Below are positions 1 through 64,000 of a stretch of 64,000 nucleotides of DNA, in pieces; within the stretch, counting starts at the first letter, position 1, and every line of letters begins with the position of its first letter. This stretch comes from Chloroflexota bacterium (GTDB lineage Bacteria; Chloroflexota; Anaerolineae; UBA2200; JACIWT01), in the NCBI GenBank assembly GCA_014360825.1, contig JACIWT010000012.1, positions 72 to 64,071 of the forward strand, written 5' to 3'. Under the pieces are notes generated by a model that searched no databases, was not told the DNA's origin, and saw nothing but the letters and a program-made list of their open reading frames with translations. A program made the position numbers and the translations under genes.

Positions 1-9
1 CACAAAAAA

Positions 10-86
10 GGCAGGCGAGGCAGGAATCGAACCCGCAACCTACGGTTTTGGAGACCGTTGCTCTGCCAATTGAGCTACTCGCCTGC
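10..86 (-). tRNA. tRNA-Trp (anticodon CCA)
   Basis: Reverse complement folds as a cloverleaf: acceptor GCAGGCG/CGCCTGC, anticodon loop CT-CCA-AA, T-arm GGTTCGATTCC. Position downstream of rpmG matches the common rpmG-tRNA-Trp-secE arrangement. Confidence 0.85.
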
Positions 87-94
87 GCAGCCCC

Positions 95-259
95 TTACCG
101 CTGTTCGCGGTGTTCCGTGTGCTTACGGCAACGGGGGCAATACTTTTTCAACGTAAGGCGGCCCGAATCGTTCTTGCGGTTCTTTTCCGTCGTATAATTG
201 CGCTCTTTGCACTCGGTGCAGGCGAGCGTAATCACGATGCGATTTTCTTTTTTCGCCAT
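95..259 (-). CDS. rpmG: 50S ribosomal protein L33
   Basis: 54-aa [57 protein letters not shown] with the L33 zinc-ribbon CxxC...CxxC. Missed by the ORF track because it is under 60 aa. Lies directly downstream of tuf on the same strand. Confidence 0.85.
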
Positions 260-294
260 GGTATCAACACCCCAATTGGGCTATCGTAGTATTA

Positions 295-1497
<1,203 letters not shown>

Positions 1498-1535
1498 CCT
1501 TGTCTCCTCCTATTGAAACGGGCCTAACCTCTTGA

Positions 1536-1611
1536 TGGAGCCCACGATGGGATTTGAACCCATGGCCACGTCCTTACCAAGAACGTGCTCTACCGGCTGA
1601 GCTACGTGGGC
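1536..1611 (-). tRNA. tRNA-Thr (anticodon GGT)
   Basis: 76-nt cloverleaf on the minus strand with encoded CCA end, anticodon loop TT-GGT-AA and T-loop GGTTCAAATCC. 39 nt upstream of tuf, as with thrT-tufB. Confidence 0.85.
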
Positions 1612-1623
1612 AATCACAAAAAA

Positions 1624-1707
1624 GGTGGGCAGGGAAGGATTCGAACCTCCGAAGGCTGAGCCAACTGATTTACAGTCAGTCCCCTTTGGCCACTTGGGTA
1701 CCTGCCC
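1624..1707 (-). tRNA. tRNA-Tyr (anticodon GTA)
   Basis: 84-nt tRNA with a long variable arm, anticodon loop CT-GTA-AA and T-loop GGTTCGAATCC. Confidence 0.8.
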
Positions 1708-1720
1708 TTACAAGCAACGC

Positions 1721-1796
1721 GGAGCCGACGGTGGGACTTGAACCCGCAACCCGCGGTTTACAAAACCGCTGCTCTGCCGCTTTGAGCTACGTCGGC
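1721..1796 (-). tRNA. tRNA-Thr (anticodon TGT)
   Basis: 76-nt cloverleaf with acceptor GCCGACG/CGTCGGC, anticodon loop TT-TGT-AA and T-loop GGTTCAAGTCC. Confidence 0.8.
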
Positions 1797-2068
1797 TTGT
1801 TTTTATTATAACCACAATGGCAAAGCGGTCAAGTCGGCGGGATAGTATAATCTTTTCCCTCGAATTGTCAAATCATCAACGCTGGGAACTGCTAAAGGCT
1901 GATGCAATTTGTGGATTGGCAGCAAATTGACTATCATTGGGTGCGAATGATGGAAAATCGCGGCAAGCACAAATTAGTGGCATTCAAGCATGTGTAAAGA
2001 GAAGTCACATCTCTTGGACCATTGATGGCTAACATGTCCTACACACAACCAAGGAGGTAAAAGGGGGA

Positions 2069-2923
2069 ATGAGCATCAAGAAAGTGGGAGTTGTGGGCTG
2101 CGGACTCATGGGCTCGGGTATCGCTGAAGTTTGTGCTAGGCAAGGCTATAGTGTTGTAGTCCGGGAGGTGAATGAGGAACTCCTGGATAAAGGTCTGAAT
2201 AGCATTCGAAAATCGTTAAGTAAAGCAGTCGAGAGAGGCAAAGTATCTCAGGAAGACGCCAACGCTGCGCAGGCGCGGATCAAAGGGACCACCCATATGG
2301 AGGATTTGGCGGACAGGGATTTGATAATCGAGGCCATCGTCGAGAATATGAGCATGAAGAAAGAGGTTTTCGCCACCCTAGACAGGATTTGCCCGCCTCA
2401 CACCATCTTGGCAAGTAACACCTCATCGCTTTGCATCACGGAGATGGCAGCAGTGACCAAGCGCGGAGATAAAGTCCTTGGCTTGCACTTCTTTAATCCA
2501 GTGCCAGTGATGCCCCTGTTGGAAATCGTACGCACTATTCTGACCAGCGACGAAACCCTGAGCGTTGCTCAGGAGTTTGGAAAATCGCTGGGCAAGACTA
2601 CCATCATAGCCAAGGATACCCCGGGGTTCATCGTGAACCTGCTTCTGGTGCCCTATTTGCTGGATGCTATCCGCGCTTTGGAAAGCGGCATCGCCAGTCG
2701 CGAGGATATTGACAATGCCATGAAACTAGGCTGTGGCCATCCCATGGGCCCCCTAACACTCGCCGATTTCGTGGGTCTGGATACAACCTATTATATCGCC
2801 AACGTAATGTTCGAGGAGTTTAAAGAGCCTCGTTATGCTCCGCCTCCGCTGCTCAAACGTATGGTATTAGCCGGACACTTGGGACGTAAATCGGGCAAGG
2901 GATTCTACGATTACCCCTCATAG
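2069..2923 (+). CDS. hbd: 3-hydroxybutyryl-CoA / 3-hydroxyacyl-CoA dehydrogenase
   Basis: N-terminal Rossmann motif VGVVGCGLMGSGIA and the C-terminal 3HCDH domain. RBS AAGGAGG lies 8 nt upstream. Confidence 0.85.
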   Translation: MSIKKVGVVGCGLMGSGIAEVCARQGYSVVVREVNEELLDKGLNSIRKSLSKAVERGKVSQEDANAAQARIKGTTHMEDLADRDLIIEAIVENMSMKKEVFATLDRICPPHTILASNTSSLCITEMAAVTKRGDKVLGLHFFNPVPVMPLLEIVRTILTSDETLSVAQEFGKSLGKTTIIAKDTPGFIVNLLLVPYLLDAIRALESGIASREDIDNAMKLGCGHPMGPLTLADFVGLDTTYYIANVMFEEFKEPRYAPPPLLKRMVLAGHLGRKSGKGFYDYPS

Positions 2924-3082
2924 ATTAAGGGAGAGTGGCCAGCAAGTGTCACATTCCGACCACTTATAAACGTTAAGGCCGGCGGGATGTGCTGTGCAGA
3001 GTAGGCTAAGGCTTGACCAAGATCAAACCAGCGGCAGGCCAGCACGTCCATTCGGGTTCTCATTAAGAGGGATATCTTACTC

Positions 3083-3577
3083 ATGAAATGGCCATCAGCC
3101 ATCGAGAAAATACGCCGCAACCATGCTCTGGAACATGCCACGATCCACATCTTGAGCCAGCGATGTCCACGTGCTCAACTCATTGGGCACAGTGACGCTG
3201 ACGGATTTGTTATCTACGGTCACGTACCCACGGAGATCGTCGCTGCTACCGCATCCGAAGCGCTGGCACGTTTGCAAGCCGGTGAACGCGATTTAGCCGT
3301 GCACCCACGCTGTGGGACCAATTTGGCAATGGGTGCTCTTCTGACCGGGGCAACCTCATTCCTGGTGATGAAAAGCAGTGCCAAGCGGAAGATGAGTAAC
3401 CTACCCGGTGTGCTGCTGGCAACGACGTTGGCGCTAATGGCGGCACAACCGCTGGGCTTGAAAGTGCAGGAGCTCATTACCACTTCCGCTAACTTGGATA
3501 CGGCACTCATTGCGGACGTGAAGCGCTACATTCTCAGAGGTTTGACAGTTCACCGGGTCTTCGTGCACCACGAGTGA
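3083..3577 (+). CDS. Conserved hypothetical protein (His/Cys-rich, HxxEH motif)
   Basis: 164-aa ORF with no family I can recognise from sequence alone. Contains HALEHATIH and HPRCGTN, which could be metal-binding. Stop overlaps the holA start. Confidence 0.5.
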   Translation: MKWPSAIEKIRRNHALEHATIHILSQRCPRAQLIGHSDADGFVIYGHVPTEIVAATASEALARLQAGERDLAVHPRCGTNLAMGALLTGATSFLVMKSSAKRKMSNLPGVLLATTLALMAAQPLGLKVQELITTSANLDTALIADVKRYILRGLTVHRVFVHHE

Positions 3578-4584
3578 GAGCGATGTTTTATATATTGCAC
3601 GGCGAGGATGAATTCAGCCTCCACGAAGCACTGACCACAATGCGCGCGAAGATGGGTGAGCGCACGCTCGCTGACCTCAACACAACCGTGCTGGATGGCC
3701 GCAAACTTACCTTGACTGAACTGATGAACGCCTGTAATGCCATTCCTTTCGTGGCCAAACGGCGGCTGGTCATTGTGGAGAATTTCGCCTCGCGCCTCGA
3801 AGGGCCTCCACGAGGGCAGGGCAAAGCCAGGGGCGTGAAAGCAAACGATGAACTGCTTCAAGCGCTGAGGGAATATCTCCCCAAAATGCCGGAAACCACG
3901 CGACTGGTCTTCGTAGAGAACCATACTCTAAGCCCCCAGAACCCACTGTTGGAACTGGCCCAGCAAGAAAAAGGCGGGTATGTCAAAACATTTGAGCCAC
4001 CCAAGGGCGATGCGCTCACAAAGTGGATTGTGGAGCGAGTGAGAACAAAGGGCGGGGAGATCGAGGTTGTAGCAGCGACAGAACTAGCAAATTTCGTGGG
4101 TAATGACCTGAGGAAACTGGATCAAGAGTGTGAAAAACTCGTCCTTTATACCGCTGGAGAACGCACCATCACCACGGAAGATGTGTGCCAATTAGTGAGC
4201 CACGTGCAGGCCGCGAGTATCTTTACCCTGGTGGATGCCCTTGGGCATCGCGAGCGCGAACGTGCAATGCAGTTGTTACATGAGCAATTAGACCGGGATG
4301 CCACGCCCCTTTATCTGTTCTCTATGATCGTGCGCCAATTCCGCATCCTCTTACAGGTGAAAGAACTACTGGGTCATGGGCTGTCGCCAGCAGAGATTCG
4401 AGCGAAACTGGGTATTAGCAGCCAGTTTGTGGTAGACAAAGCGGTGGCGCAATCACGACAGTTTTCGATGGAGCGCTTGGAATGCATTTACCAACGCCTG
4501 GTGAACACCGACGCAGACATCAAGACGGGCTGTATGCCGGAGATACTGGCTTTGGATTTGCTTGTGGTAGACCTGTGCCGTTAG
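3574..4584 (+). CDS. holA: DNA polymerase III delta subunit
   Basis: N-terminus YILHGEDEF matches the HolA signature. 336 aa, typical length. Confidence 0.8.
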   Translation: MRAMFYILHGEDEFSLHEALTTMRAKMGERTLADLNTTVLDGRKLTLTELMNACNAIPFVAKRRLVIVENFASRLEGPPRGQGKARGVKANDELLQALREYLPKMPETTRLVFVENHTLSPQNPLLELAQQEKGGYVKTFEPPKGDALTKWIVERVRTKGGEIEVVAATELANFVGNDLRKLDQECEKLVLYTAGERTITTEDVCQLVSHVQAASIFTLVDALGHRERERAMQLLHEQLDRDATPLYLFSMIVRQFRILLQVKELLGHGLSPAEIRAKLGISSQFVVDKAVAQSRQFSMERLECIYQRLVNTDADIKTGCMPEILALDLLVVDLCR

Positions 4585-4642
4585 GGCAACAAATGGATCA
4601 GGCACCACCTCGAGCCTGATCCATTTGTGCGTAGTGAGCGAC

Positions 4643-4936
4643 TTATCTTCTGCGTTGTACTCCGAGCCAGAAATGATGGGGTGGAATATGTGGAACAGCG
4701 AGCACCCTTACCCCATTTTGCTCCAGCGTGTTCCCATTAAGTGTCATCGGGTTCACATAGCAGATGTTCGGCCGTCGACCGAATTTCTGCTCATAGCGCT
4801 GCGCTGCCGCTGTGATCTTAGTCCCCAAGTCGCGGCGCGGATCGTCGTCGAACCAGAGCAACCCTGCCTCCATCGGTGGCGCTCGCTTGCCCAATTCCAA
4901 GGTACCGGATCGATCCGTCAAAGAGGTCAAAGTCAA
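4643..4936 (-). CDS. Hypothetical small protein (WFDDD motif), last gene of the SOS-boxed operon
   Basis: 97-aa ORF. Its start overlaps the stop of the upstream ORF by 4 nt (ATGA), implying translational coupling. Shares a W-F-x-D-D motif with the ORF at 5274-5579. Confidence 0.45.
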   Translation of the reverse strand: MTLTSLTDRSGTLELGKRAPPMEAGLLWFDDDPRRDLGTKITAAAQRYEQKFGRRPNICYVNPMTLNGNTLEQNGVRVLAVPHIPPHHFWLGVQRRR

Positions 4937-5277
4937 TCCTCCCCGATTACCCGGAAATCCCGTGGGGCGCCATGCTCGACCATTGGCGGTATATAGGACG
5001 ACGGGAACATCTCACGCGGCGCCGGTGTTCCCCCTTGGATTACGATCACCGGCGGATATTCTCGCTGCCTGAGGTGGTCTTCCGCGCTCTCTTCCCGGGC
5101 TCGCATCCGGTGCGTCACAACCAGGACTAATACGCTCATCGGGATGGCGGCGATCACTCCACAGGCTACCCCTACTACCACCGCCATAGCCTCCGCGCTC
5201 ATGCGATTCCCTACCACAATGGCCAACGCCACTGCAAATACGACGCCTATCACTGCCACTGTTGCTCTACCGCTCAT
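4933..5277 (-). CDS. Hypothetical small membrane protein (two predicted TM helices)
   Basis: 114-aa ORF with two hydrophobic helices (VAVIGVVFAVALAIVVG and AVVVGVACGVIAAIPMSVLVLVV). ATGA overlaps at both ends. The plus-strand antisense ORF is low-complexity, which favours this strand. Confidence 0.5.
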   Translation of the reverse strand: MSGRATVAVIGVVFAVALAIVVGNRMSAEAMAVVVGVACGVIAAIPMSVLVLVVTHRMRAREESAEDHLRQREYPPVIVIQGGTPAPREMFPSSYIPPMVEHGAPRDFRVIGED

Positions 5278-5579
5278 GGTATCTGTTTCCTCCTGCTCTC
5301 ACACCAAGGACGTGGATCTACACCTTGGCTATCCAGAAGTTTCCCATCTACTCCCAGGGCTACGGCCACGCTCCATAACGCGGCCGCGAAACCCTCCTGA
5401 TAACCCTGTATGAACTCGTCCTCCCGCCTCATAGTCGAAACGCTCGTCCGGCATAACGCTGCCACCGAGCGAAGGATATTTGCGATATCGTCTCGGAACC
5501 AGATGTCTGTGCTCACGGTTTCACCTGCCTTCCGCCGGACGTCAGGCGGTCTCTCACTAATGTCTTCATGGGTAACCAT
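5274..5579 (-). CDS. Hypothetical small protein (WFRDD motif)
   Basis: 101-aa ORF. The annotated start overlaps the FtsK-like stop by about 67 nt, so the true start may be downstream. Weakly similar to the 4643-4936 ORF. Confidence 0.35.
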   Translation of the reverse strand: MVTHEDISERPPDVRRKAGETVSTDIWFRDDIANILRSVAALCRTSVSTMRREDEFIQGYQEGFAAALWSVAVALGVDGKLLDSQGVDPRPWCESRRKQIP

Positions 5580-6610
5580 GGCTTCACATCGCCAGCCACA
5601 GCCTTCCCCATGTTCAAATTGGTCAGTACTTGAGCGATCTCACCCTCCGAAATGAAAGCAGCCTGCAGCCTCGTTACCTGGCCCTTGGCTACTATCAGGA
5701 AATCGCCACGACCCAATAGCCGCTCCGCACCTGTTCCAGCCAGACCCGAGGCGACCTTTGCATCCTCGGGACTCGTGACGCTGCCTACAATACGCACAGG
5801 GAAATTCGATTTGACTAGGGATCCGATCACTGCCACGGTCGGCTTCTGGGTGCAGGCAACAAGATGCAAGCCCGCTTCCCGCCCCCGTTGGGTGAGCCGT
5901 GTGAGTGCTTCTTCCACTTCAGCCCCGCCCACTAAGATGAGGTCGGCGAGTTCATCGATGAAAATGACGACCCGAGGGGAATCAATTCCCATTCGATCGC
6001 GGCGTTCCATCTCGGCCACCAGGCCACGCAAGCGCTCCGGAGCAGCCCAAGGGTCGCGCACCACAGGGAATAACAGGTGGGGCAGATTATCCAAGGGTGC
6101 AAAGCCACGACCTTTGGGATCAAACAGGGCCAACTGCAGTTCTCGTTGGCGGCTGTGAAGGGCCAAGGAAATGATCATAGCCCGAGCGAGAGCGGTTTTG
6201 CCAGAGCCAGTGGTGCCGGCCAGAAGGACGTGTGCCACATCAGGGCTGGTCAGGTTGAGGAGAATGGGCACCCCAGTTTCGTCAAGCCCAAGCACTGGCG
6301 TGCAGGGTGGAACAAAGGCGAGTTGGTCGAGCAACGGAAGCAGGCGAACCGCAGCGGCTTCAACGCGGGGAATCTCCACGTTAAGGGTACCCCCATTGCG
6401 TATGATCCGGCAGGAAGGCACACCGAGGGAAAGAGCGATTTCCTCGGAGAGAGCCTGGATTCGTGCCAGACGAGTGCCTAAGGCAGGGGAAAGATGGTAG
6501 CGAACGAAGCGCGGTGTGACGACCCCTCCCCATACCTGGGTGGGGAGATGGTGGGAGGCCAGGACCATCTCAATCCGGTCGGCTTGGAATTCGAGATCTT
6601 GACGGCGCAT
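5513..6610 (-). CDS. FtsK/SpoIIIE-family DNA-translocase ATPase, truncated (beta/alpha motor only)
   Basis: Walker A LLAGTTGSGKT, Walker B VIFIDELADL, and an N-terminal stretch matching the FtsK beta domain (VTPRFVRYHLSPALGTRL...LNVEIPR). Only 365 aa: no N-terminal TM domain and no C-terminal gamma (KOPS-binding) domain. Confidence 0.8.
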   Translation of the reverse strand: MRRQDLEFQADRIEMVLASHHLPTQVWGGVVTPRFVRYHLSPALGTRLARIQALSEEIALSLGVPSCRIIRNGGTLNVEIPRVEAAAVRLLPLLDQLAFVPPCTPVLGLDETGVPILLNLTSPDVAHVLLAGTTGSGKTALARAMIISLALHSRQRELQLALFDPKGRGFAPLDNLPHLLFPVVRDPWAAPERLRGLVAEMERRDRMGIDSPRVVIFIDELADLILVGGAEVEEALTRLTQRGREAGLHLVACTQKPTVAVIGSLVKSNFPVRIVGSVTSPEDAKVASGLAGTGAERLLGRGDFLIVAKGQVTRLQAAFISEGEIAQVLTNLNMGKAVAGDVKPWLPMKTLVRDRLTSGGRQVKP

Positions 6611-6659
6611 AGTGCTCCTCCTAATTGCAAACGAATTGCGTGTCTCTGGTGGCTGGATA

Positions 6660-6712
6660 GAACAAATGTTCTATTACGGCCCCATTATAGCAGAACATTT
6701 GTTCTTTGTCAA
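6660..6712 (-). promoter_or_regulatory. Consensus sigma-70 promoter (TTGACA-17-TATAAT) with two LexA/Cheo boxes
   Basis: On the minus strand: TTGACA (plus 6707-6712), a 17-nt spacer containing GAACAAATGTTC (plus 6693-6704), TATAAT (plus 6684-6689), then a second box GAACATTTGTTC (plus 6660-6671) at the expected start site. Both boxes fit GAACN4GTTC. The FtsK-like ATG is at 6610. Confidence 0.7.
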
Positions 6713-6768
6713 GTGGAGCATGTTGAGTGCATTGAAGCGTTTGTAGACGTTGCATAGCTTGTGGTACA

Positions 6769-8076
6769 ATGGCGGTAAGTGCTTGGGCAGTGCACGACCA
6801 TATTTTAGGTTGTCGATTCTGGGTAGGCTGTTTTCAGGGGTCTGCATTGGAAATCTATTCTGTCAGTTACATTACGCGTTACATCCGCGAACTCTTTGAG
6901 GTGGATTTCACTCTCCAGGATATCTGGATAAGAGGTGAGGTTTCCAACCTGACACAGGCGCCCTCTGGACACGTCTATTTCACTCTGAAAGATGAGGCCG
7001 CGCAAATTCGCTGCGTTCTCTGGCGATCACAAGCGGCGCGCCTCACCCAGTTGCCTCGCGATGGCGATGGTGTTGTGGCCCACGGGCGCGTCAGCGTTTA
7101 CGAAGCCCAGGGAGTTTACCAATTCTACGTAGATATGGTGCAACCAGTCGGAGTGGGGTTGCTGTATCTCCAATTCGAGGCTCTTCGAAAAAAGTTAGAA
7201 TCCGAAGGACTGTTTGCACCGGAGCGAAAGCGCCCGCTACCACCCTATCCACAGCGCATTGGTGTGATAACATCACCCATCGGTGCGGCCATCCGTGATA
7301 TCCTGCATGTGCTGAGACGGCGCTACCCCATTGCTGAAGTCATCTTGGCCCCAACTTTAGTGCAAGGTGACGAAGCCCCACCACAGATTGTGGCAGCGCT
7401 CCGCGCTTTGAACGACTACCCCGACATAGAAGTGATCATTTTGGCCCGGGGAGGCGGATCCATAGAGGAATTGTGGGCATTTAATGATGAACGGGTGGCG
7501 CGAGCCATCGCCGCGTCACAGATCCCGGTGGTCACAGGAATCGGACACGAGACGGATTTCACCATCGCCGACTTCGTGGCAGACTTGCGTGCGCCAACTC
7601 CCACCGCCGCAGCAGAGATGGTTGCGCCCGAGCGCACATTAATGCTAGAGACCATCACGCGGTATGGTCAGCGCTTGGAACATCTGATGGAACAGCGAGT
7701 GCGAGAAGGCGAATTGCGCTTGGGCACACTGCGAGCGAGACTAGGGCGTGCCTCGCCCCAGGCGATACTGGAGGGATATGCGCAGCGCCTGGACGACATA
7801 ACACGGACGATGATGTCCATGATGGAACACGGCCTGAGCCTGCGCCAAGAGCGGTTGGCTGGCCGAGCGGCGCAACTCCAGAGCTTGGACCCGCAACATA
7901 TCTTGGAGCGCGGCTATGCAGTTGTATCGCGGACCGACTCGGGAGAGGTTGTACGCCGACGCGGTCAGGTTGCATCTGGGGATGGTATCCAGGTGCGAGT
8001 AAGCGATGGACACTTCAGAGCCACCGTGGACAGCAAAGAGAGTGAGCGAGGTCAAAAACAAGATGGGGAACTATAA
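6769..8076 (+). CDS. xseA: Exodeoxyribonuclease VII large subunit
   Basis: OB-fold N-terminus (VSYITRYIRELFE...IWIRGEVSN) and the ExoVII catalytic region. The annotated ATG overlaps a TACAAT -10-like hexamer, so the real start may be TTG at 6847, which has a GGGG RBS. Confidence 0.8.
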   Translation: MAVSAWAVHDHILGCRFWVGCFQGSALEIYSVSYITRYIRELFEVDFTLQDIWIRGEVSNLTQAPSGHVYFTLKDEAAQIRCVLWRSQAARLTQLPRDGDGVVAHGRVSVYEAQGVYQFYVDMVQPVGVGLLYLQFEALRKKLESEGLFAPERKRPLPPYPQRIGVITSPIGAAIRDILHVLRRRYPIAEVILAPTLVQGDEAPPQIVAALRALNDYPDIEVIILARGGGSIEELWAFNDERVARAIAASQIPVVTGIGHETDFTIADFVADLRAPTPTAAAEMVAPERTLMLETITRYGQRLEHLMEQRVREGELRLGTLRARLGRASPQAILEGYAQRLDDITRTMMSMMEHGLSLRQERLAGRAAQLQSLDPQHILERGYAVVSRTDSGEVVRRRGQVASGDGIQVRVSDGHFRATVDSKESERGQKQDGEL

Positions 8077-8317
8077 TTTTGAAGAAGCGATGAGACGGTT
8101 AGAGGAAATCGTAGACAGGCTCGAGAGCGGTGAATTGTCGTTGGAGGAATCTCTGGCGCTCTTCGAAGAGGGCATGAAACTGACTCAACACTGCTCCAGC
8201 CAGCTGGAGCAAGCCCGGCTCCAGGTGCGCCAATTGGTGATTGGATCTGGCGGCATCATGGGTGAGGAACCATTTGAGGCAGGAGACTCAGGGGAGGAGA
8301 ACAACGTCACCCTCTGA
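8063..8317 (+). CDS. xseB: Exodeoxyribonuclease VII small subunit
   Basis: MGNYNFEEAMRRLEEIVDRLESGELSLEESLALFEEG is the XseB signature. Start chosen at the internal ATG with a GAGGT RBS. Overlaps the xseA end. Confidence 0.8.
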   Translation: MGNYNFEEAMRRLEEIVDRLESGELSLEESLALFEEGMKLTQHCSSQLEQARLQVRQLVIGSGGIMGEEPFEAGDSGEENNVTL

Positions 8318-9463
8318 AAGGCCACTCAGGATTTCCACGCTCACCTGGTTCGACAGCCCGGTTATTACCTCAACCTCCTCACGCCGATCGCCGCGCAACA
8401 CCGTCACAACTTTGCGTCGTCCTACACTCTGAATAGCGCGGCTCGGGAGAAGCAAGACGTTCTCTTTTGCTAATGTGGTGATAATCAAATCAGCATTCAT
8501 GCCCACCCGCAATGGGAGCGATGCCTCTTCGAGACGCACGAGGGCCTCATAGACCGTGCTCCCGCGCTGGGTCGTGGCAGCAGGAGCGAGGCTAACCACC
8601 TCGCCAGACAGTTCCTCTTCCGGGAACGCATCGAAGCGAACGCTCACCTTCTGCCCGGGGGCGACCAATGCCACGTCGAGTTCATCCACATAGGCAACAA
8701 TCTGCAATTCTGATAGATCGGCCAAACGGATCACAGGGTTGAAACCGTACACCATCTCATCAGGCCGGATGCCAATGCTAAGGACGGTGCCTGCAAACGG
8801 TGCGCGAAGTTCAGCCTCCGCCAGCGCAGAACGAGCCCGTTCTAAGGCCAACTGTGCCAATTCCACCTCCTTGTTCAGAGCATCACGCTGCGCGGCACTG
8901 GGCCCTTGGACTACCTTCTCAAAGTTCGCTTTCGCAATTTGGTAATCCTGCTTGGCTACTTCCAGCTGGATAGCCTCGGCACTCGTCGCTGCGTCTGGCT
9001 GATCCGCTATCTCATCGTAGGCTGCTTGAGCTGCGTTCAGCGAGATAATCGCTTTGCGCAAAGCCGCCCGGGCAGCCTCGATTTCAGCAGCAGTTGGCCC
9101 TAAGAGAAGAGCATCACGCTGGCTCTTGCGGATAGTGAGGTTCAACTCGGCCTCTTGCACCTGGCGCGCGAGGTCATCGGCTACCAGCGAGGCCAGCAAC
9201 TGCCCATTCTCCACCGCCTCGCCAGCCCGTACTTTGACCTCTTTGACCTGGCCCCCTACTTTGAATGCCAAGTTAGCCTCACGGATTGGCTGCACCTGTC
9301 CTACCACTTGCACGGTGGCAGTGATAGGGCCACGATGCACTGTCACTGTTTCTAATCTTGGCCGGGTGCAAGTCCGTATCGCAACTAGCACGGCAATTAG
9401 AATTGTGACGATCACCAAAGCGAGGAGGAGAAAACCCCGCGGTATGGAGACCTTGTCGCTCAT
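8288..9463 (-). CDS. HlyD-family periplasmic adaptor (membrane fusion protein), orphan
   Basis: N-terminal TM anchor, coiled-coil and beta-barrel regions typical of efflux adaptors. Start set at the ATG MSDKVSI (track start 9490 is a TTG). No cognate ABC or RND pump gene is adjacent. Confidence 0.7.
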   Translation of the reverse strand: MSDKVSIPRGFLLLALVIVTILIAVLVAIRTCTRPRLETVTVHRGPITATVQVVGQVQPIREANLAFKVGGQVKEVKVRAGEAVENGQLLASLVADDLARQVQEAELNLTIRKSQRDALLLGPTAAEIEAARAALRKAIISLNAAQAAYDEIADQPDAATSAEAIQLEVAKQDYQIAKANFEKVVQGPSAAQRDALNKEVELAQLALERARSALAEAELRAPFAGTVLSIGIRPDEMVYGFNPVIRLADLSELQIVAYVDELDVALVAPGQKVSVRFDAFPEEELSGEVVSLAPAATTQRGSTVYEALVRLEEASLPLRVGMNADLIITTLAKENVLLLPSRAIQSVGRRKVVTVLRGDRREEVEVITGLSNQVSVEILSGLSEGDVVLLP

Positions 9464-9482
9464 ATGCGTTTCTCTCGGTCTG

Positions 9483-12278
9483 TTATTCAAAGGCTATACA
9501 CGAATATGGCCCAATGTTGACAATACCATAAGCGCTGTCCAACGCTACAGCAGCACTAGATGCGTCTAACAATATGACCTCCGCCAAATGATATGGGCCA
9601 TCGCGCCCACTGGCGCGGATGAGACTTCCTGGAAAGGGCAAGGAAACAGACTGTTTTCCTGCGTTGAGGTCGACGATTTGATTTACTCCGCAGACCTCAT
9701 TTCCCTCCGGATCAGTTAGAAGCCCCCATAGCAGGAATTTCCCCGCCTTTGTTACGTCCAGGCCTACGTTTACGATCAATGCGTTCCAGAGCCCATCGCC
9801 ATCTTCGTCTTCCACACGAACCTCAAATACTCCGGTCATTGTTGCTGTTTCAGGGGAGACGGTGAAAGTGATTTCCTGCCCGCGTGCATAGCCAAGCCCT
9901 GAACGCGTGCCTTCGGCCGTGACAAAGACGAGGTAATAACCACCTAAGGTCGTCTCATCGAACGTGTTTGCGTACAAACCGTCGTTCGCCTCACCATCCC
10001 CGTGTGCCCCATCATCGAAAAGTTGCAGGCGGATGCGCTCTCGATTCGGTCTGCCAATTTCCGCCCACACCTGCGCGCCGGATACACTAACGCCTCGGTC
10101 GCACAAGGTTGCAGAAATAAGCACTGGTGTGCTTTTCCGACACCACTGCGGCGCGATTGCCACATCCAAAGTGAGGGGTGAGTCGAGCGCGACATAGAAG
10201 GCAAAGCCCACCGGTGTGGACCCCGTATCCTTGCGGGATATGTTCACGGTCCATTTGCCAGGCTCTGGCTGTTTTATTAAGCAGGCGACAAAACTCGCTG
10301 GGCTGTAGCTAAGGAACTGCACGGCATCCGTTTCCTGTGCCCACTGCGCATCTATTGCACGTCCATTGGGATCAATTAGAGAGAGGGACCACTCGCCTGA
10401 ATAGCCGCGCAAGTAGAACTGAGCCGCGCTCGCCGCGTCTATGGGGACGGTACAACTGACACTTTGGCCACCACGCACCTCTCCAGAGATAAACGGCGTG
10501 TGCACTGCTTTGGGCGGCTCAGCGCGCATAGGTGCAGGAGAAGGCGAGGGCGGGCCATAGCGCAGCGCTTCACGCAGATAGTGGTCGTAGGTGTCAGACG
10601 GCTCTAAGTAACTCCGCACACCAGTCAAGATAGTTTCTGCCGACCAGGCGTGAACATCCGGTGTGGTGATATGTGTGGTACTGGGGCCATCTAAGGCATG
10701 GGCGCTCCAAGCCGAAACCAATCCGTCGCCGGGCGTGATGTATTCGAAAATGGATGGCAGGGGATCACCACGTGCTTCACCGGCGACGAGAATATACGGA
10801 ACCTTATAGGTATTGCAGTGTGTAGCATTCCAGAGCAACACGTGTTCCGGCAAAAGTTCATAGATAGAGGGCTCATCCGTCCACTCCAAGGCCTGACGCA
10901 GCACGAATGGGTACCACTGGCGCACACCAGCGTGCGGAGTGCCCATAGTGTAGACTGCCGCTACATCATTTCGGTAAAGAGAGGATTCGATATAGGCCCG
11001 CGCGTTTAAGCCCCCCATGCTAAAACCAATGATATTCACTTGATCAGAGCCAGTCTCTTTCTTGGCTTGTTGGATAGTCTGCGCCAGACTCGCAGCGTTT
11101 TCCAGCATCGTGTTCAGCGGGCTGATCCCCCGTGCATAATAGACCGGGAAACCATCGCGCTCCAACCAGGAGGCTAAGAAACGAAATTCGCTGTCTTCCA
11201 GGCGGTCACTCTCCGGTCCATGCCAACCATGGACGAGGATGACGGGTAGTAATTCCTGTGCGGGCAACGGATGACCTGTATAAACGCGTAGTCCGTCAGA
11301 CAACGTGCCTACCCAGATCTCACCGTTCATGGCGATAGCCACCGCACTGCAATAGCCCGTTGGCAGACCCTCTGTAACCCATCCCGCCCCCTCTAAATAC
11401 GCCATACCCCCTGCTGTCGCAGCCCAGATTATACCCTCGGGCCCTAACGCTAAGGTGTTCACCTGAGGGTGAGGCAGGCCATCGCTGACACCATAGTGAT
11501 GCTCTCGGTGCAGGTCATTAGCCTGCAGGCAACTCACTCCTTCCTCTGTAGCCAACCAGACATCGCCATTTGCCGTAACCAATATGTTGTTAACCCGATT
11601 ATGCTCCAATCCCTCGGCCGTATAGATAGGCGTCCAGCGCTGGCCATCGAATCGGCGGATGCCCTCGCCCTGGATGGCTATCCAGACGGTACTATCTGAT
11701 CCAGCAACCAATGCATCCACATAATTGCCGCCCAGTGCTCCGGCGTTGTAGCGTGTCCACCGGCCGTTGGAGGAGCGACGAGAAACGCCACCACCATGTG
11801 TAGCCACCCATAGCGTACCGTCAGGTGTCAAGTCGAGGTCAGTGACGAAATCATTGCTTAGGCCGGAGTTGCTTTGATTGTACGTCGTCCACTCCTGCCC
11901 GTCGAAATGGCTGACGCCCCCGCCATAGGTTCCGACCCATATCCCCCCCTTACCATCTGGGACAATGTCCACGACCCAGTCGTCGCCCAGGCCATGCACG
12001 TGGGAATATGTGGTCATACGGCTGCCAGCAAAACGAGTGATCCCCTGTGTTGTCCCTATCCAAATGGTCTCGCCATCCAGTGAGATACAAAAAATGGTGT
12101 TGGCGGCTAGCCCATGACGAGTGGTATAAGTAGTCCAGGCTCGCTGAGGGGCGTTCGCAAGGGCAAGGGGGCAATAACATAGCAAGAAAATGGAACCCAA
12201 TAGCACGCATAGGCCGTGATGGATTGGCAGCAAGGACGTGCTACCTCGTCTTCTTGCCAAGACGAACCGCTTATTCAC
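9483..12278 (-). CDS. Secreted multidomain protein: beta-propeller repeats, alpha/beta-hydrolase (lipase-like) domain and C-terminal beta domains
   Basis: Signal peptide. Repeated GGIWVGTxxGGVSxFDGQxWTTY units look like two-component-regulator propeller repeats. Lipase nucleophile elbow GFSMGG within LVHGW...IIGFSMGGLNARAY. GTG start at 12278 lies 8 nt from the upstream stop. Confidence 0.7.
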   Translation of the reverse strand: MNKRFVLARRRGSTSLLPIHHGLCVLLGSIFLLCYCPLALANAPQRAWTTYTTRHGLAANTIFCISLDGETIWIGTTQGITRFAGSRMTTYSHVHGLGDDWVVDIVPDGKGGIWVGTYGGGVSHFDGQEWTTYNQSNSGLSNDFVTDLDLTPDGTLWVATHGGGVSRRSSNGRWTRYNAGALGGNYVDALVAGSDSTVWIAIQGEGIRRFDGQRWTPIYTAEGLEHNRVNNILVTANGDVWLATEEGVSCLQANDLHREHHYGVSDGLPHPQVNTLALGPEGIIWAATAGGMAYLEGAGWVTEGLPTGYCSAVAIAMNGEIWVGTLSDGLRVYTGHPLPAQELLPVILVHGWHGPESDRLEDSEFRFLASWLERDGFPVYYARGISPLNTMLENAASLAQTIQQAKKETGSDQVNIIGFSMGGLNARAYIESSLYRNDVAAVYTMGTPHAGVRQWYPFVLRQALEWTDEPSIYELLPEHVLLWNATHCNTYKVPYILVAGEARGDPLPSIFEYITPGDGLVSAWSAHALDGPSTTHITTPDVHAWSAETILTGVRSYLEPSDTYDHYLREALRYGPPSPSPAPMRAEPPKAVHTPFISGEVRGGQSVSCTVPIDAASAAQFYLRGYSGEWSLSLIDPNGRAIDAQWAQETDAVQFLSYSPASFVACLIKQPEPGKWTVNISRKDTGSTPVGFAFYVALDSPLTLDVAIAPQWCRKSTPVLISATLCDRGVSVSGAQVWAEIGRPNRERIRLQLFDDGAHGDGEANDGLYANTFDETTLGGYYLVFVTAEGTRSGLGYARGQEITFTVSPETATMTGVFEVRVEDEDGDGLWNALIVNVGLDVTKAGKFLLWGLLTDPEGNEVCGVNQIVDLNAGKQSVSLPFPGSLIRASGRDGPYHLAEVILLDASSAAVALDSAYGIVNIGPYSCIAFE

Positions 12279-13032
12279 TGATGGTGACTCTTACCTCACA
12301 AGGTGGGCCGAAATTGCCAGTAATATCCACTACCGTGAGGCGTAATTTGTACACGCCCCGGGGGAAACCACTCACGTCCCATGTCCCTAGCAAGCCATTT
12401 GAGACGGGTTCACGGTGTACTTCGCCAACGCTATTCCAAGCCTCTGGATTATCGCCCAATCCGTATTCGATCTTGTAGAACTGAAACCGTTCAATGGAAG
12501 CGGTCCCAACGATTTGGACGACCCCTGAAAGTTGTGCATCCCACGCTGGGGAGGTGATGCAAACGCCAGGATTAGGACATGGCGCAAGCCGTAACGGCGT
12601 AGGCGTGTACGTTGGCATAGGTGATGGCAACCCTGGTGTGGGCCGGACCCGTGTGGGTGTTGGCGGGCCTGCTGTCGCGCTCGGTAATGGGGTGCGTGTA
12701 GGCGGTACGATAAGGAAAGGGCTAGTGGGCGTGGCCTGCGCAATGGTCGGCAACTGTACGCCGGGTAAAACGCGAAATTCGAGAATTGTAACTGCCGCTA
12801 TCAGTATTAGGATGGCCACCAATGAGGTAACGGATCGCATCTCCCGGGCCGTGGCCATCTCTTTCTCCAGGCTGAAGATGGTTGCCGCTCTCTGTCGCCG
12901 TGCAGCAAGTAATTCATAGATAGCCCAGAGAAGGGCTACCAGACAGATCAAATAGACCCAAACGACGTATTTCTGAAAAATAGCAAGAACCTGGCCCACA
13001 GCATGCCCCCGACCAGCACCAGACAATCTCAA
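12271..13032 (-). CDS. Membrane-anchored Pro/Thr-rich protein of unknown function
   Basis: Two N-terminal hydrophobic helices, a PT-rich linker (PTRTPLPSATAGPPTPTRVRPTPGLPSP) and a C-terminal globular domain. Start codon uncertain: TTG at 13032 or a GTG about 30 nt downstream. Confidence 0.55.
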   Translation of the reverse strand: MRLSGAGRGHAVGQVLAIFQKYVVWVYLICLVALLWAIYELLAARRQRAATIFSLEKEMATAREMRSVTSLVAILILIAAVTILEFRVLPGVQLPTIAQATPTSPFLIVPPTRTPLPSATAGPPTPTRVRPTPGLPSPMPTYTPTPLRLAPCPNPGVCITSPAWDAQLSGVVQIVGTASIERFQFYKIEYGLGDNPEAWNSVGEVHREPVSNGLLGTWDVSGFPRGVYKLRLTVVDITGNFGPPCEVRVTISE

Positions 13033-13169
13033 GGCAATGGTATTCTAATTCAGAACGCTGTGGAACGCAAGCCAGTTCCTCTGCAAAGCACGTTTACAAA
13101 GAAACCACCCGTGGTAATTCAGGGTGGTATCCTCGCAATACTTTCAAAATACGGCTTTGCGAATTGGCT

Positions 13170-14018
13170 TTAATCCAACCTCTGGAGTACACCCCGGATG
13201 AGCGCAGACAATCGGATAGCGAGTTGCTTCCCTGCCTCTAGAACTTCTTCGTGGGTCAGTTTGCCGCCGCCATTGATGACGTTGCTGATACCCGAGATGC
13301 CTAACACGCACATCCCCATATGGCGAGCCACAGTGACCTCGTTAACTGTGGACATACCCACTGCATCTGCTCCAATCAAGCGCAAGAAACGAATGTCAGC
13401 AGGGGTTTCGAAACTGGGTCCCCCTAACATGATGTATATTCCTTGATGGAGAACGATGCCTTTGCTTTTGGCAACCTCGACGGCAAGACGCTGGAGTTCG
13501 GGGTCATAGGCTTGCGACATATCGGGGAAGCGGGGACCTAGTTGGGGGTCATTGGGACCGCGAAGGGGATTCAACCCCGCCATGCCAATTAAATTGATGT
13601 GGTCAGTAATAAGCATCAAATCGCCAGCATTGAACCGGTAGTTCAATCCCCCAGCAGCATTGGTAACAATCAGGGTTTTCACGCCCAGGAAGTGCATTAC
13701 TCGAATGGGGAACGTAGTCTGTTGCATCGAATAGCCCTCATAAAAGTGGGCTCGACCGCGCATAACAAGCACTTCCTTTTCTTCCAGTTTGCCAATCACT
13801 AGGTCGCCAGGGTGTCCCTCCACAGTCGCAACTGGAAAATGCGGGATCTGATGGTAGGGGATGATATCTGGGTCCTGTACTTCCTCTGCCAGTCCTGCCA
13901 AGCCAGAGCCAAGGATGATGCCCACAGTAGGGTGATATGTAATCCGCGCGCGTAGGAAGTCCGTCGCTTCTTGGTACTCTGCCCGGGAGGGCGATTGAAG
14001 TATCACGTCCGCATTCAT
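13170..14018 (-). CDS. Purine nucleoside phosphorylase (PNP/MTAP family)
   Basis: PNP-I family motifs GIILGSGLAGLAE, VMRGRAHFYEG and LGGPSFETPAD. Confidence 0.8.
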   Translation of the reverse strand: MNADVILQSPSRAEYQEATDFLRARITYHPTVGIILGSGLAGLAEEVQDPDIIPYHQIPHFPVATVEGHPGDLVIGKLEEKEVLVMRGRAHFYEGYSMQQTTFPIRVMHFLGVKTLIVTNAAGGLNYRFNAGDLMLITDHINLIGMAGLNPLRGPNDPQLGPRFPDMSQAYDPELQRLAVEVAKSKGIVLHQGIYIMLGGPSFETPADIRFLRLIGADAVGMSTVNEVTVARHMGMCVLGISGISNVINGGGKLTHEEVLEAGKQLAIRLSALIRGVLQRLD

Positions 14019-14932
14019 CCCTTGGCCCGGGGGTGCGCCTCATTGTAAACTTCTCGCAAGCGCTCGCTGCTCACTTGGGTGTAGACCTGGGTTGTGGCAA
14101 TGTTTGCGTGGCCGAGGAGTTCTTGAACGTTTCGCAGATCCGCGCCCCCGCTGAGCATATGTGTGGCAAACGAATGGCGCAGGGTATGAGGAGTTACCGG
14201 CGCGGTGATGCCAGCCTCTTGAACGTAGTTCTTAACAATGAGCCATAGTCCCTGGCGGGTCAGGCGTTGACCTCGCTGGTTAAGAAAGATAGCCCTTTCA
14301 TCGGGGTCCCTGAGCAAACGGATGCGTCCACGTTCCATGTATTCTTCTAAGGCTCTTGCCGCTCGGTCGTGGATTGGAATAACGCGTTCCTTGTTTCCCT
14401 TGCCGAAGCAGCGCACGCTGGCGGAAGCCAAATCCACATCTCCTACATTGAGGGCCACCAATTCGCTCACGCGCATCCCCGTGGCATAGAGCAGTTCCAA
14501 AATGGCTTTGTCGCGCAGGCCAGCGGCGGTTTTATCTTGGTTGGGAGCATCGAGTAGTCTCTCGATATCCTGAATAGAGATCGCCTTGGGAAGATACTTT
14601 TTCACCCGCGGGGAATCCAAGGTTGCCGTTGGGTCCTCTTGGATTTGCCCCTCCGTGTTCAGGAAATGGAAGAAAGACTTGATGGCCGCCACCTTGCGGG
14701 CTACAGTGGACGAAGCGTACTCGCGTTCGCTCTTGAGATACAAAATGTATTCCATCAAATGGTCTTTGCTTATCTGCGCCCAAGCATTGACACCGGGTTC
14801 GCCCCTGCGCTGGATCCAGCGCAAGAACTGGCTGAGGTCATTTTTATAGGCCACACGGGTATTCTCTGAATACCCCTTTTCTACCTTCAGAGAGGCGAGG
14901 AAACTATCCACTTGCTCCTGCATGATACGCAC
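14015..14932 (-). CDS. xerD: Tyrosine recombinase XerC/XerD
   Basis: N-terminal SAM-like domain (FLASLKVEKGYSENTRVAY) and a C-terminal catalytic domain with the R...HxxR...Y pattern (LRHSFATHML...TQVYTQV). 305 aa. Confidence 0.8.
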   Translation of the reverse strand: MRIMQEQVDSFLASLKVEKGYSENTRVAYKNDLSQFLRWIQRRGEPGVNAWAQISKDHLMEYILYLKSEREYASSTVARKVAAIKSFFHFLNTEGQIQEDPTATLDSPRVKKYLPKAISIQDIERLLDAPNQDKTAAGLRDKAILELLYATGMRVSELVALNVGDVDLASASVRCFGKGNKERVIPIHDRAARALEEYMERGRIRLLRDPDERAIFLNQRGQRLTRQGLWLIVKNYVQEAGITAPVTPHTLRHSFATHMLSGGADLRNVQELLGHANIATTQVYTQVSSERLREVYNEAHPRAKG

Positions 14933-15154
14933 GCTCCTTCTCTATGATCAGTTTGCAACCTCGTGTACCTGGAGAGCGAAACCTTCCGGGCATTGGATGC
15001 GAATCTATTTTAACCATGACTTTGCATAAAGTCAAGTTGTCCAAGGGATGGAATGGAGCGCAGAACGCTTGCCCTTTACGCAGTGAATGTGGCCCTTTAC
15101 GGGGACGTGTGAGAGCAGCCTTTGTTGGGTACTTTCAACGTCGGCTCATCTAAT

Positions 15155-15197
15155 TTGCTAAACTGGCATTCTTCGTGTATAATTAGAACAAAATTTC
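15155..15197 (+). promoter_or_regulatory. recA promoter (TTGCTA-17-TATAAT) with an adjacent SOS-box-like GAACAAAATTTC
   Basis: -35 at 15155-15160 and -10 at 15178-15183. Box at 15186-15197 has one mismatch to GAACN4GTTC and sits over the predicted start site. Confidence 0.55.
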
Positions 15198-15323
15198 TAA
15201 TGATGAAATTTGCAAGTTGGTGCTGACGTATTTTCCAATCCTGAGGGCTTGCTTTTTCGCTGTTATTGTAGTAAACTATTAGTAGGATCGCCTCGCTAAG
15301 TGAGGGGTGGAAGGAGATGAGCC

Positions 15324-16460
15324 ATGGGCGCCACAGAAGGTAAGGATAAGGCACTGGAGACGACATTGGCCCACTTACGAAAACGCTATGGTGACGGTGT
15401 AATTATGAAACTGGGCGAGTCTACCAGCCTGGACGCAGAGGCGATACCAACCGGTTCGATCTCATTAGACATTGCCCTGGGTATCGGAGGCGTCCCCAGA
15501 GGTCGGGTTACCGAAATCTACGGCCCCGAATCCTCGGGCAAGACGACGTTGGCCCAGCATATCATCGCCGAGGCACAGAAGGCGGGAGGGGTCGCAGCGT
15601 TTATCGATGTTGAACACGCCCTGGATCCTGGATATGCCGCTAAATGCGGTGTGGACGTAGATAATTTGTACATCTCCCAGCCAGACACAGGGGAACAGGC
15701 CCTAGAAATTGCCGAAGCCTTAGTGCGTAGCGGTGCAGTGGATGTAATCGTCATTGATTCTGTAGCTGCTCTCGTTCCGCGAGCGGAGATCGAGGGCGAA
15801 ATGGGCGATTCACACATGGGTCTGCAGGCCCGCCTGATGTCCCAAGCGCTGCGCAAACTGGTCGGAGCGATCAAGCGTTCTAACACCGCGGTGATTTTCA
15901 CCAATCAACTTCGCCAGAAAATCGGCGTTGTGTTCGGCAACCCCGAGACTACCACTGGGGGCAACGCGCTGAAGTTCTACGCTGCAGTCCGCTTAGATAT
16001 GCGCCGCATGGAGGGCATCAAGCAAGGTGGTGATGTAATAGGTAATCGCACGAAAGTGCGAGTAAAAAAGAACAAACTGGCCCCGCCCTTTAAATCTGCC
16101 GAGTTCGATATCATGTATGATGAGGGCATTTCCCGCGAGGGTGATGTGCTGGATGTGGCCACGGAATTGGGCATCGTCGAAAAGCGGGGCGCTCATTATG
16201 CCTTCGGCGAGGTCCGTTTAGGTCAAGGGCGGGAAAACGTGAGGCTCTTCCTCAAAGAGAATCCCGACATCACCGATGAAATTGAGGCGAAGATACGCGC
16301 AACCGTGGGGCTTCCGCCCAAAGGCGAAAGCGGCCCTGCGCGAGTCTCCGCAGCGCTTGGCAAATTGCCGAAGGCCGAAATCAGCGATGAGGGCGAGCCT
16401 CTTGCCGAAGAGGGGTTATCTTACGAGGACGATTTCGAGGACGAAAATACCGATCTCTAG
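15324..16460 (+). CDS. recA: Recombinase A
   Basis: [13 protein letters not shown] Walker A and full-length RecA homology. GGAAGGAG RBS. Confidence 0.97.
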
Positions 16461-16975
16461 GGTTCTTTCGTAAGCAACGGATCGGGCGGTGGCCCGGCTG
16501 TTGGGAGACTATATATCTTCGGGTCTAATTTTATAGGCTAGGTCAGCCGCAGTACTCCCACTTGAGAAGAGATGGGGGAGCCAGTTCCCAATGGTGGGGG
16601 CTAATGTTTAGCGTTCTCTTCGAGTGCTTTGCACTGGACATGATCATGGCCCCAACCGAAGCATGGCCATTCACCAATCCTTACGGGTTGGATGTTTCAT
16701 AACCAAGGGGTGAAGCGGACTCCGATTATTGAGCCTTTTCGGGCCCTGATCAACGTTTGAAAGTGCAAATACAACATCCTGGAAATGGTCCCAGGGAAAC
16801 TACCTTGGCATCCAGCGAGAACGTGACAGAGAACATTGCAGTAGCGATCACCTTGGGAACCTGGACTGGTCTTAGGGTGTGCCTGCCTGCGACCAGATTA
16901 GGAACAACTGCGGCTGAAGGGTCGCAGTTGTTCTTATATCCCTAAGAATAAGAAGCAGAGAGTGCGGTTAACGCA

Positions 16976-17626
16976 ATGCCGAAAGTCACAGCCCTGAAGA
17001 GGCAAAAAAAGAATGCTCACCGGGTGAATGTGTATTTAGATGGGGAATATGCCTTTGCTCTTCAGGATATTGTGGCCATATCACTGAAAGTGGGGCAGGA
17101 GTTATCGCCCAACGACATTCTTACCTTGAAAACACAGGATGTTTTTCAGCGCGAGTACGATCGCGTTCTGCATTACCTGAGTTACCGCCCGCGTAGCGTA
17201 CGCGAAGTGCGGCAATACCTTGCTGACAGGGATGTGGAAAGCGGCATTGCAGATAACATCGTAACTCGACTACAGCGGGCTGGCCTATTAGACGATGCAG
17301 CATTTGCTCGATCCTGGGTAGAGAGCCGAGATTCGCTCAGACCTCGAGGCCGCTACCTATTGGCCCGAGAGCTGCGCCAGAAGGGTGTACCTGATGAAAT
17401 CATCCAAGAGGCTTTGCAATCCGTGGAGGAGGAGAGGAGCGCCTACAGAGCAGGGGTAAACCGTGTGGGTGCACTGCAGGGGATGGATTATCCAACCTTT
17501 CGGCGACGGTTGGGCGATTTCCTGCACCGCCGAGGCTTTGGCTACGAAATCATCCGGGAAACCGTGCAGCGCCTCTGGCAAGAAATGCAGGAGGGCAAAC
17601 TCGGCTTACAATCCAAACACTCCTAG
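16976..17626 (+). CDS. recX: RecA regulator RecX
   Basis: 216 aa with RecX helical repeats (VNVYLDGEYAFAL...). Lies downstream of recA. Confidence 0.75.
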   Translation: MPKVTALKRQKKNAHRVNVYLDGEYAFALQDIVAISLKVGQELSPNDILTLKTQDVFQREYDRVLHYLSYRPRSVREVRQYLADRDVESGIADNIVTRLQRAGLLDDAAFARSWVESRDSLRPRGRYLLARELRQKGVPDEIIQEALQSVEEERSAYRAGVNRVGALQGMDYPTFRRRLGDFLHRRGFGYEIIRETVQRLWQEMQEGKLGLQSKHS

Positions 17627-17678
17627 GTCCCAGCACCTGGGTTATTCGATAAATTAAGGGGGAAAGCGAACAGTAATT

Positions 17679-19214
17679 ATGGGAACCTCAACTATTACAT
17701 TGATTCTGGAGAACTTGATCGTGGGCCTGGTGGCCCTGGCTTTGGGATTTTTCCTTAAACAATACCTTTCTGGCACTCAGTTAAAATCCAAAGAGGATGA
17801 GGCCAAGCGACTCCTGACTGAGGCACAGACGAAAGTCAGGGCCGCTGAACTGGAAGCGAAGGCGGTGGCACTCAAGATCCGCGAGGAGGCCGAAGCAGAA
17901 ATCAAGCGCCACCGCATGGAATTGCAACGACAGGAACAGCGGCTTCAACACCGCCGGGAGAGCATTGAACATAAGTTTGATGCTCTCGAAAAGAGAGAGC
18001 GCAAACTCGAGGAACAAGAGAAACTATTAGAACGCGAGCGTGCTAAGATCGCTGAACTACGTCAGGCACAAATCTCAGAATTACAGCGCATCTCCGGTTT
18101 GAGCGCAGAAGAAGCAAAGACCTTGCTTCTGAAGAGTGTAGAAGAGGAAGCACGTCAGGATATGGCCAGGGTCATCCGTGAGGTGGAGGCGCAGGCGGAG
18201 GAGGAGGCGGAGCGCAAAGCGAGAGAGATCATTACTCTGGCTATCCAGCGCGTGGCCTCAGATCAAGTAACAGAGACCACCGTGTCCACCGTACCCCTGC
18301 CCAGTGATGAGATGAAAGGGCGCATCATAGGACGTGGTGGACGCAATATCCGGACCATTGAGAATATCACTGGCGTGGATTTGGTAGTGGATGATACGCC
18401 CGAAGCAGTGATCATCTCTAGTTTCGACCCTGTCCGGCGCGAGGTTGCCCGCGTGGCACTCAACAAACTCATTTTGGATGGACGCATCCACCCAGCGCGA
18501 ATCGAGAAGGTAGTGCAAAAAGCACAGCAAGAGGTCGAGGCCATCATTCGTGAGGAAGGCGAGCGCGCTGCATACGAATGCGGGTTACCGGGACTTCATC
18601 CTGAACTGATCAAACTCCTCGGCACCTTGCACTTCCGCACCAGTTACGGGCAGAATGTGCTGCAGCACTCCATCGAAACAGCGCACCTGGCTGGCATCAT
18701 GGCGGCCGAATTGGGAGCCGATGTGGCCTTAGCCAAGGAGGCCGCACTCTTGCATGACATCGGCAAGGCGGTGGATCATCAAGTCGAAGGACCGCACGCT
18801 CTGATCGGCGGCGACATTGCCAAACGCTTAGGCAAATCCCCTAAGATTGTCAATGCCATTGCCGCCCACCATGGAGAGGAAGAACCGCAGTCAGTGGAAG
18901 CTATCCTAGTGCAGGCTGCGGACGCCATCTCAGGCGCTCGGCCAGGCGCGCGTCGAGAGACGTTGGAGAGCTATATCAAACGCATCCAAGCGCTGGAGAC
19001 GGTAGCGGATTCCTTCCCCGGGGTAGAGAAATCTTATGCCATCCAAGCCGGGCGTGAGGTGCGCATCATTGTCAAGCCGGAGGAGATAGACGATCTGGCC
19101 GCGATTCGGCTGTCGCGAGATATTGCCAAAAAAATAGAAGAGAGTCTCGAATACCCTGGTCAAATCAAAGTAACCGTCATACGCGAAACGAGGGCCGTGG
19201 ATTACGCCAAATAG
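17679..19214 (+). CDS. rny: Ribonuclease Y
   Basis: N-terminal TM helix, coiled coil, KH domain ([15 protein letters not shown]) and HD domain ([10 protein letters not shown]...LLHDIGKA). Confidence 0.9.
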
Positions 19215-19311
19215 GAGGTGAAACATGGCAGTAGCAATGAGCGAAGACGATCTCACACTATCACCTCAGCAGTCAACAGAACCCACTGACGCAACAGCAA
19301 AGGAGACGAAG

Positions 19312-19572
19312 ATGGAGGTCCTCAAGGTATCGGCAAGGTCTCGTTCGACGGCAGTGGCGGGAGCCATTGCTGGCGTCATCCGAGAAACTGGGCGCGCCGA
19401 GGTGCAGGCCATTGGCGCAGGCGCAGTCAACCAAGCGGTGAAGGCTGTGGCTATAGCCCGAGGTTATCTCGCTGAAGATGGCATTGATATCATCTGCATC
19501 CCCTCGTTCACCGAAGTAACTATTGCCGACCAGGAGCGCACAGCAGTCAAACTTATCGTGGAAAAGCGATGA
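19312..19572 (+). CDS. spoVS: Stage V sporulation protein S-like protein
   Basis: MEVLKVSARSRSTAVAGAIAGVIRE...AIGAGAVNQAVKAVAIARGY closely matches SpoVS. Start chosen at the internal ATG with an AAGGAG RBS. The track ORF begins 29 codons earlier. Confidence 0.8.
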   Translation: MEVLKVSARSRSTAVAGAIAGVIRETGRAEVQAIGAGAVNQAVKAVAIARGYLAEDGIDIICIPSFTEVTIADQERTAVKLIVEKR

Positions 19573-20402
19573 CCGGACGGGTAGACTTACACGTACACAC
19601 CACGGCGTCGGATGGGCGTTGCCGGCCGGCAGAGATAGTTTCAATGGCCGCCCAACTGGGGCTGGCCGCCGTGGCCATTACGGATCACGATACGACCGTC
19701 GGTTTGGCAGAGGCGCTGGATGCCGGTAATTCTTTTGGCATCGAAGTTATCCCCGGAGTCGAACTCAGCACAGACCTACCCGAGGGCGAGGCACACGTTT
19801 TAGGCTATTTTGTGCGCCCCAATGACTTCGCTTTTCAGCAGACGCTTCACAAACTAAGAGAGGCGCGACAAGACCGCGCCCAAGGCATCCTTCGCAGGCT
19901 GAGGAAGTTAGGATTGCCGTTAGAATGGGAAGAGGTGGTTGCTTTTGCCGGTGATGGTTCCGTCGGCCGCCCTCATATCGCCCAGGCTATGCTAACACGG
20001 GGATATGTCTCAACTATCCAAGAAGCCTTCGCGCTCTATATCGGACGACACGGCCCCGCCTATGTAGAGCGCTTCCGGCTCCCACCAGAGCAGGCGGTTT
20101 CCATGATATTAGAGGCCGGGGGGCTACCTGTTTTGGCTCATCCTATCTCGATCACGGAATGGGTACCACGGTTGGTATCCGTGGGCCTGGTCGGCCTGGA
20201 AGTGTATTACACGGGATACAGCCCTATGGAAATTGACCTCCTCATCGGCCTCGCCGAGCGGTATAGCCTCGTAGCAACGGGTGGAAGCGACTTCCACGGC
20301 GTAGAGATAATGCCTGAGGCATTATTGGGCAGCGTGGATGTGCCCTATAGCGCGGTGATAGAATTGCGCAAGCGGTGCGCCGTACCACAAAGCATATTGT
20401 GA
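19569..20402 (+). CDS. PHP-domain metal-dependent phosphoesterase
   Basis: VDLHVHTTASDG...ITDHD PHP motifs. ATGA overlap with spoVS. Confidence 0.75.
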   Translation: MTGRVDLHVHTTASDGRCRPAEIVSMAAQLGLAAVAITDHDTTVGLAEALDAGNSFGIEVIPGVELSTDLPEGEAHVLGYFVRPNDFAFQQTLHKLREARQDRAQGILRRLRKLGLPLEWEEVVAFAGDGSVGRPHIAQAMLTRGYVSTIQEAFALYIGRHGPAYVERFRLPPEQAVSMILEAGGLPVLAHPISITEWVPRLVSVGLVGLEVYYTGYSPMEIDLLIGLAERYSLVATGGSDFHGVEIMPEALLGSVDVPYSAVIELRKRCAVPQSIL

Positions 20403-20441
20403 GCCTTTTCGGAAGGGGGAACGGGTCGGAGGTTCTTTCAT

Positions 20442-21365
20442 TTACTCTAGCCCGTTCCCTCGTGTCATTTCTTCTTCACTTGAGTCATCGGGCCGGTTCT
20501 CAGAACGCGGATGATGGGACCCTTGCGACCGTCTCCTCCGCTTAGGGAGAACGGCTGTTTCCTGTACTTCGGACTGCAGTTCTTTCGCGCTCAACTCAAT
20601 TGTTGCTCCACTTTCTAGCGCCACCATCACGGTTTGCTTGATCACATTCGCGCTGGAAACCTTCCCTGGTCCATATGGGGTCATTACTACTTCCCCTACA
20701 CCGGGTAAAAGGCGCTTCACCTCTTGATAAAACTCATCCTCGTAAGCCAAACAACAAAGCAATCTCCCACACATACCGGAGATTTCCGTTGGGCTCAGCG
20801 GTAAGTCCTGATGTTTGGCCATTTTTATCGAGACGGGACTAAAATCGCACAGATGCGTGATGCAACACAGTGGCCGGCCACAGGGCCCCAAACCACCGAG
20901 CAATTTGGCTTCATCACGCACACCGATCTGGCGCAACTCGATTCGCGTGCGGAAAATCCTTGCCAAATCGCGTACCAACTCCCGGAAATCCACCCGTTTC
21001 TCGGCGGTGAAAAGAAAGGTCAGTAGACTTCTGTCGAAGTTATATTCTGCCCGCACTACTTTCATAGGCAGGCCATACTCCGCCACCTTCTCCCGACAGC
21101 GCGCTAAGGCTTCCTCTTGTCGCCAGGCGTTCTGTTGCATCTGCAGCAGATCCTGAGTCGTAGCCCGGCGAATAATGGGTTTTAGTTGTCCGACGACCTC
21201 CTGGTCGGATACTTCATGGGGCGGAATCACCACTCTCCCCATTTCCTTGGCCCTCACTGTCTCCACAATGACGTACTCGCCTGCCTTCAGATCATCGAAT
21301 CCTGTGGAATCGAAGAAGTAGATTTTGGTTGCGGGCCGGAAACGAACCCCCACTACGCGAGGCAT
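20442..21365 (-). CDS. ricT: PSP1-domain protein (YaaT/RicT-like)
   Basis: Cys-rich PSP1 C-terminal domain (GPCGRPLCCITHL...CGRLLCCLAYE). Lies downstream of holB, as in Bacillus holB-yaaT. Confidence 0.75.
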   Translation of the reverse strand: MPRVVGVRFRPATKIYFFDSTGFDDLKAGEYVIVETVRAKEMGRVVIPPHEVSDQEVVGQLKPIIRRATTQDLLQMQQNAWRQEEALARCREKVAEYGLPMKVVRAEYNFDRSLLTFLFTAEKRVDFRELVRDLARIFRTRIELRQIGVRDEAKLLGGLGPCGRPLCCITHLCDFSPVSIKMAKHQDLPLSPTEISGMCGRLLCCLAYEDEFYQEVKRLLPGVGEVVMTPYGPGKVSSANVIKQTVMVALESGATIELSAKELQSEVQETAVLPKRRRRSQGSHHPRSENRPDDSSEEEMTRGNGLE

Positions 21366-21378
21366 GATTGACCCTCCT

Positions 21379-22368
21379 TTAGGCCCCTAGAGAGGGAAGG
21401 CTAAGCAACAGGGCCTCCATTGCCAACCGGGGATTGACGTTGTGCTCCAGACGGTCCGCCGTAGCACAAAGGGTTTGGATAGCACTGCGTGCTACCTTCA
21501 CTCCGGTACGCTTGGCCTGCTGCCGGAGCACCATAATGCGGTCCAAGTTGGCGATATCCTCTTCCTTGCAACCCCCACTGAGCAGCATTACATCGCGCCA
21601 CCAAGAAAGCCACATCTCCAGGATATCGGGCAGATTTTCCGGATGTTGGCTGAGTTGGTCCGCCATCTGCATTCGGTAAGTCCGTCCCCTCTCCAATGCA
21701 TTCTCTAACATTTCCAAGTAGCGGGCTCTTCTTTCCACTAAAGCAGGATTGCTGGCGGCCATGATAGCCCAGCCAATCCGCCCTCCCGATAGATGTGCCA
21801 ATAGCACAGCGGCTTCTGGCGCTACCTCCCGGGCCTCGAGAGCCTCCTGCACCTGACTGAGGGACAATGGTCGCAGGCTTAGTACTTGGCAACGGGACAC
21901 CACCGTCGGTAAGAGCATCTCGATCCGAAGGGCAGTCAGGATGATAACGACTCGCGGGGGAGGCTCTTCCAGGGTCTTGAGCAGGCAGTTGGCTGCCTCG
22001 GTGGTGGCGCGGTGAAACTCCGGCAGGATGTACACGCGCCAGCGACCCTCGAAAGGAGAGAGAGACACTTCGTGTTGTAGGGCGCGCACTTGGTCAATCT
22101 TCAGCACGCTGCCCTCCGGCTCCATCAATCGCACGTCGGGGTGGACGCCGCGCTCGATCTTGCGGCACGCTAAACAGTGACCGCAGGGCACGTCACTGCC
22201 GAGGCAATTGAGCGCCTGAGCATAGTTCAGTGCCAGTGTTGTTTTTCCAATATGGGACGGCCCTACAAGCAAGTAAGCATGCGCCGGATGACCATTTTTA
22301 GCGCTATGGGATAGGAGAGCAACCGCCCACTCATGTCCCACGATGTGCCACATTGGGTTGTACTCCAT
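21379..22368 (-). CDS. holB: DNA polymerase III delta-prime subunit
   Basis: AAA+ clamp-loader motifs HAYLLVGPSHIGKTTLA and the Zn module CGHCLACRKI. Confidence 0.8.
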   Translation of the reverse strand: MEYNPMWHIVGHEWAVALLSHSAKNGHPAHAYLLVGPSHIGKTTLALNYAQALNCLGSDVPCGHCLACRKIERGVHPDVRLMEPEGSVLKIDQVRALQHEVSLSPFEGRWRVYILPEFHRATTEAANCLLKTLEEPPPRVVIILTALRIEMLLPTVVSRCQVLSLRPLSLSQVQEALEAREVAPEAAVLLAHLSGGRIGWAIMAASNPALVERRARYLEMLENALERGRTYRMQMADQLSQHPENLPDILEMWLSWWRDVMLLSGGCKEEDIANLDRIMVLRQQAKRTGVKVARSAIQTLCATADRLEHNVNPRLAMEALLLSLPSLGA

Positions 22369-22608
22369 TACGAAACCGATTTGTGTTAATTTTAGCCCAC
22401 CCTCTATCTCGTGCCAAATGGTTCTGCCCTACCAGGACGCCAGAGCGAAGTCATTTCTTCGGGGTTCGTAGGGACTTAGATTCCTGAGAGGACGCTGCCA
22501 CCTACACGACCACGAAGTTCTATGATTTCTCATGTTACAGAAACCTTTTGCCAGATCTGGCGTCGTTATGATAAGATTGTCATAAGCGAACTGCCTTGGA
22601 GGCTAGAT

Positions 22609-25600
22609 ATGGGTAGCCAAAAGACATCTGCTGAGAGATTGCTAAACTTGCTGGTCATCGCATCTCTGGTTATTACCACAGCGGGGTTCGTGCCCCTTCG
22701 TGTCGCGGCCGGAACGCAAGTAAATCAACCCGCTGCCGATCAAACCATCTCCGCGGTGGCCTCTGCCTCCGCCAGGGCCACATCACTGTCTCCATCCATG
22801 CTGCCAAAATCTCAAGGCGATCTTGCTGTCTTCCCTAGTACACCCGCTCCAACCCCCGCACCGACATCAGAGCCCATGCTCACTCCGCCGCCGGCAGACG
22901 AGGCCTATATCACCCCTGAAGGTGGCGGAGTGTTACAATCGGCGAACGGCCGCATTCGCCTGGAGTTCCCGCCCGGTGCAGTGCGCGAGCCGGCGACCGT
23001 CCGGTACGTCGAAGTCCTGGCCCAGCCGTTCACGCTCTCTACCGACACCCTGCTGAGGTTCAACCTGGAAGTGGTGGGAGGCGCCCAACCCACCGATGCG
23101 CGAGGCCACGCCCTGTTCGATCAGCCCTTGACACTGACCATCAATCTGGAGGGACTGGTGGCGGCGCAGCCCCTGTTGGCGCAGAACAAGCGCCTGGAGT
23201 TCGCCTACGTCTCAGAACGCTACGGCGAGAGGGCCACCTTGGTGGCGGTCCCTCTGACCAGTGTGGATTGGGAACGGGGACAGGTGGTCGTCGTGTTCGA
23301 CCACTTTTCAGAGTGGGAGTTGATGGCTGCTGACCAACTCCCGCCGACCGACTGGATGTTCCCCACCAACCTGGGTGCGGCCGTGGACCCCTTCACCGGC
23401 TCGGCAGCGTACAACTACTCGATCGAAGTGGTGCCGGGCATCCAAGGCCTGCAGCCACAGTTAACCCTCTCCTACAGCAGTCGAACCGTGGACAACCTGC
23501 TGACCAACATCCAAGCCCCGTGGGTCGGTCTGGGCTGGTCGCTGGAGACCGTCGAGGTGGTGCGCAAGATCACTACCCACCGGGGCAGCCAGGGCATGGT
23601 CTACGGTTACGAAAACACATTCACGTTGATCTTCCAGGGGCGCTCGCAGCGCCTGGTGCGCGAGCCAGGCAGCCCGCCGGCAGGCAAACCGGCGGTATAC
23701 CATGCTGAGAGCGAGGATTTCTTGCGCATCGAGCGTTACAACGCCCAGCACGGTGGCCAAAGCCCATCCAACACCTGTGGCGAGTATTGGGTGATCACGG
23801 CCCGCGATGGGACGGTGTACCGCCTGGGCTATAATGCCGACTCCGAGCAGGTGGCCAGCATGCAAGACTACAACCCCAACAACCCACCGGCGGCAGGGTA
23901 TGCCGGGTCGGCCACCAACCGGGTGGCATATCGCTGGCGGCTGGATCGGGTGACGGACACCCACGCTAACTACATGACCATCTCCTACTCTGAGGAGCAG
24001 AAACAAGATCCGGTGGTCACCGGCAACCCCACCTACGACCACGCCAGTTATCTGAATGAGATACTGTACACGGGACACAACCCCGGCTTCTCACCGCCTC
24101 ACAAGGTGCAGTTCGAGCGCGAGGGTCGCACCTTCGACACGAATACACCCGTCTCCTGGCTGGGTTATGAAGGTTCTCCGAACAGTAAACCCTACGCCTT
24201 GTTTGAATCCCAGCGTCTGAAGCGTATCAAGATCTACAAAGACACCACCCTGGTGCGCAAGTACGAACTCGGCTATACCTACATCGAGCATGGCAACCGC
24301 AAGAACACCTTGTTGCAAACCATCACCCAATATGGGTTGAGCGGGTTGTCTCTGCCGACAGTGACTCTGACTTACCAGGGCTATGAGAACCGGAACCCTG
24401 GCGGCGAAGGCGACTGGTTCGTTTACGACCGGCTGATTACGGTTACCAACGGCTATGGCGGGAGTGTCGGGTTCAGTTACGCCTACTTCGGGCATTGCGA
24501 GTTCGGCTGTGGACGCTACTACCGCGTCTCGGAGATGCGCACCCTGAATGGCCAGGGTAACACGGCCAAGGTGCAATACACCTACCAGACCCCAACGTGG
24601 AACAACTTTGCCCCAGACGATTATGACACTTTCTGGGGCCATGACGTGGCGACGGAAACCGTCTTGGCCTATAACCTGACCACGCTTTCCCAAACTATCT
24701 ACGACTTCAACGTGGCTACCATCGAACGGAGGGGGCGCCCCGAGAGCGTCAAGGTAAAAGACAGTAGCGGGGCAGTGAGGCAGACGACAACCTACACTTA
24801 CTACCAGGAGTACACCGTATCACCGCAATCTGACCAGTACTGGCGTTTCGCCGCTTTCGTAGCCCCCAGCGAAGTGGTAGTCTATCCGAACGATGGGTCC
24901 TCGGTGTACAAGAAGACCAAGCACTACTATGAAGCCAGTTCGCAAGGTGGGAAACAGTACGGCAATCTGACCCAACTGGAAGAGTACAGCGGCACCGTCG
25001 CAGTGCGTAAGACGTGGTGGCGCTTTTACCCCGATGCAGATTACTGGATCATCAACAAGCCTGGCTTCACCAACGTCTACACCTGGACGGGCAGCACCTG
25101 GCTGTGGGAGTCCTCGACACAGTATTGCTACGACGATAGTTGGTACTATGCCAACCCCATTGGCTCCACCAACTACGGCGGCAACGGCAGTCACAAGGGC
25201 GAGTTGACCCTGGTGCGCCGCAACACCGGCGAGACCTATTCGCAGGGCGGCCGCACCTATTACAAGATGGTGGACACCGTCTATGATTACGACGTCTATG
25301 GCAACCAGATCAATATCATAGAGTACAACTCCTACGGCAGCCTCTCCGATGGCACACCCCCGCTGGGTGCGGTGGCCAGCCAGAACCCCCGCCCCATTAC
25401 CATCACCTATGAGAGCACCTACCACACTTACCCCAGTCAGGTGACCAATGCCAAAGGCCACACGGCCACTTATATCCATAACGCTGGTTTTGGCACCCTG
25501 ACACATGTAACCGACCCGAACAACGACGAGGTAGACTATGAGTACGACGAATTCGGCCGGCTGAAGAAGGTATGGCGCCCCGGCGACGACAAAGACCTGG

Positions 25601-28377
25601 GCCATGCCGCCACCTCCGAGTACACCTACACCGACAGTTACCCCTTCCGCGTCTATGTGAAACAGCGCGATGACCTGGGTGGGGGCGGTACGGCCACTTA
25701 TTATGAGACCTGGTCCTTCTACAACGGCCTGGGGCAGTTGATCCAGACCCAGAAAGAGGCGGTGGGCGGGATCATTGTGGCCGACACGGCCTACGACTCC
25801 CGTGGGCTGACGGAGAAGATCGGCCTGCCCCGCGCCAGCACCGGGGGCGGCAGTTACAAGACGCCCAATTGGACCGGCGCCACCACCAACCAATACGATT
25901 GCCTGGGCCGGCTTACTCTGGTAACCTATCCCGATGGCCGCACCGTCTCACGCAGTTACACCAACTGGACCACAGCGGTCATTGATGAAAACAGCCACAA
26001 GAAAGAGTTCGAGAACGATGCCCTGGGCCGGCTGATCCGTGTGCGCGAGTATACCGGCACCAACCCGTACACCCTATACGCCACCACCATTTACGCCTAC
26101 AACAGCCTGGATCAGTTGATCCATCTCTGGGATAACGCCAGTAACCACACCGGGATCACCTATAACAAACTGGGGCAAAAGACAGCCATGGGCGACCCCG
26201 ACATGGGCAACTGGGCCTATGCTTACGACCCCATCGGCACGCTGGCCAGCCAGAGCGACGCCAAGGGCCAGACCATCGCCTTCTTCTACGACGAACTGAA
26301 TCGCCTCCTGCGCAAGGAATACCCCGCGGGCACAGTCCTGGCCAGCTTCACTTACGATGACACGACGGGAGGTAACAAGGGCAGGGGCCGGCGGACGGGG
26401 ATGAGTTATAGCGGAGGCGGCTCGGCCTCCTATATCTATGACGGCCGGGGTCGCCTGACCAAAGAGACCGACGTCATCCCGGGCCCGGGAGGCGGCACTT
26501 TCGTCACCCAGTGGACCTACAACGATATGGATCGGGTGCGGACAACGGTGTATCCAGGTGGAAACGGCGGGCAGACTGGAGAGACGGTAACTTTCACCTA
26601 CGGAGCCGATAGTTGGCTGAAGAGCGCGGTTGGCACCAACACTTACGTGGGCGACACCACCTACAACGCGCTGGGGCAAGTGGAACTGAGAAAACTGGGT
26701 AGCGCCGCCACCCCTGTGCTGACCACCGACTACATCTATCGCACAGACAATTTCCGTTTGCAATGGATCAAGACCGGCCAGAGCAGCCCCTTCGAGGGGT
26801 TGCAGAAACTGGAGTACACCTACGATGCGGCGGGGAACGTCCTGACCATCAAAGACTACAACGCCGGCGGCACCCAGACCCAGAGTTTCGTTTACGACGC
26901 GCTGGACCGGGTGACCACGGCTACCGCGAGCGGGGGGACGGGGGGCCTCTACAGCGAGGGGTACACCTACAACCCCATCGGCAACCTGCTGAGCAAAGGC
27001 GGGGTGAACTACACCTATGGCTCCAGCAAGCCCCATGCGGTGACCGCGGCTGGTTCTAACTCCTACGCCTACGACGCCAACGGCAACACGATCACGCGCA
27101 CAGTGGGCAGCGACACCTACGCCCTGACGTACGACGCAGAGAACCGCCTGACGCAGGTGAAGAAGAACGGGGGCGCCATCGCCGCCTTCGTCTACGACGG
27201 CGACGGGGTGCGGGTGAAGGCCATGGTCAACGGCACGACCACCGCCTACATTGGGGACTACTACGAGCAGACGGGGAGCACCATCCGCAAATACTACTAC
27301 GCCAATGGCCAGCGGGTGGCCATGCAGGAGAACAGCACCCTCTACTGGCTCTTGACGGACCACCTGGGCTCCACCGCCATCACCGCCAACTCGAGCGGCA
27401 GCAAGTACGGCGAGTTGCGCTACAGGGCCTATGGCGAGACCCGCTACACCTGGGGCACCACGCCCACCACCTATCGCTTTACCGGCCAGCGGGAAGAGAG
27501 TACAATAGGGCTGTACTTTTACAATGCCAGATGGTATGACCCGGCCTTGGGGCGATTTGTGCAGGCGGATACCCTCGTGCCGGAGCCGGGGAACCCGCAG
27601 GCGCTCAACCGCTACTCGTACGTGCTGAACAATCCGCTGCGGTATACGGATCCCACTGGTCTCTTCTCAGAGGAAGAGATTATGAAGCACCTAGAGGTGG
27701 ATACCTGGGAGGAAGTGCTGGCCTTCTTCAGAGCCGGAGGATTGCTGGCGGGAAGGTGGGGTTGGCTCGCAGTTCTGCGCCAAGCGCAGTTGGGAGATGA
27801 GGTCCAGTTCCTGGAGGGCTATGCTGGCTTCTGGCCTGCGCCGGGACCTGGGGGAAGGGTTGCCTCGCGCGGCATTTTCGTGGAATCGAATGGTTCGCTC
27901 TACATCCGGGGCGCTGAAGGCGGCCTGATAGCGGCAAATGAGGCAGCGAAGGTGGGTAATGCCTATCTGCTGGCCAGGCCGTCGTCGGACTATAGGTTGC
28001 CGATGGTGTTCGGGCCGTACTATGCTGAAAGAATGTACCCGCATCATTACCAACTTGACCCGGGAAGGGTGGATTGGGTTGGGGCTGGTCTTGATGCTGG
28101 AGGAATTGCTGCCGACGCGCTCACCTATGGAGCAGGGGGCAGGCTTGTTAATGTAGCCGAAATCGCTGTAGCTGGCAGACAGATTGGAGATGCTCTCGAT
28201 GTAGTGAGCTTGGTGAGGAGTGGATACCCGTTTGCGAGGGGGACTCTGAGGGGAGGGCTCTCTTACGCTCAAGTCAGAGACTTCTCTCTGGATACAGCCG
28301 CACTTTGGATTCCGTTTGTGCCTGATTTCGTGAGTCTGGTGGCGAATTTCCGTGAGGCTTCCTATCCAGTGCCTTAG
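22609..28377 (+). CDS. Rhs/YD-repeat polymorphic toxin with C-terminal toxin domain CT1
   Basis: About 1920 aa. Signal/TM N-terminus, dozens of YD repeats and the Rhs core ending at PxxxxDPxGL (NPLRYTDPTGL, D at 27649). A unique ~238-aa C-terminal domain follows. Start set at the ATG with a GGAGG RBS (track ORF begins at 22522). Confidence 0.9.
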   Translation: MGSQKTSAERLLNLLVIASLVITTAGFVPLRVAAGTQVNQPAADQTISAVASASARATSLSPSMLPKSQGDLAVFPSTPAPTPAPTSEPMLTPPPADEAYITPEGGGVLQSANGRIRLEFPPGAVREPATVRYVEVLAQPFTLSTDTLLRFNLEVVGGAQPTDARGHALFDQPLTLTINLEGLVAAQPLLAQNKRLEFAYVSERYGERATLVAVPLTSVDWERGQVVVVFDHFSEWELMAADQLPPTDWMFPTNLGAAVDPFTGSAAYNYSIEVVPGIQGLQPQLTLSYSSRTVDNLLTNIQAPWVGLGWSLETVEVVRKITTHRGSQGMVYGYENTFTLIFQGRSQRLVREPGSPPAGKPAVYHAESEDFLRIERYNAQHGGQSPSNTCGEYWVITARDGTVYRLGYNADSEQVASMQDYNPNNPPAAGYAGSATNRVAYRWRLDRVTDTHANYMTISYSEEQKQDPVVTGNPTYDHASYLNEILYTGHNPGFSPPHKVQFEREGRTFDTNTPVSWLGYEGSPNSKPYALFESQRLKRIKIYKDTTLVRKYELGYTYIEHGNRKNTLLQTITQYGLSGLSLPTVTLTYQGYENRNPGGEGDWFVYDRLITVTNGYGGSVGFSYAYFGHCEFGCGRYYRVSEMRTLNGQGNTAKVQYTYQTPTWNNFAPDDYDTFWGHDVATETVLAYNLTTLSQTIYDFNVATIERRGRPESVKVKDSSGAVRQTTTYTYYQEYTVSPQSDQYWRFAAFVAPSEVVVYPNDGSSVYKKTKHYYEASSQGGKQYGNLTQLEEYSGTVAVRKTWWRFYPDADYWIINKPGFTNVYTWTGSTWLWESSTQYCYDDSWYYANPIGSTNYGGNGSHKGELTLVRRNTGETYSQGGRTYYKMVDTVYDYDVYGNQINIIEYNSYGSLSDGTPPLGAVASQNPRPITITYESTYHTYPSQVTNAKGHTATYIHNAGFGTLTHVTDPNNDEVDYEYDEFGRLKKVWRPGDDKDLGHAATSEYTYTDSYPFRVYVKQRDDLGGGGTATYYETWSFYNGLGQLIQTQKEAVGGIIVADTAYDSRGLTEKIGLPRASTGGGSYKTPNWTGATTNQYDCLGRLTLVTYPDGRTVSRSYTNWTTAVIDENSHKKEFENDALGRLIRVREYTGTNPYTLYATTIYAYNSLDQLIHLWDNASNHTGITYNKLGQKTAMGDPDMGNWAYAYDPIGTLASQSDAKGQTIAFFYDELNRLLRKEYPAGTVLASFTYDDTTGGNKGRGRRTGMSYSGGGSASYIYDGRGRLTKETDVIPGPGGGTFVTQWTYNDMDRVRTTVYPGGNGGQTGETVTFTYGADSWLKSAVGTNTYVGDTTYNALGQVELRKLGSAATPVLTTDYIYRTDNFRLQWIKTGQSSPFEGLQKLEYTYDAAGNVLTIKDYNAGGTQTQSFVYDALDRVTTATASGGTGGLYSEGYTYNPIGNLLSKGGVNYTYGSSKPHAVTAAGSNSYAYDANGNTITRTVGSDTYALTYDAENRLTQVKKNGGAIAAFVYDGDGVRVKAMVNGTTTAYIGDYYEQTGSTIRKYYYANGQRVAMQENSTLYWLLTDHLGSTAITANSSGSKYGELRYRAYGETRYTWGTTPTTYRFTGQREESTIGLYFYNARWYDPALGRFVQADTLVPEPGNPQALNRYSYVLNNPLRYTDPTGLFSEEEIMKHLEVDTWEEVLAFFRAGGLLAGRWGWLAVLRQAQLGDEVQFLEGYAGFWPAPGPGGRVASRGIFVESNGSLYIRGAEGGLIAANEAAKVGNAYLLARPSSDYRLPMVFGPYYAERMYPHHYQLDPGRVDWVGAGLDAGGIAADALTYGAGGRLVNVAEIAVAGRQIGDALDVVSLVRSGYPFARGTLRGGLSYAQVRDFSLDTAALWIPFVPDFVSLVANFREASYPVP

Positions 28378-28403
28378 GCAAAACAAGACCGAGAGGTTGA
28401 CCG

Positions 28404-28685
28404 ATGACCGATGATTGGGCTTGCATCTTCGCTGTAGAGGTGTTGATGAGTTTGGCTCTTATCTTGTGGAGCTTGCGAATCTGGCTTAAACCTAGTTCCT
28501 TGAGTCCAGACTCCTTCATGTACCGCTATTTCTATGTTAGGTGGCGTGCTTGGCGGGGAGCGAGTGGGGTGGAGTCTGAGAAACTCACCGAGAGGCAAAT
28601 AAGATACTTCGGCATAGGAGGGGTGATTGTGGGGATTGTCGGGATTGCGGTGGTGATAATGGGATTAGCGCTGGGTAGACCGTGA
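28404..28685 (+). CDS. Putative immunity protein for CT1 (small 2-TM membrane protein)
   Basis: 93-aa ORF 26 nt downstream of the rhs stop. Two hydrophobic helices. Position is typical of rhs immunity genes. Confidence 0.55.
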   Translation: MTDDWACIFAVEVLMSLALILWSLRIWLKPSSLSPDSFMYRYFYVRWRAWRGASGVESEKLTERQIRYFGIGGVIVGIVGIAVVIMGLALGRP

Positions 28686-28794
28686 CGTCTTTTATGCTTG
28701 CGCGCTGGCGAGGCATAACTACGCGCACTTGTGGGGCATATGTGCTGAGCCTTACGACGCCGAGAGCTGGCCTCATCCATGTAAAAAGCGCTGC

Positions 28795-28912
28795 GACGGC
28801 CACCTTCGTCTACGACGGCGACGGGGTGCGGGTTAAGGCCATGGTCAACGGCGTGACCACCGCCTACGTTGGGGACTACTACGAGCAGACGGGGAGCACC
28901 ATCCGCATGTAA
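28795..28912 (+). pseudogene. 5' remnant of orphan rhs C-terminal cassette 2, ended by an in-frame TAA
   Basis: Encodes ATFVYDGDGVRVKAMVNGVTTAYVGDYYEQTGSTIR, near-identical to the main Rhs core. It ends where a palindromic insertion brings in a stop codon. Confidence 0.65.
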
Positions 28913-28932
28913 GGGCGTACGGCCGTACGCCC
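28913..28932. repeat. 20-bp perfect palindrome GGGCGTACGGCCGTACGCCC inserted in orphan cassette 2
   Basis: Intact copies read ...ATCCGCAAATACTACTACGCC... at this point. Here the sequence is ...ATCCGCATGTAAGGGCGTACGGCCGTACGCCCCTACGCC..., a net +18 nt in-frame that carries a TAA. Confidence 0.8.
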
Positions 28933-28951
28933 CTACGCCAATGGCCAGCGG

Positions 28952-29971
28952 GTGGCCATGCAGCAGAACAGCACCCTGTACTGGCTGCTGACCGACCACC
29001 TGGGCTCCACCGCCATCACTGCTAACTCGAGCGGTAGCAAGTCCGGCGAACTGCGCTACAGGGCCTATGGGGAGACCCGCTACACCTGGGGCACCACGCC
29101 CACCACCTTCCGTTTCACCGGCCAGCGGGAAGAGAATACAATTGGGCTGTACTTTTACAATGCCAGATGGTACGACCCGGCGCTGGGGCGGTTCGTGCAG
29201 GCGGACAGCATCGTGCCTGAGCCAGGGAACCCGCAGAGCCTGAACCGGTATTCGTACGTGCTCAACAACCCGCTGCGGTATGTGGACCCGAGTGGGCACT
29301 ATACCTTTGAAGAAGATCCAGATGACCCCTGGATCTACCGAGAATGGGATCCACGCGTCCGCTCTCGGTACTGGTACACCCACCCCGCAGTGCAGTTAAG
29401 GACTGTGAGCGATGCTGAAGTCCTTGCCGCAATAACATCCCCCCTCTGGGGGGCCGCCGGGGCGGTGCTTGTGGACGCGGCGCTGACGGAGGTGGCTCTA
29501 CCTGCGGCGAAGACGGTCGCGGGCCAGGCAGTGGCCCGCCTTGCACCGTTGGCACAACAGGTGTGGGAGAGAGGCAAAGAGGCTATTCGTCTGGCACGAC
29601 CAGATGGAGTACGATGGGGACCACATACGGGCGCCGGCCCTCTTGGTGAGGAGATCGCCAAACTGTTCCGTGGGGGCAGCTACACTGAACTCAAGCTTAA
29701 TGTAGAAACAACGCTGTACCGCGTCTGGGGTGGGAGTTCTCCAGAATTAGGTCCCTGGTGGAGCCGAACCCCTCCGGCAGGTCCTCTCCAGGCAAAGATT
29801 GACCTGGCTTTGCCGTCCGGCAACACCGCGCTGAATGTAGTAAAAATCCAAGTGCCCGCAGGAACAACGATCTATGAAGGGTTTGCGGAGCGGCTTGGAG
29901 GACTCTTGGGCGGTGGAAACCAAGTATTCATTCCGTGGGTTGATCCTAGTTGGGTGGTGAGAACATGGTAG
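28952..29971 (+). CDS. Orphan rhs C-terminal cassette 2 (core end + toxin domain CT2), possibly restart-translated
   Basis: Same frame as the 28795-28912 remnant. Encodes the Rhs core end through DPSG, then a unique ~230-aa C-terminal domain. The nearest ATG after the stop is 28952. Confidence 0.65.
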   Translation: MAMQQNSTLYWLLTDHLGSTAITANSSGSKSGELRYRAYGETRYTWGTTPTTFRFTGQREENTIGLYFYNARWYDPALGRFVQADSIVPEPGNPQSLNRYSYVLNNPLRYVDPSGHYTFEEDPDDPWIYREWDPRVRSRYWYTHPAVQLRTVSDAEVLAAITSPLWGAAGAVLVDAALTEVALPAAKTVAGQAVARLAPLAQQVWERGKEAIRLARPDGVRWGPHTGAGPLGEEIAKLFRGGSYTELKLNVETTLYRVWGGSSPELGPWWSRTPPAGPLQAKIDLALPSGNTALNVVKIQVPAGTTIYEGFAERLGGLLGGGNQVFIPWVDPSWVVRTW

Positions 29972-30324
29972 ATAAAAAAGTCATCAAGATGATTTCACAT
30001 TGGTTTCAGATCGCTAGAGGTTGTAGCCTGTTACTGCCTGACGGGTGGTTTGGCGGACGTCCTCATGAAGGCCAACACACACTCACATACTTGGAGGTCC
30101 GTCCTCACAAGCTACTCATGGAGCTAGATGAGCAGCTTCTCCTGATATTTACAGAAATTGCCACGGTTCGCATTGAGAATTCGGATCTAGTTCTGACAGA
30201 CTTCCAGCAATTCGTTTTCGATTGGCAGGGGTATGGAGACCTTTTGCCACACGTGGCAGTGTACAGACAAGGTACAGTAAAACTTGTTCCGCCGATAGGC
30301 ACGACTATTAAGGACACCATATAG
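29965..30324 (+). CDS. Putative cytoplasmic immunity protein for CT2
   Basis: 120-aa ORF. Its start overlaps the CT2 stop (ATGGTAG). No signal peptide. Confidence 0.5.
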   Translation: MVDKKVIKMISHWFQIARGCSLLLPDGWFGGRPHEGQHTLTYLEVRPHKLLMELDEQLLLIFTEIATVRIENSDLVLTDFQQFVFDWQGYGDLLPHVAVYRQGTVKLVPPIGTTIKDTI

Positions 30325-30343
30325 CCCATCGGAGCGGTTCGGC

Positions 30344-30562
30344 TTGGCCCCGGACGATATCCTTTCAGTTCGACTGGACAAAATCTTCCACCAGCAAGAG
30401 GTCACCGCCCGGCTGTTCCACGAACTACCTACTTATCCATCCCGGGCATTCTCGCCTCAAGTAATCTGGAACGCCTACACCCGGGTGTATGGCAGACAAC
30501 TGGGTCGCTGGGACTGGCTGGAGGCCATTTGGCCCTATTTTGAAAGATGGGGGGTGCGATGA
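30344..30562 (+). CDS. Hypothetical small protein
   Basis: 72-aa ORF just upstream of and overlapping the 305-aa Cys protein. Weak evidence. Confidence 0.25.
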   Translation: MAPDDILSVRLDKIFHQQEVTARLFHELPTYPSRAFSPQVIWNAYTRVYGRQLGRWDWLEAIWPYFERWGVR

Positions 30563-31464
30563 AACGCATCACCCACATCGGGATCTGGTGGGACCCTCGT
30601 AAGCCCCCTGAGGAATTGGAGAAAGACAAAACACGCATTGCAGAGATCCTTAGGCGGATGGGGATGGGATCTCTGTTTCATCCAGAGCAGCATTTCTATG
30701 ATTTTCACCTGGAGGCAGGGTCGAAGGCTCTGGAGACTTTGGTGGAGGAACTTCAGACAACGCCTCATTTAGCAGACTCACATATTTGGGTTGAGACTCG
30801 CTATACTCGCCAAGAACTGGAATCTGCCGCCATGCTTATCTGGGGGCCAACCAATCAGGCTATTGAAGATGACTACTACGATTTTTCTGCCGAGGGCGAG
30901 GAGCACAGAGATTTGTACAAATACTGTCCGGCTTGCGGGGCACCGATCGGACAAATCCGTGATTTCATCGCCCACAAGGCCCTGATGCGAGGGAAAGAGG
31001 TCTCGTTGACCTACTCGAATCAAGTGATTCTGTCCGAACGGGTAGGGCACCTCCTGCAAGAACATAGCTTGACTGGTTTCGAACTGCGGCCGGTGCGCCA
31101 CTACAAGAAGCCCTACAAGGGAGAACCCACCCTATATCAGCTTAAGGTCACAAACATGCTGCCCCCGATGGCCTCGCCCCCCACCGAGTTTGAGCGAATT
31201 CAGCACTGTGAGGTTTGCGGTACCACGACCCGGTATCTCAAGCACACGCACTTTTGGGGGAAGATTCAATACTACGAGGATACAGACATTTATTATCCCA
31301 AGGGCGTGCTGGAGGTAGTCAAGGACTTTAACTACACCGCCGAGAAGTTCGAAGAGCTACGGGTTGCACATCCATATGTGATCATTACCCAACGAGTGTA
31401 TCGCCTGTTGCATGAGCACAAGGTGAAGAACTGGGCAGCGGTGCCGGTGTATCTGGTGGATTAG
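30559..31464 (+). CDS. Hypothetical protein with two CxxC motifs, embedded in the rhs array
   Basis: About 300-aa ORF. CPACG and CEVCG motifs lie ~75 aa apart. No recognisable catalytic motif. Confidence 0.55.
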   Translation: MKRITHIGIWWDPRKPPEELEKDKTRIAEILRRMGMGSLFHPEQHFYDFHLEAGSKALETLVEELQTTPHLADSHIWVETRYTRQELESAAMLIWGPTNQAIEDDYYDFSAEGEEHRDLYKYCPACGAPIGQIRDFIAHKALMRGKEVSLTYSNQVILSERVGHLLQEHSLTGFELRPVRHYKKPYKGEPTLYQLKVTNMLPPMASPPTEFERIQHCEVCGTTTRYLKHTHFWGKIQYYEDTDIYYPKGVLEVVKDFNYTAEKFEELRVAHPYVIITQRVYRLLHEHKVKNWAAVPVYLVD

Positions 31465-31576
31465 CGCGATGAACTCGATCAAGATAGCCTTTATTGTCTT
31501 GCTACGCGTTGCTTTGGCGGCCAACTTGTTGGTCGGTGCCAGCTTGTCCCACTCTTCTGTCATCGCCACGTCAGCG

Positions 31577-32856
31577 GCGTAGCCGAAGCCTACGACGCCA
31601 ATGGCAACACAATCACGCGCACGGTGGGCAGCGACACCTACGTCTCCTCGTACGACGTCGAGAACCGCCTGACGCAAGTGAAGAAGAACGGGGCCGTCAT
31701 CGCCACCTTCGTCTACGACGGCGACGGGGTGCGGGTGAAGGCCATGGTCAACGGCACGACCACCGCCTACGTCGGGGACTACTACGAGCAGACGGGGAGC
31801 ACCATCCGCAAATACTACTACGCCAATGGCCAGCGGGTGGCCATGCAGCAGAACAGCACCCTGTACTGGCTGCTGACCGACCACCTGGGCTCCACCGCCA
31901 TCACTGCTAACTCGAGCGGTAGCAAGTCCGGCGAACTGCGCTACAGGGCCTATGGGGAGACCCGCTACACCTGGGGCACCACGCCCACCACCTTCCGTTT
32001 CACCGGCCAGCGGGAAGAGAATACAATAGGGCTGTACTTTTACCATGCCCGATGGTATGACCCGGCCTTGGGGCGATTTGTGCAGGCGGATACCATTGTG
32101 CCGGAGCCGGGGAACCCGCAGAGCCTGAACCGGTACTCGTACGTGCTCAACAACCCGGTGCGGTATACCGACCCGAGTGGGCACTGGGTGCCTGTGGATG
32201 AGGACGAATACGGAAGACCAACAAGAAGGCCTTATGTGCCGCCAGTAGTTATATATATCCACAGGGAAATGGTGACCAATGTGCAGGGTAGGATTATGAA
32301 GTTGCTCCAGTCTTTGAACCAGGCGTGCTACAGTTGTGCCTGGGACGATGTGCCTGACTGGATGCCTGGGGTCGGAGAGGGGCGAAGGAACGCAGCTATT
32401 GCTGATACAGCCGCAAAGACAGAAGCATTTGCGATCTTCGGCTGGATGGTACGCCAGGAAGGTCCTTGGGACCCCAAGCCCCACATTGGTCGGGATTACG
32501 GCACCTCCCAACGAATTGGGGACGCCTGGTACTACTACGATATCTGGGGGAACATGATGTTTGGCTACCTGGGAACGGCAGCCGGTTTCTCCGAATCCGA
32601 ACTGCTGGAGGGCGCAGGCCTGGAGCAGATCGGCTCCAGTATGGGATACGCCATACGCGAGCGGAAATCCAGTTACCTGCCAAGGCGAGAGCCAGGAGTT
32701 AGTGGACTGCGTGCCTGGGATGATCCTGTTGATCAAGTCACAACCCAGATTGGTATCAACTTGTGGAATGCCTACAGTCTCAACGTCACCCCGATGGACA
32801 TCATCCAGGCAATTAAGGCAGAACCGAGAATCCCCACGAAAGATGAGCCGTGGTGA
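31577..32856 (+). CDS. Orphan rhs C-terminal cassette 3 (core end + toxin domain CT3)
   Basis: Homology to the main Rhs core begins around 31577 (YDANGNTITRTVGSDTY...) and runs through DPSG. A unique ~225-aa CT follows, containing GPWDPKP and AGFSESELLEGAGLEQ. First in-frame ATG is at 31624. Confidence 0.7.
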
Positions 32857-32890
32857 TGAATCAGCAGAGACCGCGAAATGGGAGGTAGAG

Positions 32891-33490
32891 ATGAAAAAGC
32901 GTACCCTTGGCTGCGTTGGTTTGCTATTCGCTTGCGTGGCTCTGATGTTCTTCTACATCGTGATATATGGCAGGCCAAAGACGAGAGCACAGCCGGTGAA
33001 TATGTACGATCTTATGGTAGACGTGTCAGCCTTTCCCCAGGGATGGGATGTGGAGTTTGGACCCTCTCACCCTCCGCCAAGGAAACACCTCAGAGGGGAG
33101 AGTGAGGGCTTGTATGTGCAGTTTGCGAGGGGCTTTGACCATGGCGCAATGCACATAGTTTGCAGATATACAAACGATCTAACAGCAACGGTTTCCTTTT
33201 ACGTGGACAATGAGTTCCCCAATCTGAGAGAGGCTATGATAACCCCGTGGGCAGTGCCTGAAGGATGGTCATACGAGAGTCCGGTTGCTGACCGCTTCAA
33301 GTTCGCCTGTGCTGAGCTTGAAATATTAGGGCGATTCCGGAGTTGCTCAGCGGTCGCTCAATATGGTGAGTACATCTCTGTCTTCAGAAGCAAAGTATCT
33401 CCTGAGTACATGACGCTACAAGACTTGGAACGCATTCTCAAGGCCATTGACGAGCGCATGGCTCAGCACCTGAAAGGCAATAGCCGGTAA
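32891..33490 (+). CDS. Secreted/lipoprotein-like immunity-family protein (paralog 1)
   Basis: 199 aa. GGAGGT RBS, N-terminal signal or anchor (LGCVGLLFACVALMFFYIVI) and the conserved C-terminus YESPVADRFKFACAEL...MTLQDLERILKAIDERMAQHL shared with 34769-35374 and 35721-36350. Confidence 0.65.
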   Translation: MKKRTLGCVGLLFACVALMFFYIVIYGRPKTRAQPVNMYDLMVDVSAFPQGWDVEFGPSHPPPRKHLRGESEGLYVQFARGFDHGAMHIVCRYTNDLTATVSFYVDNEFPNLREAMITPWAVPEGWSYESPVADRFKFACAELEILGRFRSCSAVAQYGEYISVFRSKVSPEYMTLQDLERILKAIDERMAQHLKGNSR

Positions 33491-33525
33491 GCATGAACTT
33501 ATCAAGCAAGGGCAAGGAGTGTCCT

Positions 33526-33924
33526 ATGCGGAGGAAGCTTCTCTTGATCGGCTGGATCATCGGCATTCTATTCCCCTTTGGGTGGCTCACCTCGTATTCT
33601 GACACCTATCGCCAAGTGTTCGATATGATCTTCAGTCCTCTGTGGGTTCACATCCTGATGCACACTCTGCTCTACCTGGTGTTGGCCTATCTCCTGACCT
33701 GCTTACTGTTGAGGGGCCGTTCTGCACAGATGAGCCTATACCACCTCGGCCTGTTGCTTTTAGTGATTTTCATCATCGCCCTGCTGCAAGAAGGTTTTCA
33801 ACTGCTCTACCAAGGGAGGCTGCCGGGTGCCGATGAGTGGCTGGACATGGGTGTTGATTTGGTCGGGGGTTCATTGGGGCTTCTGATGTTTTGTGTACGA
33901 GTGAGAAGGATATCTCAGCGGTAG
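33526..33924 (+). CDS. Small polytopic membrane protein (VanZ-like topology)
   Basis: About 132 aa with four hydrophobic helices. AAGGAG RBS 6 nt upstream of the ATG. Confidence 0.45.
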   Translation: MRRKLLLIGWIIGILFPFGWLTSYSDTYRQVFDMIFSPLWVHILMHTLLYLVLAYLLTCLLLRGRSAQMSLYHLGLLLLVIFIIALLQEGFQLLYQGRLPGADEWLDMGVDLVGGSLGLLMFCVRVRRISQR

Positions 33925-34094
33925 GTCGAGAACTGCTAATAGGCGTTGTCTGCGGCGCACGATGAATGTTCAAGTAGACGAGTCCGATAGTGATGTTGTG
34001 CCAACTTGCCCCTGACCGGCCTCAGTCGGGGTCTGGTGTTTGATGTGCTCTTTGACAATCTGAGAAGTATCCTGCATCTATACCTTCCGCTAAG

Positions 34095-34763
34095 GTGACC
34101 ACAGCGGTGCTGTGGGTGACCAAGTACTACTACGCCAACGGCCGGCGGGTGGCCATGCGCACGCCCTCCGGCGTCAGCTACATCCATGCTGACCACCCTT
34201 CGGCTTCGCTCAGGGCAGGCCTGGGGAGCACGGCAGTCATCAGCGGGGCGCAGAGTGGCAACATCAGGTACTACCCGTACGGGACCACACGCAGCGGCGC
34301 TGTGGCCACCGCCTACAAGTTCACCGGGCAACGGTTGGATGACAGCACAGGGCTGTACTTCTATGGAGCCCGCTACTACGACGCGGCCCTGGGGCGGTTC
34401 ATCCAGGCAGATACCATCGTGCCGCAGCCGGGGAACCCCCAGGCGCTGAACCGGTACTCGTATGTGCTGAATAATCCGCTGCGGTATGTGGACCCTACTG
34501 GTCGTCGGTATGAGCAGAGCGCCGGGTACGTATTCGATCCCAATTACTGGCGGGACCTCCTACTCTGGTTCGTTCGCGAGGCCAACCGCAATGCCCGGCT
34601 CCCGGAAGTGCAAATCATGCGTCTCAACAATGTAGTGGGCAACTTAGGCCCACCTGGTGCTGGCAGCAAAGCTCTGGCTGGCGGTATGTTCTATCAGTTG
34701 GTCCGGGACAGCGGCCCATGGGATTTCAAGGACGAGACTGAAGATAAAAGGAAAGGAGGCTGA
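34095..34763 (+). CDS. Orphan rhs C-terminal cassette 4 (divergent core end + short CT)
   Basis: Homology starts at KYYYANGRRVAM and continues to DPTG. The CT is short and contains GPWDFKD, related to the CT3 N-part. Confidence 0.6.
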   Translation: MTTAVLWVTKYYYANGRRVAMRTPSGVSYIHADHPSASLRAGLGSTAVISGAQSGNIRYYPYGTTRSGAVATAYKFTGQRLDDSTGLYFYGARYYDAALGRFIQADTIVPQPGNPQALNRYSYVLNNPLRYVDPTGRRYEQSAGYVFDPNYWRDLLLWFVREANRNARLPEVQIMRLNNVVGNLGPPGAGSKALAGGMFYQLVRDSGPWDFKDETEDKRKGG

Positions 34764-34768
34764 AGAAG

Positions 34769-35374
34769 ATGCAAAGAGCCTTGCTGATAGGGACATTAGT
34801 AATGCTGTGCGCATTCGCAGGGGGGTGTGATGTTTTTACTACCCCTCCGCCCCGAGATTGCGCAATAAGCAGTCTAGTTATAGATGAAACAGTTTTCCCC
34901 CCTGGCACAGTGGCTGATCTCCTGGTATCGCCCTTGCCAGGAGGACCGATCCCCAAAACGGCTTTTGAATCCGCTGGGCGTAGCTTCCACTACTCACGCA
35001 CCTTTGGGATCACTACACACAACGTTTATCGCTACAAATCAGCAAATAGGGCAGCCGACGAGTTCGCGCGACGTAGAAAACTTGAATTTTCGGAGGGAGA
35101 GAACAGAGGACCTTGGAAGAAGCCAAGTGATCTTACTTATGAAAGCCCCATCGCTGACCAATTCTGTGTGGCTTGTGGCATGGATGGTAGCTTTTACACT
35201 TGCGTGATGGTTGCCCAATATGAAGAGTATTTCGTGCGGCTAAATGTCCACATGTCTCCTGACACCATGACCTTCCAGGATCTGGAGCGCGTGCTCTGGG
35301 CTGTTGACGAGCGCATGGCCTACTGCCTGAACAAGCCGCTGCCAACGGCACCAGCCGGAACCGCCACGCCATAG
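34769..35374 (+). CDS. Secreted immunity-family protein (paralog 2)
   Basis: 201 aa with an N-terminal signal peptide. C-terminus YESPIADQFCVACG...MTFQDLERVLWAVDERMAYCL ends in LPTAPAGTATP. Confidence 0.65.
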   Translation: MQRALLIGTLVMLCAFAGGCDVFTTPPPRDCAISSLVIDETVFPPGTVADLLVSPLPGGPIPKTAFESAGRSFHYSRTFGITTHNVYRYKSANRAADEFARRRKLEFSEGENRGPWKKPSDLTYESPIADQFCVACGMDGSFYTCVMVAQYEEYFVRLNVHMSPDTMTFQDLERVLWAVDERMAYCLNKPLPTAPAGTATP

Positions 35375-35395
35375 CCATAAGGCCAGGTTTGCGCG
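35335..35395 (+). repeat. Direct repeat copy 1 (3' end of immunity paralog through the CAGGAGAAC junction)
   Basis: About 60 nt near-identical to 36311-36371: CTGCCAACGGCACCAGCYGGAACCGCCACGCCATAGCCATAAGGCCAGGYTTGCGYGCAGGAGAAC. Confidence 0.75.
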
Positions 35396-35724
35396 CAGGA
35401 GAACATCGCTCCTTTGACACGTGGTCGAACATCCACTATGGTTATGTTGGCATAGCAGCGGGCTTCTCGGCTGATGCTCTGCTTGATGGCGCAGGGCTGG
35501 AACAGTTCGGCTCGGATATTCTCGCTTACCGAAAATGGCCTCAGGCTGTTCCGGGAGTCAGCGGGGTGCGACGATTTGATCAGCTATATGATCAGGCAGC
35601 GATCCAGGTCGGCGTTGATCTGTGGAAGACCTATAGCCTGGCAGTAAAACCGGAGGATATCGTCTGGGCGATACAAACTGTGCCTGGTCTCGATAGACGG
35701 CCGGCACAAGGAGGGCATCTATGA
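35389..35724 (+). CDS. Orphan toxin fragment homologous to the C-terminal half of CT3
   Basis: SFDTWSNIHYGYVGIAAGFSADALLDGAGLEQFG aligns with CT3 YDIWGNMMFGYLGTAAGFSESELLEGAGLEQIG. It begins right at a CAGGAGAAC recombination junction. Confidence 0.55.
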   Translation: MRAGEHRSFDTWSNIHYGYVGIAAGFSADALLDGAGLEQFGSDILAYRKWPQAVPGVSGVRRFDQLYDQAAIQVGVDLWKTYSLAVKPEDIVWAIQTVPGLDRRPAQGGHL

Positions 35725-36350
35725 AGAAGATAACTTTGGGCTGCTTGGTTTTGCTGCTTTTGGTCTGTGGGCTGCCGGTAACCCTTTGGGCCCTGCCTTC
35801 ACTACTGCCACCTACCGTAAGAACACCCCCAGTGGATATGCGTGACTTGATGGTAGATGCGACTCCCTTTCCCCCAGACTGGCGTGTGGTGCGCGGGCCA
35901 GAGCCACAACCCGAAAGATCGAGTTTGGATTGGGGAGATGAGAATCTATCTGTGGGCTTACAGCCCACTGGTGATAGAGGTTTTGCGTCTCACTACGTTT
36001 TCAAGTTCCGCAACGAAGCTGCGGCTATGTACGGTCACTTTTGGATTCTAAGACAGGGGGTATTGTTTCCTTCCCACCGGGAATCGAAGATCCCCGCTGA
36101 ATGGACCTACCGCAGTCCGATTGCCGATGATTGGCGCTTTGCCTGTGTAGATTATGGGCAAGGCAAGCGAATGTGGTGTGCTGCTATGGCACGGTATGAT
36201 GAGTATATCTCCGTACTTAATACCACCGTGTCCTCTGAGTATATGACCCTAAAAGACCTGGAGGGTATTTTGAGGGCCATTGATGAACGCATGGCTCAAT
36301 GCCTGGGCAAGCTGCTGCCAACGGCACCAGCTGGAACCGCCACGCCATAG
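35721..36350 (+). CDS. Secreted immunity-family protein (paralog 3)
   Basis: 209 aa with signal peptide MKKITLGCLVLLLLVCGLPV. C-terminus YRSPIADDWRFACVDYG...MTLKDLEGILRAIDERMAQCL also ends in LPTAPAGTATP. Confidence 0.65.
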   Translation: MKKITLGCLVLLLLVCGLPVTLWALPSLLPPTVRTPPVDMRDLMVDATPFPPDWRVVRGPEPQPERSSLDWGDENLSVGLQPTGDRGFASHYVFKFRNEAAAMYGHFWILRQGVLFPSHRESKIPAEWTYRSPIADDWRFACVDYGQGKRMWCAAMARYDEYISVLNTTVSSEYMTLKDLEGILRAIDERMAQCLGKLLPTAPAGTATP

Positions 36351-36371
36351 CCATAAGGCCAGGCTTGCGTG
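36311..36371 (+). repeat. Direct repeat copy 2
   Basis: See copy 1. Followed by a truncated rhs core fragment. Confidence 0.75.
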
Positions 36372-36593
36372 CAGGAGAACACCACGCCCACTACATATCG
36401 CTTTACCGGCCAGCGGGAAGAGAATACAATTGGGCTGTACTTTTACAATGCCAGATGGTATGACCCGGCCTTGGGGCGATTTGTGCAGGCGGATACGATT
36501 GTGCCTGAGCCGGGCAACCCGCAGGCGCTGAACCGATGTATATGTTTTGAATATCACTGCACAGGACCCCTAACTATATCCCGAGTGCCTTAA
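36369..36593 (+). pseudogene. Truncated rhs core fragment (TTPTTYRFTGQREENTIGLYFYNARWYDPALGRFVQADTIVPEPGNPQALNR-), the island's terminal remnant
   Basis: Homology ends before the DPxGL motif. Reading then runs into unrelated sequence (CICFEYHCTGPLTISRVP). Confidence 0.65.
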
Positions 36594-36747
36594 CCCTCGC
36601 TAACGCCCATACCGCTTATCGCACTCCTGATGGCGTCTCCACTTCATTGTGTTCTCTCAATATGCAATGCCTCTGGTCTTCTCCTTGCGGGGAAGACCAC
36701 GTTGGTGCTATACTCTAAGTGATATCGAGAACGGGAGAGCATTTTAT

Positions 36748-37758
36748 ATGGATGAGGTCAAAGTCTTGAGCGTCATGCGGCTGAGCGAAGAGAACCTAGA
36801 AACCCTGCGCCAAGTCTCACCGCAACTGAATATCTCGCAGATTACATGCCACAAGCCAGAGGAAATGGATCCCCTCCTGGACGAAGTGGAAGTGCTCTAC
36901 ACTTACTATGCGGACTTCGATCCTGCCCTGGCCCCGCGCCTCAAATGGATACAACTCTCCAGCGCGGGGGTAGACCACCTCTTAGATAAGCCCGTGATGG
37001 CCTCAGACATCCTCATCACCACCACAAGTGGTATCCATGCCATTCCTATCGCCGAATATGTTTTCGCCTCGGTACTGAATTTCTGGCGGCAATTCCCGCG
37101 CCTCCTAGGATACCAGGTCCGGCACGAATGGCCTCATGGACGCTGGGATGAGTTCCGGGGCGAAGAACTGCGAGGCAAAACGATGGGCATCGTCGGTTAC
37201 GGCAGCATCGGGCGCGAGGTAGGTCGGTTAGCGAAGTGCTTCGGGATGCGTGTACTGGCCCTCAAACGCGCTCCCTCCAAGCGGGCCGACCCGGGCCATA
37301 TTGTGGCGGGAGCAGGCGACCCGGCTGGCACCATACCTGACGCGATTTACGCCCCTGAGGAGTTGTGCGAAATGGTGGCGCAGTGCGACGTTGTGGTCAT
37401 CTGCTTACCCCTGACAGCGGAGACCAAGGGGTTTGTCGGCAAAGAAGCCTTGCGCGCCATGAAACCCGCTGCCTACCTGGTGAATGTCTCTCGCGGCGAC
37501 GTGGTGGACGAAGAAGCCCTGGTGCGAGCCCTGCGTGAAAGATGGATCGCTGGGGCCGGGCTCGACGTGTTCCACCAGGAGCCACTGCCGCCAGATCACC
37601 CGCTCTACGACTTGGAGAACGTCATCTTGACGCCACATATCTCTGCTGTCACCCACGCATACGACGACCGGGCGACCGCGCTTTTCGCGGAGAACCTCCG
37701 CCGTTATCTCCATGGAGAGGAGTTGCTGAACGTTGTGGATCGGGAGCGAGGATACTGA
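36748..37758 (+). CDS. D-isomer-specific 2-hydroxyacid dehydrogenase (NAD-binding)
   Basis: GKTMGIVGYGSIGREVGRLAKCFGMRV Rossmann motif and a catalytic R/E/H arrangement. Start chosen at MDEVKVL with a GGGAGAG RBS (track ORF begins at 36649). Confidence 0.75.
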   Translation: MDEVKVLSVMRLSEENLETLRQVSPQLNISQITCHKPEEMDPLLDEVEVLYTYYADFDPALAPRLKWIQLSSAGVDHLLDKPVMASDILITTTSGIHAIPIAEYVFASVLNFWRQFPRLLGYQVRHEWPHGRWDEFRGEELRGKTMGIVGYGSIGREVGRLAKCFGMRVLALKRAPSKRADPGHIVAGAGDPAGTIPDAIYAPEELCEMVAQCDVVVICLPLTAETKGFVGKEALRAMKPAAYLVNVSRGDVVDEEALVRALRERWIAGAGLDVFHQEPLPPDHPLYDLENVILTPHISAVTHAYDDRATALFAENLRRYLHGEELLNVVDRERGY

Positions 37759-38269
37759 ATCTGGGCTAAAGTACGATGACCGGCCAACGGACGAACTGGC
37801 TGCCCTGGCGGGCCATATGCTGCGCGCGGCGCGGCTCACTCTGGCCGTGGCTGAATCCTGTACAGGTGGGCTCTTGGCCCATCATATCACCAATGTCCCG
37901 GGCAGTTCGAACTATTTCCTTGGCGGAGTCATCGCTTACTCCAACGAGGTCAAAGTACGATTGTTGGGCGTGCCTGTTGAAACGATCGAGCAGCATAGCG
38001 CTGTCAGTTGGCAAACGGCACTGGCGATGGCGCGGGGAGTGCGTCAACGGCTCGGGGCCGATGTGGCCCTTTCGATCACAGGTATTGCTGGCCCGACCGG
38101 GGGCACGCCCGAGAAACCCGTCGGCCTGGTGTATCTTGGTTTAGCGGCGGACGATGCCGAACGCTGGGAAGAGCACCGCTGGTCCGGCACCAGGTTGGAG
38201 AACAAGGAATTTTCCGTGAGAGCAGCGCTAATAATGCTGCTGGCTTATCTGGAAAAGCGATTTTCCTGA
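37733..38269 (+). CDS. CinA C-terminal domain protein (nicotinamide-nucleotide amidohydrolase PncC-like)
   Basis: LTLAVAESCTGGLLAHHIT...ITGIAGPTGG matches the CinA-C signature. Start uncertain. Confidence 0.7.
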   Translation: MWIGSEDTESGLKYDDRPTDELAALAGHMLRAARLTLAVAESCTGGLLAHHITNVPGSSNYFLGGVIAYSNEVKVRLLGVPVETIEQHSAVSWQTALAMARGVRQRLGADVALSITGIAGPTGGTPEKPVGLVYLGLAADDAERWEEHRWSGTRLENKEFSVRAALIMLLAYLEKRFS

Positions 38270-38334
38270 AATGCACTATCAGTGATATATCTCGTTTCTA
38301 AACCCGCTACTTTTCGCTAGTCTGAGAGCGGCAT

Positions 38335-38378
38335 ACGAAAAAATTCTCAGCGGACCTACCGCCCGCTGAGAATTTTGT
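38335..38378. terminator. Bidirectional intrinsic terminator between cinA-like (+) and rplT (-)
   Basis: A6 - TTCTCAGCGG - 9-nt loop - CCGCTGAGAA - T4. Perfect 10-bp stem flanked by A and T tracts. Confidence 0.7.
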
Positions 38379-38407
38379 TCCACTCGCTTGGTGCGATGAT
38401 GATACAC

Positions 38408-38764
38408 TTAGGCTATAGCGCCCTTGGCAATCTCGACCAACCGTGCGAAGGCTGCCTCATCACGGATAGCCAGGTCGGCCAGCATCTTGCGGGAAATTTC
38501 CACGCCAGCGCTCTTCAAACCGGCAATGAAGTGGCGATAATCGAGTCCATTCAGTCGAGCTGCTGCATTGATGCGGGTGATCCAAAGCCGGCGCATGTCG
38601 CGCTTTCTATCGCGCCGGTCGCGATAGGCATACCAGAGCGATTTCATGCGCGCCTCATTCGCACGACGATACAATCGGTGCTTCGTTAACCGCTGTCCCT
38701 CTGTGAATTCAAGTACTTTCTTATGACGGCGATGCGCCGTCACTCCTCGTTTTACTCTTGGCAA
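38408..38764 (-). CDS. rplT: 50S ribosomal protein L20
   Basis: MPRVKRGVTAHRRHKKVL... is the L20 signature. Confidence 0.95.
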   Translation of the reverse strand: MPRVKRGVTAHRRHKKVLEFTEGQRLTKHRLYRRANEARMKSLWYAYRDRRDRKRDMRRLWITRINAAARLNGLDYRHFIAGLKSAGVEISRKMLADLAIRDEAAFARLVEIAKGAIA

Positions 38765-38797
38765 CTGATAGATCCCTCCGAGAAATTCCTAAAGTGC

Positions 38798-39001
38798 TCA
38801 CTTCAGGTAAGGTGCAAGCCGTTTGATGCGCTGGATATCACTCCGGTTCTCGACCGGTAGCATCTCGTCATAAAGGCGCTTCGCGCGCTTGGCTCGCTTG
38901 CGCCTCAAATGGCTCTTGCCCCCCTTCGTGCGCATAATTTTACCAGATCCTGTGATCTTAAATCTCTTTGCTGTTGCTTTATGTGTCTTGATCTTTGGCA
39001 C
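38798..39001 (-). CDS. rpmI: 50S ribosomal protein L35
   Basis: MPKIKTHKATAKRFKITGSGKIMR... is the L35 signature. Confidence 0.95.
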   Translation of the reverse strand: MPKIKTHKATAKRFKITGSGKIMRTKGGKSHLRRKRAKRAKRLYDEMLPVENRSDIQRIKRLAPYLK

Positions 39002-39032
39002 AGTCTATCTAACGCTCCTTAATTTGATTGTA

Positions 39033-39617
39033 TCACTCTTGCTTACTTTGCGAATCCCCAATGCTTTTGCTCGCGCTCCCAGCGCTGGTTGCTTTGGCTT
39101 TCGAGGTCACGAGCATCAACATCGTAGGCCCTTCCATGTGTGGTTCTTGCTCAACCATCGCTACATCGGCGAGTCGGGCCGCGATATCATCCAGTAGTTT
39201 GCGGCCCAATTCTTGATAAGACATCTCGCGGCCTCTGAACCGGACACGGATCTTCACCTTTGCCCCTTCATCCAGAAACTCACGCACGCGTCTGAGTTTC
39301 ACATTGATATCGTGTTCGCCGATCTTCGGGCGCATGCGAATCTCTTTGATTTCCGTGACTTTCTGGGCTTTCCGTGCCTCCCGTTCTTTCTTTGCTCGCT
39401 CATACAGGAATTTGCCGTAATTCAGCAAACGGCACACCGGCGGGCTTGCATTGGGAGCCACCTCCACTAAATCGAGGTCTCGCTCCTGAGCAAGACGCAG
39501 GGCATCGCGAATAGAGAAAATACCGAGCTGGCGGCCAGTCTCATCAATGAGACGAACTTCGGGAGTCCAGATCTCTTCGTTGATTCGATAATCTCTGCTT
39601 ATCTGATTCGCCTCCAT
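39033..39617 (-). CDS. infC: Translation initiation factor IF-3
   Basis: YRINEEIWTPEVRLIDETGRQLGI... and the IF3 C-domain. Start given at the ATG (MEANQISRDYRIN). A GGAGG lies 8 nt upstream of an in-frame ATA (39600-39602), so an unusual AUA/AUU start cannot be excluded. Confidence 0.85.
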   Translation of the reverse strand: MEANQISRDYRINEEIWTPEVRLIDETGRQLGIFSIRDALRLAQERDLDLVEVAPNASPPVCRLLNYGKFLYERAKKEREARKAQKVTEIKEIRMRPKIGEHDINVKLRRVREFLDEGAKVKIRVRFRGREMSYQELGRKLLDDIAARLADVAMVEQEPHMEGPTMLMLVTSKAKATSAGSASKSIGDSQSKQE

Positions 39618-40072
39618 AAAAAGTGCGCTACCACGGCCTGGCGAAGCAGGACAATGTGCCCCGCCCACCGTGCGGGCAGCGCAACTATACAGAGAGATGA
39701 AAACGTGATAAATAACAACCTTATCATATCATAATAGGCTCTTGTAGTCAAATACACCAGGCGCTTGCACCAGATGCTCTCTGACACAGCGCTCGCCCGA
39801 CGACCCCTCTGACTTCAGCGGACACGCCCATCTATGTTTTTCTCTGCATGCCAGTAACCCATCAAAGCCATTGCCCTCGCTCCATACACTTGGGCTTTGA
39901 AATCTCCACAATTCCTCGGCCTCCAACTGGCCTTATCCCAATCGCTCTTGCTCCCGATTGGTCTGAGATCCACTCCAGGCCGTAGGTTCACTTCGACGAA
40001 ACGGCTATTTTGTGCTAAAATTTGCGCCCACAGAGGCGCGATGAATCTCTCCACGGACAGGAGGATAGGCCA

Positions 40073-40879
40073 ATGCCGCTATCATCAAAGACCCAGACTC
40101 GGGCAACCTCTCATAGTCATAAGGAGACCACTCCATCACCTCTGCGCTGGCTTTGTTTGGCCGTCGTGTCTTTGGTCTCATTATTTACTGCCTGCAGCAA
40201 CATTACCCAACCAACGAACTTTGTCAACCCCGCGGCGACTAAATTTATCGAAGGTGCCACTCCAACTTGGGCCCCGCTCCTCCTAACACCTCCGCCTACC
40301 AAAATGCCTTCCCCAACTTATCCACCCAATGCGGTCCCCCTAACGCCCACCTTCGGACTGCCGGCACCCCAGCCAACCTGTGAGGCTACGCCCCAATGGG
40401 GGCTAGGGGATGTCTGGGCCAACGAGCCCGTGCGCACGCGCCTGGGCTGCCCGACCGGAGAGCAGATGGGGGAACAGGGAGCACAGATCAACTTCGAGCA
40501 CGGTCTGATGCTCTGGCGACCGGATAAAGGGTTGATTTACGTGCTCTATTATGACCATCAACTAGGCCGGAGATGGGAGGCGTGGGCCGATACATATTTA
40601 CCGGGTGACCCCGATATGGACCCCTCCATTACTCCACCCACGCCCGAAGCCGGACGCTACCTCTACCAGCCGACCGGCCGCTTTGGCAAACTCTGGCGCA
40701 GCCAGCCAAACCTGCGCGAGAGATTGGGCTGGGCTGTGAAAGAGAGCGGCCAGGAAAGTGATAGCCTTATCAAAACCTTCTCTGGCGCTCTGCAAGATTT
40801 CGCTGGCGGGCTCATATACTGGAACGGTGCGGTTTCTTTCGTTCTGCGCACGGATGATATGACATGGGACCTGTACTGA
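40073..40879 (+). CDS. Secreted/lipoprotein-like hypothetical protein
   Basis: Signal peptide ending LFTAC, then a Pro-rich linker and a globular domain. ATG with a GGAGG RBS (track ORF begins at a TTG at 40022). Confidence 0.6.
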   Translation: MPLSSKTQTRATSHSHKETTPSPLRWLCLAVVSLVSLFTACSNITQPTNFVNPAATKFIEGATPTWAPLLLTPPPTKMPSPTYPPNAVPLTPTFGLPAPQPTCEATPQWGLGDVWANEPVRTRLGCPTGEQMGEQGAQINFEHGLMLWRPDKGLIYVLYYDHQLGRRWEAWADTYLPGDPDMDPSITPPTPEAGRYLYQPTGRFGKLWRSQPNLRERLGWAVKESGQESDSLIKTFSGALQDFAGGLIYWNGAVSFVLRTDDMTWDLY

Positions 40880-43812
40880 CCCCTCCCTCCCAGCCTAGCA
40901 CATCCCATAAACTCCAGCGCTGGGCATTTCTTCCCTTGGGGTGTGCGCTGGGCCTTTACATGAGCAGAACCATAGTCGAGATGCAACCCACCTCGTTACC
41001 ATTCCCCACAGCCCTACTCGTCCTGTTGGCTTATAGTATCCCAAGCGTATTCGGCGTAGCGATCGCCCAACGGATTGGAGTGGAATGCGTGCCTCTTGCA
41101 CTCCTCGCCGTATACGTGTTCTGGCCTCAGGTAGATCTAACGCTCTCCACAGTGATTGCGTTCGCATCTCTATGCGCCTGTGTTACCGCCACTCTACGTC
41201 ACCTTCCAGATTGGCTTCCTGATAGCCTCGTTGGAGTGGCCGCGTGTGCATTATACCTGCACACCTCGGCCCCGGGCATGCTCCCAGCCGATGCAGGTGA
41301 ATTCCAATTGGCTTCGGCGGTGCTGGGAATCGCCCATCCACCTGGCTACCCGCTCTACACCCTGCTCGGCAAATTAGCCACATTCTTGCCCGTCGGCAAT
41401 GCGGCCTACCGCGTAAACCTTCTCTCTGCCTTCATCGGCGCGCTAACACTGGTCATGGTCTGCCGAACTGTGCGTCGCGCCACTGGCGATAAGGAGGCAG
41501 GCATTGTGGCTGCTGCCAGTCTTGGGGTGGCCGCCACATTCTGGGCTCAGAGCACCACAGCCAACGTTCGCAGCCTGACCGCGCTCCTCACCGCGTTACC
41601 AGTATATTTCTTAATCTCCTATCTTCGAGAGCGCTCACCACGATATATCATTGGTTTCGCTGTCACTCTGAGCCTGGGGCTAACCCATCACGGCTCGCTT
41701 TCTCTGTTCATTCCGGTCTATATTGCTTACCTGTTTTTGGTCGATCGGGAGTTGTTGATCTCCCCTCAAAGGTGGGTCCAGCCTCTGTGTGCCTTTCTTC
41801 TACCTCTGACCGTGCTTCTGTATCTGCCACTACGTAGCCTGATGAACCCGCCCTTCGACCCTGCGCCCATTCGCTCTGTGGGAGATTTTCTGAACCATGT
41901 GCTAGCCCTGGGTTTCCGGGGTGATCTTTTCTACTTCCGAACCATCGAAGATCTGGCCCTCCGCATTGGCGTTCTGAAGAACATCTTAGCCCTGGAATTT
42001 AGCTGGGTACTGATGAGTGCAGCCATTCTGGGCATGGTCGTTACTTTGGTAAAACACCGTGATTTAGGCATCCTATTTCTCGGCATTTGGACTATCAATG
42101 CCCTCGCCGCTTTGACCTACCGTGCACCACAGACCGTTGAGTACCTGATACCTGGCTATGTGGCATTGGCTTGTCTCATTGGCCTAGCCGCGGCATATCT
42201 CCATGTGGCTACTCGCAACAAACTTTTTGCTGCGCTCGTTACCTCAATCTTGCTATTGGCTGCGTTCCTCAATTTCGCCAACAATTACCCAAGCTACCTT
42301 GCTCTGTCTCATGATACCTCGACGCGAGACTCCGCCAAGAACTGCTTGAGTAACGCGCCACCCAACGCTCAGATATTGGCCAATTGGCACTGGGTCACAC
42401 CGCTGTGGTACCTGCAATTGGTCGACGGGATGCGGCCCGACGTAACGGTGCGCTACGTCTATCCTGAAGGGGCAACGCCCATCGCCGAGACCTGGCAACA
42501 GCGCATTGTTGAAAGCGTGGCCATTGCACCGACCATCATCACCAACTACTACCCCAACTTCGTGGAACTGCCCTACCGCATTGAGCCATTTGACAACGCG
42601 TTTTACGTGCGAACCCTGCCGAGTTTCGATTTGCTTCCAGGGATAAGCCTGGTAGATGCAACTCTCGGTGGTGTTATCCAGATCCTGGGTTTCCGCCTGG
42701 ATCACCCGGCTGTCCTTCCTGGCGGTCGGCTGACTATCCATATCTATTGGCGGCCCCTGACAAAACTAAACCGCGACTACTCATTTTTCGTGCACTTGGT
42801 TGACCAGAATGGCATACCGTTCGGTCAAGGTGACGTAACGCATCTTGCAGCCCGGTACACCGTGGGCGAGATAATTGCGGATGAGTACACCATCTCCACT
42901 TTGACAACCACTATGCCAGGAGTCTATCGCCTTATTGCTGGCAGCTACATCACACTACCCGAAGGCGGGTGGCAACGCCTGACCACGAACACGGGCAGCG
43001 ATAACGTCTGGTTAGCAGATGTACAAGTGACACCCCAAACACAGCCCCCAGTGACGCTACACCCATTGCGTGTACCTTTCACGAGCGGCGTGCGGCTGGT
43101 GGGCGCCGATTACGATGATAGTATCCCCGGGCAGCGTCGTCTTTATCTACACTGGCAGACCACTACCGAATCCCCACCCGCGACGCGGGTGATGATTTAC
43201 GCTGGGGACGCGTTATATGATCAAACGGCACTACCAACGTCAGGCCCGCCCCACTACTTCACAACTGCCCATGACTTACCTGAGAATGCCGCGCAATTAA
43301 GCGTGGAACTACGAGGACCGACCGACAGACCACTCGCGGTGCTCGGGCCATGGAACATGCCTCGAGGTCAGCGGATAACCCTGCCCCTGCCCAAATCACG
43401 GAATCGCTATGTGCCCTTGGGTGGCGAGATGGTGTTGGTAGGCGCAGACTACGTGGAAAGCGCCCATCGGGACAAGGATTGCCGAGTAACACTTCGCTTT
43501 CGCAGCCTTGCCCCACTCACGCATGACTATGTAGTTGCGCCAAGTCTGACCGGGCCTTCGGATGCCTGGCGAGCGGGAGACGACAGTGTGCCTGCCCTGG
43601 GAGGTATCCCGACCCTGAAGTGGCTGCGTGGCTGGGACGTAGAAGATGTGCACCGCATCCCTGTGCCAGGAAGTGCGACTACTGGCCAGGCCACTCTGTA
43701 TCTGACAGTGTACGATGCCTTTACATTGAAATCGTTAGCAGTACTGGATGAAAGATTGGCCCGGATAGGCCAGGGGACGATATTGGCATTAGGTAAGATC
43801 GAAGTTGAATGA
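40864..43812 (+). CDS. Large polytopic membrane protein, GT-C-type (DUF2723/TMEM260-like) putative glycosyltransferase with C-terminal beta domain
   Basis: More than 12 predicted TM helices. Motif AGEFQLASAVLGIAHPPGYPLYTLLGKL resembles the DUF2723 family. Long soluble C-terminus. Confidence 0.6.
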   Translation: MGPVLTPPSQPSTSHKLQRWAFLPLGCALGLYMSRTIVEMQPTSLPFPTALLVLLAYSIPSVFGVAIAQRIGVECVPLALLAVYVFWPQVDLTLSTVIAFASLCACVTATLRHLPDWLPDSLVGVAACALYLHTSAPGMLPADAGEFQLASAVLGIAHPPGYPLYTLLGKLATFLPVGNAAYRVNLLSAFIGALTLVMVCRTVRRATGDKEAGIVAAASLGVAATFWAQSTTANVRSLTALLTALPVYFLISYLRERSPRYIIGFAVTLSLGLTHHGSLSLFIPVYIAYLFLVDRELLISPQRWVQPLCAFLLPLTVLLYLPLRSLMNPPFDPAPIRSVGDFLNHVLALGFRGDLFYFRTIEDLALRIGVLKNILALEFSWVLMSAAILGMVVTLVKHRDLGILFLGIWTINALAALTYRAPQTVEYLIPGYVALACLIGLAAAYLHVATRNKLFAALVTSILLLAAFLNFANNYPSYLALSHDTSTRDSAKNCLSNAPPNAQILANWHWVTPLWYLQLVDGMRPDVTVRYVYPEGATPIAETWQQRIVESVAIAPTIITNYYPNFVELPYRIEPFDNAFYVRTLPSFDLLPGISLVDATLGGVIQILGFRLDHPAVLPGGRLTIHIYWRPLTKLNRDYSFFVHLVDQNGIPFGQGDVTHLAARYTVGEIIADEYTISTLTTTMPGVYRLIAGSYITLPEGGWQRLTTNTGSDNVWLADVQVTPQTQPPVTLHPLRVPFTSGVRLVGADYDDSIPGQRRLYLHWQTTTESPPATRVMIYAGDALYDQTALPTSGPPHYFTTAHDLPENAAQLSVELRGPTDRPLAVLGPWNMPRGQRITLPLPKSRNRYVPLGGEMVLVGADYVESAHRDKDCRVTLRFRSLAPLTHDYVVAPSLTGPSDAWRAGDDSVPALGGIPTLKWLRGWDVEDVHRIPVPGSATTGQATLYLTVYDAFTLKSLAVLDERLARIGQGTILALGKIEVE

Positions 43813-43816
43813 AGGG

Positions 43817-46477
43817 CTATGGCACAGCCTCAATGGTCACACCACCAACTCGGACCGAGCCGATCGCAGTCAGGGTAGCGGCGTCATAGAGGACGATCTC
43901 CAATTGATAATCATGGCCCAGCGATAGACCTGCCGGCAACGCCAAGAATACCCGATCCGTCACCAGTTCGCCGGGCCGCCACAGACTCGTGGGATAAAAG
44001 CCATAACGAGGTTGTTTGTCTTCAGCAACCAAGCGTTCGCCCTCAGGCGACAACAGTCGCACCGAATACTTGTAATTCTCGCCTACGGGAGTGATGGCTC
44101 CCCATTTCAGTGTGATCACTAACCCCTCAGGGGACATCTGTCTTGCGGTTACACCATACAGTGCAATGCGCTCACCGTACATCGCTATCGGTGGGCCTGC
44201 CCCGACTGCGGAGACCCAGCCATCCACGTAAACAGGATGAAGATACGTCGTGCCTAGTGTCTCCCCCGCCTCGTTCACGGGCTGTATCTCATTCTGACCG
44301 TCCCACACTCGGAGAGCCAACAAATATAGCCCGCGTACGGTCTCTTGTGGGACAGGCAGAACGTGGGTGGTCTCCTGACCAGTGATCACCTCCGAAGAGG
44401 AGGCCACCGCATCAGGAATGCCCAATAAGTGCTCGGCCGGTGTAACGAGGCGCACCTCGGCGATCAGGTCATCCTGTGTCCCACCGTCCCAGTGAAGCGT
44501 GAGAGAAAACGACTCGCCTGCCTGCGCCATTTTGGTTGAGAGATCGTATCCGCGCAAGCGGATGGCACTGCCAAAGCGTAGACCATCGGGGTTGTGGTGT
44601 AGATACGGTTGACGGTAGAAATCCCAGGTGAGATCCAGCAGAGTGTTCCCCTGTGTGCGTACGGTAGTCGTGCTTACCAAAGGGACGAGGACGAGCAAAC
44701 CAACCAGTCCGGTCAAACCGCGGATCAAAGTCCAGCGGTTTAGGACAAGGCTCCGGACGAGAAACAGCAACGTAACAATCAAGCAGAGCAACGTGCTACC
44801 CTCGGCGATGGTGCGGAGTGGTGTGCGTTCAAATCGCAGAACGACTTCGTGACTGCCGGCTGGGACTCCCAGGCTGATATAGCCAGAACTTGGCACCGGG
44901 CTGATTTCCGCGGGTTCTCCATCCAAGGTAGCCGTCCAGCCCGGAAAGTAGTGAGTGTAAAAGGCAATTGTCGCACCCTCCGCACCTGCAGCCACTCGCC
45001 AACGCTCAAGAGTGGGCGAAACCTCTGCTGGTTCTACAGCGTCCAGTGACCCCGCCAGGACCAGCGGAGTGGATTTAAGTCCCTGGTTCAGCAGCACTGC
45101 GGAGGTATAGGGCCGTGGATCCACCCATGTTGGCAAGTAGTCACGGCGGATGGTGGTACCAATGTTGGCGGTGAAATACTCGTACCAGGCCAGACGTTCA
45201 GGCGTTACATCGGCTTCGGTGATGAGCAAGCGCTCAGGACGCAATCCGATCAGACTCGCTAATACAAGCAGCAGCGCCAGTACGCAGGCTACCGATCCTG
45301 ATCGTGGCAACGTCCGCATGCCGGCAGCGATCAGGAGTGCAGCAAAACATGCCTGCACGGACAGAAATCGCCAGGGGAATTGCACCAATGGCAAAAGTGG
45401 GATGTTCTGCCAGAATGGCCGCGAGAGGGGTGTGATCATCCATGTGGACACAATACATGTGATTAGGCACAGCGTCTCGCGGCTATCCCGATGACGCGAC
45501 CGGAGCCAAGCCGCTGTCACGGCCAACCCACCGAACAAGGTAGCCAGCGCCTGCATTAGCCCCAGGACAAATGGTGTGTGCTCACCGTCAATCCGGTAGT
45601 CAAATAGCAGGCTCCCCTGCACCAGGTTAAGGCTGCGAAAATGTCCCTCATAGTGAAAGTACCCGGTGGTCATATCTTCCAAATGCACTATGCCCCGTTC
45701 AAGCAATGCTGGCAACCAGAACCAGGCACTTAGGCCCAAGCCCAGCACTGCACCTACCACCATAGCCGCGAGCACCCGGGCTCGGTTTTTGGGTGCACTC
45801 AAGATAAGGTACAATCCCCAAAGTATGGCAAAGGGTGAGAATATCAACGCGGAAATGTTGTGGCTCAGCACTAGCCCGGCATAGCTGAGCGCCAAACCGC
45901 CAACCGCCCCTGCAGAGGGCCTTTCCTGGCAACACAGGAGCGTGTAGAGGATCAGCGGATAAAAGACAAAGGCATAGAATTCAGAAAGGGAATCCCCGCG
46001 AACATAGACGTTCACCAAGTGAAAGGGCGCGTATGTGTAAGCGAGAGCGGCGAGGGCAGCCAAGATCTGATGGGTCCACAGCTGCCTTGCCAATATGTAC
46101 ATTGCCAGCGCTGCGCCGAGGAAGCCGACTGCCTGTGTTGCCTGGATAGCGGGAATATAGCCCCATCCGAACAACTTGAGCACCGCGGCCAGGTAATATG
46201 GGAGGGAGGCATAATAGTGGAAAAATGGATAGCCCAGGCCATACGCAGCCTGGGGCATCCAACGAGCGGGGATAATGCCCCGACTCAAGTTCTCTACCAG
46301 TTGTTGAGTTCGTACCAACAAGAAGGGACTATCACCCCCAGCCCGCGTGTTCACCATCCCCCCGCCGGTCACCAGGGGCAGAACGGCGAGGCTCGTCAAT
46401 AGCAGGGTAACCAAGAGCGGCCATTCGATGCGCCGCGTCCATCCCTGCGCAAAGGAGGCCGGGGAGATCGATCTCAT
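43817..46477 (-). CDS. YfhO-family / 6-pyruvoyl-tetrahydropterin-synthase-related membrane protein (putative GT-C glycosyltransferase)
   Basis: N-terminal multi-TM region (IIPARWMPQAAYGLGYPFFHYYASLPYYLAAVL). Start chosen at MRSISP (46477) to give an ATGA overlap with the upstream gene. Confidence 0.6.
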   Translation of the reverse strand: MRSISPASFAQGWTRRIEWPLLVTLLLTSLAVLPLVTGGGMVNTRAGGDSPFLLVRTQQLVENLSRGIIPARWMPQAAYGLGYPFFHYYASLPYYLAAVLKLFGWGYIPAIQATQAVGFLGAALAMYILARQLWTHQILAALAALAYTYAPFHLVNVYVRGDSLSEFYAFVFYPLILYTLLCCQERPSAGAVGGLALSYAGLVLSHNISALIFSPFAILWGLYLILSAPKNRARVLAAMVVGAVLGLGLSAWFWLPALLERGIVHLEDMTTGYFHYEGHFRSLNLVQGSLLFDYRIDGEHTPFVLGLMQALATLFGGLAVTAAWLRSRHRDSRETLCLITCIVSTWMITPLSRPFWQNIPLLPLVQFPWRFLSVQACFAALLIAAGMRTLPRSGSVACVLALLLVLASLIGLRPERLLITEADVTPERLAWYEYFTANIGTTIRRDYLPTWVDPRPYTSAVLLNQGLKSTPLVLAGSLDAVEPAEVSPTLERWRVAAGAEGATIAFYTHYFPGWTATLDGEPAEISPVPSSGYISLGVPAGSHEVVLRFERTPLRTIAEGSTLLCLIVTLLFLVRSLVLNRWTLIRGLTGLVGLLVLVPLVSTTTVRTQGNTLLDLTWDFYRQPYLHHNPDGLRFGSAIRLRGYDLSTKMAQAGESFSLTLHWDGGTQDDLIAEVRLVTPAEHLLGIPDAVASSSEVITGQETTHVLPVPQETVRGLYLLALRVWDGQNEIQPVNEAGETLGTTYLHPVYVDGWVSAVGAGPPIAMYGERIALYGVTARQMSPEGLVITLKWGAITPVGENYKYSVRLLSPEGERLVAEDKQPRYGFYPTSLWRPGELVTDRVFLALPAGLSLGHDYQLEIVLYDAATLTAIGSVRVGGVTIEAVP

Positions 46478-47715
46478 AGCCGCTTCTTGAGGTAATAGAA
46501 ACCGACTGGCAAACAAAAAGCGACCAGCGCTACCAACAGACCGCTCGAGTGATAGATCGCATTACCCGCCCTCGGCAAAAGCGGTTTCGGCGTAGGACGA
46601 GGGGTTGGTGTCGGCGTGTAAGCGGGTGTGCTGGTGGCTGTGGCGGTCGGAATCAAACGGGCACCAAACTCCACTTGGAAACGCGTGCCGCCCGACACGG
46701 CCACACCCCACCGGTCAGGGCTGGTGGATTCGTACCCATAAGGATTTTGTCGCGTGATGATGTAGTTGCCTGGAGGCAGGCCTTCCACGCAAATGGGTTG
46801 GGCTTGGGTTGTGCTTTTAAACGTACTCACTGCCACCCCATCCATATTCATCACGGTGATGAACACGCCGTGCAGGAATGTCTCCTCAGCGTCGCGCTTG
46901 CCATTCCCGTTGGCGTCTTCGAAGGTAACGAAGCAGATATCTGCCGTTATTGGCGTCGGGGAGGCAGTGGGCGTTGGGGAGAGAGTGGGCGTCGCAGTGG
47001 CCTGTGGTGTGTTGGTAGGTTTGGGCGTTGTCGGCTTTGGCGTGGGTTTGATGACCGAAAGACAGGCTTCATCCCAATAGGAGTCATTGAAGTGGGAGCG
47101 GAACTCCGGATTGCCGCGAGTGAAGACGGTGATAGTGCTCGCCTTAGCCACCGCGCTAACACTGAGTTGCATCCATGTGTTATACTCCATACGTGGTTCA
47201 GACCAGATAATATTGGGTGATTGCCAGTCTGTACCACCGGTGGGGTCAATGCCAACCCAGACTCGATAGTTGCCTGGCCTCACTGCATTGTCTGGGTTTG
47301 GATCTTCACTGCTCCAGACCTGTACCCAGATGGAGAAGGTCAATTGGCTGTTCACAGGCACAGCGACTTGTTGCCACAAACCCGCGTTATGGGTGGAGTA
47401 GGTCGTGAACATTTTCTGCGCGAAATTGCCGTGATGGATGCGGCGCGTGCCATGTTTGCTGGCGTCTTCTGGCTTGTACTCAGGCCGGCGGTTGTACCCA
47501 TCCGCCTGGAAAGGACCATCTTGATACCATAGGTTCCAGCCATTGGCGATTGTAAGTTCGCCTGCCCCTCGGTCGCTGAACCCATCCTCGAAACTTGGGT
47601 TGACTAATGCGTTGTTAATGCAACCACCTTGAGGACTTGGACTGGCATAGACGCGAAGTGGCATCATCACTAGAAAAGCGATGGCTAATATACGAAGTAT
47701 TTTCATGCTCTGCAT
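46474..47715 (-). CDS. Secreted protein with CBM-like N-domain, Pro/Thr-rich linkers and C-terminal TM anchor
   Basis: Signal peptide. NPSFEDG...W fold looks like a carbohydrate-binding module. PT-rich linkers and a C-terminal hydrophobic anchor (LLVALVAFCLPVGFYYL). Confidence 0.55.
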   Translation of the reverse strand: MQSMKILRILAIAFLVMMPLRVYASPSPQGGCINNALVNPSFEDGFSDRGAGELTIANGWNLWYQDGPFQADGYNRRPEYKPEDASKHGTRRIHHGNFAQKMFTTYSTHNAGLWQQVAVPVNSQLTFSIWVQVWSSEDPNPDNAVRPGNYRVWVGIDPTGGTDWQSPNIIWSEPRMEYNTWMQLSVSAVAKASTITVFTRGNPEFRSHFNDSYWDEACLSVIKPTPKPTTPKPTNTPQATATPTLSPTPTASPTPITADICFVTFEDANGNGKRDAEETFLHGVFITVMNMDGVAVSTFKSTTQAQPICVEGLPPGNYIITRQNPYGYESTSPDRWGVAVSGGTRFQVEFGARLIPTATATSTPAYTPTPTPRPTPKPLLPRAGNAIYHSSGLLVALVAFCLPVGFYYLKKRL

Positions 47716-47724
47716 CAGAGATGT

Positions 47725-49620
47725 TTGACCTCCTTTTTTCCGACTTACAAGGGCCTAAAGGATCTAATGTCTGCCAAATTTGCTAAGTTCAATAAAACGA
47801 ACGCCACTCTAGTCCTTAGCCTGTTTTTGGCCGCTGCCTTGCGATTGATGCATCTGGCTGCCACGCCCCTAAGTTGGGATGAGGGTTGGAGCATCGGCCT
47901 GAGCACTTTGGGGCTCAGTGAGATCAATCGCATCACCGCGCTCGACGTACACCCCCCATTATACTACGATCTGCTCAAAACATGGATGGTCTTCGGCAAG
48001 TCCGAGTTCATGGTACGCTTCCTGTCGGTTGCAGCAGGTCTGTTGGCTGTGCCACTGGTGTATGTGGTAGGTCTGCGGTGGGCTAATGAGCGCGTCGGCC
48101 TGTTAGCCGCTCTGTCTGCAGCCGCCAGTCCGTTCCTGATTTACTACTCGCAAGTGGCACGTATGTATGCCCTTTGTACCGCGCTGGTGTTACTGGCAAC
48201 GTATTCCCTGCTGCGAGCGGCAAAAGAAGAGCACCTCACTTACTATGTGGTTTTCACCCTCTCCGCCACAGCGGCCCTATACACTTTTTATTATGCCCTA
48301 TTCCCCCTTATCTGTGTAATTGCCTACGCTTTGTGGCAATACCGCCCTCGGTGGCGACGGATTTTTGCCTCTTGTTTGGCTCTCGGGATACTCTATGCCC
48401 CGTGGGTCTTTTATGCTCTGCCACCTATGCTCAACAGGATAGGGACACGGACTGGCTTTGAATTTGCCGTTGCTGATCTGGTGCGTTTCGCTGCTGACGG
48501 TTTCTTCGGCCTCGTCTTTGCCTATGGTGCGGGATGGTGGCCAGTGTATCTCGTGCTCATCTTGTTCGCCGCGGGTTTGACCGTAACGCTGATAGAACGC
48601 CGCAACGCCAAGCCGATCGCCATGCCCTTGGCAGCGATCGTTCTCACGTTAGCGAGCGTCTCCGTGGGTGCGAAAGCCCACATGTTTGCCGCTCGCTATG
48701 CCATTGTGGCCAGCCCGTTTCTGGCGCTGGCGTTGGCCTGGGCATGGGACGCGCTCGGCCGACGCTCAGAGTTGGCCATGGCTGTTGGCATTCTATTATG
48801 GATCATTTCCATCACACCCAGTATCAGTGGTTACGTATATCAAAAAAGTTACGAGACCTCTGGCGCGTTTGATCCGGCCAGCGACCAGCGTTATTTATCC
48901 CGCATCACTACCCCCGATGATATCGTTTTCTTCAATGTCCTGAGCCTGGCTGGTGCTTACGAACGTTATCGCCAAGCGGATGATCCAGCCTGGTCTTATC
49001 TCCTGCGTTGGGATCCCGTGGTCGAGCCGTTGGAACCGGCAATACAAAATCGGCTCCTGCCTGCGACCCGAGAACACCAGCGGCTATGGTTTGTGCTGTA
49101 CAAAGGCGGCTTCGGTCCAAATGGGCCTCTGCTGGACTGGCTGACTTTCAACCTCTATCCTGCTGTCGGTCAGTGGCGAGAGGATACTTTCTACCAGCTC
49201 TACCTGGTCCCCCAAGGCTCGCCTCGAAAAGTCGAACTGAACGCCCAGTTTGAGAAAAACATTATACTGGACAGCGCTGAATTTCCTACCCAGGCTTATG
49301 GGGGTCTTACCGTACGCCTAATCTGGCACGCAATACAGATCCCGATCGGTGATGTCAAGGTATTCGTACACCTCTATGACGCCGACGGCCACTTGGTGGC
49401 CCAGCATGATGCCTTTCCGGCAAATGACCTACGCCCGCCCTCTACCTGGCAGGTAGGTGAAACCATTGTGGATAACCATGGCCTGGTACTACCCCCCATA
49501 GCCAGTGGGAAATTCAGTTTAGTTGTAGGTCTCTACGAACCGAGATCCGGCGATCGTCTGCACTTGCCAGATGGCAGCGATCACCTCTTGCTCGGCGAGG
49601 TTGAAATATCGCCTGAGTAA
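47725..49620 (+). CDS. GT39/ArnT-PMT-family membrane glycosyltransferase (GT-C) with C-terminal beta domain
   Basis: WDEGWS...HPPLYY motif and 10 or more TM helices. C-terminal soluble domain. Alternative start at 47767. Confidence 0.65.
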   Translation: MTSFFPTYKGLKDLMSAKFAKFNKTNATLVLSLFLAAALRLMHLAATPLSWDEGWSIGLSTLGLSEINRITALDVHPPLYYDLLKTWMVFGKSEFMVRFLSVAAGLLAVPLVYVVGLRWANERVGLLAALSAAASPFLIYYSQVARMYALCTALVLLATYSLLRAAKEEHLTYYVVFTLSATAALYTFYYALFPLICVIAYALWQYRPRWRRIFASCLALGILYAPWVFYALPPMLNRIGTRTGFEFAVADLVRFAADGFFGLVFAYGAGWWPVYLVLILFAAGLTVTLIERRNAKPIAMPLAAIVLTLASVSVGAKAHMFAARYAIVASPFLALALAWAWDALGRRSELAMAVGILLWIISITPSISGYVYQKSYETSGAFDPASDQRYLSRITTPDDIVFFNVLSLAGAYERYRQADDPAWSYLLRWDPVVEPLEPAIQNRLLPATREHQRLWFVLYKGGFGPNGPLLDWLTFNLYPAVGQWREDTFYQLYLVPQGSPRKVELNAQFEKNIILDSAEFPTQAYGGLTVRLIWHAIQIPIGDVKVFVHLYDADGHLVAQHDAFPANDLRPPSTWQVGETIVDNHGLVLPPIASGKFSLVVGLYEPRSGDRLHLPDGSDHLLLGEVEISPE

Positions 49621-49669
49621 AGGCGTGTCCGAGCGGCCGCATACAGGTTGGCTGTGAGATCTCGACCAA

Positions 49670-51679
49670 CTACATCGTTGGCACAGGTATCACTACACTG
49701 TCTCCACTGGGTTGTCCCTCAGCATCCAGTGTCCGCAAGCGGCTCATATTCTCCAGCCGGTATAGCCCCACCCGCAATTCAACGGCTGTCGCGCTGTCCA
49801 GGTGCAGCCTGTGCTCGTCACAGACGATGTCACCGGGCCGCCACATTGTAGTAGGGTAGTAACCCCGGGCAGGTGGGGCATCATCCTGGGTGAGCATTGC
49901 CCCGCCGCTTAACGCATGTACGAAGACGGTGTAATCCACACTCATCGGGTGCTCTGCTTTCCAATATAGAGTTAGGTGTAATACACCTTCAGGCCCGCTT
50001 ATCTGTTCGCAGCCCAGGAGAGTGATCCCCTGCTCGAAGCGCACATCCAGGTTGCGAGGCACTTGGCTAGCATCGGTGGTCTCGTAAGCCAAGTAAAGCA
50101 GCCTGGGCTCAGACTCCAAGTCACCGCGCTCGTAGGTGTCTTCACGAGCGCAGATGACGGCATTGTTTGGTAATACTCTCAAGAAAGCCTTATAATTTTC
50201 GTATGGCCAGACCACTAATAAGGTTCGCGGAGTGACGGAGGGTGTTGGAATTGGGGCCTCATCCCAAAGAAGGGTGAACCGTGGAGACACTGGGACGAGG
50301 AAACGCACGCTTGGCCAGTCGCGCCACAGCCGGGCTTGTAGATATACCGCACCAGCGGATGCCGAATCGCTCACCGCACTCATCCGGAACCCAGGGCCAA
50401 TCCAGCCAACACCCGTCATCTGGTTGATACACGCGGCCAGTTCTGTAGCACCAGTTTCGAAGTGATAATAAACCGTCTCGCTTGGCGCATAAGCCAGAAA
50501 ATAATCGCGCACAGTCCAAAGGCCACTGACAGCAACGATAGCGACCAAGGCTACGATAGCGAGCATTTGCCAACCACGACCTTCCATCCAGGTAGCGATC
50601 GCGTCCAAACCGAGGGCTGGGATGACGAAGACGAACGGCAAAATGCCCGCGGCACGCAAAAAATGAGGCGCTCCCTCGGCCAGGATGGTTGGTAGAAGCA
50701 TCGCCGCGACCCAAATGAAGGTGAAGCGATGCCCCAACCGCCTACCGCGCAGGGCGACTATCACTCCGACCAAGAACGCCGTTGCCATCAGCAGATCAAA
50801 CACGGGCCGATAGGGCAAGTTGTGTCGCGGAATGAAGTCGCCTCGAGTAGTGAACATGGCGAGCGTCCGGGCTAGGTTCAGTGCCAGTGTGCCCCAGAGG
50901 TCACCATGGTTGATCGCCGGATTAAAAATAGATACCTGATCAGTGCGGCCCAGGATGATCTCCGGGTGTCCCCAAGCATATAATCCAAGGGGCACGAGCA
51001 TCACTGTAGCGGGGATGAGGAAATAAACAAGATCGTGGCGGAGTAAAGAGCGCCTGCTGAATACCAAATAGGCAATGAAGACAGCCAACGCAATGACTGT
51101 GAAGCGCGTCGCTAGATAGGTGTAGAAGGCAAGCCCGTACATCGTCCCAGCAAGCATGATGTCCAGGTGACGGCGAGCACGAACCCCACGCCAAAGAAGC
51201 CACAAACTGGCCGTCACAAGCAGGGGCATGGCGATGACGCGGAACCCGATGCGACTCAGATTGACGTGCCAGAATGACAAAGCCGTGATAGCAGCAGATA
51301 AGAGAGCGATGCGAGCATTGAGGGCCTGGCGCGCCCATAGATAGATGACTGGGATGGTCCCTGTACCAAGGATTGCCGCGACGAGGCGTATGGCGCCGGG
51401 GCTGCGTCCAAACAGGGCCACGGAGACAGCCACTAGGTAGATGAAAAGTGGCTCGCGACCGTTGTTCGCTGGAAAGTAAATAGGCCGTTCTCCGGCTAGA
51501 ACTCGCAAGGCATCAAGTCCGTTGTACGCTTCGTCGCGATATAAGCCCGGCGGCAACGAGCCGATGGCGTAAAAACGGAGACCTGCCGCTATTGCCAGGA
51601 TAATCAAGAGACAAGCCCACTCCATCCGAGATGGGTGATCTGACTGTCGCAAAGCGTTGCTCTCCCGGCGTATCGCCAT
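49670..51679 (-). CDS. GT83/ArnT-family membrane glycosyltransferase (GT-C) with C-terminal beta domain
   Basis: YRDEAYNGLDA...REPLFIYL ArnT-like motif, multiple TM helices and a C-terminal soluble domain. Confidence 0.65.
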   Translation of the reverse strand: MAIRRESNALRQSDHPSRMEWACLLIILAIAAGLRFYAIGSLPPGLYRDEAYNGLDALRVLAGERPIYFPANNGREPLFIYLVAVSVALFGRSPGAIRLVAAILGTGTIPVIYLWARQALNARIALLSAAITALSFWHVNLSRIGFRVIAMPLLVTASLWLLWRGVRARRHLDIMLAGTMYGLAFYTYLATRFTVIALAVFIAYLVFSRRSLLRHDLVYFLIPATVMLVPLGLYAWGHPEIILGRTDQVSIFNPAINHGDLWGTLALNLARTLAMFTTRGDFIPRHNLPYRPVFDLLMATAFLVGVIVALRGRRLGHRFTFIWVAAMLLPTILAEGAPHFLRAAGILPFVFVIPALGLDAIATWMEGRGWQMLAIVALVAIVAVSGLWTVRDYFLAYAPSETVYYHFETGATELAACINQMTGVGWIGPGFRMSAVSDSASAGAVYLQARLWRDWPSVRFLVPVSPRFTLLWDEAPIPTPSVTPRTLLVVWPYENYKAFLRVLPNNAVICAREDTYERGDLESEPRLLYLAYETTDASQVPRNLDVRFEQGITLLGCEQISGPEGVLHLTLYWKAEHPMSVDYTVFVHALSGGAMLTQDDAPPARGYYPTTMWRPGDIVCDEHRLHLDSATAVELRVGLYRLENMSRLRTLDAEGQPSGDSVVIPVPTM

Positions 51680-51758
51680 AGTTTACCATAAAACTTTGGA
51701 TAAAACTCAATAGCCATTATAAACTAAGTACCGGAAATATCCAAGGAGTTCTCATCTC

Positions 51759-52865
51759 GTGCGGGTACTAATGCTTTCGAAAGCCTGCATTATAGGTGCT
51801 TACCAGCGAAAACTGGAGGAACTGGCTTCTATACCAGGCGTTGAGCTGACGGTTATCGTTCCGCCTTACTGGCGGGAGGGCGACCATGCCATTCTGCTCG
51901 AACGGCTCTACACACATGGCTATGATCTTATCATCGAAGAAATGGCGCTCAATGGACATTTCCACCTGCATTTCTATCCCCGTTTGGCCCGCCATTTCAT
52001 CCGCCTACACCCCGATATCGTCCACGTAGATGAGGAACCGTACAACCTAGCAACTTGGCAGGCCATGCATTTAGCGGTGTCAACTGGCGCGCGGGGCCTC
52101 TTTTTCACCTGGCAGAATATCCTGCGCCGTTATCCGCCGCCATTCTGCCTGTTCGAGCGCTATAATTTTGCCCATGCTGCACATGCCATTGCCGGCAACC
52201 ATGAAACAGTGGAAGTACTGCGGGCAAAGGGTTACAAAGGGCCGATACAGGTCATCCCCCAATTCGGCGTAGATCCACAGCTATATCGCCCTATGAGAAT
52301 AAAAGGAGGTGAAGAGCCGTTCACCATCGGCTACGTTGGACGATTGGTGGAGGAAAAAGGGATAAGGCTGCTCGTAGAGGCTGTGGCGGGATTAGAAGGG
52401 GATTGGCAATTAAGTATTGTCGGTGAAGGTCCACAGCGGTCTGTTATAGAGCGACTGAGCCATAAACTTGGCATCGCCAATTGTGTTCACTTCCAGAGGC
52501 ACATACCCTCCATACAAATGCCCGCTCATCTCAACAGCCTCGATGTGCTCGTCCTGCCATCTCTCACCAAACCCAACTGGAAAGAGCAATTCGGGCGGGT
52601 ACTGATTGAGGCCATGGCCTGCGAAGTACCGGTCATCGGTTCTGACTCGGGTGAGATACCCCACGTCATTGGCGATGCTGGCCTTGTCTTCCCCGAAGGC
52701 GACGTAGTAGCCCTACGAAATCATCTGCGCCGACTGATGGACGAGCCAGAGATTCGTCGACAACTTGGTCAACGGGGTCGCGCCCGCGTCCTCGCCCATT
52801 ACACCCAGGCGCGCATAGCCCAGGAGACCTACCAGGTGTATCAAGGGATATTGGCCGAGGGATAA
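51759..52865 (+). CDS. Glycosyltransferase family 4 (GT-B)
   Basis: C-terminal GT4 motif EQFGRVLIEAMACEVPVIGSDSGEIPHVIGDAG. Confidence 0.75.
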   Translation: MRVLMLSKACIIGAYQRKLEELASIPGVELTVIVPPYWREGDHAILLERLYTHGYDLIIEEMALNGHFHLHFYPRLARHFIRLHPDIVHVDEEPYNLATWQAMHLAVSTGARGLFFTWQNILRRYPPPFCLFERYNFAHAAHAIAGNHETVEVLRAKGYKGPIQVIPQFGVDPQLYRPMRIKGGEEPFTIGYVGRLVEEKGIRLLVEAVAGLEGDWQLSIVGEGPQRSVIERLSHKLGIANCVHFQRHIPSIQMPAHLNSLDVLVLPSLTKPNWKEQFGRVLIEAMACEVPVIGSDSGEIPHVIGDAGLVFPEGDVVALRNHLRRLMDEPEIRRQLGQRGRARVLAHYTQARIAQETYQVYQGILAEG

Positions 52866-52915
52866 TCGAACAGGATGCACCAGTAGGCAAGGAACCTTGT
52901 TGGAATTCGTAACGT

Positions 52916-54121
52916 TTGTGGTATAATTTCGAAGTAGTGAATGAATTTGCTGTGATTCAAAGGACGTCAACGCAAAGTTCGATTGAGCGACATATTGTAG
53001 TGAATGCCCAACTACTATCACTCGATTCTACCTACCGTGCGGCAGGTGTGAGCCGCTACATCTACAATCTCGTTGGCTGTCTGCATGATGCCGACCCAAC
53101 CAGTCGTTATACAGCACTGGTAGGCGAACATGTACAAGGATGGCGTGGCATCGGTCAGCAAATCTCTCGGATGCCCACGAATCAGCCTCTTGTCCGCGTT
53201 CTCTGGGAGCAGACCAGATTGCCATCTCACCTACGAAGCCTTCACGCCGACTTACTGCACGCGCCGGTCAATGTCGCTCCACTCCAGTCTGTTTGCCCGA
53301 CGGTTGTTACTGTGCATGATCTGAGTTTCATTTACTATCCCGACAGTTTTCGCGCCTTCCAGCGCCTCTACCAGCGGACGATGACGCCCATCTCGATAGG
53401 TCGGGCGGCACGAATCATTGCCGTCTCCGAAAATACCAGGATGGACCTACTACGGCTGTGCAGAGCCGACCCGGCGCGAGTGCAAGTCGTGTACAATGGT
53501 GTGGAGGGACGCTTCCGTCCCATTGACAAACCAGAGGTAGAAGAATTCCGCCGCCGGCGCGGACTGCCAGAGCACATGATCCTTTTCGTGGGAACGTTGG
53601 AGCCACGCAAAAACGTGAGCACCCTACTGAAGGCCTACGCTTTGCTGCGAAAAACAGGTAGGACGAAAGTTCCACTTGTTATCGCCGGCGGCAAAGGTTG
53701 GTTCTATAGCCCTATCTTTGCATTAGCGGAGGAACTCGGCCTAGGAGAGCACCTGCTCTTTCCAGGCTATATCGCAGACGCAGAACTGCCTCTGTGGTAT
53801 AATGCGGCAGAAATTTTTGTTTTTCCCTCGCTTTACGAGGGTTTCGGCTTGACTCCGTTGGAGGCTATGGCCTGCGGGACACCGGTCATTGTTTCTTCTG
53901 CATCCTCACTTCCCGAGGTAGTCGGTGATGCTGGCCTTATCGTCGAGCCGCAGGATGTAGAAGGACTCGCTGAGGCCATCGCTCAACTCCTGGATGATCC
54001 CGCCTTGCGAAAAGAACTGGGAGCAGCGGGGCGACGCAGGGCCAGGGAATTTACCTGGCCAAAAACTGCCCAGAAGACTGCCTCTGTCTATCGGCAAGCA
54101 CTGGGTGAGGAGAGCAACTGA
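52916..54121 (+). CDS. Glycosyltransferase family 4 (GT-B)
   Basis: EGFGLTPLEAMACGTPVIVSSASSLPEVVGDAG GT4 motif. Start uncertain. Confidence 0.7.
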   Translation: MWYNFEVVNEFAVIQRTSTQSSIERHIVVNAQLLSLDSTYRAAGVSRYIYNLVGCLHDADPTSRYTALVGEHVQGWRGIGQQISRMPTNQPLVRVLWEQTRLPSHLRSLHADLLHAPVNVAPLQSVCPTVVTVHDLSFIYYPDSFRAFQRLYQRTMTPISIGRAARIIAVSENTRMDLLRLCRADPARVQVVYNGVEGRFRPIDKPEVEEFRRRRGLPEHMILFVGTLEPRKNVSTLLKAYALLRKTGRTKVPLVIAGGKGWFYSPIFALAEELGLGEHLLFPGYIADAELPLWYNAAEIFVFPSLYEGFGLTPLEAMACGTPVIVSSASSLPEVVGDAGLIVEPQDVEGLAEAIAQLLDDPALRKELGAAGRRRAREFTWPKTAQKTASVYRQALGEESN

Positions 54122-54123
54122 AT

Positions 54124-55554
54124 ATGTCACCCCACCTCAAACGAGTGTGGACAACCGCGAAAATCATAAGTGACGCCATTCTGATTAACGTCGCGTATTT
54201 CATATCCTACTGGATTCGTTATGAACTAGAGTGGTTCCTACCAGTCGAGGAAATATACCAGTTACCATTCCAAATGTTCGTGCCCAGCGCAGTGGTGTAC
54301 ACGTTCATCCTGCTCTTGGTCTATTGGGGAGAAGGTGTCTACAAAGCCAAGCGGGGCCAATCCTGGTTGGATGAAGGCTATCTCGTACTCCGCGGCACGG
54401 TGGTTGGCACCGCTATCATGATCGTGCTTTCCGTCTGGTACTATACTACACTATACTCGCGCTTGCTCTTCTATGTCTATGCTCCAGTGGCCATTATTGT
54501 TCTGCTCACCCTCAGCCGCTGGGTCGAGTCGAGGATCAAAGCGCGCCTACGCAAACGGGGCATCGGTGTCGAGCGGGTGCTGATTGTAGGTGCCGGGGAA
54601 ACCGGGCGCATGATCATACGTAACTTGGCGGCCCAACCAGAACTAGGTTACGAATTAGTCGGCTTTGTGGACGATAATCCTGAACGCGGTGAAGTGGACC
54701 TGGGTCGCTTCAAAGCCCTGGGCAATACCGAGAAAATCCCCAATATCGTGTCGCAATACAATGTGGACGAGGTTATCATCACCCTCCCTTGGATGTATCA
54801 CCGCAAAATACTGAGCATTATGGCCCAGTGTGAAAGGCAGCGGGTGCGGGTGAAAATCGTGCCAGATCTTTTCCAAATGAGCCTGAGCCAGGTGGGCATT
54901 GACGACCTTAATGGCATTCCCCTCATCGGTGTTCGCGAGACGATCATCGAGGGCCCGAATCTGGCCCTGAAGCGAGCCATAGACGTCATCGTATCCGCAT
55001 TGGCTCTCCTGATCCTATCACCATTTATGCTTCTGATCGCCCTCCTCATCCGCCTGGAATCGCCTGGATCGCCTATCTTTAAGCAGGTACGGTTGGGAAA
55101 GGATGGGAAGGCTTTCACCGTGTATAAGTTTCGCTCTATGCGCCTGGGCGCAGAAGAAGAGCAGCAGCAACTTATCGAATTTAACGAAGCCACTGGCCCC
55201 CTTTTCAAGATACGCCAAGACCCGCGACGCACTAGGCTGGGCCGGCTCTTGCGACGCCTCAGCATCGATGAGTTCCCACAGTTTTACAACGTTCTGCGCG
55301 GGGAGATGAGCCTGGTAGGGCCAAGACCCCCACTTCCACAGGAGGTCGAACACTACCAAGAGTGGCAAAAACGGCGTCTATCCGTCCGCCCCGGCCTGAC
55401 GGGGCTTTGGCAAGTAAGTGGGCGTAGCGATTTAACGTTCGAGGAAATGGTTTTGCTTGATCTGTACTACATCGAAAACTGGTCTTTAGCGCTGGATCTA
55501 AAGATCATCCTTAAGACCATTCCCACTCTAATTGGAGGCACCGGGGCTTATTAG
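54124..55554 (+). CDS. Polyprenyl-phosphate sugar phosphotransferase (WbaP/bacterial sugar transferase family)
   Basis: N-terminal TM helices plus the C-terminal sugar-transferase domain (ALKRAIDVIVSALALLILSP...VYKFRSMR...GEMSLVGPRP). Confidence 0.8.
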   Translation: MSPHLKRVWTTAKIISDAILINVAYFISYWIRYELEWFLPVEEIYQLPFQMFVPSAVVYTFILLLVYWGEGVYKAKRGQSWLDEGYLVLRGTVVGTAIMIVLSVWYYTTLYSRLLFYVYAPVAIIVLLTLSRWVESRIKARLRKRGIGVERVLIVGAGETGRMIIRNLAAQPELGYELVGFVDDNPERGEVDLGRFKALGNTEKIPNIVSQYNVDEVIITLPWMYHRKILSIMAQCERQRVRVKIVPDLFQMSLSQVGIDDLNGIPLIGVRETIIEGPNLALKRAIDVIVSALALLILSPFMLLIALLIRLESPGSPIFKQVRLGKDGKAFTVYKFRSMRLGAEEEQQQLIEFNEATGPLFKIRQDPRRTRLGRLLRRLSIDEFPQFYNVLRGEMSLVGPRPPLPQEVEHYQEWQKRRLSVRPGLTGLWQVSGRSDLTFEEMVLLDLYYIENWSLALDLKIILKTIPTLIGGTGAY

Positions 55555-55578
55555 GGCTTGGAGGTAACATTCGATATC

Positions 55579-56778
55579 ATGTTAATCGGGCCTCTTTCTG
55601 AAGTTGATAAGGAACGACTCATCGGCTTCCTCGCCGATTTGATCCGCATCCCCAGCCCTTCCACAGGCGAAGAGCAGGTAGCGAAACGCTTGGCTGATGA
55701 GATGCGGTCGGTAGGCTTTGAGGAAGTGCATATTGATAGCATCGGAAACGTGGTGGGGCATATCGGACCGCGGAAGGGCCCCGTGCTCCTCTACGATGGC
55801 CATATGGACACCGTTGGCATGGGCGACATTCGCGCCTGGACTCGCGATCCTTACGGCGCCAACGTTCAGGATGGCTACATGTATGGCCTCGGTGCAGCGG
55901 ATATGAAAGGCTCCCTCGCAGCAATGGTTTATGGGGTTAAAGCCCTGACGGACGCGAAAGTGGAGTTAGGGGGCGATCTCTATGTTGTCGGTGTAGTCCA
56001 AGAGGAACCCTGTGAGGGACTAGCCATTAGCACATTCTTAGAGAAAGAGGGATTACGCCCAGACTATGTGGTAGTGGGCGAAGCCACTGAGATGCAGATC
56101 GCCAGAGGGCAGAGGGGGCGCATGGAGCTCAAAGTAACAACCCAGGGGCACTCTGCTCACGCCGCTATGCCGGAGCGCGGAGTGAACGCCATCCATGCCG
56201 CCGCACGTATTATTGTAGGCATCGAATTATTAGCATTGGATCTGGATGAAGACCCCGTCTTGGGCAAAGGGAGCATCACCGTAACGCATATCGAAAGCCA
56301 AAGCCGCAGCCGCAACGCTGTGCCCGAATCATGTTCTCTCTATATTGACCGGCGCTTAACCAGCAACGAGACCGAAGCCAGAGTGCTCACCGAGATACGC
56401 CGTTTAATCGGGCGAGAAGGTGTGAAAGCCGATGTAGAAGTGACGGAATATCTGGCTACTAGTTATACTGGGTATCCTTGCAGAGCCCGCCAATATTACC
56501 CAGCCTGGGTTACCCCCGAGAACCACTTCTTAGTGCAGCGAGCCATTGCCACGGTCGAAGAGGTGCTGGGATACCGACCAAAGGTGGGTCATTGGCGCTT
56601 CTCCACAGATGGAGTGTATACTGCGGGTGTGGCTGGCATTCCCACCATCGGCTTTGGGCCCGGTGATGAGCGATTCGCTCATGCCCCTGACGAGCGTATT
56701 CGCATTCAAGATGTTGTGGATGCGGCACAGGTGTACGCTCAGCTCGCTGTGAATATTTTGGGAACAGTTCAGCCCTAA
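55579..56778 (+). CDS. M20-family metallopeptidase/deacylase (ArgE/DapE/YgeY-like)
   Basis: Metal-binding motifs YDGHMDTV, GLGAADMKG and a conserved E (VVGEATE). Confidence 0.75.
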   Translation: MLIGPLSEVDKERLIGFLADLIRIPSPSTGEEQVAKRLADEMRSVGFEEVHIDSIGNVVGHIGPRKGPVLLYDGHMDTVGMGDIRAWTRDPYGANVQDGYMYGLGAADMKGSLAAMVYGVKALTDAKVELGGDLYVVGVVQEEPCEGLAISTFLEKEGLRPDYVVVGEATEMQIARGQRGRMELKVTTQGHSAHAAMPERGVNAIHAAARIIVGIELLALDLDEDPVLGKGSITVTHIESQSRSRNAVPESCSLYIDRRLTSNETEARVLTEIRRLIGREGVKADVEVTEYLATSYTGYPCRARQYYPAWVTPENHFLVQRAIATVEEVLGYRPKVGHWRFSTDGVYTAGVAGIPTIGFGPGDERFAHAPDERIRIQDVVDAAQVYAQLAVNILGTVQP

Positions 56779-56849
56779 TAAGGGCATGCTCTCTTTCCAG
56801 AGAGCGGAAATAGATTCGCAAACTACTGAGACTAACAAGGAGGGTCAAT

Positions 56850-57893
56850 ATGAAAACCGATTCGTTCAAAGGAAGAGACTTTCTAACACTGCTGGATTAC
56901 AGCAAAGAGGAGGTGGAGACTATCCTGGATGTGGCGACTGACCTCAAGCGCCGTTACGCCACCCGGGAACCTCACGATCACATCTTGCGGGCTAAGACGT
57001 TATTCATGATCTTCTACAACCAGTCGCTGCGCACCCGCAACTCCTTTGAGGCCGGGATGACCCAGCTAGGCGGGCACGCTCACTTCCTGGACCCGGAGAA
57101 AATCTATGCTCCGGCATTGGAAGGCGACGAGCGAGCCTACTCTACCGAGCGCGTATCGGACGTAGCCCGGGTGCTGGCGCGCATGGGCGATGCCATTGCC
57201 ATCCGCTGCTATGGCGACCCGGTCGGTTGGGTATACGGTAAGGCGCACGAGATCGAGAGGAACTTCGCCTACTGGGCCAGCATCCCAGTCATTAACATGG
57301 AGGACGACAAGTACCACCCCTGCCAGGCACTCGCAGATGTGCTCACAGTCAAAGAAAAGTTCGGCGGTTTCAAAGGCGTCAAGTTCGTGATGAGTTGGGC
57401 TTATTCGCCGAGCGTCCACAAGCCCCGCGCTGTACCTCAGAGCGCCATTATCGCCGCCACAATGATGGGCATGGATGTGGTATTGGCTCACCCAAAGGGC
57501 TTCGAATTGGACGATGAAGTGATCAAGGCATGCCAGGATTATGCTGCAGCCTATGGTGGTTCCTTCGCTGTCAGCAATGATATGAAAGAGGCGGTAAATG
57601 GTGCGCACGTGGTCTACCCTAAGTCCTGGACTGCGGTACCTATGTTTGCCCCACCGGTTGGCAGCCGCGATGAGAAGGCGACCAAAGAATTGTTCGAAGC
57701 CCATAAAGACTGGATCTGCAACGCCAACTTGATGAAACTCGCTCATAAGGATGCGATCTATCTGCACTGCTTGCCGTGTGACCGCGGCTTCGAAGTTACC
57801 AACGATGTTATAGATGGGCCGCAATCCGCTGTTTTTGACGAAGCCGAAAACCGCTTGCACGTCCAGAAAGCGGTAATGAGCCTGATCATGTAA
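56850..57893 (+). CDS. Carbamoyltransferase of the OTC/ATC superfamily (YgeW-like), paralog 1
   Basis: SLRTR carbamoyl-phosphate motif, HPCQALAD, HCLP and C-terminal AENRLHVQKAVM. AGGAGGG RBS. Confidence 0.75.
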   Translation: MKTDSFKGRDFLTLLDYSKEEVETILDVATDLKRRYATREPHDHILRAKTLFMIFYNQSLRTRNSFEAGMTQLGGHAHFLDPEKIYAPALEGDERAYSTERVSDVARVLARMGDAIAIRCYGDPVGWVYGKAHEIERNFAYWASIPVINMEDDKYHPCQALADVLTVKEKFGGFKGVKFVMSWAYSPSVHKPRAVPQSAIIAATMMGMDVVLAHPKGFELDDEVIKACQDYAAAYGGSFAVSNDMKEAVNGAHVVYPKSWTAVPMFAPPVGSRDEKATKELFEAHKDWICNANLMKLAHKDAIYLHCLPCDRGFEVTNDVIDGPQSAVFDEAENRLHVQKAVMSLIM

Positions 57894-57957
57894 CAAATCC
57901 GAGTGGGTGGGGAGGCACTCCCCACCCACTCCAACTCTCCAAATAGTGGTATAACCG

Positions 57958-58515
57958 ATGACAAAAACTAAACTGAAGCCTAGCACTGTCCTTTACCCGG
58001 CCCCAGTGGTGCTGGTCTCTTGTGGGACTATGGAAAGGCCTAATATCATCACCATCGCTTGGACCGGCACAACCTGCTCGGATCCACCTATGCTTGCTAT
58101 CGGTGTGCGGCCGAGTCGTTATTCCTATGGTCTCATCAAGAGGAGCGGCGAATTTGTAGTCAATATACCCACTGCCGACATGGTGCGAGTGGCTGACCAA
58201 TGCGGCATGGTATCAGGGCGCGACGTGGATAAGTTTGCGCTGACGGGTTTGACCGCGATGCCTGGCTCTGTGGTGAGGGCACCACTCATCCAGCAATGTC
58301 CGATCAATGTGGAGTGCCAGGTGCGGCAAATCTTGCCCCTTGGCACGCATGACTTCTTCATCGCCGAGATCGTAGCAGTTCATGCCGACGAAAATATACT
58401 GAACAGTGCGGGCAAACTCCATTTTGATCAGATCACCTCGTTCACGCTTCACAGCCGGGAATACCGCCGTACAGGTGAGTCCATCGGGCACTATGGATTC
58501 ACTGCCGAACGCTGA
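57958..58515 (+). CDS. Flavin reductase-like domain protein
   Basis: 185 aa. VLVSCGTMERPNIITIAWTG is typical of the flavin-reductase-like FMN-binding fold. Confidence 0.65.
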   Translation: MTKTKLKPSTVLYPAPVVLVSCGTMERPNIITIAWTGTTCSDPPMLAIGVRPSRYSYGLIKRSGEFVVNIPTADMVRVADQCGMVSGRDVDKFALTGLTAMPGSVVRAPLIQQCPINVECQVRQILPLGTHDFFIAEIVAVHADENILNSAGKLHFDQITSFTLHSREYRRTGESIGHYGFTAER

Positions 58516-58560
58516 GGAAAATAGAGACCTCAAGTGAACCAAATGGGAGGAGGAAAGGCC

Positions 58561-59580
58561 ATGGATCTACACGGTAAAGACTTGATTTGCACGCAAGAGT
58601 GGTCAATTGAGGAACTGCAAGCGGTTTTAGATCTGGCCGCCGAGATGAAGCAACAGCGGTATACGCATCGCCTGAACAGCTGCTTGGAACGCAAGACTTT
58701 TTTCATGTTCTTCTACAATCCCTCCGTGCGCACACGCCAATCCTTTGAGTGTGCTGCTACAGAATTGGGTGGGCACGCCCAATTTCTGGAACCGGGGGCA
58801 ATGCGCTTGAAGACGGCGACCACCGCCGGTGAAACGGTGGAGGATGCGGCCAAGGTAATGAGCCGTTACGCAGCGGGCCTGGGCATCCGCATTCTGGAGG
58901 ACAAAATTCCTTATTACGGCGCTGGCGATGAACTCATCCGTGAATATGCTCATTGGTGCACGATCCCCGTGATCTCGATGGCCCATGACAAATACCACCC
59001 TTGCCAGGGATTGGCCGATATCATGGGGTGGCGTGAGCACTTGGGAGAGAACCTCAAAGGCAAAAACTTGCTGGTGACGTGGGGGCACGGCGCATTAGCG
59101 CGCTCCTGGTGTTCGGTACAAGAGGCCCTGCTCATCGGTTCTCGCTTCGGGATGGATGTCACACTTGCTTACCCCGAAGGCTACGACCTAGACCCCCAAG
59201 TCATCGAGTGGACAAAACAAAATTGCGCAGCCAACAAGGCCCGTTTCACCATCACCCACGACGTGCGCGAGGGCTACGTGGGAGCACACGTGGTTTATTC
59301 ACGCCACTGGATGAGTCCCAACGCCTACCGCGATGGCCAGTTCCACAAGCAGGAGGAGATTGAAAAGGCCTTAAAGTACCCGCAGTGGGTCTGCGATGCG
59401 GAGAAAATGGCACTGACCGACAATGCTCTGTTCACTCACCCGATGCCCATTGACCGCGGCCGCGAGGTGACAGACGAGGTAGCAAGCGGGCCGCGCTCTG
59501 TGATCTACGATGTAGCCGAGAATCGCCTACATGTGCAGAAGGCGATTATGGCCTTGACAATGGGCGACATTAATCTATAG
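58561..59580 (+). CDS. Carbamoyltransferase of the OTC/ATC superfamily (YgeW-like), paralog 2
   Basis: SVRTR, HPCQGLAD, HPMP and AENRLHVQKAIM motifs. Start at MDLHGK with a GGAGGAGG RBS. Confidence 0.75.
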   Translation: MDLHGKDLICTQEWSIEELQAVLDLAAEMKQQRYTHRLNSCLERKTFFMFFYNPSVRTRQSFECAATELGGHAQFLEPGAMRLKTATTAGETVEDAAKVMSRYAAGLGIRILEDKIPYYGAGDELIREYAHWCTIPVISMAHDKYHPCQGLADIMGWREHLGENLKGKNLLVTWGHGALARSWCSVQEALLIGSRFGMDVTLAYPEGYDLDPQVIEWTKQNCAANKARFTITHDVREGYVGAHVVYSRHWMSPNAYRDGQFHKQEEIEKALKYPQWVCDAEKMALTDNALFTHPMPIDRGREVTDEVASGPRSVIYDVAENRLHVQKAIMALTMGDINL

Positions 59581-59617
59581 CCAGCAACTACATCACAATT
59601 CAGAGGAGTGATTCACA

Positions 59618-60562
59618 ATGGGAGGAAATGTTGCGGTTGTTGCTATTGGTGGCAACTCGCTGATCAAAGACAAGGATCACCAGACCGTGCCTGACCAATA
59701 CGCCGCGGCTCACGAGACTTGTATCCATATCGCGGGCATGATCGAGCAGGGGTGGAACGTGGCTATCGGGCATGGCAATGGACCCCAGGTCGGCTTCATC
59801 CTGCGCCGCTCAGAATTAGCCCGGCACGAACTACACGAAGTGCCGTTAGACTTCTGTGGTGCCGACACCCAGGGGGCCATCGGCTACATGCTCCAGCAAA
59901 ACCTGTACAATGAGTTTCTCCGACGCGGTATGAAAAAGGAGGCCGCTACCGTTGTCACCCAGGTTCTGGTAGACAAACACGACCCGGCCTTTCAGAACCC
60001 CACCAAACCCATTGGCTCCTTCATGGATGAGAGCACGGCCAAAGAACGGGCTGAGAAAGAAGGGTGGAATGTGGTGGAGGATGCAGGGCGCGGCTGGCGA
60101 AGGGTCGTGCCCTCGCCTTTGCCGCGGCGGGTTATTGAGTTGGACGCCGTCCAGAACCTCATCAATGCCGGCTTTGTGGTCATTACCGTGGGAGGTGGGG
60201 GCATTCCGGTAATTGAGGATGAAAAAGGCAACCTGGTTGGCGTGGAGGCAGTCATTGACAAGGACTACGCTTCATCGCTCCTGGCACGCAGCATACACGC
60301 TGACCTCTTCCTGATCTCCACAGCGGTGGAGAAAGTGGCTTTGAATTATGGGAAGCCAAACCAGAAATGGATTGACCAAATGACTGTCGCGGAGGCCAAG
60401 AAATACATAGCCGAAGGTCACTTTGCCAAAGGTAGTATGCTACCGAAAATCGAGGCCATCATTTGGTTTCTGGAAGCCGGTGGGAAAAAAGCCATTATCA
60501 CCTCGCCAGAGAATATCGAACGTGCGCTGTTGGGGGAAACGGGCACACATATCATCCCATAG
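59618..60562 (+). CDS. arcC: Carbamate kinase
   Basis: VVAIGGNSL...GHGNGPQVG motifs. 314 aa. Confidence 0.85.
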   Translation: MGGNVAVVAIGGNSLIKDKDHQTVPDQYAAAHETCIHIAGMIEQGWNVAIGHGNGPQVGFILRRSELARHELHEVPLDFCGADTQGAIGYMLQQNLYNEFLRRGMKKEAATVVTQVLVDKHDPAFQNPTKPIGSFMDESTAKERAEKEGWNVVEDAGRGWRRVVPSPLPRRVIELDAVQNLINAGFVVITVGGGGIPVIEDEKGNLVGVEAVIDKDYASSLLARSIHADLFLISTAVEKVALNYGKPNQKWIDQMTVAEAKKYIAEGHFAKGSMLPKIEAIIWFLEAGGKKAIITSPENIERALLGETGTHIIP

Positions 60563-60613
60563 CACTGAGTGGATCGTCTCCGATGCACTTTCCGCGTGAA
60601 AAGGAGGGGCCTC

Positions 60614-61858
60614 GTGGACCACGTTCTCGGTTTGCGCTGCGTGATCTGCGGAGCAGAATATGGGGCAGACGAAGTTCGCTACGTCTGCCCCAAACATGGT
60701 GCTGAGGGCATCCTCGATGTTATTTATGACTATGACCTCATCCGCCAACGATTGAGCAGGGAGAAACTGGCTGCCAACCGCGATTATTCCATTTGGCGTT
60801 ATGCTGATTTGCTTCCCATTGCTGATCGGACCCTCGCCCCGCCTTTGCAAATCGGTTGGACGCCACTTTATCATACCAGGCGATTGGGTGTGCAACTGGG
60901 CCTGCCTCATCTGTACATCAAGGACGATGGCCGACAGGCCACTGCCTCGTTTAAAGACCGTGCCAGTGCTGTGGGCGTGATCAAAGCACACGAATTGGGC
61001 GCAGAGGTGATCACTGCCGCCTCGACAGGCAACGCGGCTTCTTCACTAGCGGGTGTAGCGGCCAGTGTCGGGCAGCGCACCATCATCTTCGTCCCCGAAA
61101 CTGCGCCACAGGCCAAGGTAGCACAACTCCTCATCTTCGGCGCGACAGTGATCATGGTACAGGGCAATTACGACCAAGCCTTCGATCTCTGTCTGGCTGC
61201 CACTGCTGAATACGGCTGGTACAGCCGAAACACGGCCTTTAACCCTTACCTCTCGGAAGGAAAGAAAACAGCGGCACTAGAGGTATGTGAGCAACTGGGA
61301 TGGGAAGCACCAGACAAGATTTTCGTCTCGGTCGGCGACGGATGCATCATCGGCGGGCTATGGAAAGGGCTGCGCGATCTGCTGGCCCTAGACTTCATTG
61401 ATAAAATACCCCAACTCATCGGCGTGCAAGCCGAAGGATCCGCAGTGCTATTCAAGGCTTGGCAGTCGGGCACGGAGGAGATCGAGCCCATCGTGCCCCA
61501 CACTTTGGCTGATAGCATCAGCGTGGGTATCCCTCGCGACCGCATCAAAGCCTTGCGCGCGGTACGCGAGTCTGGTGGGCGCTATGTGACTGTGAGCGAT
61601 GAGGAGATTCTGGATGCCATGCGCATCCTGGCGCGTGAGGCAGCAGTGTTTGCTGAGCCCGCCGGAGCAACAGGTTTTGCTGGTTTGCAGAAGATGCTGC
61701 GTGATGGTCAGGTTGACCCGGGGGACAAGATAGTAGTGATAGTCACAGGCAACGGGCTAAAGGATATTGCCAGCGCAATGAAAGCGGTGGGGGAACCATA
61801 CCGTATAGAACCCACAGCGGAGGCATTGCGGAAACTGGTCAGATCGCACCACCTGTGA
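60614..61858 (+). CDS. PLP-dependent fold-type-II enzyme, threonine-synthase-like, with N-terminal zinc ribbon
   Basis: SFKDRAS PLP-lysine motif and a Gly-rich loop. N-terminal CxxC...CxxH ribbon. GTG start with an AAGGAGGGG RBS. Confidence 0.65.
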   Translation: MDHVLGLRCVICGAEYGADEVRYVCPKHGAEGILDVIYDYDLIRQRLSREKLAANRDYSIWRYADLLPIADRTLAPPLQIGWTPLYHTRRLGVQLGLPHLYIKDDGRQATASFKDRASAVGVIKAHELGAEVITAASTGNAASSLAGVAASVGQRTIIFVPETAPQAKVAQLLIFGATVIMVQGNYDQAFDLCLAATAEYGWYSRNTAFNPYLSEGKKTAALEVCEQLGWEAPDKIFVSVGDGCIIGGLWKGLRDLLALDFIDKIPQLIGVQAEGSAVLFKAWQSGTEEIEPIVPHTLADSISVGIPRDRIKALRAVRESGGRYVTVSDEEILDAMRILAREAAVFAEPAGATGFAGLQKMLRDGQVDPGDKIVVIVTGNGLKDIASAMKAVGEPYRIEPTAEALRKLVRSHHL

Positions 61859-62292
61859 GTCTATATCGTCCGGTTTTTTGAACGGTTGAAAGCACGAAAA
61901 TCAACCTTAAAACTTTCGCGCCGTAGGTGTCCCCTCACGCAGGTCAGATTATTTGATGAACCACTGGCGGTAGAGATAAGACTATCGCAAACCCCTATGA
62001 GTTGTATCTGCTATCCCTGCACACCCACCACAATGTGAACCTTGCGCGAAATGACGGTTTCTGATAAAATGGTTTTAATAGAAATGATCATTGGGCGTTC
62101 AAACAATGACCTACAGTGAAGTAGGTCCATTCAAATCCTCGTAGTTCCCCAAAGCAACGCCCGCCCAAGGTCAGAGCCGTTACTGTTTCCCCGATTTCGG
62201 CTTAGACGCTTTCCGGGCCTCTCGTCTTTATAGGCCGGGAAGCACTACTTTACTGTCTGTACGTAAATGTCTCAAAACCAAGCAGGTTCACA

Positions 62293-63702
62293 GTGAGCTT
62301 CATTGCTCCCGCGCTGGAGGTTGCTATGAATATGCCGGATGCTGAACGAATCTGGCATGCTGCCCTGGGAGAACTCCAACTCCAATTAACTAAAGCAACT
62401 TTCGATACTTGGCTAAAGAACACATTCCTGTATTCTTATGAGGACGGAACTTTCATCATTGGCGTGCCCAACGCTTACGCCAAAGACTGGCTCACAAACC
62501 GGCTGCACACCACTATCAAACGCACCCTAACAGCCATAGTGGGTCATAGCGTTGAAATCAAGTTTACAGTGCAACCGCGACGAACTTCCTCCGGCCGCAA
62601 GAAGGCAAAAGGGACTTCATCCCCTTTGCTCGTCGAGAAAGAGACCGCGCGCAGCCGACCTAAGTCAACATCTGCACCAACTGCCCTGAAACCGGAGTAC
62701 ACGTTCGATTCATTCATTGTGGGTAGTTCGAACCGCTTAGCCCATGCGGCGGCGCTCGCCGTCGCCGAGAGACCCGCAGAGGCTTACAACCCACTTTTCA
62801 TTTATGGAGGAGTGGGGCTAGGGAAGACACACTTACTACATGCCATCGGTAATGCCGTCTTGGATCGGAATCTATCCCCGCTCTACGTTTCATCCGAGCG
62901 ATTCACCAACGACCTGATCAACGCTATCCGCACTCAAACCACGGAGGAATTCCGAGCCAAATACCGCAACGCTAGCCTTCTGCTCATTGATGATATCCAA
63001 TTCATCGCTGGAAAAGACGCTACCCAAGAGGAATTCTTCCATACTTTCAACTCGTTGCACGAGGCCAACCGCCAGATCGTCCTTTCCTCGGATCGCCCTC
63101 CCAAGGCTATTCCCACCTTGGAAGAGCGTTTACGCTCCCGCTTTGAATGGGGTCTTATCGCCGATATCCAGCCTCCGGATTTTGAGACCCGTGTTGCTAT
63201 CCTGCGCTCCAAGGCAGAGAAACACCTTGTGCCGGTTCCGGAGAGTGTCCTCGATTTGATTGCGCGCAAGATCCAGGGCAATATTCGTGAGATGGAAGGT
63301 GCGCTCAATCGCGTAGTGGCCTACGGGCAGATGACGAGTCGACCGTTGGACCTGCAGTTGGCGCAAGAGGTTTTGCAGGACCTGGTCTACCACACTGAAA
63401 ACGTCACCTTGTCCCAGATCGTGGATCTGGTTGCTGAGTATTATCACGTGGACACCGAAGAACTGAGGGGCCGTCGGCGCGACAAAGGGATTGTTCTCCC
63501 ACGCCAGGTGGCTATGTATCTGGCGAGAGAGATTGCCTCCGCGTCACTGCCACAGATCGGGGAAGAACTTGGGGGACGCGACCATACCACCGTGCTCTAC
63601 GGCTGTGAGAAGATCAGCGAGTTGGTAGAAACCGATGATCAAGTCCGTCGGGATATCCTAACCATTCGCGAGAGACTACACAACGGTCATCATAACCGAT
63701 AA
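62293..63702 (+). CDS. dnaA: Chromosomal replication initiator protein DnaA
   Basis: AAA+ region (NPLFIYGGVGLGKTHLLHAIG) and C-terminal DnaA-box-binding HTH (KIVLPRQVAMYLAREI...DHTTVLY). Alternative start MNMPDAERIW at 62326. Confidence 0.95.
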   Translation: MSFIAPALEVAMNMPDAERIWHAALGELQLQLTKATFDTWLKNTFLYSYEDGTFIIGVPNAYAKDWLTNRLHTTIKRTLTAIVGHSVEIKFTVQPRRTSSGRKKAKGTSSPLLVEKETARSRPKSTSAPTALKPEYTFDSFIVGSSNRLAHAAALAVAERPAEAYNPLFIYGGVGLGKTHLLHAIGNAVLDRNLSPLYVSSERFTNDLINAIRTQTTEEFRAKYRNASLLLIDDIQFIAGKDATQEEFFHTFNSLHEANRQIVLSSDRPPKAIPTLEERLRSRFEWGLIADIQPPDFETRVAILRSKAEKHLVPVPESVLDLIARKIQGNIREMEGALNRVVAYGQMTSRPLDLQLAQEVLQDLVYHTENVTLSQIVDLVAEYYHVDTEELRGRRRDKGIVLPRQVAMYLAREIASASLPQIGEELGGRDHTTVLYGCEKISELVETDDQVRRDILTIRERLHNGHHNR

Positions 63703-63744
63703 AGTGTGTGGAAATGCCCGGGGCCACAGTTGCTCGATTATTTC

Positions 63745-63794
63745 TGTGGATAACTCGTTTAAAACTGTGGATTTCTCTGGATTTTTGTGGACAA
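63745..63794 (+). promoter_or_regulatory. oriC DnaA-box cluster downstream of dnaA
   Basis: Perfect TGTGGATAA (complement of TTATCCACA) at 63745-63753. Near-matches TGTGGATTT at 63766-63774 and TGTGGACAA at 63786-63794. An AT-rich stretch follows around 63860-63895. Confidence 0.6.
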
Positions 63795-64000
63795 CTTTCC
63801 CTTTTGCTAGTGCCTTATTCCTCCCTTGTGTAGACCTCTAATACAACCTATATGGTCATCCATGTAGAAAAATCAATATCTGGTAGAAATCTCCCTTGAT
63901 CAGTTACTAGCCCCTTTTCCACGCTCCACCGGATAACTCTTTCACCCCACCTACCAAGTTTTGTATATGTTTATACCAGCAACCCAACTGGTCGTGCGTG

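Follow-up and report, generated by a model that had tools for sequence, protein, structure and literature searches.

The window, the whole 64,000-nt stretch of DNA analyzed here, comes from a Chloroflexota metagenome-assembled genome (MAG) and carries a main rhs gene followed by five leftover modules (Table 1). The main gene is full length and encodes, in order, an N-terminal hydrophobic segment, an SpvB domain, RHS/YD repeats, an Rhs-associated core (Rhs_assc_core) ending in the motif PxxxxDPxG (PLRYTDPTG, ~27634-27660), and the C-terminal domain CT1. Downstream of it are fragments in which a partial core, differing in length from one to the next, is followed by a distinct C-terminal domain and then by a small gene. 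The genes on either side of the array encode PHP, PSP1, DNA polymerase III delta', a 2-hydroxyacid dehydrogenase, CinA, L20, and IF3. No recombinase gene was found among these flanking genes, and there was no recombinase match among those array ORFs that were searched with Pfam.

Table 1. Coordinates and content of the array features in the window
Feature	Coordinates	Strand	Description
Main rhs gene	22522..28377	+	1951 aa; RHS_repeat 5.6e-21, SpvB 1.2e-08, TIGR03696 3.4e-22
Orphan 2	28799..29971	+	Core-end fragment from FVYDGDG (main ~27178; 87% to main), then CT2
Orphan 3	31583..32856	+	Core-end from (A)YDANGN (main ~27062; 92% to main), then CT3 with Ntox44 (PF15607, 3.2e-18)
imm3	32891..33490	+	Putative lipoprotein-like immunity protein, 199 aa (P0002); native short end ...MAQHLKGNSR-stop
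Orphan 4	34116..34763	+	Core-end of a different Rhs clade from (T)KYYYANG; CT4-family linker; first ~20 Ntox44 positions
imm4	34769..35374	+	Intact immunity paralogue, 201 aa, 83% identical to P0012; lipobox-like FAGGC
Junction block copy 1 (J1)	35332..35412	+	imm tail LPTAPAGTATP-stop (to 35374); putative 30-nt degenerate ANGQ..QEN core remnant (35375-35404); probably an 8-nt TTP segment
Orphan 5	35410..35724	+	5'-truncated toxin, Ntox44 profile 41-102 (E 2e-14); without core-end and without start
imm5	35721..36350	+	Intact immunity paralogue, 209 aa (P0001); 86% identical to P0003 of L002
Junction block copy 2 (J2)	36308..36388	+	Composition as in J1; runs in frame into TTPTTYRF
Orphan 6	36380..36537	+	Terminal core fragment TTPTTYRF...ALNR; TIGR03696 positions 11-55

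The core-derived fragments start at main-equivalent positions ~27062, ~27178, ~27288, and ~27302/27456, and those of orphans 2, 3, and 6 are 87-94% identical to the main gene. Orphan 6, with a core fragment of 157 nt, matches main 27456-27611 at 93.6% over positions 36380-36535 and is cut between NR and YSY, beyond which lie non-rhs DNA and then the 2-hydroxyacid dehydrogenase gene. In orphan 4, homology to the Rhs core begins at 34116-34121; a 38-nt island (34121-34158) alone is 92% identical to the main gene and the remainder is 77% identical. The core-end of orphan 2 is interrupted at 28909-28936 by a 28-nt palindrome that makes a TAA stop, the sequence reading GTAAGGGCGTACGG followed by CCGTACGCCCCTAC where the main gene has AATACTAC of KYYY. 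The arm of this palindrome has no further copy within the window, and the orphan 2 ORF has no record in the public contig index. A previous sequence-only reading had placed the start of cassette 4 and the palindrome of cassette 2 at KYYYANG, and both placements were correct. Its broader claim, that modules begin or end at just two points of the core-end, did not survive, since orphans 2 and 3 start elsewhere and the boundaries of partial core-ends outside the window are dispersed (see below).

The Ntox44 domain was detected in CT3, in the orphan 5 fragment (1.9e-14; a homologue of the C-terminal half of CT3), and in a concatenate of CT4-N and CT5-C; CT1 and CT2 had no Pfam match. In the concatenate, the Ntox44 score increased from 54.3 to 61.1 bits and profile coverage extended to positions 2-102. 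We considered and rejected the idea that CT4-N and CT5-C are a single toxin split by imm4: each falls in an Ntox44 family of its own, for which full-length relatives exist in L003-L006 and in L002, respectively, and profile positions ~20-40 are absent from both. Compared with the full-length CT4-family relatives in L003-L006, orphan 4 has lost ~450 nt (~150 codons) from its C-terminal part, a deletion that maps to window position 34737 and to position 1018 of L006, and its toxin is dead. Toxin 5, also dead, has lost its core-end and N-terminal part: homology to the full-length toxin of L002 starts at 35405-35413, and the toxin frame differs from the QEN (AQEN) frame of J1. The immunity role of the imm genes is putative and is based on conserved synteny, an imm homologue being the next gene downstream of the Ntox44 toxin in L002-L006 and L017. 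In net terms, this end of the array today is, in our judgment, likely to serve as a reserve of orphan immunity genes that have been retained, and not as one of toxins that could be used again.

The sequence-only reading also described a 60-nt direct repeat. At the nucleotide level, the repeat is real and longer, with 70 of 74 positions identical (94.6%) between 35332-35405 and 36308-36381 and a longest exact run of 31 nt (35357-35387 and 36333-36363). The breakpoints common to both copies, whose dissolution in a nucleotide alignment was to refute that reading, held when the alignment was made, and the copies do switch into different downstream sequences, copy 1 into the CT3-like, 5'-truncated Ntox44 toxin and copy 2 into the core fragment of orphan 6. 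The switch follows GCAGGAGAAC, which occurs exactly three times in the window (at 27324, as the AMQEN codons of the main gene, at 35395, and at 36371), against a chance expectation of 0.13. The 74-nt block sits inside a weaker match of 139 nt (82%) that corresponds to the 3' ends of the two paralogous immunity genes. The remaining DNA of imm4 and imm5 is only ~40-65% identical; identity rises sharply at ~35330 and falls at 35405.

We consider it probable that this repeat is a cassette-junction unit of 74-81 nt, composed of the 11 last imm codons with their stop, a 30-nt remnant of ANGQRVAMQEN, an in-frame gap of 41 codons, and TTPTTY. The Pro/Thr/Ala tail is native to the imm4 family, homologues of which end in KPLPTATESKR, KPFPTAPVGVATHEPQD, and KALPTTPFGTATPAAW. 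Furthermore, the imm tail of L004 is colinear with the junction block (J) in DNA, and close relatives of the imm5 family end in LGKQAR and a stop instead. In L005 and L006, the imm tail is Rhs core translated in a different frame; for J this origin was rejected, as the tail is colinear with the native tails of L003 and L004. The 30 nt after the stop would derive from ANGQRVAMQEN, as they align best to main 27302-27333 (p 0.006 for J2 and 0.07 for J1 versus shuffles), in a short alignment part of which also resembles the native downstream sequence of L004. Past GAGAAC, J1 reads ATCGCTCC, J2 reads ACCACGCC, and L002 reads GTCACGCC, a comparison that suggests that the copy 1 break probably lies about 8 nt beyond GAGAAC.

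L002, which comes from an independent sample, contains a full-length Ntox44 toxin, an imm5-like gene, J (72/75), and then VTPTTFRFTGQ. Since the immunity-block-core unit also occurs after a full-length toxin in L002, J1 and J2 are, on this comparison, one junction common by descent and not two independent events at GCAGGAGAAC. The sole new event at the GCAGGAGAAC copies is the joint of copy 1 to the toxin, and even this is probably ~8 nt further on. The three copies of J (J1, J2, and that of L002) are about equally distant from each other (94.6-96%), and consequently the order of events cannot be recovered from them. The block is absent after imm3 and after every other immunity homologue examined. 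A blastn-short search against all fetched loci placed J only in the window and L002, besides L001, a unitig contained without mismatch in the window, and exact-pattern scans of genome and JGI metagenome contig collections returned zero further copies. J is not a recombination site.

Taken as a whole, positions 34095-36600 are best explained as the decayed far end, and the oldest, of a bacterial Rhs (YD-repeat) polymorphic-toxin/immunity array, an explanation in which we have fair confidence. In this explanation, the repeat combines the end that two related immunity genes have in common with a short piece of Rhs core, and was probably copied by ordinary recombination rather than by two-site shuffling. 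An imm4-type cassette would have been joined to a core fragment, which created the junction; imm5 would then have gained the imm4-type tail and the junction through recombination in the conserved DERMA..LGK region, an arrangement also found in L002. Cassette 5 would subsequently have ended up between two junction copies, either by homology-driven insertion of a circular cassette or by unequal crossing-over within the junction/core repeat, both of which correspond to a Jackson-type circular-intermediate, Campbell-like mechanism. J copies do flank cassette 5, as homology-driven cassette insertion predicts. Finally, from an intermediate with the order imm4-J-TTPTTY...DPxG-HWVPVDEDEYGRP...toxin 5, a deletion of roughly 0.5 kb starting ~0-8 nt past GAGAAC in copy 1 may have taken the core fragment along with the 5' portion of toxin 5. 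Later deletions of this kind would have killed toxins 4 and 5 and spared both immunity genes. Two counter-points are recorded here. The left end of the copy 1 deletion is 0-8 nt from the older joint of QEN to TTPTTY, a coincidence of a few per cent for a random endpoint. The core of orphan 4 comes from the other clade, which a simple same-clade homologous model does not predict.

Recent gene conversion on its own, in which imm4 and imm5 were already neighbors and a short tract copied the tail and the downstream 30-40 nt with neither insertion nor duplication of a cassette, seems to us unlikely. It would account for the sharp identity step at either end of the 74-nt tract in a family whose tails are otherwise variable, and the conserved DERMA..LGK region would provide the left-hand homology. 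However, copy 1 has no homology on the right side, where a toxin fragment faces a core, so that a conventional two-ended conversion would have no right anchor. Moreover, the J copies have diverged by ~5%, a distance that either copy also shows to L002 and that a recent event would not leave, and L002 shows that the imm5-J-core unit pre-existed as a block.

Site-biased recombination, in which the conserved core-end island flanked by the KYYYANG and AMQEN codons is a preferred breakage or crossover site where cassettes are repeatedly cut and joined, is in our view doubtful. In its favor, GCAGGAGAAC is present three times where 0.13 is expected, and the start of orphan 4, the palindrome of orphan 2, and the joint between imm tail and core inside J lie together within main 27286-27312; counted as three events within ~25 nt of KYYYANG, this has a post hoc p of ~0.05. 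In addition, the 38-nt KYYYANGxRVAM island is the sole stretch with >90% identity between the two Rhs clades. The candidate hot spot of the core-end would be the KYYYANGQRVAMQEN island. Against it, orphans 2 and 3 begin at other points, the J1/J2 junction is common by descent, and no recombinase lies near the array. For the local hairpin ATGGCCA..TGGCCAT, z was -1.0 (not significant), and no significant structure was obtained when this core hairpin and the orphan 2 palindrome were folded as DNA.

We evaluated the same proposal on a census that drew 134 independent partial core-ends from genomes and metagenomes other than this one, whose boundaries were defined with an HMM and compared with a leave-one-out truncation null. 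The starts of tblastn HSPs were unreliable as boundaries, since divergent full-length genes also "start" at conserved blocks. The left boundaries were dispersed from about -145 to +68 codons relative to K (n=134). At KYYYANG, 11 boundaries were observed versus 6.2 expected in the pooled data (p 0.048), with no excess in genomes (3 versus 3.5) and 8 versus 2.7 in metagenomes; after QEN, 9 were observed versus 4.2 expected (p 0.026). These pooled excesses make some site bias possible, but they are only ~2-fold, inconsistently replicated, and no stronger than several other unreplicated peaks (-31, -60, and +54) on a background that is itself non-uniform. A strong peak between YD and GDG (-31..-29), with 8 boundaries versus 1.05 expected in genomes, was not replicated in metagenomes (1 versus 0.8). 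In several cases, the core-end beginning at K is fused to a long non-Rhs ORF on its N-terminal side, a pattern that points to a domain boundary and not to a hot spot. We regard as rather unlikely the general proposition that cassette-to-core junctions form preferentially at a few core-end codons, including just before KYYY and just after QEN, be it through a breakage- or recombination-prone sequence or through an autonomous KYYY...DPxG module that also fuses to non-Rhs N-terminal regions. If it were true, the architecture of such arrays would be partly predictable across phyla. The census with its truncation null is a reusable test of boundary bias in Rhs orphans, to which the answer so far is weak. 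As to the sequence-only reading, its modular toxin/immunity array built by recombination stands and agrees with the established Rhs picture (PMC2935791, PMC3967940), whereas its site-biased recombination at two fixed codons is not supported in view of the starts of orphans 2 and 3, L002, the census, and the absence of a significant fold, an Rfam match, and a nearby recombinase.

It is very improbable that the tandem layout is an assembly artifact, present in no single genome and produced by a contig passing twice through a repeat common to different strains. The source is indeed a MAG, and unitigs built with k=31 end precisely within the 31-nt exact repeat. Nevertheless, that repeat is shorter than ordinary reads, and the J copies differ at 4 of 74 positions. 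Two independent Logan unitigs, L088 (34443-35386) and L001 (35358-36362), match the window exactly over their full length and are shared by two other samples, and in them the copy-specific SNPs are tied to their own flanks; L002 confirms the imm5-J-core arrangement in another sample. Equally far-fetched is a functional element (terminator, small RNA, attC-like or regulatory site) conserved by selection above the neighboring coding sequence, as the block, although better conserved than the immunity genes next to it and found again in a second sample, has a folding energy like that of shuffles as RNA on both strands (z -0.9 to +0.2), no Rfam match, and no terminator-like site, and is missing from all other immunity homologues examined and from the exact-pattern scans.

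The outcome is mainly a clarification, in which a seemingly special 60-nt repeat and "two fixed breakpoints" come down to the ends of paralogous genes, a single inherited junction, and a small number of deletions. The locus also provides a nucleotide-level example of a cassette junction copied along with its cassette.

A short repeat at the 3' end of successive cassettes with variable downstream content is reminiscent of integron attC and shufflon-type systems. In contrast to those systems, the array has neither an integrase or recombinase gene in its vicinity nor a structure of imperfect inverted repeats, and the repeat follows only 2 of 5 cassettes and is made of a coding tail and a core remnant. 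A structured or inverted-repeat site was not found at every cassette boundary: the block is at two boundaries only, folds like shuffles, and has no Rfam match. Other parallels are the immunity-gene arrays that arise through effector displacement in the Vibrio cholerae T6SS (Kirchberger 2017, PMC5361080) and the tandem EsaG/TsaI immunity paralogues of the T7SS, which recombine (Garrett 2022, PMC9484751). As in these systems, old immunity genes are kept while toxins are lost or truncated, and tandem paralogues swap segments by homologous recombination, imm5 carrying an imm4-type tail with a crossover in the conserved DERMA..LGK region. The scaffold differs, being Rhs and not a T6SS auxiliary cluster or a T7SS LXG protein, and the segment that recombined takes in a short piece of Rhs core.

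The kind of locus is already known: it is an Rhs C-terminal displacement array, here in a Chloroflexota MAG. Circular intermediates and core fragments of variable length have been described at Rhs loci (Jackson 2009, PMC2935791), as have orphan rhs-CT/rhsI modules and the recombination of an orphan with the main gene (Koskiniemi 2014, PMC3967940). Like these arrays, the present one has a full-length rhs gene followed by fragments with a variable partial core, a distinct toxin, and an immunity gene; the core fragments of orphans 2, 3, and 6 are near-identical to the main gene, and core and junction direct repeats flank a cassette, as the homology-driven circular-intermediate model predicts. Unlike them, it resides in a Chloroflexota MAG and not in an enterobacterium, orphan 4 carries a core-end of another clade, orphan 5 is without any core, and the distal modules are dead toxins with intact immunity genes. 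Chloroflexota are thus among the bacteria in which Rhs C-terminal displacement arrays operate, keeping orphan immunity genes while their toxins decay.

The Rhs locus is flanked on both sides by housekeeping genes, encoding a PHP-domain protein, PSP1 and DNA polymerase III delta' upstream and 2-hydroxyacid dehydrogenase, CinA, L20 and IF3 downstream; no recombinase gene was found among the flanking genes examined. The parent contig measures 64,334 bp and belongs to a MAG named "Chloroflexi bacterium" at NCBI. Five leftover modules (orphans 2 to 6) lie 3' of the main gene. The putative immunity genes imm3 (H5T64_09220), imm4 and imm5 (H5T64_09245) each lie 3' of one Ntox44-type toxin, and their proteins are 38-45% identical to one another. 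Additional genes are present inside cassettes 2 and 3 (30547-31464 and 33493-33924); they are a 305-aa ORF that has two CxxC pairs and lacks a Pfam match, and a gene for a 143-aa membrane protein that resembles VanZ weakly (E 6e-4, under the Pfam cut-off).

Features of the Rhs locus (CT, C-terminal toxin region)
Feature	Position	Description
main rhs gene	22522-28377	1951 aa; SpvB and RHS-repeat domains; Rhs_assc_core ending PLRYTDPTG
orphan 2	28799-29971	starts FVYDGDG; 87% identity with main core-end
orphan 3	31583-32856	starts YDANGN; 92% identity with main core-end; CT3 with Ntox44
imm3	32891-33490	lipoprotein-like paralogue
orphan 4	start 34116-34121	at (T)KYYYANG
imm4	34769-35374	lipoprotein-like paralogue
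orphan 5	35410-35724	toxin fragment without any core
imm5	35721-36350	lipoprotein-like paralogue
orphan 6	36380-36537	157-nt core fragment, 93.6% identity; ALNR end abuts non-rhs DNA

The sequence-only reading had described a 60-nt direct repeat whose two copies switch into different downstream sequence. The repeat exists and extends somewhat beyond 60 nt, since 35332-35405 (in copy J1) and 36308-36381 (in copy J2) are identical at 70 of 74 positions, with an exact shared core of 31 nt. The switch was confirmed: J1 is followed by an Ntox44 fragment (profile 41-102, E 2e-14) in a frame that differs from that of QEN, and J2 by core sequence, TTPTTYRF, in frame. The repeated block lies at the end of a more extended, lower-identity match between imm4 and imm5, whose DNA is otherwise only ~40-65% identical, so that identity rises sharply at ~35330 and collapses past 35405. 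Only three copies of GCAGGAGAAC occur in 64 kb (main-gene AMQEN and both J blocks), versus 0.13 expected. Right after GAGAAC, the sequence is ATCGCTCC in J1, ACCACGCC in J2 and GTCACGCC in L002, a related sequence from another sample. J1 thus probably keeps ~8 nt of the TTP segment, which would place the break at ~35412 and not exactly at GAGAAC. Directly 3' of J1 and 5' of the toxin fragment and imm5, a promoter-like TTGACA-17-TATGGT (10/12) was noted at 35414-35442; across the region, such sites are about as frequent as expected by chance. Two independent unitigs built at k=31 from SRR11866725, L088 (34443-35386) and L001 (35358-36362), are exact substrings of the window, each with copy-specific SNPs and each terminating within the 31-nt exact repeat; misassembly appears unlikely.

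A profile search with the three imm paralogues yielded 95 homologues. Among their C-termini, the imm4 subfamily has a native Pro/Thr/Ala-rich tail after CLGKPLP (for example KPLPTATESKR, KPFPTAPVGVATHEPQD and KALPTTPFGTATPAAW), whereas close imm5 relatives end in LGKQAR-stop instead. The J tail is colinear at the DNA level with that of a relative, L004, as far as ~GCCA.AAG. The best full-length alignment of the 30 nt 3' of the J stop codon is with 27302-27333 of the main gene (ANGQRVAMQEN; p 0.006 for J2 and 0.07 for J1 against shuffles); beyond them come a 41-codon gap and then TTPTTY, in frame. Together, the native tail, the ANGQRVAMQEN-like 30 nt and the in-frame TTPTTY identify the J block as a cassette junction, in which an immunity-gene tail is joined to the following core fragment, whose start is degenerate. 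The alternative that the block is a functional element is weak, because it showed no significant fold, Rfam match or terminator, and no further copies in the collections scanned. In L005 (8597-8625) and L006 (1630-1658), an imm4-like gene takes its final 8 codons and stop (TATESKR-stop) from the core start of the next orphan (DGHRVKKIGG...), read in another frame, so the immunity ORF runs into Rhs core DNA.

L002 (Logan ERR14790953) contains a full-length orphan-5-type toxin, an imm5-like gene (86% aa), the J block (72/75) and then VTPTTFRFTGQ, showing that the imm5-block-core unit occurs elsewhere, joined to an intact toxin. Window homology to the L002 toxin starts only at 35405-35413, and toxin 5 is therefore 5'-truncated. 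L003 to L006 carry full-length orphan-4-type toxins (C-terminal toxin region ~255 aa) followed by imm4-family genes; toxin 4 matches them to 34737, and homology resumes in the final codons of the L006 toxin, which amounts to a deletion of ~450 nt at a short microhomology. As P0012, the closest imm4 relative (83%), differs from it in both tail and downstream DNA, imm4 or imm5 must have gained tail and junction by recombination, with the crossover probably located in the conserved DERMA..LGK stretch. The J1, J2 and L002 copies are roughly equidistant pairwise (94.6-96%). Gene conversion alone as the source of the J1/J2 likeness is a less likely reading, lacking right-hand homology in copy 1. Most likely, the junction would have arisen a single time, recombination between paralogues would have carried it to imm5, and homology-driven insertion or unequal crossing-over would have placed cassette 5 between two junction copies; deletions would then have cost toxin 4 its C-half and toxin 5 its N-part together with the core fragment.

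It had also been proposed that orphan modules start or end at just two core-end codon sites, KYYYANG and AMQEN. These shared breakpoints persist on nucleotide alignment but are not the only ones, because orphans 2 and 3 begin elsewhere. For a wider census, we used loci with related core-ends, 80 from species-representative genomes (L008-L087) and 80 from JGI metagenomes (L089-L168). Starts of tblastn matches were unreliable as boundaries, since divergent full-length genes likewise "start" at conserved blocks, so we trained an HMM on 45 full-length core-ends, numbered along the main gene with the K of KYYYANG as 0. Calibration on 9,944 leave-one-out chimeras, with truncations placed at each codon in turn, gave a median error of -1 codon (IQR -3 to 0). 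The final census comprised 134 unique junctions, the window left out.

Junctions observed versus expected at core-end sites (codons from K)
Site	Genome set	Metagenome set	Pooled
KYYYANG (-3..+7)	3 vs 3.5	8 vs 2.7	11 vs 6.2, p 0.048
after QEN (+12..+17)	5 vs 2.4	4 vs 1.8	9 vs 4.2, p 0.026
-31..-29 (YD/GDG)	8 vs 1.05	1 vs 0.8	9 vs 1.85, p 0.0001
-61..-57	4 vs 3.3	10 vs 2.5	14 vs 5.9, p 0.002

Left boundaries were spread from ~-145 to +68 codons, over a non-uniform background with few long fragments. The peaks at -31..-29 and -61..-57 exceeded both proposed sites, each in one set only (genome and metagenome, respectively) and unreplicated. Within the window, 3 of 5 events fell within 27 nt (p ~0.05, post hoc). 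With boundaries dispersed, orphans 2 and 3 starting elsewhere and larger peaks at other sites, two fixed codon positions are unsupported; the counts are compatible with a mild preference for the KYYYANG and QEN sites. Several of the boundaries at K, in L119 (~1894), L145 (~629), L081 (~1516) and L073 (~3493), belong to long ORFs with a non-Rhs N-terminal region fused at KYYY (81-501 codons upstream), which points to a module boundary at K, not a hot spot, and suggests reuse of KYYY...DPxG as a module. L119 and L145 have a common upstream ...LSLRTD..VSFD motif.

The orphan 4 start and the orphan 2 palindrome do lie at the KYYY codons. In orphan 2, a 28-nt near-perfect palindrome (28909-28936; GTAAGGGCGTACGG/CCGTACGCCCCTAC), the sole copy in the window, stands in place of 8 nt (AATACTAC) of KYYY and adds a TAA stop; it could stem from a template switch, snap-back or a mobile-element footprint. 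The orphan 4 core-end (34116-34503) is of an Rhs clade other than the main gene's (77% identity, 92% only in a 38-nt KYYYANGxRVAM island) and resembles the orphan type of L005, L006 and L007, with a 24-nt in-frame insertion (PSASLRAG, ~34196-34219) relative to the homologous L007 orphan.

Overall, the features singled out by the sequence-only reading are real, and no special mechanism is necessary to account for them. A cassette lying between two junction copies is what Jackson et al. predict with their circular-intermediate model (PMC2935791), and experiments in Salmonella showed that an orphan and the main gene recombine across a few hundred bp (PMC3967940). The orphan 4 core, from another clade, does not follow the "same clade" rule in Jackson et al. 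2009 (PMC2935791). Both imm4 and imm5 are intact despite the toxin losses, like orphan immunity genes retained in other toxin systems (PMC5361080; PMC9484751). The Rhs locus is thus of an ordinary, well-documented kind, in a less-studied phylum.
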